Positions 1-64,000 of a DNA stretch of 64,000 nucleotides are shown in pieces (the stretch's first letter is position 1; each line of letters begins with the position of its first letter). The stretch comes from Felis catus. Taxonomy: Eukaryota. The stretch spans positions 19,408,001 to 19,472,000 of the forward strand of contig NC_058368.1 in assembly GCF_018350175.1 (NCBI RefSeq). The letters are read 5' to 3'. The translations under genes were made by a program, and so were the position numbers. The notes below the pieces were generated by a model. The model was given only the letters and a program-made list of their open reading frames with translations, searched no databases and was not told the DNA's origin.

Positions 1-87
1 TGATTCATGAGAATTCAGTTGAGCTGGTAATTTCTTACTTCTCCTCTTCCCTCGTATCTGCTCTCATAGTTCGGTTTTACCTTTTAG

Positions 88-288
88 TTTCAGGCAAATA
101 GCTGGAAAAGTCTTATTCTCAAAATATGTCAGGGGTCCCTGAGGCCACTGCCATCTCAGTACTCCTGTGAGCTGCAGCATCTGATCAAGCAGATGTTTAA
201 GAGGAACCCCTCACATCGCCCTTCTGCTACAACACTTCTCTCTAGAAGTTCCTTGGCTCGACTTGTCCGCCAGTGCTTACCCCCAGAG
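88..288 (+). CDS. NEK3: NEK3 exon, end of kinase domain ([16 protein letters not shown]...HRPSATTLL...CLPPE)
   Basis: cttttag|TTT...CCAGAG|gtatga; 201 nt, phase 0-0; kinase subdomains X-XI. Confidence 0.95.
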
Positions 289-2446
289 GTATGATACGTG
301 TTGGATCCGCCGTGAGCAGTTTTCGAGTGTGGTAAAATGATTCGTTATCTTTTAAACCCTGACGTGTTGTACATGCTTATAAAGATGCAAATAATGCAGA
401 ACTGTATTAAAAAAATACACACTTCCTTTCCTTTCTTCTCTCCCTTCCGCAATGCTATTCCCTGAGAATAATCACAGAATCTGTCTGTGTAAGCTTTCAG
501 ATATTTTTCTAGACCTATAGAAACATCTACTTGTGTGCCTAAATGATATGTATTTTCTAAATGGCATTTTTACTTCCCTTTTTTCAATTAGAAAAGTTTT
601 TTTAATGTTTATTTATTTTTGACATAGAGAAAGAGAGACAGAGTGAGTGGGGGAGGGCAGAGAGAGACACAGAATCTGAAGCAGGCTCCAGGCTCTGAGC
701 TGTCAGCAGAGCCCGATGCGGGGCTCAAACTCACGAACCGTGAGATCATGACCTCAGCCAAAGTCAGATGCTCAAAATGACTGAGCCACCCAGGCACCCC
801 AGTATTTTTACTTTTCAACTGTAAATATGATTGTGGGGAAGAATGTTGATAATTAAATGACATTATGGCAATGTCTATAGAAAAGCATATTCCACATCTT
901 TAAATTCTCTGCTTTAAATTTTCAGATCATCACAGAATATGGTGAGCAGGTATTAGAAGAAACCAAAAATTCCAAGCATAGTACACCAAGAAAAAAAAGT
1001 AAGAATTTTGGACAGCTTATTTTTTGCTCGGTGTTCTTTTAAAATGTAGTATAACAAAAAATAAAAATATGATTTTCAAGTTACTGGAGACAATTTCAGA
1101 GATACTCCTAAAAGTCAAATTTTTCTCATTGCTATTTCTGATGTAATTCTGTACTGACTGTTATATATTTAGTTTGCTAGGAATCAAAAAGCCTAGTTTG
1201 GAGATTTTAGGGATGTGAAGATTGTTCTCTGTTTCATTATTAGTACCAAGTTTACTTTGGTCAGGTAGAAGGCTTCTGTGGGCTAGCCTAGGAATACAAC
1301 CATGAAAATACAATGTTAATCTTCTAGGAAATTATCCCCAAGTTTCCAAAGAATCATCTGGTAACCAAAATTTTAAAAACAGCCTTTTTCGGAAGTTGGA
1401 ACTGTGCACATAATGGCTGCACAGAATTTCCATACATGTTTAGTCAATCCTGAACAAATCTCAAATGTAATTTATTGTCTCTTTGGAAATTGTCATCTCT
1501 TAATTTTTGCAAAGCTATTATTGTCCCTTTTATTTAAAAAAAAATTTTTTTTAAGTAAACTCCATGCTTGGGGCGCCTGGGTGGCGCAGTCGGTTAAGCG
1601 TCCGACTTCAGCCAGGTCACGATCTCGCGGTCCGTGAGTTTGAGCCCCGCGTCGGGCTCTGGGCTGATGGCTCAGAGCCTGGAGCCTGTTTCCGATTCTG
1701 TGTCTCCCTCTCTCTCTGCCCCCCCCCCCCACCCCCCGTTCATGCTCTGTCTCTCTCTGTCCCAAAAATAAATAAAAAACGTTGAAAAAAAAATTTTTTA
1801 AGTAAACTCCATGCTCAATGTGAGGCTCGAACTTATGACTCTGAGATCAAGACTTGTTGTATGCTGTGCCCACTAAGCCAGTCAGGTGCCCCTGTTTTTG
1901 TTCCTTTTTATTTATCATCAGTGACTCAGACCTTCCATCTGATGAGATCCAACGGATGATAGCTATGACTGGAATAAGAGAGGAGAGAAATAGAAATAGA
2001 TCATCCAGTCACTGTAGGGACATGTTGTAAAACCTCCATTGTTTGCTTCTCACTGTCTTCGCATTGGATACTCCAAGAGAAACACTCAAGAACTGTACTG
2101 TTTTCTGAAAGTTAAATTTTAAATGTTATTTTTGTAAGAATGTAATGTGAGCCCTTTGGTCTTGTAACTCAGCCTTTTCTCCATTCCTTCAGGGGTGGCC
2201 AGTGCCCTTTGTTTCAGCAGTTTGCTTTAGTGTTAATTGTACTTTACATACTATTTTGTGGCTTTTGTCTGCATCCCAGGGGAGTGGCAAATAGTTTTAA
2301 AATGCTGAGCAGCAACAATAAAAAACAGTCTTAAGTTTCAAGATAGTTTGGCTAAGTGTAGTTTTACAACTAACTTCCTTCCTTCCTTCCTTCCTTCCTT
2401 CCTTCCTTCCTTCCTTCCTTCCTTCCTTCCTTCCTTCCTTCCTTCC

Positions 2447-2522
<76 letters not shown>

Positions 2523-4623
2523 TCAGTTTACTTACCTTGAGAGAGAGAGTGAGCAGGGGAGGGGCAGAGAGACAGGGAGACAGAGAATCCCAAGCAGGCT
2601 CTGCACTGCCATCAGGGAGGCCGACGTGGGGCTCGTACTCACGAACCTTGAGATCACGACCTGAGCTAAAATCAAGAGCTGGATGCTCAACCGACTGAGC
2701 CACCCAAGCGCCCCTAGTTTCACAATTTCTAAAAAGAGGAATAAAGCAGCGGAGAAGTGCTACCATGTCAGACCGTGTGTCTGGTGGCATCTCCACCCGA
2801 TCAAGGGTCAGTGGCACCAGAACAGTGAACGCTATGTGAGGGCGGGGACTGGGTCTGATTTACTCACTGTCGTATCCTCGGCACCTGTCATCACAGATGC
2901 TCAATAGCAATTTTTTAAAATGTTGAATGAATGAGGAACATGGATGGCAGGGCTCTGCCAGGGAAAATCAGCCACTCTTACCGAAGGGACCTGGTGCCAG
3001 AGTTCTCCCTGACGGCTGCTAGTGCCTTGTGACGGAATAAGCAGCTCAATTTATTTTTCTCCAAATTTTAATTTAAATTCTAGTTAGTTAACATACAGTG
3101 TAATATTTGTTTCAGGAGTAGAATTTAGTGATTCATCACTAACATACAGCACCCAAGTGCCTGCCTTAATACCCATCACCTCTTTTGCCCATCCCCCACC
3201 CACCTCCCTCCATCAACCCTCTGTTCTCTATAGTTAAGAGTCTCTCTCTTTTTAAAAATAATTTTTTTTTGTTAAAAAATTTTTTAATATTTATTTTTGA
3301 GAGAGAGAGAGAGAGAGAGCATGAGCAGGGGAGGGGCAGAGAGAGAGGGAGACACAGAATCTGAAGCCAGCTCCAGGCTCTGAGCTGTCAGCAGAGACCG
3401 AGTGGGGCTCGAACCCACGAACCACAGATCATGACCTGAGCTGAAGTCAGATGCTCCTCACTGTCAGCACAGAGCCCGATGTGGGGCTTGTACTCACTAA
3501 CTGCGAGATCATGAGCTGAGCCGAAATCAACAGTCAGACGCTTAACCCACTGAGCCACCAGAGTGTTCCAGTTAAGAGTCTCTTATGGTTTGCCTCTCTC
3601 TCTTTTTCTTTTCCCTTCCCATATGTTCATCTGTTTTGTTTCCTAAATTCTACATATGAATGCAATCATATGGTATTTGTTTCTGTCTGACTGACTTATT
3701 TAGCTTAGCATAATACTCTATAGCTCCATCCGTGCCATTGCAAATGGCAAGATTTCATTCTTTTTGATGGCTGAGTAGTATTCCATTATATATGTATGCC
3801 AAATCTTCTTTATCCATTCATCAATTGATGGACACTTGTGGGCTCTTTACATAGTTTGGCTATTGTAGGTAAGGAAGCAGCTCATTTCTTATGAGGGATA
3901 CCTATTCCAGCTGCTATAATAGCAGGGAGAGCACAGACTGCATAGCTAGCCTGAGCTGAAGATGATAATGACCTTCCAGGTATGCAGAGTGTCTTAACCT
4001 CCTAGTGCCTATATGGGCTGGCATAAGTGTGTACTGATGCCTTACCTTTAAGCTGTTAACATTAGGAGTAAAACAGCAGAAATAGCCTCTTTTCTAATTA
4101 CTAGGTGACTAAATCTTGATATCCCTATTCAGGCTAATGCTTTGGCCCTTTGACTTGAAAAACTTCACTTATCTTCACTTATCTTTCAAGCTTTGTGCAA
4201 ATCACATTAGGAACTTAAGAATGTGAGCCTGTACATGCTTTCTCTTCCTACCTTCTCTTTTCTTTTTTAGCAGACTCCAGCAGAATCAGGATAGCTTTGG
4301 AAAATGAGGCAACCACAATGGTAAGTGCTTTAAAATTACGTTTGTGAAACACCTGTCTACTGGGTACCATCCAGTGCCATGAGATGTTTATAAGACTGGG
4401 ACCTGGTCCGTCCTGGCCGGTAGTTTTTCATCCTTTGGCACGTGAAGTAATTGGTGGCTGTTGTCCTGAACTGCCAGCTGAGCCACTTTAGGACATGAAT
4501 CACTGGTTCATTTACTTTGCTTTTTCTCTTTTCTTTGTTCTTCTTTCTTCCTTCCTTCCTTCCTTCCTTCCTTCCTTCCTTCCTTCCTTCCTTCCTCCCT
4601 CCCTCCCTCCCTCCCTCCTTCCC

Positions 4624-4673
<50 letters not shown>

Positions 4674-7600
4674 TTTCTTCCTTTCTTCCTTTCTTCCTTT
4701 CTTCCTTTCTTCCTTTCTTTCTTTTCTTCTGCCCCAAACCCGTTTTTTTCATTTGAATTCTTGATGACAAGTGGTTTCAATATAGATGTGAGAGAACTTT
4801 GTTCTGCTTTCCTTCATGAAAATTTTGTTTTAGTCTGGCTGTGGTTTGTTTTTCATTGTGGCAAAACATGTATGACATAGGATTTTACCATTCTAGCCAT
4901 TTTTTTTTTTAAATTTTTTTTTTCAACGTTTATTTATTTTTGGGACAGAGAGAGACAGAGCATGTACGGGGGAGGGGCAGAGAGAGAGGGAGACTCAGAA
5001 TCAGAAACAGGCTCCAGGCTCTGAGCCGTCAGCCCAGAGCCTGACGCGGGGCTCGAACTCACAGACCGCGAGATCGTGACCTGGCTGAAGTCGGACGCTT
5101 AACCGACTGCGCCACCCAGGCGCCCCCCATTCTAGCCATTTTTAAGCATGCGATTCAGCAGCATCAATTACAGTCACAATGTTGTACAACCAGCAGCACA
5201 CTCTGTTTCCAGGACCTTTTCATCCCCCATTACAGAAACTCTGCCCACTGTACAATAACTCCCCATTCCTCCCCGCCCTGCACAGCCACCCCAGCTCCTA
5301 GTGACCTCCATTCTACTTTCTGTCTCTATAAATGTGGCTGGTCTAGATACTTCTAGGAGCGGAATCATACAATATTTGTCCTTTGTGTCTGGCTTCTTTT
5401 GCTTAGCATAGTGTTTTTAAAGTTCATCCATGTTATAGCCTGTATCAGAATATTTTCCTTTTTATGGCTAAATAATACTTACATCTCTGTTTTGATCTTG
5501 ACATTTTTCTGTTCAGGAACTTTTAGTGCCTCCCCATTATCTGAGAAAGCAAGCTGACACTTTTCAGCCTGACATTCAGGGTTCTGTTTGTCTTGTTTTG
5601 CCCTGGGTGGCTGGGAGCTCTTTGATACTAAAACTGCAGTCAAGTCCTGAATAGGAACAGTGGGTCCGCTTCCTAGTGTTACCATGCCCAACTCAGTAAC
5701 TTGTGTCACACTGATGATTTTTTTCTTTCTTCAGCATTTTAATCAACCTTTTAATTCCAAAAAGAAAAAAAATTAGCGCTAACAGCAAAATTTTCTATTT
5801 ATGGAATGTACTACTAATTAAACTTGGAAATTTTTGGAATGGAGATTTGGCTGTAAATAAATAACAGCATCCCACCGTTATGTGGCCAAATGGAATAGAT
5901 CCTGCCCCTGTACTTTGTTTTTTAATTTGTGTGGGCATATCTGTTTTTTTTCCCCAGCTTGATTGAGGCATGATTTATAGACAATAAAATTTACCCATTA
6001 GTATAGAGTTTGATGAATTTAGAAATTTTATACAGTCCTATAACCACCACAATCAAGATCTAGAAATCCCAGCCCCCTAAAAAGTTTCCTCTGGGCCCCT
6101 TGCAGACAATCCTGACTCCTCTTGTAGGTGACCACCACTGTCTATTTTATTTTATTTTGTTTTGCTTTTTGTTTTATTTTATTTTGTTTTGTTTCTTTTT
6201 TTTTTTTGAGTTTATTTATTTTGAGAGAGAGAGAGAGCGCACGCACAAGTTGGGGAGGGGCAGAGAGAGAGAGAGAGGGAGAGAGAGAATCCCAAACATT
6301 GGTGTGGAGCCCAATGCGGGGCTCGAACCCACAAACTGTGAAATCATGACCTGAGCCAAAGTCAGACGCTTAACTAACTGAGTCACCAAGGCACCCCCAC
6401 CACTGTCATGTTAATACCTACCTATAGTGGACGTATCCATGTGTTCTCGCAAGATGAAAAGGGGGCAAAATGTACGCAGATTGGAGAAAGAGCCAGAAAG
6501 TAAGCTGGCAAGATACGATGGCAGGAGGGCAGAGCTGAGTGGTGTGGAGCCACGAATGGTGTTGGAGGCTGCTGTCTGTGGAGCAGTGACTGTTAATGGG
6601 AATGGAACATCGGAATCCCCTCAAGGCTTTGTTTTTAAATATTTTATTAAGTTTATTTATTTATTGGGGGGGGAGGGGCAGAGTGAGGTAGAGAGAGAAT
6701 CTCACGCAGGCTCCACGCTGGCAGCACAGAGCCCAATGTGGGGCTCGAACTCAGTAAACCACCTGAGCCAAAACCAAGAGTCCCATGCTTAACTGACTGA
6801 GCCACCCAGGCGTCCCCCTCTCAAGGCTTTTAAAACTGCTCATCACCACTACCCAGCCGAGATTCTGACTTCTTTGTCTATTGGGGGTCCTTCGCCATAC
6901 GGGGAGAGAAGTTTGAGAACCACTGTATAGAAATAAGGCACAGTGTGCCAGCTACAGCTTACTGTTTAGCACAGAGCCTGACGCGGGGCTCGAACTCACG
7001 GACCGTGAGATCATGACCTGAGCCGAAGTCGGCCACTCAACCGACTGAGCCACCCAGGCACCCCGAAAAGTGGGAACATTTTGACTATATATAGCAACTT
7101 TATAAAAGATCTCACTTTGATATTCCAGCATGAAAAGCCCAATACAGCAAACCGTATTAAAAATTTTCATTCCTCATTGCTTCTGTGAAGGCCTCTCAAA
7201 GACGTCTGTCATTTTATATATCCTCTTCATAGTTGCAACGATCAATATTAATGATTAGTAATGTGTATGACTTTAATATACATAAATAGGTATGTATGTG
7301 TTTTTTAACTTACATATGTATGATGTATATCGCTTCTACATGCAGTTATATATGGGGTTCTATAGTTATTAAGGTTTTTTTAATTCATTAATCTTTATTT
7401 AAAATTTAGGTAGCTGACTTTGCACACTTTACCTTGTTTATAGCAATTCAAGCATTGCTTCATCCTTATTTTTAATCTCTTTTCAAGCAAGGGGAAGAAC
7501 AAGGTAGAAAGTACAGCGACACTGATTTAGAAAGCATTCATAAAAATTCAACCAAAAGTGCACTGAGGAGAGTAAATGAAGAGAAAGGTAAGTTATTCAA

Positions 7601-10600
7601 ATTTGAGTCACTGTGTAAGTGAGGACCTGGGGAATATGGAAGGAATACTAACTTTCACCTTCCTTGGTTGTAGGTATCGTGAGCAAGTGGGCTGGCAGAT
7701 TTTTGTTTGCTTATCTAGTGATTTATTTCATGGTACAGGAATATTTTATTACTCACAAAAAAAGAGAATAGTGTTGATCAGTAAGAGCCTTTAGAAAAAC
7801 AGTATTTGTTGCACTATCTACCATAGAAACCATGTCCAGGAATATACAACCTCTCAGGGCTTCATTCTTTGTACATTGTATAATATATAAATATTTTTAA
7901 AAATTCACTTTAATGATTAGCTTTACTTTTTCATTTGGAGTTTTTTCTTTTTTTTTTTTTTTTCCATTCCCTTTACTACTTAGAAGAACATTGTTGTGAG
8001 TGGAGGTGAGTTTAAAGAGAAAAGAAAGACTTCCGTATAGTTGTTCAAGTATATGTGTGCATATAGATAAATAAATAATATGCTTAGCAGTCCTTTTTAA
8101 CATTTTGAAATCAGATAAATCAGTCCATCCGAAGAAAGCCAGTTCACCAAGTCCTCTCAGGCGACAGTGGGAGAAAAATGTACCCAACACAGCTCTCACG
8201 GCTTTGGAAAATGCAGGCATCCTCGCCTCCAGTGTAGGGGCCGGGGAAGATAGAGGTCAGTAGTCCGATCGAACAGTGTTATTAGAGAACATTTTCTAAT
8301 GGTTGTTTAATGGGCTAGACGTCATTCTTGTTGTTTTTATTATCACTCTGTAAAAGATCTTAGGTGTCATGCGTGAGAGCAGTGCTCATGGAGACAAGTG
8401 AAATAGATTTTAGTAGAGAGTAAAATATAATTAGCTTAAAATATGGTCTGGAAGATACATGCTGAACATCTTTTTTACGTGGCACTAACAGTTACCTTTT
8501 CACAACTAGGTGGTTCTGTAATAAAGTACAGTGAAAATAGCACCCGTAAGCAGTGGCTCAAAGAGACTCCAGAAACTTTGATGAACATCCTCAAGAATGC
8601 TGATCTCAGCCTGGCGTTTCAAACATACACAATATATAGACCAGGTGACTCAAGTCTATTACGTAACCGTGGAAACACTTTGATTTTTTTTTAAAGTGTG
8701 GTAAAATATGCATAAACTAAAATTTACCATGTAAGCCATTTTTAGGTGTGCAGTTCAGGGGCATTAAATACATGTATGTTGTGCAGCCATCACCACCATC
8801 CATCTCTAGAATTTTTCCTATCTTCCGAATCTGAAATTATGTACCCATTAAATAATTCCCCATTTGCCCCTCCCAGAAACTTTGATTCTAAAGTTGTAAA
8901 TGATTTTATTAAAAAAATTTTTTTTAATCTTTATTTTTGAGAGAGAGAGAGAGACAGAGAGAGACAGAGTGTGAGTGGGGGAGGAACAGAGAGAGCGGGA
9001 GACACAGAATCCAGAGCAGGCTCCAGGCTCTGAGCTGTCAGCACAGAGCCCAACTTGGGGCTCCAACCTGTGAACCAGGAGTTCGTGACCTGAGCCGAAG
9101 GCAGACGCTTAACCGGCTCAGCCACCCAGGTGCCCCAGAAGTTATAACTGATTTTAAAGTTATGAAATGATTCAGAACATTGTATTTTTTAGGTTTTCTT
9201 GAGTTTTTTTTTTAGCAAGTCTTGAGCTGTAATTAAGATTTCCCATGGAGCTTCATTACTTTTATTTGGTTTTTATTTATTTTTTAAATGTTTGTTTTTG
9301 AGAGAGAGAGAGAGAGTGTGATAGCGGGGAAGGGCAAAGAGAGAGGGGGGCAGAGAATCTGAAGCAAGCTCCTCACACAGCACAGAGCCTGATGCAGGGC
9401 TCCAGCCCACAAACCATGAGATTCTGATCTGAGCCGAAGTCGGACGCTTAAACTTGGACTAAGCCACCTAGGCGCCCCTTCATTACTTTTCATTGTTTAC
9501 TTGTTTGTTGGTTTTAACAAGGGTGGGACTACTTTGGAGGGTAGTCCGTTTTTACCATGCAGAATACACCACTGCTTTACTGACTTTAGTTCAGACTCCA
9601 TCATAGTAAACTTGGAGGAACTTCAAGATTTCTTTTGCTCTGTGCTTGAATTCTGCCGTATTGAATAGAGCTCAAGAAAGAGAAATCATTAGGATTTGAT
9701 TTTCTTATTGTTTCTACAGACATTTTCACTAAAACTGCACGAAATCACCTTTTGTAATACTCTCTTTAGGAATCCAGGCCGAAGCAGTGCATTAAGGGTG
9801 TCTGCCTGTGTGTACATGTGTGTATAAGTTTGATCATTCAGTTATTAAGCCACCTTGCTAGGTTAAGATCTAAGACAAATTATGCCAAGTAAAGCATGTA
9901 ATGCTGTGGCAAGTCTCAACTGTGTTTACTGTAACAGATTTAGTTGTATTTGTTTATTTGGTCAGTGTTTATTGAGTGCCTAACTTATGCTAGGTTAAGA
10001 TTTAAAAAAAAAGAAGAAAGAATAAAACACAGTTCCTTCCCTGAAAGAGTGTGGGGGGAACGTGGCCCTCACGTCAGAGGTTTAGAGGAGTCTAGGTGAA
10101 TTGTGGAGATGTGTCCTGATAGAACCGCCCCGCTGTGTCACAGGAACCCTGGGCGCAGGTGGGTACACGGGACGGAGTGTTCAGGAAGGTTAACGGTTGT
10201 GAATTTTGTTTTAGCGATTGTAGGTCCTGGAGTTTGTTTTTGGTCCAATGATAAAGGGTTTGTCATTTCAGGAAAGTCAGTGTTCAGAAACTCTGCCATA
10301 GCTCTGTTTTGAAGGGTTTTATAAAGATTTAGCCCACATTGTTGTGTTAGGTTATTGTTGCGTGAGCAAAAAATAAAGCGATTGCCATCTGGAAAATTTC
10401 TTGAAGGGACGCTTGTGGTTGCCATTCCCTAATGTTCTTCTCCACCACTGGAAAAAGTTGGGGGTGGGGAGCTTAAAGGAAAAACAACTGTAATACAACC
10501 ATCCAAAGGTAACTTTAATATAGGTTCTTATATTTGGAGGTTTTAAGTGTACTTTTCTGCATTCTTCTTTTGAAGAAAGTACTGCTTGTAAATTTAATAG

Positions 10601-11443
10601 CGATACTGATGCTTCATGGGCCTGTTTTATGCCAGAAATCATGCTGTGTAATGTGGGGAGGCGCTACCGAAGAAATATAGGGCCTGGCATTGTCCTCAGT
10701 TAGCCAGCTGTCTTCTGGAGGATTTTAGTCCTATGTTCACTAAATAAGTAACTGCTGTTAAAATTGGCATAATTTCTGTTAATATTCCTCTTGAAGGCTC
10801 AGAAGAGTTCTTGAAGGGCCCCCTCTCTGAAGAAACAGAAGCATCAGACAGTGTGGATGGAGGCCACGATTCTGTCACTTTGGACCCAGAGAGACTGGAG
10901 CCTAGATTGGATGCAGAGGACACGTATGTTGGGATATACCTAGATGGTGTTAGTTGGTGCGCATGATGTCAATTATACCTTAATTTCAGGCTTAGCAGGA
11001 ACTGGTTATATTACTTGACATCACAAATGAATATTTATATCTTGATCTTTTGTCTGGGATGGGTAATGTGTTTTACAGTATTATTACAGAATTCCTGACT
11101 GAGCGGTATTTTATGATCGTTTAGCTTGGACTTACTATTTTTTAATATGTTGGATTTTATTTGCAAATGTTGTAGAAACATGAAAGAAGCAATCCTGTGG
11201 AAGGGATAACAATGTTTTCCCTCCATTCGGTTGCCTTATGGAGCTCGTTTTCCAAAAATGTGAATGTTGTGATGGTGGCGTTCTGTTTTGAGCCATCAAA
11301 AAAAATACTTGCTGTGCCCCTAATATGGAGGCTTAGTATCCAAATTGTTTCTTCACAGGGATTTTGAGGAGGACGACGACAGCCCTGACTGGGTGTCAGA
11401 ACTGAAGCTGCGAGCTGGCTGGCCAGGAGTGTCTGATGGGTAA
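88..11443 (+). CDS. NEK3: NEK3 serine/threonine kinase, 3' part (8 coding exons: 88-288, 926-998, 4271-4320, 7488-7587, 8115-8255, 8510-8644, 10797-10923, 11359-11443); 5' exons lie upstream of the window
   Basis: The spliced frame is open over 912 nt, from [16 protein letters not shown] to [27 protein letters not shown]. All junctions are GT-AG with matching phases. It matches the recalled mammalian NEK3 C-terminus and the NEK3-NEK5 tandem order. Confidence 0.96.
597..800 (-). mobile_element. CanSINE (SINEC)
   Basis: Reverse-strand tRNA-like head ending caggcacccc, (AG)n tract, poly-T tail. Confidence 0.9.
926..998 (+). CDS. NEK3: NEK3 exon ([24 protein letters not shown])
   Basis: ttttcag|ATC...AAAAAAAA|gtaaga; 73 nt, phase 0-1. 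Confidence 0.93.
1538..1892 (-). mobile_element. Older short CanSINE interrupted by a young SINE
   Basis: The tail at 1538-1568 continues at 1800-1892 (ggctcgaacttatgactctgagatcaaga...caggtgcccc). Confidence 0.75.
1570..1799 (+). mobile_element. Young SINEC_Fc-type CanSINE
   Basis: ggggcgcctgggtggcgcagtcggttaagcg head; TSD aagtaaactccatgct at 1553-1568 and 1800-1815. Confidence 0.95.
2374..2524. repeat. Compound (CTTC)n-(TTTC)n microsatellite in a SINE tail
   Basis: Read directly. Confidence 0.97.
2525..2714 (-). mobile_element. CanSINE
   Basis: Reverse head ending cccaagcgcccc. Confidence 0.9.
3051..3870 (-). mobile_element. Carnivore L1 3' end fragment, split by a SINE
   Basis: L1 3'UTR/ORF2-end text (gcaaatggcaagatttcattctttttgatggctgagtagtattcc); SINE TSD agttaagagtctct. 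Confidence 0.85.
3248..3570 (-). mobile_element. CanSINE with a duplicated head region
   Basis: Two consecutive ctgtcagca...gagcc...gatcatga...ctgagc segments between one TSD pair. Confidence 0.85.
4271..4320 (+). CDS. NEK3: NEK3 exon ([17 protein letters not shown])
   Basis: Long pyrimidine tract, tttttag|CAG...ATG|gtaagt; 50 nt, phase 1-0; tandem TAG/CAG acceptor. Confidence 0.9.
4538..4723. repeat. Compound (CTTC)n/(CCTC)n/(TTTC)n/(TTCCTTTC)n pyrimidine microsatellite
   Basis: Read directly. Confidence 0.97.
4850..5480 (-). mobile_element. Old L1M (L1MB-like) 3' fragment, split by a SINE
   Basis: Typical text: ctactttctgtctctat...ggaatcatacaatatttgtcctttgtgtctggctt. Confidence 0.7.
4901..5126 (-). 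mobile_element. Young SINEC_Fc-type CanSINE
   Basis: CpG-rich; TSD ccattctagccattttt at 4888 and 5127. Confidence 0.95.
6145..6397 (-). mobile_element. CanSINE
   Basis: TSD ccaccactgtc; reverse head. Confidence 0.88.
6628..6817 (-). mobile_element. CanSINE
   Basis: TSD ctcaaggcttt; reverse head. Confidence 0.88.
6968..7064 (-). mobile_element. CanSINE head-only fragment
   Basis: tRNA-like head with no (CT)n or poly-A part. Confidence 0.85.
7488..7587 (+). CDS. NEK3: NEK3 exon ([33 protein letters not shown])
   Basis: ttttcaag|CAA...AAAG|gtaagt; 100 nt, phase 0-1. Confidence 0.9.
8115..8255 (+). CDS. NEK3: NEK3 exon ([47 protein letters not shown])
   Basis: aaatcag|AT...AGAG|gtcagt; 141 nt, phase 1-1. 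Confidence 0.92.
8510..8644 (+). CDS. NEK3: NEK3 exon ([45 protein letters not shown])
   Basis: caactag|GT...CCAG|gtgact; 135 nt, phase 1-1; lies inside ORF 8443-8694. Confidence 0.94.
8905..9136 (-). mobile_element. CanSINE (follows an L1M fragment at ~8690-8880)
   Basis: Reverse head, (AG)n, T tail. Confidence 0.9.
9260..9478 (-). mobile_element. CanSINE
   Basis: TSD cttcattactttt. Confidence 0.9.
10797..10923 (+). CDS. NEK3: NEK3 penultimate exon ([43 protein letters not shown])
   Basis: cttgaag|GC...GACAC|gtatgt; 127 nt, phase 1-2. Confidence 0.93.
11359..11443 (+). CDS. NEK3: NEK3 last coding exon ([27 protein letters not shown])
   Basis: cttcacag|G GAT TTT...GGG TAA; stop codon at 11441-11443. 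Confidence 0.94.
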
Positions 11444-11659
11444 CGCCCAAGAAGTGCTCTGTCGTTAATATCGCGTAGCTGTTTAAAGTGAGGAATTAAT
11501 GTTTGGATGGTATCAGCTCACAGGATGTGTATTTTTCTTTGGACACAGAATGAAGAGGGGGAAACTGAATATTTAAAACTGTTCCTGATCAGTGTCACAA
11601 GGTTTAAAATATCTGTAACTCTCGAGTTTTTGAACTCCAAGAGAAGGCGTGGAAGAATG

Positions 11660-11805
11660 GCTCTGAGCTTCAGGCTTGCACTCAGAACAGAAATGGGATG
11701 CCGCTGCTTACATTTTGTGTGATTGTGGGAGATTATTTAACCTCTTGGAGCCCCAGTGTCCACAACTCTAAAACGAGGATAATAATGCCTTCCTCATAGG
11801 GACGC
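11660..11805 (+). mobile_element. MIR fragment in the NEK3 3'UTR
   Basis: MIR core-like ttatttaacctcttggagccccagtgtccacaactctaaaacgaggataataatgccttcctcatagg. Confidence 0.6.
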
Positions 11806-11913
11806 TGAACATAGACCATGGCAACGGCCCATAATGTTATTTCTGCGATTGTTATGATTTGTGTTTAATTGCTGCACAACTCTTTTTACATTTCCTAAAG
11901 GTTTGAGGATCAA

Positions 11914-11919
11914 AATAAA
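11914..11919 (+). terminator. Candidate NEK3 polyadenylation signal
   Basis: First AATAAA I found after the NEK3 stop (~470 nt downstream); further AATAAA at 14244 and 14252. Confidence 0.5.
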
Positions 11920-12539
11920 TTTAATTAGACCATAATGATGTCGTCCAGTTTTCCAGTAAGACTTATTTCTGGGTAGTGATCCATGATCTTCAGTGATCTT
12001 CACCAACAATCCGCCATCTTTAAATACGGCCCCTCATGGCACCCAGGTCAGCGGATCAGCTGTGGGACGGGGTGAAGGGGCTACAGATCTTGTCTGCAGT
12101 TGGCAGTCCTGGGCAGGAGAAAGAAACAGGCCAGAGGCGGGACGTATTGGACACTAGAGTGTGCCGTGGAACTAAGGGGATGCCAGTATGTGTGGGGCAT
12201 GACACACACGTGCTGGGGTCCCGTCATTCCATTGTCATTCCATAGTGGGATGCTGTTGTGAGGTGACATGTTTTACTATAGAAGAAAGAGGCTTCTCCCA
12301 GGGGATCTCCCCGAGCGAGTGTGCAAACAGCAGAAGCCCGAGGCAGTACGGGGAGCAGTGCTCCAGTGAAGAATGGGAAAGCAGTTGAATCTACAGCAGG
12401 ATGGTTACTGAGCATCTCCTGAAAATGTGGAATACATGCATCTTGTAGATGTAAACCATTTTTTTTTTAATTTTCAGGAACAAAAACCATGGTATAGCCC
12501 TTCACCCCACACATTTTATTTACCCTTAGACATCTAGTC

Positions 12540-13440
12540 AACCTGATTTGTTACTGCTGCTGTTAGCTTTGATTGCTTGATGAAGGTGATGTCTGCTACA
12601 AGGTTAAACTGTAAGGTTACTGGTTTTCGATTTCTGGGTCCTGTTCATTCCAAGTGAGTCACCAAGTCCAGCCCATACTCAGGTGCTGAGAAATTAAGCT
12701 GTACCTCCTGAAGGGGGCTGTCATCCAGAGCTAAGTCATTTGTATTTTTGCTTAAACTGTTCCAGCTTTGGCCATTGGGAGTTTTTCTGGTTACCTCTAT
12801 GTTCCTTTGACATGCCCTCATTCTTTTGTGTTTTGGGAACACTTCCTGGTACTTTCTGGTACTACAAGAAGACGGTCTAGGCTCATCTTGAAGCGTCTCT
12901 GTCCCAGCTTCAGAATCAGCCATGTCCCCGAGGAACCTTGGTTCCTGTCATGGTTTCAAAACCAGGATCGGGGTGCTGGGTGTGCTTGTTGCTACTGAAG
13001 TGTCACTGCTCCTAGGCCCTCTCAGCAGACAGAGCTAGGAAATCCATCTGTGTTTACTGTCCTATGCACATGCACACAACTATAGTCCTGTATCTCTCCA
13101 TCTGTATGTGTATTAAGCTAAGGGTGAGTTCATACTGATATCTTTGAGTCTGATTTAGTACCAAAGGTTCACCCTGGCCTTTCCCCTCGCTCTTCTGTAG
13201 CTTCTCTCTCTGATAGTGAGAAACCTGGCCCGAACCATCCACTATCCACTTAACTGCTCAACCCCAGGATACAGATGTAAAGCAGTTTCCAAATAATTAG
13301 CCCCTGCTCCCATGAGAAACAAATTTCCCAACTAGAGTACAGCATTTATGTGTTGTTCCTAGTGCTTTTAACCTTAGAGTTCCAGTTAAAACACCATTTC
13401 CCAGAGTTACTTAGGTTAGCTCCTTTTTAGCCGCTCTCTT
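12540..13440 (-). mobile_element. Old L1M (L1MC/MD-like) 3' fragment
   Basis: Recalled motifs caccaagtccagcccatactca, ctttggccattgggagtttttc, ttccttactttctgg-like. Confidence 0.55.
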
Positions 13441-13684
13441 GAAGACTTTTCAAGAATTAAGGTAGGCAGGGGTCACTTTAAGGATAGTTCCGGATACTCA
13501 GCTTCCATAAATAACAGTATTCGGTACCTCTTAGTCATCTCAAATTTTAGCATTGCCCCAGGGTGTAAATATTTCCAAACCACCAAACAAAGGGAACTTG
13601 GAATTATGTATAGTTATTGAGAGACTGAGTCTTGATTAGATGACAAATCTTTTCAAAAGTCAGATGGTTTGCAGAGTTTGCTTT

Positions 13685-13879
13685 TATTATTTAAATTTTT
13701 TTTTTTTTTTATTTTTGGGAGAGAGCAGGGGAGGGGCAAAGAGAGAGGGGGACAGAGGATCTGAAGTGGGCTCTGTGCTGATAGCAATCATCCCTGTGTG
13801 GGGCCTGAACTCCTTAACTATGAGATCATGACCTGAGCCAAAGTCTGGACACTAACCGACTGAGCCACCCAGGTGCCCC
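13685..13879 (-). mobile_element. CanSINE
   Basis: TSD cagagtttgctttt. Confidence 0.88.
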
Positions 13880-14819
13880 AACAGAGTTTTGCTTTTGAGG
13901 TACACTTTTAACAAAACTTCCTATTATTTATTTAAATGAATGAGATTTCTTAATACAGCTGGGAGGAAGGAAGGAAGGAAAGAAGGAAAGAAAAAAGGAC
14001 GGAGGAAAAGAAAAGAGGAAGGAAGGGAGGGATGAAAGAAAATCAAGAGAATCATTGTTGAACCTTGTCGATTCTAGCAAAAAGTTAGCACTCATCTGTG
14101 GATACTAATTGGGAGGAAGAGAAAAATCCATTGACATCTTTAAGAGATGAATTTCCATAACAAATTTAATGTTTAATGATTATTTATCAGTGTGATTCAT
14201 TTTATTTTTACCAGTTATATACTACTAGTAATGTTAATAATTCAATAAAAAAATAAAAGCCTATGATCAGGAAATGTAAATTTCCATTTATATGATAAGG
14301 TGATCAATATAACTTTGAAGCAGAAAAACCTTACCTATGGGGATATGACTTTAAGGAGAGAAAGAAATGATGTACACTTTGTGATTCTCAAAAGAAGCTT
14401 ACTTAAAAAAAAAATAATGATTGTTGGTTTCAAATTGCTGTAGTTTTCAGATTCCTTTGGATATGTCTTACTTGTGTCAATATTTATAATTGCTGGAAAT
14501 TACATCCTTTTCAACTACTTAGACATGTAATGAAACGTTTTAGACAGCAGCTTGGTGTGCAATTGGGAGTGGGGAATGGGGAGGAGGAGGAGGAGGGGGC
14601 CTGTTTGCAGGCCTCAGGGCGGCATCCAGTTTTGTAAAAGAACCCCCATGGAGGCCGCCAGCTGTAGACAAAACAGTCTCCATCTCTTGACGGTATTTGA
14701 GACCTTGCACAAAAAACTCTCCTTGTCTCGGTTTAGCGGATTCTTAAAACTGGGAGACCACAACCTTGCTGGGTTGTTGCAAACAGACATAAATATCAAA
14801 AACCGCAAACCATGTGGTA

Positions 14820-15810
14820 CGCAAGAAAGAGGCGCGGTGTGCTTGCGTGCTGGGATAGGCACTGGAGTCCCGACCTACGACAAAGTAACTCCAAACTCCC
14901 CGGCCCGGGACCCAACTTCTGGGTGGACTGCGTAGACCCCTCCTCTCGCAGCTTGCTCCCGGAGCCCCGCCTGCGTTTTCCCGGGCGGCTCCGCCCCGGC
15001 GGTCCGGAAGCGGGGCGGTCCGGGGGCCCAGATTCCCCCGGGACGCTTCCCAACCTGCGGAATCGGCTGAACAGGTATGCTGCGGGCGGGACGCCCCGGA
15101 TCCTAATCCCGAGCTGTCCCCGGAGCTCCGGGAGCCGCGGGGAAAGGGACGAGCCCCTGCGGGGTAGATAGGGTCTGCAGGGGAGCCGTCCGAAGTCCTG
15201 GGCCCGCGTCAGTCTCCGTGGCAACGTGCGACACGCCGCGCTCCCGCCAGCGCGCAAACTCGGCGCAAGCTCGGCCGCCCACCCGGCGGCCGCCTCCCGG
15301 GGTGCTTCTAAGGGAGAAGACTTGTCCCGAGAGCTGGGGGCTTCCACCCACTGGTGCTGTCTGGGCGGTGGGTCGCCGTCTCTCAGGTACGGGGCTGGTG
15401 CCCTCGAGTTCCGATTCCCCAGCCACCTTCCTCAAAACCCGATCCTCGGGTGTCTCAGGCCTCCCCTGGCAGCGGAGCTGGTTCCCAGCCCCATGCCACC
15501 CACGCAGTTGTCCCCCTTCCTACCCTGACACAAATTATCGAAAACATAACCTGCCTGCTCACGCAAGTTTTAAAAGTGGGCATGATGCCCTAATTGCAGT
15601 ATAAAGAGGAAACGCAAGGGAACCGTTTACAACAAAGTCTGCATTTCAGTCTGCAAATGCTTGGTTAGTCCACACTTGAAGACGTCGTGAAGTAGCCAAG
15701 TGCCCGCACCTGGGCAGGGAGGCACCTGACGGTGACTGCCGCCCGCTATTAGGTTTCGGCTACCGGGAGGAGCGCGGCCAGCGGGGGCGTGATTTTTCCC
15801 CACCGGTGCA
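14820..15810 (+). promoter_or_regulatory. NEK5: CpG island / NEK5 promoter and probable non-coding first exon
   Basis: Sharp GC- and CpG-rich block ~1-2 kb upstream of the NEK5 ATG exon; GC boxes near 14991 and 15011; candidate donors CAG|gtatgc (after 15074) and CAG|gtacgg (after 15386). Confidence 0.85.
15212..15225. promoter_or_regulatory. RFX X-box motif
   Basis: GTCTCCGTGGCAAC closely fits the X-box palindrome GTYNCCATGGCAAC, inside the CpG island. Confidence 0.65.
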
Positions 15811-16019
15811 CGGTTCTTGGTAATTTTCTAAACAAAAAGTGCAGTCAAGCCTTGATTTACACGCAGTTGCATTCCTCGAAAATTCAGTGTTCGTTAAAAC
15901 TGCAAAAAAAAAAAAAATCTGTATTTACATGTAAAATGGAATTTGGTTCTAGCCGCAGGTAATTATAAACGGATTTTTCCACGCACCTGAATGTGTGTGG
16001 GGATTTGCTAAGGTTGTAA

Positions 16020-16200
16020 GGCCGCAGGATAATCCTTTATCTTCAGGACTGTTCCTCGCATCGCAGGACATTAGTATCTGAGGCCCAAGCCACTTCTAAA
16101 TGCCAGAGTGCTTCTCCAACTCTGCCGAGAACAGGAAAACATCCACAAATTCCCAAGATGTCCCCTAGGGGGCAGCACGTCCCCGGTGAGAAGGGCCGAA
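16020..16200 (+). mobile_element. MER20-like hAT DNA transposon remnant
   Basis: ggataatcctt...ctgttcctcgcatcgcaggacatt...aaatgccag...atgtcccctagggggca...gagaa. Confidence 0.55.
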
Positions 16201-16606
16201 CTGTAAAACTGCGCGAGCCTTAAAGACATTCCTGCTTTATAGAGATGCCAAGACCCGAGGTGGTGTTATCTTTGATTCACAGAACAATCTTGCACATATG
16301 GGAATTGTTATTTCCATTTTAGGAATTGGGAAAATGAAGTTTTCAGAGATTAAGTGACTTCCCCAAGATCACAACACTACACTGTATCAAAGCTGAGTCT
16401 GACCTGAGATTCTACCAAAAAGCAGTTTCACTTTGGTTGTCTCCTGCGGCCACAAGGAAAGTGATTTGACTGTCTCGGTGAGGTTGGTAGGAAAATTTTA
16501 GCAAAATAAGTTCTTTTACGTTGAGTGATCAATTTTGTGACTTTATGAACAGTGTGTGATAAAATTTCATCGCTCTGATTTCAGGAGCCACCGTGCATTC
16601 GAGACA

Positions 16607-16723
16607 ATGGATAAATACGATGTGATTAAGGCCATTGGGGAAGGTGCCTTTGGGAAAGCATTCTTGGCTAAAAGGACATCGGATAGCAAGCACTGTGTTA
16701 TAAAGGAGATCGATTTTGCAAAG
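16607..16723 (+). CDS. NEK5: NEK5 coding exon 1 ([39 protein letters not shown]); exon starts at 16585
   Basis: tttcag|GAGCC, Kozak-like acaATGG, AAG|gtaaat; Gly-rich loop and catalytic Lys. Confidence 0.95.
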
Positions 16724-18559
16724 GTAAATTGAAGGAAGTTCACATTCCTGTTCATTTTCAGTATTACATTCAACTGGCTTTTAATTAGGTATGAAAAGGA
16801 AACACATTTTTTTTTTTGCTTGTTTGTTTTCATAGTATGAACTTTAAGCCTCAGTTAACTGGTTTACTCAAACTCCTAAGTCCGTGGTCCAAACAGCAAC
16901 CAATGATTTTATTAGAAAAAGGAAAGGAGAGGAGAGGAGTGGGGAGGGGAGGGGAAAAAGAGGAAAAGAAAAATAAGATTATAGCATCTGGCTCCTGTGG
17001 CACTTGAGGGTGGCCTGCAAGGTCTGTGAGATTTCTTCTGCTCTATTGCTTGACTTTTCTGTTTGGCCACAGGGTGGTCCTCTTCCTCTGGCTGTATCTC
17101 CATCATCGGGTCCCCTCCACAAAGACTCTTTCTCTAAACGTGCCAACTGAGGTAGCAACACACCCTCAATCGCTCCGTATTACACTGCCCCATTTTCTGA
17201 ATGGCATTTATTTTTTTTATTTTTTTATTTAAAAAAAAATTTTTTTTAATGTTTATTTATTTTTGAGACAGAGAGAGACAGAGCATGAATGGCGGAGGGT
17301 CAGAGAGAGAGGGAGACACAGAACCCAAAGCAGGCTCCAGGCTCTGAACTGTCAGCACAGAGCCCGATGCGGGGCTCGAACTCACGGACAGCGAGATCAT
17401 GACCTGAGCCGAAGTTGGACGCTCAACCGACTGAGTCACCCAGGCGCCCCTGAATGGCATTTATAATCAGGAATTACTTTGCTCACTTATTTCTTCATGC
17501 GTTTATTGCCTGTCTCCTTCAGCATGTAGGACAGTGCCTGGCACATGATAGGCGCTCAAAAACATTTATTGAATGCATTGAATGAATGGAGGAAAACAAT
17601 GTACTTTTGTTAGCTTAACGATTTTGGAGACTAATGAAATATATCTCATTGAAAAGGAATCATTTTTGTGGAATTCCTCTCAGCATTTGTGTCACCCTCT
17701 CTAGTGATGTGTGCATTTCAAATGTTGGGACAACAATGCCCATCGCATGCTAGAATTAATTTTAAGGCAAGTGTGGTTGGTTGTCTTCTGGAGGATTTAT
17801 GATTGAGGGTAGCAGAAGACCTTCCATGCAAAATGTCTGCAAAATGGGGCTTCTGGCTGGCTCAGTTGCTCAATCGGTAAAGCATGTGACTGTTATAAGT
17901 TCGAGCCCCACGTTGGGTGTAGAGGTTACTTAAAAATAAAATCTTAAAAAAAAAAAAAGCAAAATCCCCAGATGTGTGCAAAATGGACTTCATAAGTTGC
18001 ACAGTGTGAGCGTACTTAATGCCACTGAATTGCTCATTTAAAATGGTATATATTTATGTTCTATATACTTTACCACAATTCTTTTTTTTTTTTTTAATTT
18101 TTTTTTCAATGTTTTTTATTTATTTTTGGGACAGAGAGAGACAGAGCCTGAACGGGGGAGGGGCAGAGAGAGAGGGAGACACAGAATCCGAAACAGGCTC
18201 CAGGCTCCGAGCCATCAGCCCAGAGCCTGACGCGGGGCTCGAACTCACGGACCGCGAGATCGTGACCTGGCTGAAGTCGGACGCTTAACCGACTGCGCCA
18301 CCCAGGCGCCCCATACTTTACCACAGTTCTTAAAAGTTGCAAAGAAAAAAGGACTTCCCAAACTTACGTGAAAGCTCAGATGTAAGTTTGCTGTATAAAA
18401 CTCAGGGGCGCCTGAGTGGCTCAGTCAGTTAAGCATCTGACTTCGGCTCAGGTCATGATCTCACAGTTAGTGGGTTCGAGCCCTGCGTCGGGCTCTGCGT
18501 TGACAGTGTGGAGCCTGCTTGGGATTCTCTCCCCCTCTGTCTGCCTCTCCTTGACTCAT

Positions 18560-18596
<37 letters not shown>

Positions 18597-21500
18597 ATAA
18601 ATAAACAAAAGAAATCAAGCTCTGGTGTAGATGCTTAGCCTCAGGGAGAATGCTTTATTTACCAATATAAGTCCCTTTTCATGGCTCCGGTGGCATACTT
18701 CTACAAGTGTCCTATTATTCTAGAGGCCTGTCAGAGCTTCCTTCTGCAACATTGTTCTGCTCACACTCTCTCGTTTATCTGACTGCTCTTTCTCAGGCCT
18801 CCCTGTTTCCTCATCTTCTGTCTGTCCCAACCATCTGTTCTTGGCTGACACTCTTCTCTTTCCCTGGGCCATCGCCTCACTGCAGACCTCACCAGGTCGC
18901 AGGCCACACTTACAACTCTCTCTCCAATGCTGATACCTTCCAGCACCCTGGTTCTGCATTTCATCTGCTCTGTGCCACACTGTGCTCATGACATTAGTGT
19001 CCTTGTGATACCGAGCCTCAAGACCGAGGAGTCATCTCTGAGTTTTTTCTCTCTCCACATCCAATTACTTGCTAAATGCCGTTGGCTCTTTCTCTCCCTC
19101 GAGTTTGTCTTACTCCTTTCACCGATTTCCTGGGTTACCCAGTAGCTTTGTCACGGCTCCAGCAACATTTTGATAATGCTCCAGTCACGTCCACAGACCT
19201 TCCCGTAGACAGAAGTCATAAAGGAAAAGATGGCTAGATGCATTGTCATCTTTGCGTAAAAACATCAAACTTCTGTATGACAAAACCCACCACGAATAAA
19301 TTCAAAGTTGACAGAATGCCAAAAATATTTGCCAAGTATTGACCTAACGGTGCTAGCCTTTTGTAAATGAATAAAAAGAAAAAAACCCATAACTGAAGAA
19401 GTAATCATACGTACTCCTTAGTAAACTAAGAAATAGAAGTCAAACAATTTCACTCTTTGCGTATGCATTTGGGAAGGATTAGAAGGAATATGAAAGTGGA
19501 GGAAGTGGGCACTGTCTCCCTCTACTGGGAGGAAGGTAAATTGGTATCACAATGAAGAGAACTCTGTGTACCAAAGCCTTGGAAGGATCCATGCTGTGTT
19601 TGTATTATAGGTCCGCAATATGTTGTGATGATGAAAACAAATGAGGCCACCAGCACTTGTGTGTATGTGTGTGTGTGTGTGTGTGTACTGTTAATGTTAC
19701 ACACACACACACACACTAACTGATTATTGCTGAGTGATGGGATTTCACCCCCACCATTCCTTTCTGCAGTGTCAGAATTTTAAAATTTTTTTAACGTTTA
19801 TTTGTTTTTGAGAGGGGAGGGGCATGCGTGGGGGAGGGGCAGAGAGAGAGAGGGAGACACAGAATCCGAAACAGGCTCCAGGCTCTGAGCTGTCAGCATA
19901 GAGCGCAACACAGGGCTCGAACTTGGTTGGGAACAGGGAGATCATGACCTAGGCTGAAGTCAGATGCTCAACCGACTGAGCCACCCAGGTGCCCCGTGAA
20001 TTGTATTATTTGTATAAGCAGGAAAGCTGTCTTCATTTTGAATTTTTTTAATGTTATTTATTTTTGAGAGGGAGAGAGAGAGACAGAGTATGAGCAGGGG
20101 AGGGGCAGAGAGGAAGACGAAGACACAGAATCTGAATCAGGCTTCAGGCTCTGAGCTTTCAGCATAGAACCCGGCATGGGGCTCAAACTCACAGGCCATG
20201 AGATCATGACCTAAGCCAAAGTCGGTTGCTTAACCTACTGAGCCACCTGGGCGTCCCTTCAAAAAGGAAAGGAAAAAAGTATACGTCCTAAGATCTAGTA
20301 CATCTGCTTCTGGGGGTTTATTCAAAGGGAAATCTTCAGAGATGTACAGTTAGAAAGCAACTTAAATGTCCAACAGCTGGGGATTGGTTACATAATTTAT
20401 GAAAAACAAAGCAGTTCTTAGAAATCATGTTGTAGGTAAAATATTGACATGAGAAATGTCATGGCTTCTGCTTATTGGGAAAACAGTATGTGCACAATAA
20501 GGCAATCTTTGTGAAAATACATATTATCTCTCTCTCCGTCTCAGTATTTATACACACACACATATATTCACATACGGAAAAGGAAGATGTCCTAGATCGC
20601 TATCATGTAGGTGGAATGTGGGATTATACTGTACTTTTATATTCTTTCACTCTTCAGATTAGTTTTGACACTCTCGCTGATTTGTTCCCACATTCCATGT
20701 CCAGCATCCCTCCCCCGCATGCAAACCCTTTGCACCCTAGCCTCGGTGCTCACCCATGGGGCTCTTTCTTTCAAGAAAGTCTTTGCCCATCTCCAAGCAT
20801 CAAGATCCCACTTGTTTAGGGCTGAGCTCCAGGAAACCCTCCAGGACCTTCCGACTCAAAATAATCTCTCTCTGTAAACTCCACAGCTTTTTATCCATCA
20901 TGTTGTTATGTGCTGATTGCCTTCTACTCTGATGTGCTTTGGCTGGTTTGTGTGTGCGTCTATGCCTTCTCCCCCTTATTAGACTGTGTTTTCTGTGCAG
21001 GCAGAATCCAAGCTTTATTCATCTTGGTATTCCACACAGCACTGGTAGGTGTTCAGTACGTTGTTATTGCATAAATGATTCAATTGATAGATACTTTCAG
21101 GCCTTCTAATTCTACTGTTAAGCTGGTACATACTTAGGGATTATAACACCATTTTAATTCTTTTTTTTTTTTTTTAAATTTTTTTTTTCAACGTTTATTT
21201 ATTTTCGGGACAGAGAGAGACAGAGCATGAACGGGGGAGGGGCAGAGAGAGAGGGAGACACAGAATCGGAAACAGGCTCCAGGCTCTGAGCCATCAGCCC
21301 AGAGCCCGACGCGGGGCTTGAACTCACGGACCGTGAGATCGTGACCTGGCTGAAGTCGGACGCTTAACCGACTGCGCCACCCAGGCGCCCCAATATAACA
21401 CCATTTTAATTCTAAGTAAAGAAGAAACTATTTGGGAGGTGAACCCTCTTTAACAATGTATATTAATGCAGTTCATAGCATCTCTCCCATTCTTTAGTAT

Positions 21501-23793
21501 ACATAATAAAAAATTGACTGTATTTTTCTAATACAGAACTGATTTTCTTTCATCCTTTTTCTCATGAACCACCCCCCGGTATCCATCCATCACTAAGGAG
21601 AATGTTATGTTAGGCCTCGTCCTTCTTGCTTTTTCATATGTCTTTCTGTTATTAAATTTGCCTAGCAATGCCTGTGTCCCAGTATTAACATGTATTACTT
21701 CTTTCTCCCTTTTCTACCCTAATGTAGTTTTTCATCACTTCTCAGCTAAAGAAATCTATGTTTCTTTTCACATCTCCAATGCCTCTCCACGCAGTAAACT
21801 CTAAACGCCAGAACGTGAATTGCTCATTTTCTTATAGGTACCAAAAATCTAGTATTTTTTTCTCTTATCATCCTACTATTACCAAGCAGATTATTTTGAT
21901 TCTATACCCAAGGTGGGGCTTGAACTCCTGAGATCAACCCTGAGGTCAAGAGTCGCATGCTTTCTTAACTGAGCCGGCCAGCCGCATTATTCTTTTGATT
22001 CTTGCTTCCAAATATGTGTTGTATATTTTCTTGATTATAAAATAAAAATGTTCATTGTAGAAATTTTTGAAAAGAACCGAAGGGGAAATTAAGACCATTT
22101 ACAGGAAAATAAAAATCATTTATAACCTTTCTTTTAATCACTATTAACATTATGGTGAATTTCTCTCCAGGCTATTTTAATTTTTTTTTTTTTAGAGATT
22201 ATTTATTTTGAGAGAGGGAGCACGTGTGAGCTGGGAGAGACAGAGGGAAAGAGAGAATCCCAAGCAGCCTCTGAGCTGTCAGCGCACAGCCTGATGCAGG
22301 GCTCAAACTCACAAACCCAGAGACCATGTCCTGAGCTGAAATCAAAAGTTGGACGCTTAACCAACTGAGCCACCCAGGCACCCCATCTCTGGGCTATTTT
22401 TTTTTATTTTTAAAAATGTTTTTATTTATTTTTGAGAGACAGAGACAGAGCACAAGTAGGGGGATGGGGTGCAGACAGAGAGGGAGACACATAGTGCAAA
22501 GAAAGCTCTAGGTTCCAAGCTCTCAGCACAGAACCTGATGCGGGGCTCAAACCCATAAACCGTGAGATCATGACCTGAGCCAAAGTCAGACACTTAACCG
22601 ACTGAGCCACCCAGGCATTACCCTGGGCTATTTTTAATGCATAGATACTTTATAAGCTGTTGGAATGATTGGTGCCATGGTGGATATACCCTTCTATTGC
22701 AGCTTTTTATTTTTAGCAATATATTGTATTTTCCCAAGTCATTCAATGTGTTCATATAAAATGTTCTTATAATATTAAATGTTCACAATAATAGTGATAA
22801 TGGTTACCATTAACTGGGTGCCTATTAGACATTCTGCCATCCTGGGTACTTTACCTGTATCAACTTATTTAATCCTGACAACAACCCTGAAGGGAGATCT
22901 CTTGCTTCCCTGTATAGGTAAAAGAGTTGAGGCTCAAAGATGTTAAGTGATTTGCTTAACGATCTTTCTATTTCTTCCTCTGCTCTTTCTGCTCTAACAC
23001 ATTGCCTCCCTTGATTTGTGATGACTGCATAATACAACATCAGGTTAAAAACACTATCATTTAACTTCTTCTCTTTTTGGACATGTATGTTTGATTTTTG
23101 GGGTATGATTAAATACCATGTAATATGTAGAATAGGAGTCACTTTTTTTTTCATTTTATTTTTTATTTTTTTAAATTTACATCCAAATTAGTTAGCATAT
23201 AGTGCAGCAATGATTTCAGGAGCCCCTTACCCATTTAGCCCATCCCCCCCTCCCACAACCCCTCCCGTAACCCTCAGTTTGTTCTCCATATTTAAGAGTC
23301 TCTTCTGTTTTGTCCCCCTCCCTGTTTTTATATTATTTTTGTTTCCCTTCCCTTATGTTTAGCTGTTTGAGTCACTTTTTACGTTAATTTATTTTATTTT
23401 AAGAGAGCGAGAGAGTGAGAGTGAGAGAGAGAGAGAGAGAGAACAAGTGGGGGAGGGGCAGAGAGAGAGAGGGAGAGAGAATCTGTGCTATCAGCACAGA
23501 GTCCAATGCCGGGCTCGATCCCACAAACCGTGAGCTCATGACCTGGGCCAAAATCAAGAGTCAGATGCTTATCTGACTGAGCCACCCAGGCTTCCCTAAT
23601 ATGAGTCATTTTTATTAAACAGATTATGTGTGTTTACCTATATGTGCATTAAATAAAAAGGTTTAGCCTGGGTGGGTCAGTCAGTTAAGTGCCTGGCTCT
23701 TGGTTTCTGCTCAGGTCATGATCTCACAGTTCATGAGTTCAAGTCCGGCATCAGGCTCTGCACTGATGTTGTGGAGCCTGCCTGGGATATTCA

Positions 23794-23849
<56 letters not shown>

Positions 23850-26800
23850 TGTACTCTGTCAAAATAAATAAATAAACTTAAAAAAATAAAATTAAAAGAT
23901 TTATAGAAAGGTTTAGCAATTAACAGCAATTACTCCCACGGCATAAGAATTCGTGGAATGAGTGGGGTTGTGGACAAGGGGAAGTTTCGTTTCCATTGTG
24001 TTCACTTCTGTCTGGCTTCAGATATTTTTTAAAATCGCAAGTGTGTATTATGATAGTAATTAAAACACTAATAATAAGAGTGCCTGCTCAGTCAGTTGAG
24101 AGTTGGACTCTTGGTTTCGGCTCAGGTGATGATCTTGCGGTTTTGTGGGTTCAAGCCCCTCATCGGGCTCTGTGCTGACAGTGCAGAGCCTGCCTGGGAT
24201 TCTCTCTCTCTCTCTCTTGCACTCTCTGCCCCTCCCCCACTTGCACTCTGTCTCTCAAAATAAACAAAATCAACTTAAAAACTAAAATTAAAGAAATAAA
24301 AAACTAATAATAAAACATGGTGATGAACGTTGTCATAGGAGAATGCTGAAGCACGTTTCTGATTATTTTCTTTGGATAAATTTCTGGAAGAATTACTAAG
24401 TCAGACCCCGGAGCATTTTTAAAGTTTCTTAGTACATCTTATAACACCTACTTCCCAGAAAAATTTTACAGTTTATATACTTAACACCAGAAGTCTACGA
24501 GTGCTGTTTTGCTGCTGTTTGGATAACCCCGTGTACTAAAATTCTTTTTGTCTTTGACCATGTTTTTTTTTTTTTTTTTTTTTTTTTCAACGTTTTTTAT
24601 TTATTTTTGGGACAGAGAGAGACAGAGCATGAATGGGGGAGGGGCAGAGAGAGAGGGAGACACAGAATCGGAAACAGGCTCCAGGCTCCAAGCCATCAGC
24701 CCAGAGCCTGATGTGGGGCTCGAACTCACGGACCGTGAGATCGTGACCTGGCTGAAGTCGGACGCTTAACTGACTGCGCCACCCAGGCGCCCCTCTTTGA
24801 CCATGTTTTTGATGAGATATGCATGATATCAAGTTTTGTTTTCATCCTTGCTCTTTTGATTATGGAGTGAGGTTGAATATTTTCTTTTCTCTTTATCAGT
24901 CATTTTTGTTTAGTTTTTGTGAGTTTCCCATTCGTGTATTTTGCCCTATTTCTATTGGCAGATTTGCCTTTCTTTTCTTGTTAATTTGCCGGGACTCCTT
25001 TATATATTGTAAATACAGAACTATTTGTCACATACATTGCCAATATTTTTACCTAACCATCGAAATGCAGTGACCTACCTGCATTTGCCTTTTGATTTTG
25101 TGTATAATGTTCTTTTGAAAAATAGCAGTTAAAGTAGTTGAGTAGCCAAGCCTATCAACCTGGTAAGAATACTTCAGTTTCTTTTTTTTTTTATGTTTAT
25201 TTATTGGGGGGGGGGGAGAGAGAGAGAGAGAGAGAGCGGGAAAGGGGCAGAGAGAGAGGGTGAGAGAGAATCCCAAGCAGGCTTCATGCTGTCAGTGCAG
25301 AGCCCAACACGGGGCTCAAACCCACGAACCACGGGATTACCTGTGCTGAAGTCGGATGCTTAACCCACTGAGCCACCCAGGTGCCCCAGTTCCTTTTGTT
25401 TTGGAAGCTCATTTGCACCAGCTGTGCAGTTTAATTGGGGTGGAAGGAACTGAAGCTGAGAAGCTTCAAAGGCCTTGCTGAAGGGCACATAGGTAGGAGG
25501 CAGTCAGGCTGGGATCGAGAACGTTAATTTTTACAAAATCCTTAAATCTCAATGAGGATGAGAAATTTGGGAACTCCCACATCAAGTGTGGGCCAGTGTC
25601 GAAGAACATTACAGAGGGAGCAGTGGAGAGGAACCGGGGACCTGCAGAGGCCAGAAGCCAGGGTGGAAATGACAGACCAGAAGCCAGGGTGGAAATGACA
25701 GGGTGGAAATGATGGCAAAATGTTGAGAAGGAGGAAGTAGAGGTGAAAGCGAAGGGTGGCCGCTGCCGCTGCCACCAACACCATCGAAAAATACTGGTCA
25801 GTAGATGATATATTGAATAGTAAGAAAGTACATCAAATCAGAAATGAAGTCACAAGAGACAGTTTTTATTTGCAAGTGAAAAATGTTGTCATCTTAACAT
25901 AGAATTTTACTGGTCTGATTGATGTGATATAGGACCTTCTTCTTAAGATTTCATTTGATTCTTCTCAGTAGCGATTGCTGCTGGAACATTGCATTTTTAT
26001 AAAGAATGTCATTGCTGCAGAAAGATAAATATTCCAATAAGTTTCCTCTAGATGCCTGAATAATTAACACAATGCCACCAATGCAACTGAACCTTTTTTT
26101 TTTTTAATGTCTATTTATTTTTGAGTTGGAAAGAGACAGAGCACAAGCAGGGGAGGGGCAGAGAGAGAGGGAGACACAGAACCTGAAGCAGGCTCCAGGC
26201 TCTGAGCGGTCAGCACTGAGCCCGACGCGGGACTCGAACCCATGAACCATGAGGTCATGACCTGAGCTGAAGTAGGACTCTCAACCGACTGAGCCTCTCA
26301 GGCGCCCCACAACTGAACCTTTAAGACAGCACACCTTCACCAGAAATATTTATTTTCTTATTTACAATTGTCATAAACCATTGGTTAGATACAGATCTGC
26401 TCTAATTCTCGGGATGTCGTTTCCTGCCACTGTCGATCAGTGTCAGAAGTGGCATTAGGAGCCAGTGAAATTCTGAAGAATTTCAGATGACAGTGAGCAG
26501 AAAGCATGTTCTCGAAAGCAAATTATCTCTACAGACTATTCTCTCTTAATATACTTTAGATGCCCCCCCAAGAAAAAGAAGCATCAACGAAAGAAGTCGT
26601 TCTCCTGGCAAAGATGAAGCATCCCAACATCGTAACCTTCTTCAGTTCGTTTCAAGGTTTGACTTTCTAATGTGCTTCCAGGGTTTTAATAAAGTGTAGT
26701 CACGTAGACATCTATAAGGGATACGTTCCTGGGAACCGTGCATAAATTAGGTTTCGTAAACAGACTCGTTTTCCCGTTTACTTAAATGGTCATTTGAGGC

Positions 26801-28341
26801 ATTGACTTTACTTCTTCTCTAGTGCGTTTTCGTGGACGACTTTTCCAAGTTTGCTCAAGTTTTCCTACCTGTCCTTGATTCTTACCATCTCAAATAGTTA
26901 ATGATTGGTATGCTAATAACTCCTAGATTGTGGCCTCCAGTAATACACATGTATGTCTCACAGTGCACGTTGGCTGTGAGTGGGCAGGGTCTTAAGTCTG
27001 GGGCCCAGGTGATGGAGCCGCCCAGGTACGGAGCACGCTGTTCTCCTGAGCCAGAGAAAAGGGCGAGACACAGGGTCCACCACGCCATCACCGTCGGAGC
27101 CCTGCCAGGATGTGGCCTGTTTCTCATGATCGTTCTGAGCTCACGGTCTTGTTGGCACAGCAGTCCCGATAACATGGTGATGAGGAATGGATATCCTGCC
27201 TCTGAGAGTCCTTGCATGCGCTGGGGCAACAGGTGGGCTGTCCAGTCCTCTTACAGAGAGGCGGTGAACAGCCACGCACCGTGGCCAAGCAAACAGCCAA
27301 AGCAGAGGGGGAGAAGCTTTAAGGAAGCAATTCCCTTCCTGTGGATGCCTGAATACAACATCTCTTCTGCCTTCATCCACCACTTGGCTCCAGAGGCAAA
27401 AATACAAAACGCAACACGAAAGGAGCGTTGGTCAAAGACCATTCACTCACTTAACAAAGTTTTATTGAGTGCCCTCGATGCCAGGTGTTGTTCTGGGAGC
27501 CAGGAATATAACAGTGAACAAAACAGGCATAAGGTCCTGTCCTCATGGGGCCTCCATTCTAGGGGGAAGAGACAGACAATAAACATATCCTGTATGTCAG
27601 GTGTGTGTAAGGCTGCACACGGTTCACCGTGGAGCATCCCTGTGCCAGCCCCCAGCACTGGGGTGGGTGCTTCAGTTCACATGTGCTGAGTAGTTAATGG
27701 AGCAGGAATGTTACCTAGATGCCTTCAAGCACCCTCAGGGGGTGTAAACATCAGTAAATAAATATACATAGTTCCTACTGTTTGAGCTTTTACACTGCAT
27801 AGGGCACTGTGTTTCTTACAATTTTTTAAATATTTATTATTTTTAAAGGGGGGGGAGGGCAGAGAGAGAGGGAGACACAGAATCTGAAGCAGGCTCCAGG
27901 CTCTGAGCTTGTCAGCACAGAGCCTGATGCGGGGCCTGAACCTACGAACCGTGAGATCATGACCTGAGCGGAAGTCGGACGCTCAACTGACTGAGCCACC
28001 CAGGTGCCCCATGTTTCTTACAAATTAAAACCTCTGCATTCAGTGTGGCCCTCTTCAACTCCTGGGTATGAACAGGGTTCTTCTGAGCTCTACTTGGGAC
28101 TTGAGCAGTACATCTGAGCAGGGAGTTGGGTTATTTTGAACAACTTCTAAGGGGCAGCCACTGAATAAGTGCCCTATATTTCTATTCATTGATTCCTAAC
28201 AAGCCAGAAGACAATCTTTTCCTCATTCCTCGGGTTATTGCTGTTACTTCCTCTGTCTGGCTAACGCTCACGCTCAGGCCTTCTCCGAGATCACAGTTCC
28301 CGTCAGAGCCCCCTTCCTGACCTTGTACCGCACCTCTGCAC

Positions 28342-28392
<51 letters not shown>

Positions 28393-31300
28393 ACAGGTAT
28401 GAATTGGTGTAAGATAGTCCCTGTAAGACAGTAGATCTATTGAATCCTTTTCTCAGCACTGGATCCTCAGCATCTAACACATAGTAGGTGCTTAATATAC
28501 AATTGCTGAATGAGTACATGGACTGGACCACTTTCACAGAGTGGAATATGTCTTTATGCAAGGTAGATATTTGAGGACCGTTGACATAGATACTGTTTTA
28601 AAATCAGAGGTCATTTGCACAGCAGAAATGACCCCTACTGAGTCTGTTTATATTGTAAGCTTAAACTTTCTTGTGGCAGCTTTATTTTTTGTTTTTGAAG
28701 TGTGTGTTTAGGAAAACTAGAGCAATGAGGACAATGGGTTTGCCTGCAGGTTGTTGGGACTTGAAACATGGAGCTTATCTGAAAGCCACCGAACCCTTTG
28801 TAGCCCGGGACAGCTCAGAGTCAAGATAAAGCCTTTGTTTACCCTCAACAGCTTGTCTCTGAACAGAACCATGGCTCTAGTTCAGTAAATGTTTATCTAT
28901 AAAAAGTATGAAGTTTTTGTAAGTTTGAAACAACATATGAATAATAAGGCGATGTAGTGAGATTTTTCCTGAAGCTAAGTTAATTCCATTTAAATTCTTT
29001 CAGTAAATATTTATCGAGTGCCTGTTATATGCTAGGCATGTTCTAAGTTTTAGGGATCATCGGTGAACAAAATTGGCCAGTGTCCCCCACACTGTTGTTT
29101 ACACACTGTTGCTGTGTAACAGAACAAGTGACCACAAATTCAGTGGCTTGAACCAACACCCATTTATCTTTTCCTAACCTCTCTAGATCACAGGTCTGGG
29201 TTTGGTTCTCTGGATTCTCCGCTCAGGGTCTCTCTCTCCACTGGGTCTGCTGTCTCATCGGAGGCTCAGCATTCTCTTCCATGCTTATTCACGGTGCTGG
29301 CAGAATTCATCTGCTTCACTGGGGTGGGTATGGGCTTCCAGAGGCCAGCTGCCCTTTTGTAGGCCTTCTCTCCCTTGGAATCTCTCACTTCCTCTGTCTC
29401 TGACCTCTAGACTTAGATTTGGATGGATGCTGTGTTTAGGTCAAGCCCACCGGTAAAATCTCCTTTTCTATTAACTCAAAGTCAACTGACTTCAGTTATA
29501 TCAGCAGGATCCCCTTCGCTGTATGACATGACATAACCATGGGAATGATAGCCCATCGTATTTACAGGTTGTACCCTCACTCTGGGGGAGGGAGTCCACA
29601 AGGTGTGTGCACTGGGGCCACCTTAGAATTCTGCCTGCTATCGACTGTGGAGTTTTATAGGCCCAGGGGAAAGGGTGGGGAGGGTTGGACAATAAATGTT
29701 ACTTAATTAATAAGCACATTGTGTCGTATACTAGAAGGTGATAAGTGCTGTGGCAAAATAAAATAGGGTGAGGCAGGAGTGAGGAAACAAGTTAGAATAG
29801 GGCAGTCATTTGAGCAAAGACTTGAAGAGCCATGCTAAACTCTGGGGAGGAGTTTCCTAGGACAGGGCAACAGCCACTGCAAAGGCAGGAGGCAAGAGCA
29901 GGCCTGATGGGTTAAAGGATTGGCCAGGAGGCTTTGGGGAGAGGCAATCTGCTATGGGCCCTGAGCATCTCACACACGCTCGCTGGGTGTGCCAGGAACG
30001 CACAGCCCCGACCGCTGTCTACCCAGCTACATATTGTGTGTGTAGTGAGCGACACTGACGGATGAGACATCTCCCCCAAGGCGGAGCTGGCTTGTTCACA
30101 GCTCACTAAAATGCAGTAGATTCCTTAAGGTCAGTGTTCCTTTCCTGTAACGTGGCCCACTGCAGTGCATGTGCTTGTCTAGGCTCACATGTTGTACCTC
30201 CGTGGAGTTTGGGGCACACAGAGAACGAGCGCTAACGTGAAGCTCTGACTCCTGCTTTTGCCAAGAGTAATAAAGTCCTTTGCCTCTGGCCCAGGAGTTG
30301 CATGTCCCGGCATCCGTGAAATAGTCACAGGCTTGTAAATAGTCCAGAATCTCATACCTGGCACGGAGCCCACTGGGAAGTCATTGTGAGTAGAGTACAA
30401 TGAGCAAGGGAGAATAGCAGGAGGTATTTTTATTCTTTAGGCCGATTCTGTGTCCCTCCTTGATGTGGGGTGCTAAAATGCTTTTATTTATGGAATGATG
30501 GTGGTAATGGATGATATTTCATCAAATCTAGAGGCCATTAGTTACAAGATACACCATTCTGTGCTAATTACAAGAAACAATACTGTCAATTAGACTATAA
30601 CACACTGCTTTTTTATCACAATTTTGTATTTAATGTGTATTAAAAGAGCCTTTTTAGACTTATTTACTTTCTATTACTCTTGTGCATACATAAAAAGGCA
30701 ACTATAAGCAAATTAAATTGGTTAAGGTGTAAAAGTTATGCAGGAGGTATAATAACACCAAGACTGCTGGGCCCCCGGCAACCGATTAGAAGATGCCAAT
30801 GTCTGTAAGATGCAATCCTAACTTTTTAAAAGTGCAGTTTAGAACGAATTAATTACAGCAGTTGTTTTTTAAGTGTTGGAATTTGACAACAGAAAAGTTG
30901 CTTAATGTCAGTCCCTACTATTAGTGTCCCTAAATAGTTTTGAAAGGTCAATGACCCATGAGCTCTATAGTTCCAGAAGTTGCTGCCCTACAGTATGTCT
31001 TGTACTTCCTTTTTAGAGAGCATCCTTTTCCTCTTCTCTGCATTGTCAAATATTCTTTAAGACTAAATACAGTCTTAATATTTGCAGAAAGGGACCTCTG
31101 TCACCTCTGCTCTGAGCACCTCCAAACGCTTGCTCACGTGGCATATAATCTGCTGTATTATCGTGCCAGTGTATTGCATTCTTTATTTCCATCAATGGGA
31201 TTGGAGGCCGTGAGAACAAAATCCTTTCTCATACCTCTTTCCCCTCCTACCGTGCTTATTCTTCTTAAACAGATGGAAAATTTGAGAACATAAATGATAT

Positions 31301-34300
31301 TTCCAGACAGTTCTAACCCCATTTAAATATGAAATTAACAGTAGCTAGTGGGGAGGCGATGGATATTTAGAGCCAAATGATGCTCATTGACCCAAATAGT
31401 TTTTTTTTTTTTTAAGATGGCTCAGCCATGATTACTTCTGAACCAGCCAATTAATTTCTTTCACGGAAAGCCAGTGTAAGGCTGAGTGAATTGTAGGTTG
31501 GTGGAAAGTGAGTGAAATGGAGCCCTTTGTCCTTAGCTTTCCTGACTTTGACTGTTCCGTGGTTTTAAGATTGTCATCCCTTCATCACTATGGCGGCCCT
31601 TTCAATGACTCAGCTATGAGAAACAGTAGCTCTCCTAAAAGTAATATGTTCCTGAAAATAACTGATCCCTAGGTGATTAGGGTATGTCAGGAAATACCTT
31701 CTTAAGACCCTCGTAGACTCCCCAAGTCTGTCCTCGACTGGCTCTTGTCCCCTTTGTCCTCCAGGGCACAGACTTCCACTTAGCTCTTCTCACGTGTACT
31801 CACTGATTTGCCAACTCTACGGTCCACGCCTTGTGCAGGAAGGATGGCTTATTTACCTTTTATTCTCAGCACCGCTTTCCTTGGCATGTCCTCGGTAAAA
31901 GTCTGTGGATGAATGAATGGATCTGTCCCGTTTGAGGAGGGAGGTGGACATTGAAGTGTTATGTGAAAGGAGCACTGAGTTTGTGAATTAGGTGCAACCA
32001 CAACCGAGGGCAGATGCTGTCAGGATGCTCGCGGCCGCTTTAAAGTTGGTTTAAGCTACTTGGAAGAGAGAGGTAGCAAACGATAGCTATTTGGCAAGAG
32101 ATTCTGGCCTTTAGTGGATGTTCAGTCACTACAGGGCAAAACACTAGGGAGATTAACCCCTGATTTTGTGCCATGTTTTTGTGTTCCTTACATGTTTTAT
32201 GAAACCACTTAACCAAACTTGATTAAGCCCCTTCCATGTGCCTTCTACTGTGCTAGGTGCAGGGAATACAGAAGAGCAGAGTGTGGGCTCTGTCTGCAGG
32301 GAACCCACAAAATAGCAGGAGACGTGAATAACTGAGTAGGAGCCGTTTCCTAACAGGAGCCCCATTGGCAGCTGGCTGGTTAAGGGGAAAGGCTGGTTAA
32401 GCAGGAAATCATACAAACGTGTTTAATTTTCATCTATAAATGCACAATCACTTGCCAAACTTTTGACATAAGACCGAGGCCTCATCTTTGATTATGCGTT
32501 CATTGCATAGAGTTCTGAATATTCTTACATAGGCGACTCTCCTCCATTTCTTTTTAGAGCTTTTTAAAGCTTTCTTTTTAAAGCTCCAATCTTTTTAAAG
32601 CTTTCTTGGTTATTTTCCACTTGTCTTATCCAACGTTTAGGTCGATGGCATTTTTTTTTTTAAAGCTACTCGCTTTTATTGAGTTCTCCACAGTATTCAA
32701 CATAGGTTTTGTAGAAATAATCACATCTCTCTTTTTCCATTCGTATTTCATCAGTTCATGCAATTATTGTAATAACAAGTATAATTGGCCTAAGCAGATT
32801 TGGGAATGCCCACGATGATCTTGGTGAGAATTAGTGGGAACAGAGGTAGCTGAGCAGGCTAGAGAGGCCAGTAGCCACGAGTGGAAACCCTGAGTGGGCA
32901 GCAGGAATGGAGAATGCGCATTACTCTAGAAAGTAGGTCAGGCAGAGGTCAATTGAGAAGAGTGCGTATTGTTCTCAACAACATAGCTGAGTAAGTGCCA
33001 TATAAATAAAAGGTTATACTCAAGTTCAAAGGTCTATTAATTCTTCCTGGGGTTTTGGTTAAGATTCCGGGCTGCTATTTTACAGCAGATTTCTCACATC
33101 TTGCAGGAATGTGTTAATAACAATTGTTAACATTTATGGAACTCTCTTTATATGCGGGCATTGTTCTAAGCATCTGACATGGATTAACTTGTTTAACCTT
33201 TATGACAGTCCTGAGAGGAGTTTCTATATTATTATCTCCACCTTACAGATGAGATAATGACGCACAGAGAAATTTAAATAACTTGCCCAGAGTCACAGAG
33301 CTAGGAAATGTTAAGTGGTGAAGTGGGATGAGAACCCAGTCCACCATGATTCTACAGCCAGAGTTTTTAACAATTGTATACTGCATTTTTCTGTTATATT
33401 CTCCATCTTCGGGAACATGAAAGGTAATGAATGATGCCTTTTCTTACAGAGAACAATAGGCTGTTTATTGTGATGGAGTATTGTGACGGAGGGGATCTCA
33501 TGAAAAGGATCCATAGACAACGGGGAGTGTTATTTAGCGAAGATCAGGTAAAAACACCTCCATTTTGCCTTTTAATTTGTATGAGGGGCAATTAGATTTA
33601 TAGTGCTGTAAGTAATAGACCATATTTATATACAGCATGATTGCTGGTAGAGAAAATTTAAATCATAAAACTGTGTATCAATATTCTTGATAGATTTAGT
33701 CCAGAGCATGTTTGCAATTGAACTGAAATTGAATCTCTTTTTGAGAGTGAACTTTGAGAAACGATAGTGTATTTTTGGACAATCTCATGTAGGATGCCCT
33801 TGAGATAAATCTTCCTGGCTAAAAAAACGTGAATGTGGATGTTCCTCAGCCATTTCAAATGTGACATATTTATAGCTTTACTCTTCTTCCTTTTACCATT
33901 TAGTATGCTGTTTTAAAATAGCTATCCCACTTTGCTAGGGAGCATGGAAGGCCTTCGTGGCAATTGGCTATTTAGTTTCATTGATTATGAAGAAAGAGGA
34001 GAGAAAAGGTGAAGAATAATGGCCTCAATTCCCATTCCCTCTTGGCACAAACACATTTTTCTTCCATACTCGGAGCTTCCTCTGGAACTCTCCTGGGAGC
34101 TGTACTCATGAAGGAGACAGCAAGTATGTGTGTGTAGAAGGGACTCTGAATCGGGCCTGTGTGATGGATAAGGCAGGCCACTGCCTGGAGCCGTGCACAG
34201 GAATGGCCTGCCATCTTTCTTTCGGCCATTTGTTTCTTTGTTCTGTTTTACCATGTAAGAGCCTCATGCCTATATCATTTCCTACGGCACACAATAGAAT

Positions 34301-37300
34301 AGTTTGAATAGACAGATGATTCAGGAATCAGGATCTCTAAAGTTTGCAGATTTAATCACGCATTCTTCCTATGTTCATTTACATTTTATATTAAATTCCA
34401 TATTTGTAGAAACCCTCCTTTCTTCCTATCCAGGTATTGTTTTGCTTCATTTAATAAAAATACTTTTCTCTACAAAATTTTGAGTTACATTTCCCTCTGT
34501 TGGAAAAGAATGAAAATTATAACAATCTTAGCATCTGGAGTATAGCTTTTTTCCTTTTGTTTTTCTTTTTCTGTGTAACCTGGCATCCAAAGAACCAATG
34601 AAATTTTAGAATAGTTTAAGGAAATCTTTACAGGCCTAGAACACATTTTTAGAAAGAGGCTCATGGCCAGCTACGAGAAAATAAAATCAAGACTAAGAAA
34701 GGAAATTAAGTTTTAAAAGTAAGATATTTGTTGTTTTTATATTAGATACATATATACTGATAATTCATTAAAGTTGTTAACAACCTCACAGATTCTCTGC
34801 CTCTTCTGCTTTCCCTCTCTGCCCTGGGCACCCTCTTTCCACTGAAAAGGAAACACTCGTGGCACCAGGGTTATCAGGAAATGCTGCTTATCTACTGTCC
34901 TAGTGCAGTTAGCAGACCAGTGTTAAGAAAAAAGAAAATCATGAACTGCCTCCCTCTCTCCCCTGCTTCTACTTATCTTTTTCTGTACTTTTTCTGTACT
35001 TTGATACCAGTGCATTCAAATTGCCTTTTGCAACCTCCATTTTTCTAGCTATAAAAAGAGAATAATGTGATAAGATGGTATTTCTAGTAGTTTCGTTCAT
35101 ATAAGTTCGGACACACAAATGTGTCATTTCTCTCTTTTTGTACATTATCATGAAGACATTTCAATGACCACCAGACCACTGACCAGTTTCGTTTAATGTT
35201 CCCTCTACAGATTCTGAGTTGGTTTGTACAGATTTCTCTAGGACTAAAATATATTCATGACAGGAAGATCTTACACAGGGACATAAAAGCACAGGTAAGA
35301 GTTCAGAGAGAAGATCAAGACAGAAACCGATCTTGCTGTTTTCTTGAAATATCTCCCACAACATAGCATTCTCTCTATTTATAGAACATTTTTCTTAGCA
35401 AGAATGGAATGGTTGCAAAGCTTGGGGACTTTGGGATAGCAAGAGTTCTGAACAAGTAAGTGCTTTTAAAAATCCTTTTTCTTTCTATTCATAACAGCCA
35501 AAATATGTATTTTTAGGTATCATGAATTAAGATATTAAAAGCTTGGTTTCCAGATAATTTGAGATAACTATTTCTATAAATGCCTTAAGTCATTCAGATG
35601 ATACTTGGTCTGAGATTAAAATTTCCAAGATAAATCTCGGTATAATACAATGATGGTGGCAGTATTGTGTAGTGTGAGATAAGCTTATCACAGGAGATGT
35701 GACTGAATATGCACAAAGCTAGTGCATTTAGTGAAACAGGCAAATTCACACATGCTCCGGGGAATGTATCGATGCAACTGCTTTGGAAGACAATTTAGTG
35801 GTAATAAGTATCAAGAGATTTTTAATCATTCTATTCCTGGGAATAGGAATAATTTAAATGCCTTATAATTGGGAAATAGGTAAATTTTATAAAACACGGC
35901 ATAAGCGTGGACCTGAATGTTATGTAGCCATTTATATTTATGATTTTGAAGACTTCTTGATGACATGGGAACAAACTTTGTCATATGAAGGCAAAAAATG
36001 GAATTCTGAATTTTAAATCCTCTGTGATCACAGTCATATGAAAAATATGCCTGGAAAAAAGATGAGAAGGAAATATATCCAAATTTTAAATAATAGCTGT
36101 TTTGGGGTAGTGAGATTCTGGGTAATTTTTTTCTTCTTTATTCACTTTCGTGTTTTCCAAATCTTAAGCCATGAGATTGCATTATTTTGGTAATTGGAAA
36201 GGGGGAATTCTTTCTGCATCTAAGAGTTTTGTAATATAACAATTGTACTTCTTTGTGGAGTCTTTGAGCCATAAATTTGTTTTATGTGTTGATTTGGGGG
36301 AGGTAAATTATAAACTTAAAAATCAACTAACTTTAAAAAAAATCAACTAACTTTATTATTCTTGTTATTAGTATGCAATATGTTTGCTTTATTTCAGTAT
36401 GTGCATTCATCAAATGTTGTGTTATCCATTTTTATACTTTTTTTCTTGCATGTCTGTGTCTTAAGCCTTTTCTTACTCCAGTAATCAACTGTGTTGTTTT
36501 ATTATTTAATATGATTTGCTAGTTCCATGGAACTTGCTAGAACTTGTATTGGAACACCTTACTACCTGTCCCCAGAGATCTGTCAGAATAAACCCTACAA
36601 CAATAAAACGTGAGTTACCGACTATTGGTTTGAAAGTCTCAGTACTAACACTGGTAGGTTCCCTCTTTCTTATGGTACTTATGTAATTGCATTTTCTTCA
36701 TGTGTGAAATGGGGACCCCAGTGACTATCTTGACCACTTCACTTAAAAATACAGGTGATAAAAGGAATATTGAAAATTGCAGACACTGTGATGTCCGTCT
36801 TTCTATTTGCTCTTCATACCTTCTAAACGCTATTTAGCCAAATTCAGGAAAGTGTTGTGGATGGGTCAGATAGAAGGCAGGGAGGTCTGGTGGCAGAGCC
36901 CCGTCGCCAACTCGACCAAGTGGTTAACCTCTGTGGGCCTCAGTTCCCCTAGCAGTAATAGAGAGTGTGGGCCAGGTAATTGTTAAGGTATCTTCCAGCT
37001 TTAAAACCCAGCTAGTTTTATGAATACGATACTAAGCCCGCTGTTCAGGGGTAATATTGATATACGCAGTAGGAAAAGGTGAACATGAGGTAGTTTTTAC
37101 TTCTATGTAAGAAGGGGAAAAAAAATCCACTTTTCAAAGCTGGCTGCCAGATGAACTTGTTGGCTTATCAGGAAGACTGAGTTCCTTCTGGGAGTTAATT
37201 TTCCATTTGTTTAGGAAAATCCCCAAGAGATGTTTGGCTGTTTGACTTTGCAAGAGATAAGTGGAGGGCAAAGCCCAGATGGCAGAGATTTCTAAAAAAG

Positions 37301-40300
37301 AAGAGTAAACATTTCTCTGCATAGAAAAACAGGCTTTTTTTTTTTTTTTTTTAATAGCCTCTAATACCAAGAGGGGGTTTGGCCTCAAGTTAAGCAGCAA
37401 GGCAGCTGGTCCAACCTGGGTGGGAGGGCAGACTGTCCCGAGAAGAGCCCTGGGTCAGCAGCATTGTTTTGTTTCCTTGTACTGCTTTTTAAGAATTTGA
37501 ATCAACATTTAAGTAAACTGATTTGGTGCTTCTGATAATTGGAAATCTTTAAGTAAACTGATTTGGTGCTTCTGATAATTGGAAATCTTAGCAAAAATCA
37601 GCTGGGTACCCCGCTTTAGCTCAGAAAAACAGTCCCTGGTTCACCATAGTCCGCACCACAAACAGGGTGGTGTAAGACTTGTAAATGTTCCCATCCGGCC
37701 CGGTGGCTGCATTCCCTGTTGGACCACCCTGGCTATAGGGGGCGCTCTGGGACAGGGGAGGCTGTGGACCTACAGATGACCCGGTGAGGACAAAATTCTG
37801 TGTGATCGTAGGAAGTGGGGCCAGTGAGTTTCTAGAAACTCTTAGAAAAATGCTAGGAAACAGCTGGAAGTTGTTTCCTACCTGTTCTATAATCATCACC
37901 CTTCATTTCCTCAAGCCTTTGGGATGTCTTTCTCGGCTCCTGCTGCACACAGAGGAAGTATTGCTAAGCAGTGGAACCCTTTTCCTCACTGTACTGAATC
38001 CTTGTTTTCATTTTTTTTTCACTTCTCATTATGTTTTCTTCAGTTTTTTAAGATTTAATGATGCTTTTTGTTCTATAAAGTAGCTCCTTATTAAATCAAT
38101 CATATGTAAGTACTAAAGAGCAAGTCTCCAGTCATGTATTGTTAGCACATTTTTCAGTTTATGGAGTGCCAACTGCTATGTCCTTACTTAGTAGAACTTT
38201 GGTTCTGTCAATAGCCTGGAGTAGAATATACCTTTGTAAATCAACCCAATTTTCCCCTTTGAATCAAAACAAATCTGTGTTGAGTCCTGCCTTCTTCCCC
38301 TGAATTGTTCAAAATCCCATACATACACATATTTTCTTTGAGCATGTGAAGCTGAAAACCCCGAGGCCCTCAGATTGTAGCAAAGTTTGTGTATCTTTTC
38401 TCTGCTGGGATTCTGACCAACTACATATTGTTTTAATTTTACCTCTTAGGACTAAGAATAGATAACGTATCTGAACGCATTTGTAAAAAAAAAACTGGTC
38501 AACCTGTAAAATTGTAAAGATACACAAATACAAAGCACTGTAAGGATAAAGGCTTTAATTCGGAATTATGGATATTTCTTGGTGTGTGAACTCTTGTCTT
38601 CCCCAGGGATATTTGGTCTCTTGGCTGTGTCTTATATGAGCTTTGCACACTCAAGCATCCGGTAAGTATATTAATTGTCAAATTAATCTTGAATTATTGA
38701 AACTGTGTAAGTGAAATTAACTTTTGAGAGGAAAAAGGTTAATGTTTGGAGTTACTAGATTGTTAAAAATTATATGGACAAGATGTTAAGACGAATGGTC
38801 GACCTATATATACTGACATGGAAAGATGTCCAACTTAAATATTCAGGTTAGAGAATAGTATACATAGAATATTTTCATTAAAAATAAATCATGTGAGGGA
38901 CACCTGGGTGGCTCATTTGATTAAGTGTCCGACTCTTGATTTCAGCTCCGGTCATGATCTCACGGTTTGTGAGTCTGAGCCCCACATGGGGCTCTGTGCT
39001 GGCAGTATGCAGTCGGCTTGGGTTTCTCCCTCTCCCTCTCTCTGCCCCTCCCCTGCTCACCTGCGTGCTCTCTCCCTCTCTCAAAATAAATCAACGTAAA
39101 AAGTTAATTGTTAAAAAAATAAAAATAAATACATTGTGTGCGAATATAATCAGCAAAGGGGAAGGGTGCATGGGGTGAAGTCTATAGGAAACCAAGCACA
39201 AGCTTCTAAGAGCCTCTCCCAATGGAGTCACACAGGATACGCTAATTTCTCCAGCAACATGTTGTGACAGCACATGTGACATGTTAGCAACCAGAGAAGC
39301 TCTTTAGAGACCCAGTGCCCAAGGTTTTTATGTGGCACTGGGTCATGTAGGCACCCTATATCTGGCATATACTAAGCTTCCAGAGTCCCAGGAAGAAAGC
39401 AGGTGTTCAGCGTAAACCATATTATTTGCACAAGTGGTATAGGCAAAGAAAGCCACTCTGAATATTTAGAGAGTGGTGGGAACTCTCCTGCAATGCGAGT
39501 TCCCAGATGCCAGCCAAGGTGCAATATAGTAAGCAGGTTCTTCTAAGGAGAGCGGTCCTTAACCTGCTGTGTTAACTCTCTTCTGCTGCTATTACTCTTA
39601 TTATTAATTATTACTATTATTGGCAATGGCCACACAGCTAGTAAGGGCCTGATCAAAACCGGATCTTTACAGCCACCCCAGGCTGCTGAGCATTATTATT
39701 ATGTGTAAATAACCAATGACTTCACAAAATGGAAGGTTTTGTGGTTCATGAGGAATTTTTGAGGAGATGTTTATGTCATATTAATTTAGAAAGCAAGATG
39801 TAAAATTTCATGTTATTCTGACCTCAACTCTGTAAACATTATTTTACTTTTTCTTTCTTTCTTTCTTTTTTTTTTTTTAACGTAAGCTCTATGCCCAACA
39901 TGGGGCTTCAACTCACAACCCCGCACTGAGCCAGGCAGGCGCCCCAATAAACATTATTTTGAAAAAAGACTAGAAGGAAATATACCGCTGGCCGGGAAAA
40001 TCATATGTACTTGCCCTCTTTGTAGCTTCCTATGCCTTCTCGTTTTTTAGAATGAATAAATATCATTTTGATAATAAGGAAAAATTAAAACCAAAAAAAC
40101 CTTGTTTTACGTAACATGACATCACATTGGGTAACTACCTATAATACCTACTCATGAAGTATTAGTTGATGACAACAATTTAGGGTGGACTATTGTGCTT
40201 CCAAATGAAGCTTTAAACCATTGTTTTTTGTTTTTGCATTTTTTTTTTTTTTTTTGAGATTCAAATTCCACTTTGTTTATTTAAAAAGTCCGGATTGGGC

Positions 40301-41385
40301 AAAGGCAAAGGGACTGCTTTCACAAGGGCCCCTCAGCTGGAAAAGGGAAGGGCGGTCAGTTCTAGCACCCCCAGTTCTGGAGTGCAGGAATCTGAGGGCA
40401 ACAGGCAGAGGGCCCCACCCCAAGTGTGAGAGTGTGTCCCTGCAGCGTGCCCGCCGATGGGGGCACAGGTGGTGAGCACCTGCTAGAAACTCTGTTTTGT
40501 TTCTTAGTATTACTTTACATGCAAGTACTGAATTCTTCTCTGACTTAGGATCGTTATTCCTTGTCCTTCCAGTTTGAGGGTAACAACTTACACCAGCTGG
40601 TTCTGAAGATTTGTCAAGCACATTTTGCCCCAATATCCCCGAGGTTTTCCCATGACCTGCAGGCCTTGATATCTCAGCTCTTCGAAGTATCTCCCCGAGA
40701 TCGGCCATCTATTAATTCCATTTTGAAAAGGCCATTTTTAGAGAATCTTATTGCCAGATACTTGACTCCTGAGGTGAGCTCTGAGGTGATTCTGTGTGGG
40801 TTTTGACAGAGATTTTGGTTAGCAAGTCCTTGACACATGTGTTTCATCTTAGGTCATGCACGAGGAATTCAATCACAGCATCACTCATAAAGCAAGATCT
40901 TTGGCTTCTCAACCTCCAGGGAAGAGGATCCAAGGTAAGAACGATTTGACCATGTGATCAAAACATCTGTCTTATGTGCATCTCACACAGTGAGTTGGGA
41001 TATCCCAACCAAATTCCACCAAATACACCGAATATGGATGTTTAAAGAATATGAGTAATGGAAGCAGGAGAAAAATCATCTTGTTGAATGGTGACTAATG
41101 GTGGTGCCTGTATATCTAGCCGACGCATGATCTGGATGACTTATGTCCTCTCTTCTCATTAGTTAGAAACTTCAAGAAGCAGTGGATTTACGAATAAAGA
41201 GACACTTGAAGAAGTAGAATCCTGGGGTGCCTGGGCGGTGCAGTCAGTTAAGCGTCTGACTCTTGATCTTGGCTTACGTCATGATCTCACAGTTTGTGAG
41301 TTCGAACCCCACACTGGGCTGTATGCTGATGGTGTAAAGCCTGCTTGAGATTCTGTCTCTCCTCCTTTCTGCCCCTCCCCAGCAT

Positions 41386-41432
<47 letters not shown>

Positions 41433-42062
41433 ATAAATAAATAAGTTTAAAAAAATTAAAAAAAAAAAAGAAATAGAATCCTAACCTAACTTTTGCATAG
41501 GAAAGAGACAGTAAGAGAAGGTTCACAGACAGGCCTGGGACAATGAGATGAAGCTTATTTTTTAAAAACAGAGAGGATTGGGCGCCTGGGTGGCACAGTC
41601 GGTTAAGCGTCCGACTTCAGCCAGGTCATGATCTCGCCGTCCGTGAGTTCGAGCCCCGCGTCGGGCTCTGGGCTGATGGCTCAGAGCCTGGAGCCTGTTT
41701 CCGATTCTGTGTCTCCCTCTCTCTCTGCCCCTCCCCCGTTCATGCTCTGTCTCTCTCTGTCCCAAAAATAAATAAACGTTGAAAAAAAAAATTTTTTTTT
41801 AAATTAAAAAAAATAAAATAAAATAAAATAAAATAAAATAAAATAAAATAAAATAAAATAAAAACAGAGAGGATAGACTGGCAATTCAGAATTCTCTTGC
41901 AAAGGCCCCTTAGAGCTGAAGTTAGTACCTCAGACATAATTGGTAATAGTGTGATCTTTATTATATAACCCCTGAAGGAAGCAGGTAATACTTTATGGTC
42001 ATGATCAATAGAAAAACAATTTTAGTGGTGGTTTCAGGGGTCAGCTGATGATGTGCTCTGTG

Positions 42063-42143
<81 letters not shown>

Positions 42144-45100
42144 TTAAAGAAGACAAAATTACTAATGTCATTGATGTTGTGAAATAAAGGGCAGCATAGA
42201 CTTAGTCATAACCAAATGTCTGAACTGACAGGTGAAGAGGAGGAGAAAATCTCCCCAAGGAGTCAGGGAAATCTATCTACTGTGATAGAGAAACTGAACT
42301 TGAGGAAAGTTGTCAAGGGAAGAAGAGTGAATGAGTCCCTCTGCCACGTGTAATTTGGTCTGGTGTAGTTATGTGTGGGCCTAGATTGAGGACATTTCAA
42401 AAGTGGATAAGTGGAGGGTGAGAAAAAGCATGCTGTCCATATTTCTAATATAAGAAAGAAAGGAAAACAGGAAAAAAGCCTGATGGTGACAAACACAGAC
42501 ATGTTAGAAACCTGCTCATACACTGAAAACAACAATGTGGCATGAGTGGTGTGGCCTATAACCCAAGCTGTGATGACTATATGTAATTACTTGTACATAT
42601 CTGATTATTACTTGTACATGTCTGATTATTGTACATATCTGGTTATTACTTGTACATATCTGATGCATGCTGTCTCTGTAAATGTTAGCATTAATCCCTA
42701 ATTTTTTAAAAGTAGTGTTATATATTACTAGAAATTTGTGAAGGAACCCTGGATAGAATGGTTTTCTCTGTTCAAAGAAAAAGCATGGTGTGGGGCGCCT
42801 GGGTGGCTCAGTCACTTAAGCATCCAACTCTTAATCTGGGCTCAGGTCGTGATCTCACAGTTCATGGGATCGAGCCCCGTGTCGGGCTCTGCACTGACAG
42901 CGTGGAGCCTGCTTGGGATCCTCTCTCCCTTCCTGTGCCTCTCTCTCTCAAAATAAATAAGCACTTTTTTAAATGCATGGTGGTTTTCCATCAGCACTTC
43001 TCCCACTGGGTCTAAATATCTGTGGCTAAAGTGAGCTTACTGTGTTACGATATGTCCCTTATGTTTATACTCTCACAAGCATCGATACTAAAATGCGAAC
43101 ATTTTAAAGAAATTGAAGTTGTTTTATTTTGGTTAAATAAGATTCTAAAATACAGAAAGCGAGATTCCAGGCAAAGTGCCTACCAAGATCAAGGATATCA
43201 GTGCCTGTTAAGAGGAAGGAAATATTACATAGAAATGAATGGAGACCACCAGCTGGAGCCCAGAAGCCCATAGCCGTAAGTCGTACTAAACCCTTTCTCT
43301 AGTTTGTTAGCAGGTAGCGTGTTCTATGGATTTACTTCAACATGTTCGTGAAGTACAAGCTCATTACTTTGGAGTCTCCTTATTTTGTACTTTTAGTAAA
43401 ATCATTCTGTAATGAGCATTCAAGTGGTATCTCATTAGATAACTTCTAGTTATTATATTTTTAAACACAATGCTGTAATTTCTTATAAGTAGTCTATGTA
43501 GTAGTTTTAGTTTTCCTTTTACAACTCAAAAGTCTTTAATTTATTTAAAGAAATAACATTTTTCTATATAAAACAAGTGAGTAGCATAACTGCAGAAAAC
43601 ATTATGCTTTTTTTTTTTTTCTTTAAAGTAGGCTCCATGCCTGCGTGGAGCCCAGTGCAGGGCTTGAACTCATGACCCTGAGATCAAGACCTGACCTGAG
43701 ATCAAGAGTCAGATGCATTACCAACTGAGCCACCCAGGAGCCCCAGACATATGCATTTCGTTCTCTTAATTCTAACGTGTTATGTATAATTGAGAAACTT
43801 TTATTATATAATCAGTGATTTTTTTCCTAGAGATTCTTTATGCTTATTTATCGGAATCCACATTAGCAGAGCATTGAATCTCTTAGTTGATGCTAGTGAA
43901 ATGCTTCTGGTATATATATGATTAAATGGCTATTGTCTTTTAGTCGAAGAATTGTATTTTTAAAGAAGGCTTATGGTATAATTAGAGGACCATTTGGAAA
44001 TACGTTTACTCAGGTTTACTTGCTATGTAGACATTTTAGAAAATGTGTGGTTTATAGATAGATTTTGAAACTATTTATTAAATTATTGTTCTTCATTTGA
44101 TACACCGTGGTTTAACTTTATTAAAGAAATTTAAAAGTCGGGGCACCTGGCCGTCTCAGTCGGAAAAACACGTGACTCTTGATCTCAGAGTAATGAGTTC
44201 AAGCCCCACGTTGGGTGTGGAGATTACTACAAAAATAAACAAATAAACTTAAAAAAAGAAATTTAAAAGTATGTTGTGATTTAGAATACTCTGTAGCAGA
44301 CTCCTAGGAGAGAGAAAACATCTAAAAGATTCAAGGATGGATTAAGTTAGGAGAACAAGTTGATGTTTTTCTAATCAATCCATTGAAGGTTTCTGCTAAT
44401 GCAAAGGAATGAGTGGGTCTCCACAGGGACCACCTGTGGTGTTCTCATTACCATTTGGGGTTTTAGACAAAACCCTAAAGAAGCTGTTAATTTTCTTCCA
44501 ATACTTGTCTCTGTTTCTAGACATTTTTCAACAAGTCATTAGTAGGACCTTGTTTGGGGTTATATATAGGTAAAATTGCAAAACTAAGAAACATAAGTCA
44601 TACTTTAAAAGATTTTTAAAATGAATACATAATTTATGTTTAGACTAATAAACCAGATTTTATGCACTTATTTTAATATCTAAATAAAACCATATGAAGT
44701 TGCCATTTTTTGTAAGTTAAAAATCGTCCAATATCTACAATTCGATGTGGTTCAATTAACATATATATGAACCACACAGCATTAAGAAGAACAGAGGAGA
44801 TAGTGTGTTACTTCTTCACAGTGAGGAAATTTCAGTTTAAACCATTTGTTTGGGTATTTATATTTCCAGCTACCAGTTCTAGTCCTTTCCAATGGTTTGA
44901 ACTTCTTTTACTCTTTTGTTCTCATCTGTTCAGTAGGCAGAATTGTCCTGGTTAACGTTAAATTGACCCGAGTTTGCTGTTCAGCAACAGGGTCCTGACT
45001 GGTTTTCATGTGTTAATTTGGCCTTGTTCTTGTCTTCTAGCTCAGTGGCCTTCACTTAACTCCAAGACAAACACTTGTTTCTGGTTCTCCTACCATTCTG

Positions 45101-46919
45101 TTTTGTTTGGGAAGGGTGGTGAGATGTAGCTCGGGGTGATAATATGCCTGTGGCAGCTGTTACATGACTTTCCTTGTGTTTACTTGGGAAGAAGGACTGA
45201 ATGATTCAGCATTTTCTTTCCTTCAAGTCATGATGACATTTTGTATTTAGTCAATTTATCAGAACCTAAAAATGTTGCGAATCCCCAAATTTGTGGGTGG
45301 CACAATACCATTTGTTCTCCCATAAAGTACAGCAAGATGTAAATAAGTTTATAAAAATATGAAGTAATAATTCTGAGTTTAGTTTCAGATCTTGGGTTGA
45401 CTAGGCATACTCACTAGCTAAGTATTTTTGGTAGACCAATCATGACGTATGCAAGATTCCTATTCACACCTTAATAAAATGATAAACTACTGTGCTATAG
45501 TACTTAGACTTCTCAAGTATTTTCCAGTTCCAGGATTTGGGGATTCTAAGATTATTTACCTCTCAAAACTAGTCTAGAGCAAAAAACCAAAAACATACCT
45601 TCAGTGCCTTGTCTTAGCTATGGTCACCATCAAACTGTCAATTATTAGAGATTTTAATTATGTGTCTTCAAAATCCTTCCTCTTCTTTTTGATCCTTCAG
45701 ATAAAAATGGTAGAAAGGCCCAAACTTCCTGCACTCTGTGGTCATTATGATTATTATTATGCTCAACTTGACGTGTTGCGGAAGAGAACTCATGAACCAA
45801 GTTACCACTGTGTTCCTCCAAAAGATTCTGGAGTGGAGGAGAATTATAAACAGGAAGAAAGCCACAGTCCATCACCAGGTCAATGGTAATGTCAGAATCT
45901 TAGTTAAGCTTTGGTCCTCTGAAAATATCTTGATATATCAACATTTATTCTGAAGCCCTTCCAAATTTTCCTAAAACAAATAACCCAAGAGGAACTTCCA
46001 AACTCTTCATCTTGAATACTCGAGTCAGAGTTTCTTTTGCTCTTTTTCATCTCAAATCTGATGTAGCTTGTCTTCTTTTTCATGGAACCATGAACATGTA
46101 TGTATGTTATTTTCCAAAGAAATTATTAATATCAATCAATAACAATTGAATTGTAATCAGATTATCATTTGAGACGTATTAAAAAGACATATTGAAAATT
46201 CAGCATGTATTTTCCTGGGATCTTTCATTTGTGTGCCAGCATGAATAGCCTCTAGAGGTACAGGAATGGCGCAAACCATGGCGTCATGGAGCTCAGAGTG
46301 TAGTGCAGGAAATGGACAGGCAACTGGCAGTCAAATCAGGGGTGCAAGGCCATCAGTCAGATGCCTGCCCAAAGCGTGAGAATGTCATGGTATGGATTTT
46401 TCTCTTTCCCTCCAACATATTGTAGACCATGGATGGACTGATCCTGTCCTCAAGAAAAATCACTGCATCAGAATATGTTTCTGTTTTATCCTCTCCCGTA
46501 TCCCCAATTGGTACAGTTCTCTTTGCTTCCTTTTCTTCCTGAGTCCACAGGATGCATTCTGTAACTCTGAACCACTTCTTGAACTCAGAACTTTAAGCCA
46601 CAGGTGAACTGTGAATCGCATTCCTGAATTGAAAATCCACTCCTCAAATTGGTGCCTAAGTCTAGTAAAAGTTTCTACTCAAGCTGAACATTTTTATTTT
46701 CTAAGGCCTGCTGAATACCTTCAGAGGAGATTTGAAGCTCAACAGTATAAGTTGAAAGTGGAAAAGCAGTTGGTAAGTAAAATACCAATCGTCAGAGGCA
46801 ATCAGGAACTTCCTGTTCACAGATATTCATGGGTCCTTATGTCCAAGTGCATTCTGCATAGAAGATCAAGACTACTCTCCACCTTCTCCAATTTTTATTT
46901 TTCTTTTCTTTTTTTACTT

Positions 46920-46959
<40 letters not shown>

Positions 46960-49900
46960 AGGGGAGAGGGGCAGAGGGAGAGAGAAAGAGGATCTTACAC
47001 AGGCACCATGCTCAGCGTGGAGCCCTATGTGGGGCTTGATCCCACGACCCTGGGATCATGACCTGAGCTGAAATCAAGAGTTGGACCCTCAACTGACTGA
47101 GCCAACCAGGTGTCCCTTAATAGCTAACGAAGAATAATGGGAATAGGCTTGAATCAGAGCTTGGGCGGCCTGGTTTCTTTCCTGGCTCTGTCCCTTGCTG
47201 TGTGACCTTAGGCAGGTCATACAACCTCTCTGAGCCTCAGTTTCCTTTTTATAAGTGACAGTTTGGGAGTAGATGAGCTTTGAGGTCCCTTTCAGTGATA
47301 AAATTCTTTGATTCTATTTTATTAGAATACCATACATCTTTTAAAAAGTGACTATTGTATTTTATTTGAAATGAAAGTTAGCTTTTTAAAGTTTAACCTT
47401 TATTCTTTAGTGTCAGAGTTCCGGGGTGGAGGCTGGATACGCATTCAATTTCTATTACTCTTACTTTGAACTACTCAAAAGCTCTAGTTCTGTTCCCCTA
47501 CCTAACCTGATGCTCCAATGATGGCTCAACTTTTACAGAACTTTAATTTCACAATCATAGTTTACCAGTTCAGAAAATGAATCTGGGTGTCTCACATGGT
47601 AGCATAAAATATTGATTGCTTAGGATAACAACATAAGTGGCTTTATTAAATTTCTTTACTTTTTAAGTATTTCATATTTAAATTAAGAAAATTCTGCTCA
47701 GGGGCGCCTGGGTGGCGCAGTCGGTTAAGCGTCCGACTTCAGCCAGGTCACGATCTCGCGGTCCGGGAGTTCGAGCCCCGCGTCAGGCTCTGGGCTGATG
47801 GCTCAGAGCCTGGAGCCTGTTTCCGATTCTGTGTCTCCCTCTCTCTCTGCCCCTCCCCCGTTCATGCTCTGTCTCTCTCTGTCCCAAAAATAAATAAATG
47901 TTGAAAAAAAAAAAAAAAGAAAATTCTGCTCATCCCAAATAGTGAGTTTTATTCGCAATATAATTCTTGTTTAAAGAAAAAGGTCAAATGAGAAGATGTT
48001 TCTAAGATGCAAATATGCTTTAAAATTATTTCATTTGAGGGGCACCTGGGTGGCTCAGTCGGTTAAGCGTCCGACTTCAGCTCAGGTCATGATATCACGG
48101 TCCGTGAGTTCGAGCCCTGCGTCAGGCTCCGTGCTGAGGGCTCAGAGCCTGGAGCCTGTTTCCGATTCTGTGTCTCCCTCTCTCTGACCCTCCCCCGTTC
48201 ATGCTCTGTCTCTCTCTGTCTCAAAAATAAATAAACGTTAAAAAAATTTTTTTAATAGAAAAAAATAAATACAATTATTTCATTCGATTGATAGGGTCTT
48301 CGTCCATCTTCTGCTGAGCCAAATCACAACCAGAGACAAGAGCTAAGAAGTAATGGAGAAGAGTCTAGATTCCAGGAGCTGCAGATCAGGAGAAACAAAA
48401 TGAAGGAACAGGTTAGAAGCAGTCTAATTCCCGGGCTCCCACTGTACTTGCCATTGTCTTTGTACTGTTCTGTATATTACTTTTAGTGTCCCAACAGTAC
48501 ACCTGAAAGGCGGAGCTCCCTTGCCCAGTACTTGTTGGACACACTCGTGTGAACCTCCACGCTGGGAGTTCGAGGGGTTACAGAGATACATATTTCACCT
48601 CCTCGGAGAATGTGATGTGGTGAACTTCATAAGGCTTTTTACCTTGGATTGATAAAGTAACCACCCATCATTAACATTTTTGAAACATGTATTCGCTTTC
48701 TGGGGCTGCCTTCACAAAGTACAACAAACTGGATGCTGTAACACAACAGACATGTATTGTCTCCCAGTTCCGGAAGCTGGAAGTCCAAAGTCAAGATGGC
48801 GGCAGGGCCATGCTCCCTCTGAAAGCTGTAGGGGAATCCTTTGCTTCTTGCCCACTTCTGGTGGCTTGTCAGCAATCTTTGACATTCCTTGGCTTGCAGC
48901 CGCATGACTCATTCTCTGCCGTCAACACATGGCATTCTCTCTCAGTGTCTCTGCCTTCATGTGGCTTTCTTCTGAAAAGGACCCCCCCCTCATGTTGGGT
49001 TAGGGATCCGCTCTACTCCAGTATGACCACATCTTAGCTTAACCAGCTATATCCGCAGTGACACTATTTCCAAATAAGGTCACATTCTGAGGTACTGGAG
49101 GTTAGGACCCAAAATAGCTTTTCTAGGGGGGTAAAACTCAACCCATAAAAGTGGATATATGAGGTAATTGTATGTCATGAGCACAGTTAGGGTTATATAT
49201 AAAAGTGAGATCACCCCAAGCCACCCCATCGAAGTAACAGGGAGGGAAGTACCACAGCTAAGACATAGATTATCATCTTTAGGAACAATGGGTTTTCTGA
49301 TTCTTACTGTTTGTCACACATTCTTTAAATCGTAGGCTGTATAAGAGACTACTTTGCTCAGTTGTTCACCAACATTTCAACCTTTTGAATTGGGCTTGCT
49401 TTCCAGGAATATTGGAAGCAGCTAGAGGAAATACGCCAACAGTACCACAATGACATGAAGGAAATTAGAAAGAAGATGGGGAGTGAACTAGAGGTGAATA
49501 CATTTTTCTCCCGAAGGAAATATGGTACTACTGATTTCGATCTACCTAAAGTGAGCAGGGTTTCAAAAGCAGCATTCTCCTCATGGCAATTAGAAAATAT
49601 TATCATGCAACCTTTTAATGGGAAAGCTAACAGATCTAACTGAAACTTTTAATATGGTTTGCTTGAGACGACGACGGTGAGGGTATCTGAGATTCTCCGT
49701 TAGGAATGGCCATTCTTAAAAATACCTGTTCATTGTCTGCCTCATGAATTAGTCAATACGGATTGACTTTACACCAGAACTAGGTTAGAAGCAGAAGGTA
49801 AGTCCAGGCCCATAAGATAGGAAAAAAGATGAGCACTTATTGAATTCAGCAATGCTGGAATAGCATATGCAGGGGTGAGGTTTGAAAGCCTGTATCAGGC

Positions 49901-52285
49901 CACATTTGAGTGCAGTCAAGATGATTCTTGAAAATCTCTTAAAGGCTCCACTTTGGATCTCTCAGATCTCTGAGAGAGAGAGAGAGATCCATCTCTCAGA
50001 TCTTCCATCTCTCAGATCACTGCTTTTTCAGTAGAGCTCCAGATGAGGTAGCTAGCCTGTGTTTGTAGACCATGTTGCATGAAAAACACATGAATGTTTA
50101 ACCAGTGAACCACCCTCACTGCCCTGGAATGCTGAGAGGCCTGAGGTTCTGAGGCCGGCTGAGCATACAGCTGGCCCCCGGCTCATGCTCATGAGCGGAA
50201 CTGGCCACACTACTGGACTTGGTTTCTTTTTCCCCTCTCCCCCACCCCCGAGTGCATATAGATGAATTAATACAAATGAAGTGAGCATGTGGTACAATTC
50301 AGTTATACGTACGGGGCTCTGAACTACAGTCTTCACATACTTTATCTCATTTTACTCCCCATAATAGAGAAGTTAAATAACTCACCCAAAGTCACTTAGA
50401 TATTACCAGGCAGACTAAATATCTGATTCTGAAACCTCTACTCTTCTAACATACGTACTTCCCCTCAAAAGAGTTGGAAAGATACGGCATGTATGAGCAG
50501 TGATCGAGTAAGACTGAATATAGTTAAGCCTTGTGCACAGGAGTAGATGAGCCCCGTGAGAGTTTTCATGGAAGAACGGAGGTGGGATCTAATCTGCTCT
50601 GAGAAGAGGAGCAGAGTTTGGAGAGACAGAGCTGACGGGGAGGGCATTCTGCAGGAACCACAAAGAGGTTCAGGCAGGACTGGGGGAGCTGGAGCGGGGA
50701 GGGTTGGAGATGGTTCTTTCTAGAGCAGAGGCTTGGTTAACGGTGGGGAGTTTTGAGTCATCATCTGCCTTGTTTTTAAGGCAGGTCTGTGATGGGAAAC
50801 CTGAGTCCAGGAAGACAGAGAGCAGACCTTTCTAGAAAGACCAGGAAAGATGCGTGTGGGGAAAGATGTTGGTGGGGGATGCTGAGGCGGCCACCGGGTG
50901 GGGGGATGGAGGAAGGGGGAAGGAGCGGGAAGGAGAGCGCTGTGCAGCCATTCCCGCCGATGGCGCCTGCGCAGTGGGAGTGGAGCGTTTCCTCACTAGA
51001 TCCCGCTCAAAACTGGCCGCGATTCACAACGTGGACCTCAGAACTGACTGAGAACCACTCCTGTTGACTGTGTGTAATTTGTATTTTTAGGAGGACTCAA
51101 AAATAAGTTATAAAACCTATTTAGTGAAGAAAAGTGACCTGTCCGTGACCCAAGAAGCACCTCAGGAAGAAGTTCCTGTACAGGTGATGGTTATTAGTAG
51201 GTGATCGTGTGTTTCCCAGTGAGGTGGCTCTAAGCCTGGGCGTTCTTTTTTTTTTTTTTAAGTTTATTTAATTTCGAGAGAGAGAGACAGAGCATGCGTG
51301 GGGGAAGGGCACAGAGAGATGGAGACACAGAATCCGGAGCAGGCTTCAGGCCCCGATTTGGGGCTCTAACCCACGAACCATGAGATCATGAACTGAGCCA
51401 AAACCAAGAGTCAGTGCTCAACTGACTGAGCCACCCAGGTGCTCCTCTAGGCCGGAAGTTCTTACCCCTCACTGTTCAGGAGAGCTGTGTGCGAAAGTTC
51501 TTAATAACTCAACACCTAGGCTCTACCCCCAGATGGTCTGGGGTGGGGCCCAGGCATTCTGTTTTCAGAAGCTGGCTGGGTGATTTAATGTGCAGCCATG
51601 CGTGAGAAGGACTCTCCTGTGTGTGTATAAGAGTTCAGCTTTCTGGATGGTGTTCGAATCGGTGTCTCAGACACCTTGGTCAGAAATCTAATGGTTAATG
51701 TCTTTACTTCAACCTTACGTTTTTGGTGGGAGGAGGGAACTGGGCAGAGATGAATTATCAAATGGCTCCCAAGAAGGTTTTTTCTTTTTTTCTTTCTGGG
51801 AGGTCTTTCACCTTTATCTTCAAGGTGCCACGAGGGCTTGGTTAAGGGTGGGTGAGGGGGGCCAGTGTTGGTGAAGACTGAAAGGCTCCCCGAGTGTTTT
51901 GCTTGGGACCTTCCACGACGTGATGCCGGGGAGCTCTAACATGAACCGACTCGGGGGGATGGGGCTCCGGAGTCTAAGATGGTTGTATTTTAAGGAAAAT
52001 AAAGCCATAGGACACTTCTTGTACAAATGAGACAACCAGACCCCACAATCAAATCTAGACAGGCAGCTTCACAAAATCAGTAAGATACAAAAGTCACAGT
52101 CCTGTTTCAGAGTTCGTAATATTGCAAGGCAGAAACGTGCCCTTCCCAGGGCTGCAGGGGAAGCAGGGATTAATGATTCAAACTAACACCTGCTGTATGC
52201 AATGTACCTACAGATGAGGCAGCACTGAATTCTAAGGGAGAGATGATAGAGACCTCCTGTAACATGGCGGAGGGAAGAGAGCATT

Positions 52286-52336
<51 letters not shown>

Positions 52337-55300
52337 AAAAAGACTCCTGTGTTTCTGGCTTAAAAGTAAATATCATTTACTAAGATGGGGAAGAGTGGGG
52401 AGCAAGGTTGTGGCGGGGGGTTGTACTCTGGACATACTGAGTTGGAGAAAATCTGAGGGACTCCATGCCTGCTTCAGGGCTCCCCACACACGGAACATGC
52501 TTTCCCCGGACCTTCACATATGCCAGGTGCAACATCATCCCAGGGATTCCATCACATGCCAGGACAGGCTTTTCCTGCATTACTCTCCTCCTCTCCTCTT
52601 TTTCTGTGCTGTCACCCTGTTTGATTTCCTTCATAGCACATAGCACTTTCTGCAACGAGTCGCTAATTGAACTTATTTAGTACCTGTGTTATTGCAGTAA
52701 AATGGAAGTTCCATGTCAGCAGGGATCTTTGGTCACATTCACCGCACTAACCCAATGTGTAGGACGGTGTCCGGCACATGGTGGGTTCTCTGTGTGAATG
52801 TGTGGAATGAATGTCAAGGTGAAGATGATGCTAAGTAGGCAGTTAAGTAGGTGAGCCTGCAGCTCAGAGGGGAGGAAAGAGCATCCCTGGAGGTGCACAT
52901 TTCAGGGTCCTTGCATAAGGGTGGCCCTTAAATCCAACTGCTGACACCCTGCACTGAAGAAGAGAGGGGCAGAGGGCCCCGGACTGCATCCCAAGAAAGC
53001 CCAGTACTTACAGTTCACCTCTCACCTGTTCCTTCGACATTCTCGTCATCTACTTTCACAGTCATCTTCTCTTCTTTGAAATTGCCCAGCAATTTTTAGA
53101 GTCCTCTCCTTCCTTTTTACTATTGTGAGCAGTGCACTTGTTTTCCTGGTTACAATCGTAAGCCTCTTAAGGGAGGGATCCTGTAGCCAAAATTATATTC
53201 TTGAATTAGATTAGTTGTACTGGACCAGAGTGATAAGCATTGTCACATTTTGGAGTTTTTGCCATTGCAATGCCAACCTCCAATGTATTGCTATTTCAAG
53301 TTAATGGATGTTGTGTCCAAGTTTTTAGTGAATTATTGTTAACTTTCCTTTACAAAGGCATGTTTTGATGCTCAAATTAATCATTGGATTCAATCCAGAA
53401 GTCAAGTAATGTAAACAGACCATGCTGTGAATTCAGGGGTTGTGAAACTATCATTGTTTGATCAATGTTCAATGCTAGATTTTAATTTTTCTCTAAACTT
53501 GCAGGATATTGAAAGAGACTTGAAACAAATTAGAGTTCAGACCATAAAGGAAAGAAACATTCCAGAACAGAACTGTAAAGCTAAGGTAATAAACATTTGG
53601 TCTTGTGGGTCATATTAAGCAGCTTGCTGTGGGGCGGGGGGCACACCTTGCAATCTGGGTTGCCTACAGGACTTTTCCCCCTACTATTTTATGGAATTGC
53701 CTTATTTTGTGATGTTCAGCTAACGGTTTTAAGTATCTGTAATGTCAAATAGGAGTTGTAATTTTAACACTTTTATTAGATTGCTAAACTAATATTATTT
53801 TCCTTGCTTTCTTCTAGAGAGGAGTGAAATTTGAAATTAGTTTAAACCAATGTATTTCTGATGAAAAAACCCTCCAAGAGGAAGAGGTATGCCATTAAGT
53901 ATTTATTTCCATTAATAGGTATGAGAAAAATGAGTGTCTCAATAGCACATTTAATGAAGTTTTTCAATAGGCCATAGGGAGAATTTTCTTAAGTCTTCCT
54001 AGAAGGAACTCTGGTGTTCAAATGAGTCTTCCAAAAGGCTTTTTATCTTACCATTCTTTTTTTCATTGAGATTATTCCCTTAGATGGATTATTCCAATCT
54101 AATTTACTTTTCTCTTGTAAAGGAATTATTTTCTCATAATATTAACTGTTTGTCCTTGCCAAATTAAAATAGAAGACTTAATTATAGTCAACAACTAATA
54201 TACTTACCTAAAACATTGAGCAGATATCCTGAAACAGTGCACATTTCTTTTAGGTCTTAATTAGTTATTGATAAGTTTCTTCTGGTCTTTGGATAAATCT
54301 CAGTTATGCACTTGGGCTCTCATTGACATAGTGATAAATGCACGAATACGGTAAACTCAAACTTCATTTTATTACTTGTATTCAACATCTTTTTTAATCC
54401 CACTTTTTACCAGACCTGTTCACAAAAATCAGAATCAACTGATTGGTGTCTCCATTTCACCTTCACTAACTCTGCCTTTTAAATTACCAAAAGTTACATG
54501 TAAACACATAGGAGCTATATCACGTCTGCTACTTAATTTCTTTCATTCATGTTCTTCATTAGCTGAAAAATTTTTAATGCTATCATTTCTTTTAGATGTT
54601 TTTGTTTTTTTTTTTTAATTTTTTTTTCAACATTTTTTATTTATTTTTGGGACAGAGAGAGACAGAGCACGAACGGGGGAGGGGCAGAGAGAGAGGGAGA
54701 CACAGAATCGGAAACAGGCTCCAGGCTCTGAGCCATCAGCCCAGAGCCTGATGCGGGGCTCGAACTCCCGGACCGCGAGATCGCGACCTGGCTGAAGTCG
54801 GACGCTCAACCGACTGCGCCACCCAGGCGCCCCTTAGATGTTTTTGTTTTGAACAGACTTCATGTGTTAGAGCATTTTTGGGTCCATGGCAAAAATGAGC
54901 AGAAGGTACAGAGATTTCCCATCCATCCCTGGTTCCACACATGCACAGCCTGCCCCCCTCCCCGCCCCGGGGTGGAACATTTGTTATACCTGATAAACCT
55001 AGATGGGCACATCATAATCACCCAAAGTCCCTGGTTCACATTAGGGTTCACTCTTGGTTTTGTACATTCTGTGGGTTTTGTCAGACATATAGCGACACGT
55101 ATCCATCATTATGGTACCATACGGAATAGTTTCCCTGCCCTAAAAATCCTCTGTGCTCCAATTACCTTTCAGATTTTTATTAGCATTTTGCCACATAGAG
55201 ACTTCTTAGAGTGGTGATAGTTAATACTCACTTCTCTTTAACCACTAGGTGTCTTAGCGTCCCAGCCCTATGGGGACCAGAGGGGGCAGATCCGGGGACC

Positions 55301-58300
55301 TATTTCAGGGCTGGAGTGGTGCATCCACGGCAATTCTATGAAGCCAGGTGCCAAAGCTGGCCTGTTAGTATAAAGGAAGAGAGTAAAAAAAAAAAACAAA
55401 ACTGTTATCTGTCAGGGTTCTTCACCCTTTGTTACTCGATGCTTTGATGTGCTTAAAACAGAGTGATCATTTTAGTATTGTTTGTGGAGTATTAGGAGCA
55501 GTTTTAGGGACCTGATTGGGAACATTGTGCACTTAAAGCAGGGCGTGGATGAGATAACCTTGAGAGTTCTATAGAATGGAACTGCAGGAGGATAGAATTC
55601 AAGGCAGGAAGTCTGGATAAAATCAAGTTGCCCTATGATTGGTGCTTGTCGCTGTTGAGAAAGAAGGAGAAGAAACAAAAACATTCCTGTTTCTATCTTG
55701 TTCCAACATAGTTCCAGTTTTAAAATGCTACTAACTTATTTGTTTAATATACATATGTTGAATACTTCTCACATGCCTTGGTAAATGTTATTACTGAGAA
55801 CACACACAAAAAATTTTTAACGTATTTCTTTCCTAAAAATATGGCTTATTTGTCATGAAACACTGTGGAATTGCTTTAGGTAACGGATGTGCGAAATGAA
55901 ACTTTGACCTTTGAGGATGACATGAAGCTTAAGGAATATGAAGATTATACAGACAAAGCATTTGAAAAACTCTGTTGTCCAGAAGCAGGTACGTGTTGTG
56001 GCTCTTGAGAGCCGTAGATGAGAAAGAACGTTTCATTGGCGATCCATCACAGTCCCTCTCCTCGCTCACCTGCAACTCTGTGTCACCTTCCCTGCTCCAT
56101 GGGCCCTAGCTGGCAGAGCCCTGGCTCCTCTGCCCCCAGAGACCCAGCCCTTTGTACCTGCTCTGTGCTGTCTCCTTGGGCACCTGCCCCCAGCCGGCAG
56201 CTCCACACCACCCACGTTCTCATTGTCTGCTGGAGTGTTCCTTGGACAAGTCCCACTAGCCTCTCGGATTCATCAGTTGTCACTTGAATTTTGGAGCTCT
56301 TCCTTCCCAGCCATCCTTTATTGTGGGGACTGCCAGCATCAGGCTGACTGTTCCTGCTGCACACCGCGGTGGGTTCTCCTCTGAGACGTCTCTGGAGTTT
56401 TCCTCTTCCTTCAGCCCCTCGGCCACCGGTTTAGGGCCCGGTCGTCTCTCAGCAGTGTGGCGAGATAGTGAATGCGTGGAGTTTGGATCCGAGCTGCCAC
56501 TGCCACTTTCTGACTGTGTGACCTTTCACAAATGACTACAGTGCTCTGAACCTCAGCTTCCTCCTAGGAACGGGGATAATAGTACTTGCCACACAGGCTT
56601 ACTGTGAGGACAAAAGTGAAATGTGATATATCGAGTACCTGGCACATAGTAGGTGCTTCATAAATGCTATTTCTAACTTGTCTTTTTCCTGTGCCTCACT
56701 GTCCTGCCTTATTCTCTTATGTGTCCTTCTTTTCTCTAGTATTTTCCCCTTCATTCTCTAAATAGCTGCTGGAATTATCTTGGTATATTACTCTTCTACT
56801 TAAACTTTTTCTGGATAATGCTTACAGGATTCCTCACAGTCCATTCCACATAGTATCCTGTTTAACATTGTGGTACCTGAGCCTGTGCTCACCCACCTTT
56901 CCTGCCCCAGCACCCCTCTTTCCTACCACTGATGATGGGATCCATGCAGCCTCCTGGAGCACCCCTCTTCCCTTACAGCTGTGTGAGCATTTACGTGCCT
57001 TCGCGTGGCTTGGGGTCTTCTTCCTAGAATAATACACTTCACCTCATGTCCAGGTGATTCCAGAAAATAAACCTTTATTCAGTTCAGCAGGCATCTTACT
57101 GAGAAGCTCCATGTGCACAGACCGTGCGAGGTGGTAAGGATCTCAGCGATGAATGAAAACGGAGTCTGCCCTCGACATCTCAGTAGCATCGAGCCAAAGA
57201 GAGGGGGGACAAAACATGTTTTCTGAGCCCAAATACTAATCATCATTATAGTGCCAGCTGGCTGGAGAGTCAGGGAGGTACCCGCACCTACAGAGCTTGG
57301 CATGCTAAAGAGCTTGGGCTTTTCCTGTATGGTGACCTTCAACCAAAGGGAATTAAATGCTCTTTGTGATGGAGAAAGACCAGGCTGGCTGCAGTGTAAG
57401 GATGGTGTGGATGTAAGTGGCCAGACTGTAGGCAGGAGACAAATAGCTCAGGTGTGAAATGACAGGTGCACAGGCCAGAGTGGTGCGGTGACAATAGACA
57501 CTGAAGTGTGAACCCCTGAGTGTGGTGGTTGAGGAAGAGAAGGAGGCCAAGGATCCTCCCAGTTTTCCAATTCAGGTGGATGAAGCTGTTACCAGCCAAA
57601 TAGGCACACACATCGCGTGGAGGGAGGTGAGCGGACATAGTATCACGCTCTAGATTTGGGACACATTGAGGTTTAGGTCTTTCTGAGCCTCGGCTGGAGA
57701 TGCTTAGAAGATGCTAGCTGTGGAAGACTGAAGCTCTTGGACAAGTCAGAGTCTCCATAGTATACACACGGTATTATCATAATCACCTTAACGATGGTCG
57801 AAAATACCTAGGCAGAGGGACTAGAGTGAGAAGGAAATAGAACTTGGGACAGACCCTAACGATGTTTAGACAAGTTTTGGGAAAATCCAGAGAGAGTGAA
57901 GCCAAAAGAGGAAAGTTCTAGAAGGGGGTGCAGGGTTGGCAGCATCAACTGGAAAGGCTAAGGGAAGTGGGTTGAATAAGAACCTATAGGTTTGGCCGTC
58001 AGGATCTTATAGTGGCCTGAGCGAAAGTTGCAGAGGAAGGGACAAATTCCAAGGTTATTCTTTGCATTGCATAAATTTTCTGGAAAGAGGAGGCTGTAAG
58101 TTGTAGGTCTCACAAGATGTAGCTGCCTTTTTTTTTTAGATTAAAGAGATTTCAGTTGGGTACAGAAAATGGCCTTTAAACTTCTCTGCATTCCTGTAAT
58201 TATAATTCAGGTTGAAAATTTTTTTCCATATGTTTTGATCATCCATATTTCTCTTGTGAATTATGTGCTTTCATCTTTCATTCATTTATCCACTGAAAAT

Positions 58301-59588
58301 GGCATTTATTTTTCTCTTTATAAGACACTTGAAGTTAAAGCGTTACCTGTAATATGTATCGCAAGTATTTTTCTCATTTAGTTTTCAGATCTCATTTCCA
58401 GTAACAACAGCAAGTGTGTGTATGTGTGCACATATATAATTTAGGAGTAAACTTTATAAGGGTTTGCAGAGCATGTGAAGAACGTTATAAAACCTTACTG
58501 AGGTAGTTAAAGATCACTTGAGTAAATGGGGAGAAATAACACTGTTCTATATTAGAAATATTCTTTCCAAATATATATATGGATTTTGTCAGTTTCAATC
58601 AAAACCACAAAAAAATGAGAACATCTTGGCAGTTTGGAGAATGTTGGAGATTCGAAGGGGCACATATGGCTTTCAAATGTCAAAATATATTCTATAAATT
58701 ATAGTCATCGAAAGAATATGATACTAGCATCAGAATAGATAAAGCAGTGAAAAGAAGAAATAGTTTAGAAACAAATCTGAGTGTGGATAATAACTTAGTA
58801 TATGCTGAAAGTTATACCACAAGTTAGTGGGAAAGAAAGGCTCAATCAAATAAATGTTGCTAGGCCAATCAGTTAACAATTTAGGGGAAAGTTGTGAAGT
58901 CAGACCCTATATAATGATACAACAAAATGAAAATAAAAATTTAAAAAGCCAAAGAATTTATACGTAAAAAATGAAGATATATATTAGAAAGTTAATTAAA
59001 AGAACAATTGAAACTAAAGGAAAGCTATGGAATAGAGAAGATGTTTGCAAATAACATACCCGATAAAGGGTCAGTATCTGAAACATATAAAGAACTTATA
59101 AAACTCAGTACCCCAAAAATGAATAATCCAATTAAAAAATGGCAGAAGACATGAATAGACATTTTCCCAAAGAAGACAGACAGATGTCCAACAGACAAAG
59201 ATGCTCAACATCACTGATCATCAGGGAAAAGCAAACCAAAACCACAATGAGATGTCACCTCACACCTGTCAGAACGGCTGGAATCAACAATACAACAACA
59301 GATGTTGGCGAGGATGTGAAAGAAAGGGGAACCCTTTGGTGGGAATGCAAACTGGTGAAGCCATTCTGGAAAACAGTATGGAGATTCCTCAAAAAGTGAA
59401 AAATAGATCCAGTCCTATTAGATAGAAATATCCCAGCAATTGCACTACTAGGTATTTACCCAAACAATACAAAAATACTAATTCAAAGAGAGATATGCAT
59501 CCCAATATTTATAGCAGCATTTTCTACAATAGCCAAACTATGGAAACAGCCCAACTGTCCATCAACTGATGAATGGGTAAAGAAGATG

Positions 59589-59638
<50 letters not shown>

Positions 59639-62600
59639 ACACAGTGGAATTTTACTCAGCCATCAAACAGAATGAAATCTTGCCATTTGCAACAACATGG
59701 ATACAGCTAGAGAATATTATCCTAAGTGAAATAAATCAGAGGAAAACCAATATATGATTTCACTCATATGTGGTATTTAAGAAACAAATGAGCACTGGGA
59801 AAGTGAGAGAGAGAGAAAGGCAAACCATGAAGCAGACTCTTAACTATAGAGAACAAACTGATGGTTACCAGAGGTGAGGGGGCTGGGGGGAAGGGTTAAG
59901 TAGGTGACGGGGATTAAAGAGTGCACTTGTGATGGGCACTGGGTGATGTATGGAAGTGTTGAATCACTACATTGTATACCTGAAACTAATATTACACTGT
60001 AAACTAACTAGAATTTAAAACAACAACAAAAAAATAAAAAGAAGTAAGAGAAAATATAGGTGTTTTCCTTTTTGGTTAGGGAAAACTACTCAAAATACAT
60101 GGAAAACAATCATGGGCAAATTAGTAATAGAGTCCACGTTAGCAGTGAAAAGCTTTGGTAAAGCAAATAATCTAGCTCCTAGAATTGTCATCTTCTGTAG
60201 TTTTTCTAGGGTAAATAATCATGAATGTCCACAAACATTTAGCTACGATGATCTCATTATAGTATTATTTATAAAAGTGAAAAATTACTAGCAAACTAAA
60301 CATCCAACTACAAAGAATTCTAATACATCCACAAAACAATACTATATTTGCTTTAAAATGGGCATATAGAAGAGTAGCTAATAAACTATGATATGTTACT
60401 CATTGAAAAGAGTAAGTTCTGAAAGTTACGCATAGTGTGAGGCCCATTTTTGTTTCAAAACACAGAATCTATATTCAAGCAGAAATTTTTAAATTTTTAA
60501 TAGTCTCTAGATGGTGAGATTATGGGTAACTTTTATTTTCTTCTACTTATCTGATTTTCATATTTCCTATAGTGAAACATAGTAGTAAATAAAAAGATTT
60601 TTAAATTAAGATAACAGAACTGAATGCATTTCCATGGAAACCGACTGAAGTAAAATGCTCAGAAGTACCTCAAGGAATTTGTCCATTCTTGTCACTAATA
60701 TTTACTAACATTTGGATATATTGGCTAGTCAATCAAATATTACTAATAAAAATGGAACAGCTCGTAAGCCTGTTTAAAATTTCAGTCTTGTAAGTTATGA
60801 TGTATGCCTTAGTCTGTTTGGGCTGCTATAACAAAATGCCATTAACTCAGTGGCTTATAAACAACAAACATTTATTTCTCACAGTTCTGGAAGCTGGAAA
60901 GTCCAAGATCTTGGTGCTGGCAGAGTTGGTGTCTGGTGAGGGCCCACTGCCATGTTTTCACTGTGTCCTCACTTAGCAGAAAGGGTGAAGAGCTCTGCGG
61001 GATCTCTTTTATAAGAGCACTAATCCCATTCATGAGGGCTCCACCCTCATGACCTCATCATCCCCCCCCCCCCCCCCGCCCCAGAAAACCCCACCTCCCA
61101 ATATCATCACATTGGGCATTAGGTTTCCACATAGGAATCTGGGGTGGAGACTGGGCACAAGCATTCAGTCTGTAACAATCTGTGTTCGAATGAGGTGGTC
61201 ATTTCTCTGTTTTTGAGTGTACCAGCTGATGGACTGCCTCCAGGGTTCCTGAGCACTGTTTGGTACAATTAGTTGCACTTTGACTGCTTTTAAAATAACG
61301 AGTCATTTTCTCATACTCAGAGTTGTTCATTCAAGATACTGGTGTGGCTGCAGAGAACAGGAGACAGTGGGACGCACGAGCTCCTCAGACTCTCCTGGAG
61401 ATGATGGCAGCCGGTGACATGACCTCCACCTGTTCCACTCTGCTGGGCGGGGAATCTACACTCGTTCAGTGTAAGTTGCCAGCAGGGGGAGACAAAGCCT
61501 CAGCTGCAGCTTTGTTGCTGGTGCTCAGCTTGATGCCACAGTTCTTTTAGTACAATCCCTATACATTTAGTATCAGATATATTTCAAAGACATTGTTCTG
61601 GTATCTGCCCCACCTCCTGAGAAACTTGCCTGCTAATTATGCTAGACAACTGATGACTCCAGTTCATGAGAATAGAAAGGAGGAAAGGTCCAGAATCCCC
61701 TTTCCTTGTGGGGAGGGAGATTGTCTAAGGAAGGACAGTTGGCTTGACTTGCCTTCCCATGCTAGCCCCATTACTTCCTTGGAATTTCTTGCAGGGGTTG
61801 GTTTTTTTTCCATCAATAAAATCCGAATTAAGATGATGGCTATCCACAAAGGTTAGAGTTAGCAGTACAAAAATACATAGAAAATTGCTTTGTAAACCAG
61901 TGTGCTATTGAAATGTTAGGAGTGTTTAGAATATGATATTTCCAACCTAAATTCCTTCGTTTACATCTGAGCTTCCGTCATAGTCTTTCCATTGGAGGTG
62001 TTCACAGCAAAGTCTGGGTGTTATTTTTACAGGTGGTGAAGATTTTTCTTACTTCCTGTGTTCCTCTTGATAACATAGGGTTGGAGGAGAGCTGAACTTT
62101 ATACCCATTTCATAACTTGAAATGTGTAACTATATCACAGACATTTATAAATGTGTGAGTTGACTTACATTTATACCATTAAAAAACACTAAAGTCCTCA
62201 AACTTGCAAGAGGGGGCTTGCAAACATAATACAATTTCATCTGTTTGAAGCCAATGAGATAATAAGAAGGAAAACCTAGTTTAAAATAAACAAGCGGAAT
62301 AGAAATTTTAACATACCAGTGTGGCTAGTTTACAAAGCACAAAAGTGACTCTCCTACCCATCAGCCATGTGTCGTAAGTCACTAACCTTTTCTGTATCTC
62401 CGTTTTCTTGCTGGTACCATGAGGGGTGGGATTAGGTCACCTTCTAACATTCCATGATTTTATAAGAACTCAAATGAAGAAACATTTTTATTTTCAGTAA
62501 CACAGTTTCCTCTTCAGGTGGCCAAGGGATTGTGACTGAAGGCGTTCCAGAAAATAGGAAACAGTGGCGGCACGAAGTGCCAGGAGCTTTAATGAACGCT

Positions 62601-62655
62601 TTGGCTGCAGCACGTCTAACAAGTAGCTCATTTTCTGCCAACGAAGGAGAATTGG
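16607..62655 (+). CDS. NEK5: NEK5 serine/threonine kinase, first 20 coding exons (3' end beyond the window)
   Basis: The spliced frame is open for 2122 nt from [18 protein letters not shown]. Kinase motifs [29 protein letters not shown] and DIWSLG are intact, followed by a tail with [11 protein letters not shown] and [14 protein letters not shown] typical of NEK5. Confidence 0.96.
17211..17450 (-). mobile_element. CanSINE
   Basis: TSD ctgaatggcattta. Confidence 0.93.
17846..17958 (+). mobile_element. Short CanSINE
   Basis: gttcgagccccacgttgggtgtagag...A tail; TSD gcaaaat. Confidence 0.75.
18080..18312 (-). mobile_element. Young SINEC_Fc-type CanSINE
   Basis: CpG-rich; TSD atactttaccaca. 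Confidence 0.95.
18405..18610 (+). mobile_element. CanSINE
   Basis: ggggcgcctgagtggctcag head, (CT)n, aataaa tail. Confidence 0.92.
19780..19995 (-). mobile_element. CanSINE
   Basis: Reverse head and tail. Confidence 0.9.
20042..20257 (-). mobile_element. CanSINE
   Basis: Reverse head and tail. Confidence 0.9.
21160..21391 (-). mobile_element. Young SINEC_Fc-type CanSINE
   Basis: 20-bp TSD tataacaccattttaattct at 21142 and 21394. Confidence 0.96.
22178..22384 (-). mobile_element. CanSINE
   Basis: TSD core ggctatttt. Confidence 0.9.
22398..22623 (-). mobile_element. CanSINE
   Basis: TSD ctgggctattttt. Confidence 0.9.
23148..23368 (-). mobile_element. 5'-truncated felid-type L1 3' end
   Basis: aaatttacatccaaattagttagcatatagtgc...; TSD gagtcacttttt at 23136 and 23369. 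Confidence 0.85.
23383..23597 (-). mobile_element. CanSINE
   Basis: Reverse head, (AG)n. Confidence 0.9.
23667..23890 (+). mobile_element. CanSINE with long (CT)n
   Basis: Head, (CT)n, A-rich tail. Confidence 0.88.
24078..24300 (+). mobile_element. CanSINE
   Basis: Head, (CT)n; TSD actaataataa. Confidence 0.85.
24564..24793 (-). mobile_element. Young SINEC_Fc-type CanSINE
   Basis: TSD tctttgaccatgttttt; long pure poly-T. Confidence 0.95.
25180..25387 (-). mobile_element. CanSINE
   Basis: Reverse head, (AG)n. Confidence 0.9.
26093..26308 (-). mobile_element. CanSINE
   Basis: TSD caactgaaccttt. Confidence 0.92.
26560..26656 (+). CDS. NEK5: NEK5 exon ([32 protein letters not shown])
   Basis: ctttag|ATG...CAAG|gtttga; 97 nt; alphaC Glu and HPNIV motif. 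Confidence 0.94.
27820..28010 (-). mobile_element. CanSINE
   Basis: TSD tgtttcttacaa. Confidence 0.92.
28345..28391. repeat. (GT)n microsatellite
   Basis: Read directly. Confidence 0.97.
29100..29645. mobile_element. MaLR LTR (MLT1-like) inside an L2 remnant
   Basis: ttgctgtgtaac...ccacaaattcagtggcttgaaccaacac...ggggccaccttagaattctgcct; L2-like flanks. Confidence 0.65.
29990..30335 (+). mobile_element. Probable ERV solo LTR remnant
   Basis: ccaagagtaataaagtcctttgcctctggcccaggagtt, an LTR-type poly(A) region. Confidence 0.45.
33450..33547 (+). CDS. NEK5: NEK5 exon ([33 protein letters not shown])
   Basis: cttacag|AG...CAG|gtaaaa; 98 nt; hinge MEYCDGGDL. Confidence 0.95.
35211..35294 (+). 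CDS. NEK5: NEK5 exon ([28 protein letters not shown])
   Basis: ctacag|ATT...CAG|gtaaga; 84 nt; HRD catalytic loop. Confidence 0.96.
35385..35455 (+). CDS. NEK5: NEK5 exon ([23 protein letters not shown])
   Basis: ttatag|AAC...AA|gtaagt; 71 nt; DFG motif; follows a 90-nt intron. Confidence 0.96.
36523..36609 (+). CDS. NEK5: NEK5 exon ([28 protein letters not shown])
   Basis: tgctag|T...AC|gtgagt; 87 nt; activation loop and SPE. Confidence 0.96.
37508..37589. repeat. Perfect 40-bp tandem duplication
   Basis: tttaagtaaactgatttggtgcttctgataattggaaatc occurs twice. Confidence 0.97.
38607..38661 (+). CDS. NEK5: NEK5 exon ([18 protein letters not shown])
   Basis: ccccag|G...CCG|gtaagt; 55 nt; subdomain IX. 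Confidence 0.96.
38897..39125 (+). mobile_element. CanSINE
   Basis: Head ggggacacctgggtggctca, A-rich tail. Confidence 0.9.
39155..39590. mobile_element. MER21-like ERV LTR
   Basis: aaaccaagcacaagcttc...ggagtcacacaggat...gaaagcaggtgttcagcgtaaaccatattatttgcac. Confidence 0.7.
40573..40773 (+). CDS. NEK5: NEK5 exon ([16 protein letters not shown]...[25 protein letters not shown])
   Basis: ttccag|TTT...GAG|gtgagc; 201 nt, phase 0-0. Confidence 0.96.
40853..40934 (+). CDS. NEK5: NEK5 exon ([27 protein letters not shown])
   Basis: tcttag|GTC...CAAG|gtaaga; 82 nt; follows a 79-nt intron. Confidence 0.88.
41224..41469 (+). mobile_element. CanSINE with (CT)n
   Basis: TSD aagaaRtagaatcct. Confidence 0.92.
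41580..41859 (+). mobile_element. Young SINEC_Fc-type CanSINE with (AAAAT)n tail
   Basis: TSD aaaacagagaggat. Confidence 0.95.
42065..42137. repeat. (TG)n(AG)n compound microsatellite
   Basis: Read directly. Confidence 0.97.
42587..42664. repeat. 21-bp minisatellite, ~4 copies
   Basis: Unit ttacttgtacatatctgatta; third copy lacks 4 nt. Confidence 0.9.
42792..42970 (+). mobile_element. CanSINE
   Basis: TSD gcatggtg. Confidence 0.9.
43142..43275 (+). CDS. NEK5: NEK5 exon ([45 protein letters not shown])
   Basis: aaataag|AT...GCC|gtaagt; 134 nt, phase 1-0; weak acceptor. Confidence 0.88.
43607..43744 (-). mobile_element. Short CanSINE
   Basis: aaagtaggctccatgcc...gagatcaagacctga...cccaggagcccc. 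Confidence 0.85.
44140..44257 (+). mobile_element. Short CanSINE
   Basis: TSD aaagaaatttaaaagt. Confidence 0.88.
45701..45885 (+). CDS. NEK5: NEK5 exon ([29 protein letters not shown]...SPSPGQW)
   Basis: cttcag|ATA...TG|gtaatg; 185 nt, phase 0-2. Confidence 0.94.
46706..46772 (+). CDS. NEK5: NEK5 exon ([22 protein letters not shown])
   Basis: ttctaag|G...TTG|gtaagt; 67 nt, phase 2-0. Confidence 0.93.
46893..47117 (-). mobile_element. CanSINE (followed by a MIR at ~47150-47320)
   Basis: Reverse head, (AG)n. Confidence 0.88.
47701..47917 (+). mobile_element. Young SINEC_Fc-type CanSINE
   Basis: TSD aagaaaattctgctca. Confidence 0.96.
48039..48272 (+). mobile_element. CanSINE next to an NEK5 splice acceptor
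   Basis: TSD aattatttcattYga at 48024-48038 and 48273-48287. Confidence 0.94.
48295..48411 (+). CDS. NEK5: NEK5 exon ([39 protein letters not shown])
   Basis: tgatag|GGT...CAG|gttaga; 117 nt, phase 0-0. Confidence 0.92.
48688..49150. mobile_element. MaLR LTR (MLT1-like)
   Basis: gggctgcc...acaaagtacaacaaactgg...ctatttccaaataaggtcacattctgaggtactgg...caacccataa. Confidence 0.8.
49407..49493 (+). CDS. NEK5: NEK5 exon ([29 protein letters not shown]), coiled-coil-like
   Basis: ttccag|GAA...GAG|gtgaat; 87 nt, phase 0-0. Confidence 0.94.
51091..51183 (+). CDS. NEK5: NEK5 exon ([31 protein letters not shown])
   Basis: ttttag|GAG...CAG|gtgatg; 93 nt, phase 0-0. Confidence 0.9.
51245..51445 (-). 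mobile_element. CanSINE
   Basis: Reverse head, T tail ~60 nt after an exon donor. Confidence 0.88.
52289..52334. repeat. (CA)n microsatellite
   Basis: Read directly. Confidence 0.97.
53505..53585 (+). CDS. NEK5: NEK5 exon ([27 protein letters not shown])
   Basis: ttgcag|GAT...AAG|gtaata; 81 nt, phase 0-0. Confidence 0.9.
53818..53886 (+). CDS. NEK5: NEK5 exon ([23 protein letters not shown])
   Basis: ttctag|AGA...GAG|gtatgc; 69 nt, phase 0-0. Confidence 0.9.
54610..54833 (-). mobile_element. Young SINEC_Fc-type CanSINE
   Basis: TSD ttagatgtttttgtttt. Confidence 0.95.
54850..55160 (-). mobile_element. L1M (L1MA/MB-like) 3' fragment
   Basis: gcaaaaatgagcagaaggtacagagatttccca...attagggttcactcttgg. 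Confidence 0.7.
55880..55988 (+). CDS. NEK5: NEK5 exon ([36 protein letters not shown])
   Basis: ctttag|GTA...GCAG|gtacgt; 109 nt, phase 0-1. Confidence 0.88.
56455..56670 (+). mobile_element. MIR
   Basis: ctgtgtgacctt...ctctgaacctcagcttcctc...cctggcacatagtaggtgct. Confidence 0.75.
59020..60040 (+). mobile_element. Carnivore L1 3' kilobase (degenerate ORF2 end and 3'UTR, internal (CA)n)
   Basis: ORF 59139-59399 gives [23 protein letters not shown]...[18 protein letters not shown], the L1 ORF2 C-terminus; A-rich tail. Confidence 0.92.
60803..61178. mobile_element. MaLR LTR (MLT1A-like)
   Basis: ttagtctgtttgggctgctataacaaaatgcca...ataagagcactaatcccattcatgagggctccaccctcatgacct...cattcagtctgtaaca. 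Confidence 0.85.
61321..61470 (+). CDS. NEK5: NEK5 exon ([50 protein letters not shown])
   Basis: actcag|AG...CAGT|gtaagt; 150 nt, phase 1-1; the 3' border is less certain (see findings). Confidence 0.85.
62518..62655 (+). CDS. NEK5: NEK5 exon ([45 protein letters not shown])
   Basis: cttcag|GT...TTGG|gtatgc; 138 nt, phase 1-1. Confidence 0.88.
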
Positions 62656-64000
62656 GTATGCAGTTTATTTTTAAAAATATAACCAGTCGCCTGAGGAACT
62701 TTGTCAGAGACCTGTAAATGTAGAAAGGGGATAAAAATACCTTCAGCCCAGAGAGAGAACTGTAAAGGTCTCAGCCTTTGCAGAAGCTGATTTGCTTTGT
62801 CCGAGCCCGTTCCAAATGCTGCTAACAAAAGACTCGAGCTTCTGAGAAAAGTGGGGTAATTTTCTTTAAGGTAATCAGTTGACAACCGGTGAAAATAAGT
62901 AAGTAGGGCAAGTGGCTTTGTAGATGATGAGCTGGTCTTGCTTAGCTCTACCTGACAGTATATTTCTGACAGCTATTCAATAGACAGATTATCCTATAGG
63001 CAATGAAAATGCATCATAATAGAGTTTCTTAGCTTTGGGAGGTTTTTTTTTTTTTATTTTGCCTTTATTTTGATTTTTAGCAAGATTATGTTTGTGTTTG
63101 CCTTATGGAAAGCCAACCATCATTTTCAAAAGTTTGAGGCAATTCCTATTTTGGGATTTTGTCTTTGCTCAGGTGTGCAATGCTACAAGGACGTTGCCAT
63201 AGGCAGGCAGGTGCCTCGGCACAGGTGCGAGGTTAGGGACCCTGTGTTTCAGGGCGAGATTGAGGTGGTAAGGAGGCATAGATACAAGCTAGGTATAACA
63301 GAGGCTGATAAAGAACGATGCAAAAATGTGTACAACCTTGAGAATAATGTAAGATAGGCACCTTCCTACCCAAGAGTGAGCCGGCCAGTTTGTGAAGCCT
63401 AAACTTCACAAACTTTGTGAAATCTTTGTGAAAGTTGAGTCTTCAAGAATGTAGAGAAGAAAGAACGTATCACGTGGGAAGGACATACAGGTACACGAGT
63501 CTGTGTCAGGCCCTGAGAAAAGCAGTTTGACTAAAATTTAGGAGAAGTAGAGGGGGCCAGAGTCCCTGAGTGTAAGAAGTCCTTCGAAATCCTTCGCTCT
63601 TACTACCTCTATCAGTTGACACACTGTTGCTTAAAACTTAAGAGAGAGAGGGAGAAAGGGAGAAACTGCCTTTAAGACTCTCTTTCCAGTACTTTCAAAT
63701 TATAAAAAGCAATGTAATTGTCTGTTTGTTTGCTCCCTTCCCTCTGTGCTGGGCTAAAAGCATTGTCCCTGAGGATGGGACTGGAGGCGGTAAGGAGGAA
63801 GCTTTGGGCTGACCTGGTTTGGCCTGGAAGCCAAGGGCTGGGACCCCAGGCCAGGTAGGAAGGATGGTGTTCCTCTTTCAAGACACTGAGGTGGGGACAT
63901 ACTTGGTGGCTATGATGCCTCTGCTTCCATTTGTGCCTGTGATTCTTAGAGAGAGTTATAGAAAACCTTCATTTGGTCTGTCATGCCTAATTAATTAATT

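Follow-up and report, generated by a model that had tools for sequence, protein, structure and literature searches.

Genes that lie on the same strand with only a short gap between them can give rise to cis-spliced read-through chimeras (cis-SAGe, transcription-induced chimeras, or conjoined genes), in which a late exon of the upstream gene is joined to exon 2 of the downstream gene at canonical parental splice sites. The tandem paralogous enzymes NME1 and NME2 are fused in frame by such read-through into a two-domain protein, NME1-NME2, which also has protein-level support. Two protein-kinase domains per chain are found in RSK and MSK, where one fixed gene encodes both domains and the linker between them is conserved. 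One review describes chimera-forming pairs as close same-strand genes (median about 8.5 kb), and read-through RNAs as tending to remain nuclear and to be translated poorly (PMC13501980). In one study, the second-to-last exon was used at 28 of 43 read-through junctions and the second exon at 30 of 43; in-frame chimeras were a minority both there (17/43; PMC5053695) and in another study (48/297), whose Table 1 gives NME1-NME2 as an in-frame chimeric example (PMC2953495).

NEK3 and NEK5 of the cat, analyzed here within a window of 64,000 nt (the whole stretch of DNA examined), fit this read-through rule by their geometry, as the original prediction of a NEK3-NEK5 fusion had held: the two genes are close and both on the + strand, and the NEK5 ATG exon is exon 2 in the cat RefSeq NEK5 models X1/X2, which splice 15074 straight to 16585. 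Cis-spliced chimeras are, however, defined by observed RNA, whereas the NEK3-NEK5 join is predicted here from sequence; NME1-NME2 has transcript and protein support, whereas no support of either kind was found for NEK3-NEK5 in the records searched; and, in contrast to RSK and MSK, a NEK3-NEK5 protein would depend on an optional splice whose frame is apparently not conserved. Both the sequence and the chaining of exons with database proteins bear out the coordinates proposed for the join: a phase-2 NEK3 donor at 10923, a NEK5 acceptor at 16585 that opens a 22-nt leader ahead of the ATG at 16607, and a skipped distance of 5661 nt (Table 1). By exon chaining, the predicted 10923>16585 join preserves both reading frames: it is in frame, and no stop occurs in any of the 10 NEK5 exons tested, a span that includes the kinase domain.

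Table 1. Features of the NEK3-NEK5 interval, in window coordinates.
Feature	Position	Strand	Basis
NEK3 coding exon, 127 nt, phase-2 donor	10797..10923	+	sequence, 100% identity to felid NEK3, exon chaining
NEK3 last main coding exon, 81 nt	11359..11439	+	felid models, exon chaining
NEK3 terminal exon in felid RefSeq models, contributing MKRGKLNI	11549..11919	+	felid models, poly(A) signal
Intergenic exon of puma model P0308, 216 nt	12047..12262	+	puma model, exon chaining
CpG island and GC boxes, likely NEK5 promoter	14500..16000	.	sequence composition
NEK5 first-exon region, 288 nt	14787..15074	+	acceptor 14787 (puma model), donor 15074
Degenerate homologue of extra ape/human NEK5 5′ exon (putatively about 69 nt)	16437..16507	+	comparison with ape/human models
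NEK5 ATG exon, 139 nt: leader 16585-16606 (22 nt) and 117 coding nt	16585..16723	+	sequence, exon chaining

The predicted join is nevertheless probably ordinary and its in-frame fit likely a coincidence, because chance often produces such a fit, the fit is apparently lost in three other mammals, and no record of the joined RNA or protein was found. The fit of 10923 to 16585 is no better than chance (rate 0.23–0.30): 24 of the 80 joins of a NEK3 donor to a NEK5 acceptor in the cat window are open, and among 20,000 draws of a random leader of 21–23 nt, the fraction both in frame and open is 0.23. The later NEK3 donor at 11439, also phase 2, would likewise join 16585 in frame. A tandem acceptor at 16588, named in the original prediction, is indeed in frame, but only because it lies 3 nt from 16585, and it was rejected as independent evidence. 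On a crude matrix derived from 16 sites of the window, it scores −7.6 and acceptor 16585 scores +9.0. Counted against the preferred explanation, five of seven cat routes tested are open; counted for it, every candidate intervening exon (22/22) would close the frame, and four AG sites located before 16585 outscore it.

The 3′ end of NEK3 is more complex than first proposed. The exon at 10797-10923 was taken to be penultimate, which holds for 2 of 21 felid NEK3 models, where intron 11440-11548 is retained; in 18 of the 21 felid-tailed proteins (cat RefSeq P0447 among them) this further intron is spliced out, so that 10797-10923 is third from last and 11359-11439 penultimate. Donor 11439, which scores only −2.8 on the window matrix and is directly followed by a stop codon if left unspliced, is spliced to 11549 in felid RefSeq models and to 12047 in a puma model. 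The terminal exon is drawn to the first AATAAA at 11914, a signal rather than a mapped cleavage site, which precedes acceptor 16585 by 4671 nt; further canonical AATAAA signals lie at 14244 and 14252. The terminal acceptor 11359 scores 6.3, in the middle of the range of window exons (0.6–10.4). These signals and this mid-range score favor a rival reading, to which we assign a lesser though substantial probability, in which NEK3 terminates efficiently, no chimeric RNA reaches a detectable level, and the gene models of puma and hamster described below are prediction errors. The origin of chimeras in close same-strand pairs speaks against this rival (PMC13501980).

The 5′ end of NEK5 also bears on this rival. 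The GC-box cluster within the likely promoter occupies 14983-15084, and the cat RefSeq NEK5 X1/X2 models reach at least to 14812, upstream of it, which counts against an absence of chimeric RNA. In the cat RefSeq NEK5 models P0121/P0122, acceptor 16585 is used and the identical leader is part of the translation. Since protein P0397 is common to four or more cat RefSeq accessions, there are probably further 5′ UTR forms. The first-exon region is open in cat and its frame is broken in puma. The degenerate homologue of the extra ape/human exon carries stops, an indel, and AT in place of the donor GT in cat; in apes/human the exon appears frame-neutral and open, which was counted against the preferred explanation.

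Two gene models in other species cross from one gene into the other. Puma RefSeq NEK3 XP_025779831.1 (P0308, 669 aa) resembles the proposal in that a NEK3 model runs across the gap into the first exon of NEK5, which makes some read-through plausible; it differs in its route, which leads from donor 11439 through an intergenic exon to acceptor 14787, and it lacks the second kinase, since it stops inside NEK5 exon 1. Its two GT-AG introns lie outside the normal structure of either gene, which argues against a complete lack of chimeric RNA, whereas the absence of the puma route from any other model (of 203 candidates, the two cat NEK5 models were the only matches) argues for it. It is possible that the model is ab initio in part, and read-through itself would then lose its support. 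The puma route is closed in cat by an in-frame TAG at 12243. Chinese hamster EGV95008.1 (P0243, 652 aa), the only one of 501 related proteins compared to contain motifs of both genes, likewise passes from the C-terminus of NEK3 into the leader and start of NEK5; unlike the proposal, it keeps the last NEK3 coding exon and reads the leader from its first base in a different phase. It lacks HRD in both kinase halves, has kinase exons missing, and forms a single-member cluster; it is most likely a prediction merge, and these features fit the reading in which no chimeric RNA is detectable. As support for 10923>16585 it was rejected, given its other route, other phase, and broken kinases. A frog protein (P0251, 473 aa) has a long tail past the NEK3 end, but this tail is not NEK5.

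Conservation of the leader frame across mammals, set as a check by the original prediction, apparently does not hold throughout: gene-model peptides indicate apparent shifts in 3 of 9 lineages. The 22-nt frame is kept and open in six (cat, Pteropus, lemur, apes/human, rabbit, and one further record), which was counted against the preferred explanation, and appears shifted in the other three, with 21 nt in hamster, 20 or 23 nt in naked mole-rat, and 24 nt in desman, which argues against a conserved function; the three shifted leaders are peptides of submitter gene predictions rather than DNA, and the lineage sample is biased. Allowing one indel saves 5, 3, and 4 substitutions, respectively, whereas in the six lineages without a shift it saves no more than 1; substitution-only simulations gave such gains in 0–0.7% (hamster), 1–10% (naked mole-rat), and 0.3–2.6% (desman) of runs. 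In desman, the intron read-in P0069 places the NEK3 donor at the same position. Excluded from the count were grey whale P0145, which gave no alignment (cost 6–8 at every length), and leaders that were too short: fallow deer (MLET, 10 proteins), two whale partials (T), and P0185 (MET).

A real translated isoform, for example in testis or ciliated epithelium, with two intact NIMA kinase domains, would be about 1313 residues long, of which 477 would come from NEK3, 7 from a linker, and 829 from the whole of NEK5; via donor 11439 it would retain all of NEK3. Such an isoform would agree with the frame open through the NEK5 kinase domain, with the junction pattern that is commonest in read-through (PMC5053695), with the frame apparently kept in six lineages (in apes also across the extra exon), and with the acceptor at 16585 (9.0) outscoring 11359 (6.3). 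Against it stand the high chance rate of the frame fit, the three apparent leader frameshifts, and the protein records: none of the 501 proteins, among them numerous RefSeq and Ensembl-derived isoforms of mammals such as human, cat, pig, and horse, carries the 10923>16585 junction, nor does any of the 120 matches listed of 141 or the 120 listed of 176, with protein clusters covered by sampled members. We regard this isoform as highly unlikely. More doubtful still is regulated read-through in cats, and possibly primates and bats, yielding a translated protein of about 1300 residues with two active kinases via 10923>16585 or 11439>16585.

No report of NEK3-NEK5 read-through or fusion was found in the literature text searches, and none of the listed papers that mention both kinases and a fusion concerns this pair, as judged by title or the start of the abstract. 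The chimera was absent from the supplements of PMC13429570 (42 k characters), PMC12721320 (63 k), PMC11128028 (86 k), PMC13721984 (18 k), and PMC4824105 (2.1 M characters, file 1 excepted), and from 12 of the 33 supplementary files of PMC5431906, in which NEK3 appeared only in gene lists and NEK5 not at all; large GTEx and cell-line tables, outside the scope of these searches, may list the pair. That no entry was found in the texts and supplements searched is in line with chimeric RNA being undetectable.

We lean toward ordinary, low-level cis-spliced read-through at most, with no functional two-kinase protein made in a meaningful amount. NEK3 and NEK5 would then be an ordinary pair of tandem paralogs, each with a 3′ end or promoter of its own. 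RNA polymerase would sometimes pass the NEK3 poly(A) signal at 11914, 4.7 kb before 16585, and the spliceosome would pair a NEK3 donor (10923 or 11439) with an acceptor at 12047, 14787, or 16585 or with a cryptic one. The resulting chimeric RNAs would be of the common cis-spliced read-through type, mixed and at a low level. The 10923-16585 fit would arise because intron phase and leader length happen to agree, rather than through selection, and a stable, functional two-kinase protein would not accumulate to a meaningful amount. The claim of such a protein is weakened by the 1-in-4 frame match, the lack of a protein record, and the apparent frameshifts in 3 of 9 lineages; a functional two-kinase protein seems very improbable.

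If regulated read-through yielded such a protein, the NEK3 promoter could drive NEK5 kinase activity in cells where the NEK5 promoter is silent. If real and translated, its product would be a two-kinase NIMA protein, of which no report was found in the literature searched, and NEK3 and NEK5 knock-down and antibody results would be harder to read. The product would couple two kinases that have been tied to left-right patterning, centrosomes, and cilia (PMC12564199; PMC10809009). On present evidence, the pair is one among many frame-compatible neighbors and nothing is changed. A deletion of the NEK5 catalytic exons, suggested by absent tblastn matches, was rejected; the exons are present at 35211-35294, 35385-35455, and 38607-38661.

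The splice geometry and open reading frame at this locus permit NEK3 to be joined to NEK5. NEK3 exon 10797–10923, a 100% match to felid NEK3, ends in phase 2; the NEK5 ATG exon lies at 16585–16723 with a 22-nt 5′ leader; and 5661 nt separate the two, all as originally predicted. The join 10923>16585 is in frame, also as expected, and runs without a stop across the ten NEK5 exons examined, the whole kinase domain included, for a predicted product of ~1313 residues. The NEK5 exons are at or near 100% identity to the Felis catus RefSeq protein P0122 (a NEK5 model). The ATG exon is exon 2 in RefSeq models X1 and X2 because the upstream exon is spliced directly onto it (see table); the usual read-through pattern predicts an exon-2 acceptor downstream, here 16585 (section 5 of PMC13501980; PMC5053695). 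The putative join would work as an ordinary cis-spliced read-through chimera and, if it exists, is a new example of that known class.

Features of the NEK3–NEK5 interval
Feature	Position	Strand or location	Basis
NEK3, last 11.9 kb	within window	+	sequence
CpG island	about 14500–16000	between NEK3 end and NEK5 ATG exon	sequence
NEK5, first part	within window	+	sequence
NEK5 first exon to ATG exon splice	15074 directly onto 16585	+	cat RefSeq NEK5 X1/X2

A fit of frame is not rare by chance: 24 of 80 joins are open (8 NEK3 donors × 10 NEK5 acceptors in the window), and random 21–23-nt leaders placed after donor 10923 gave an open, in-frame join in 0.23 of 20,000 draws. In-frame shares of published chimeras are 17/43 (PMC5053695) and 48/297 (PMC2953495). 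By a crude matrix built from 16 window sites, four AG sites upstream of 16585 outscore it; the tandem acceptor at 16588, only 3 nt away, is in frame as proposed but adds no support, scoring −7.6 vs. +9.0 for 16585. Each of the 22 matrix-predicted candidates for an intervening exon would close the frame. Five of seven cat routes tested are open, including those from both NEK3 donors (10923 and 11439) through 14787–15074 to 16585.

Among the 21 NEK3 proteins that carry the felid tail, exon 10797–10923, presented as penultimate, has that position in only 2, both of which stop at the unspliced stop. Eighteen, including cat RefSeq P0447, end in MKRGKLNI, which needs an intron at 11440–11548 after an 81-nt exon (11359–11439); with this intron spliced out, the penultimate donor in most models is 11439. 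Like 10923, that donor is phase 2, and the join 11439>16585, likewise open, would retain all of NEK3; the donor scores weakly (−2.8 vs. 4.4–12.3 for true donors, window matrix). The short intron, at the NEK3 coding end, swaps the stop for MKRGKLNI, an ending seen in none of the non-felid NEK3 tails compared among matches listed for the NEK3 exon.

The remaining felid protein is the puma RefSeq NEK3 P0308 (XP_025779831.1; 669 aa), which runs from donor 11439 through an intergenic exon (12047–12262) to position 14787, in the NEK5 first-exon region, where it ends. Were reads to support its introns, transcription would cross the NEK3–NEK5 gap in felids. Its route is not 10923>16585 and gives no second kinase. 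The cat counterpart of the intergenic exon has a TAG at 12243, and among 203 candidates searched for the puma-specific tail only the two cat NEK5 models matched. The cat frame in 14787–15074 diverges from that of puma after about 14960.

Leader conservation was compared through NEK5 models that translate it (peptides from submitter predictions), a sample in which only open leaders are visible and in which the frame is kept in six of nine lineages and apparently shifted in three. A length of 22 nt fits cat, Pteropus, lemur, apes with human, rabbit and one further record, where allowing a frameshifting indel spares no more than one substitution. The hamster leader fits 21 nt (4 vs. 9 substitutions), that of the naked mole-rat 20 or 23 nt (2 or 3 vs. 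5) and that of the Pyrenean desman 24 nt (2 vs. 6). In substitution-only simulations (1,500 per rate) the hamster gain of 5 was reached in 0–0.7% of runs, the desman gain of 4 in 0.3–2.6% and the naked mole-rat gain of 3 in 1–10%, which makes the last the weakest case. The NEK3 donor position in desman (record P0069) is the same as in cat, and is assumed so in hamster and naked mole-rat; on this basis the fusion would lose its frame in these three lineages. The comparison omits grey whale, deer, two whale partials and P0185, which did not align or were too short. Ape and human NEK5 models point to an extra 5′ exon of ~69 nt (length inferred), since four different first exons converge on the same 22 residues; this exon seems to preserve the frame and to contain no stop, so that an in-frame join may be possible in human as well. 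The cat homologue of this exon (16437–16507) has stops and AT instead of the donor GT, consistent with either gain in primates or loss in cats.

Protein records bear on whether such a product is made. Among matches listed, none of 120 proteins continued from NEK3 into NEK5 (141 matches to the NEK3 exon query) and none of 120 carried NEK3 upstream of NEK5 (176 matches to the NEK5 exon query); a NEK3 C-terminus profile gave 66 matches among 1.84 billion representatives. Of 501 proteins compared in total, with cluster members among those listed (≤15 per cluster), 234 had the NEK3 exon motif, 190 the NEK5 start motif and one both. This 652-residue Chinese hamster prediction (P0243, EGV95008.1) was rejected as fusion evidence and read as a prediction merge, because it is the sole member of its cluster, retains the NEK3 last coding exon and lacks the HRD motif in both halves.

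A full-text literature search found no paper on a NEK3–NEK5 chimera, nor was there an entry in the chimera supplements searched, whose large tables were PMC4824105 and part of PMC5431906 only. That no detectable chimera forms at all is a serious, if lesser, possibility, to be set against the short same-strand gap and the puma model. A translated two-kinase isoform is improbable, although the frame is open. According to a 2026 review (PMC13501980, section 10), RNAs of the read-through type tend to remain in the nucleus and to be translated poorly. A functional two-kinase isoform is more doubtful still, given the apparently shifted lineages and the 10923>16585 junction in 0 of 501 proteins. We consider it fairly probable that rare, mixed chimeras occur: termination would occasionally fail at the NEK3 signal (11914), and a NEK3 donor would then pair with one of several downstream acceptors, with no selected function. 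In human, NEK5 protein has been reported from spermatocytes, spermatids and the roots of airway cilia (PMC10809009).

Several NEK5 models merit comment. X1 and X2 (P0121, P0122) start at an ATG at 14812, which is Ile in puma, and so gain 95 N-terminal residues (region 14812–15074); this extension is missing from the other felid NEK5 models listed and is probably a longest-ORF artefact. Fallow deer models (P0158, P0451–P0460) begin four codons upstream (MLET), at an in-frame ATG within the leader. The three rabbit models compared (P0162, P0468 and P0469) are just 126–142 residues long; NEK5 in rabbit could be truncated or wrongly annotated. Candidate alternative 5′ UTR exons lie at 15888–15958 (donor score 7.7) and 16047–16185 (8.9); one NEK5 protein is common to several cat RefSeq transcripts, consistent with alternative UTRs. 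Two more AATAAA motifs (14244 and 14252), shortly 5′ of the CpG island, could be back-up NEK3 3′ ends.
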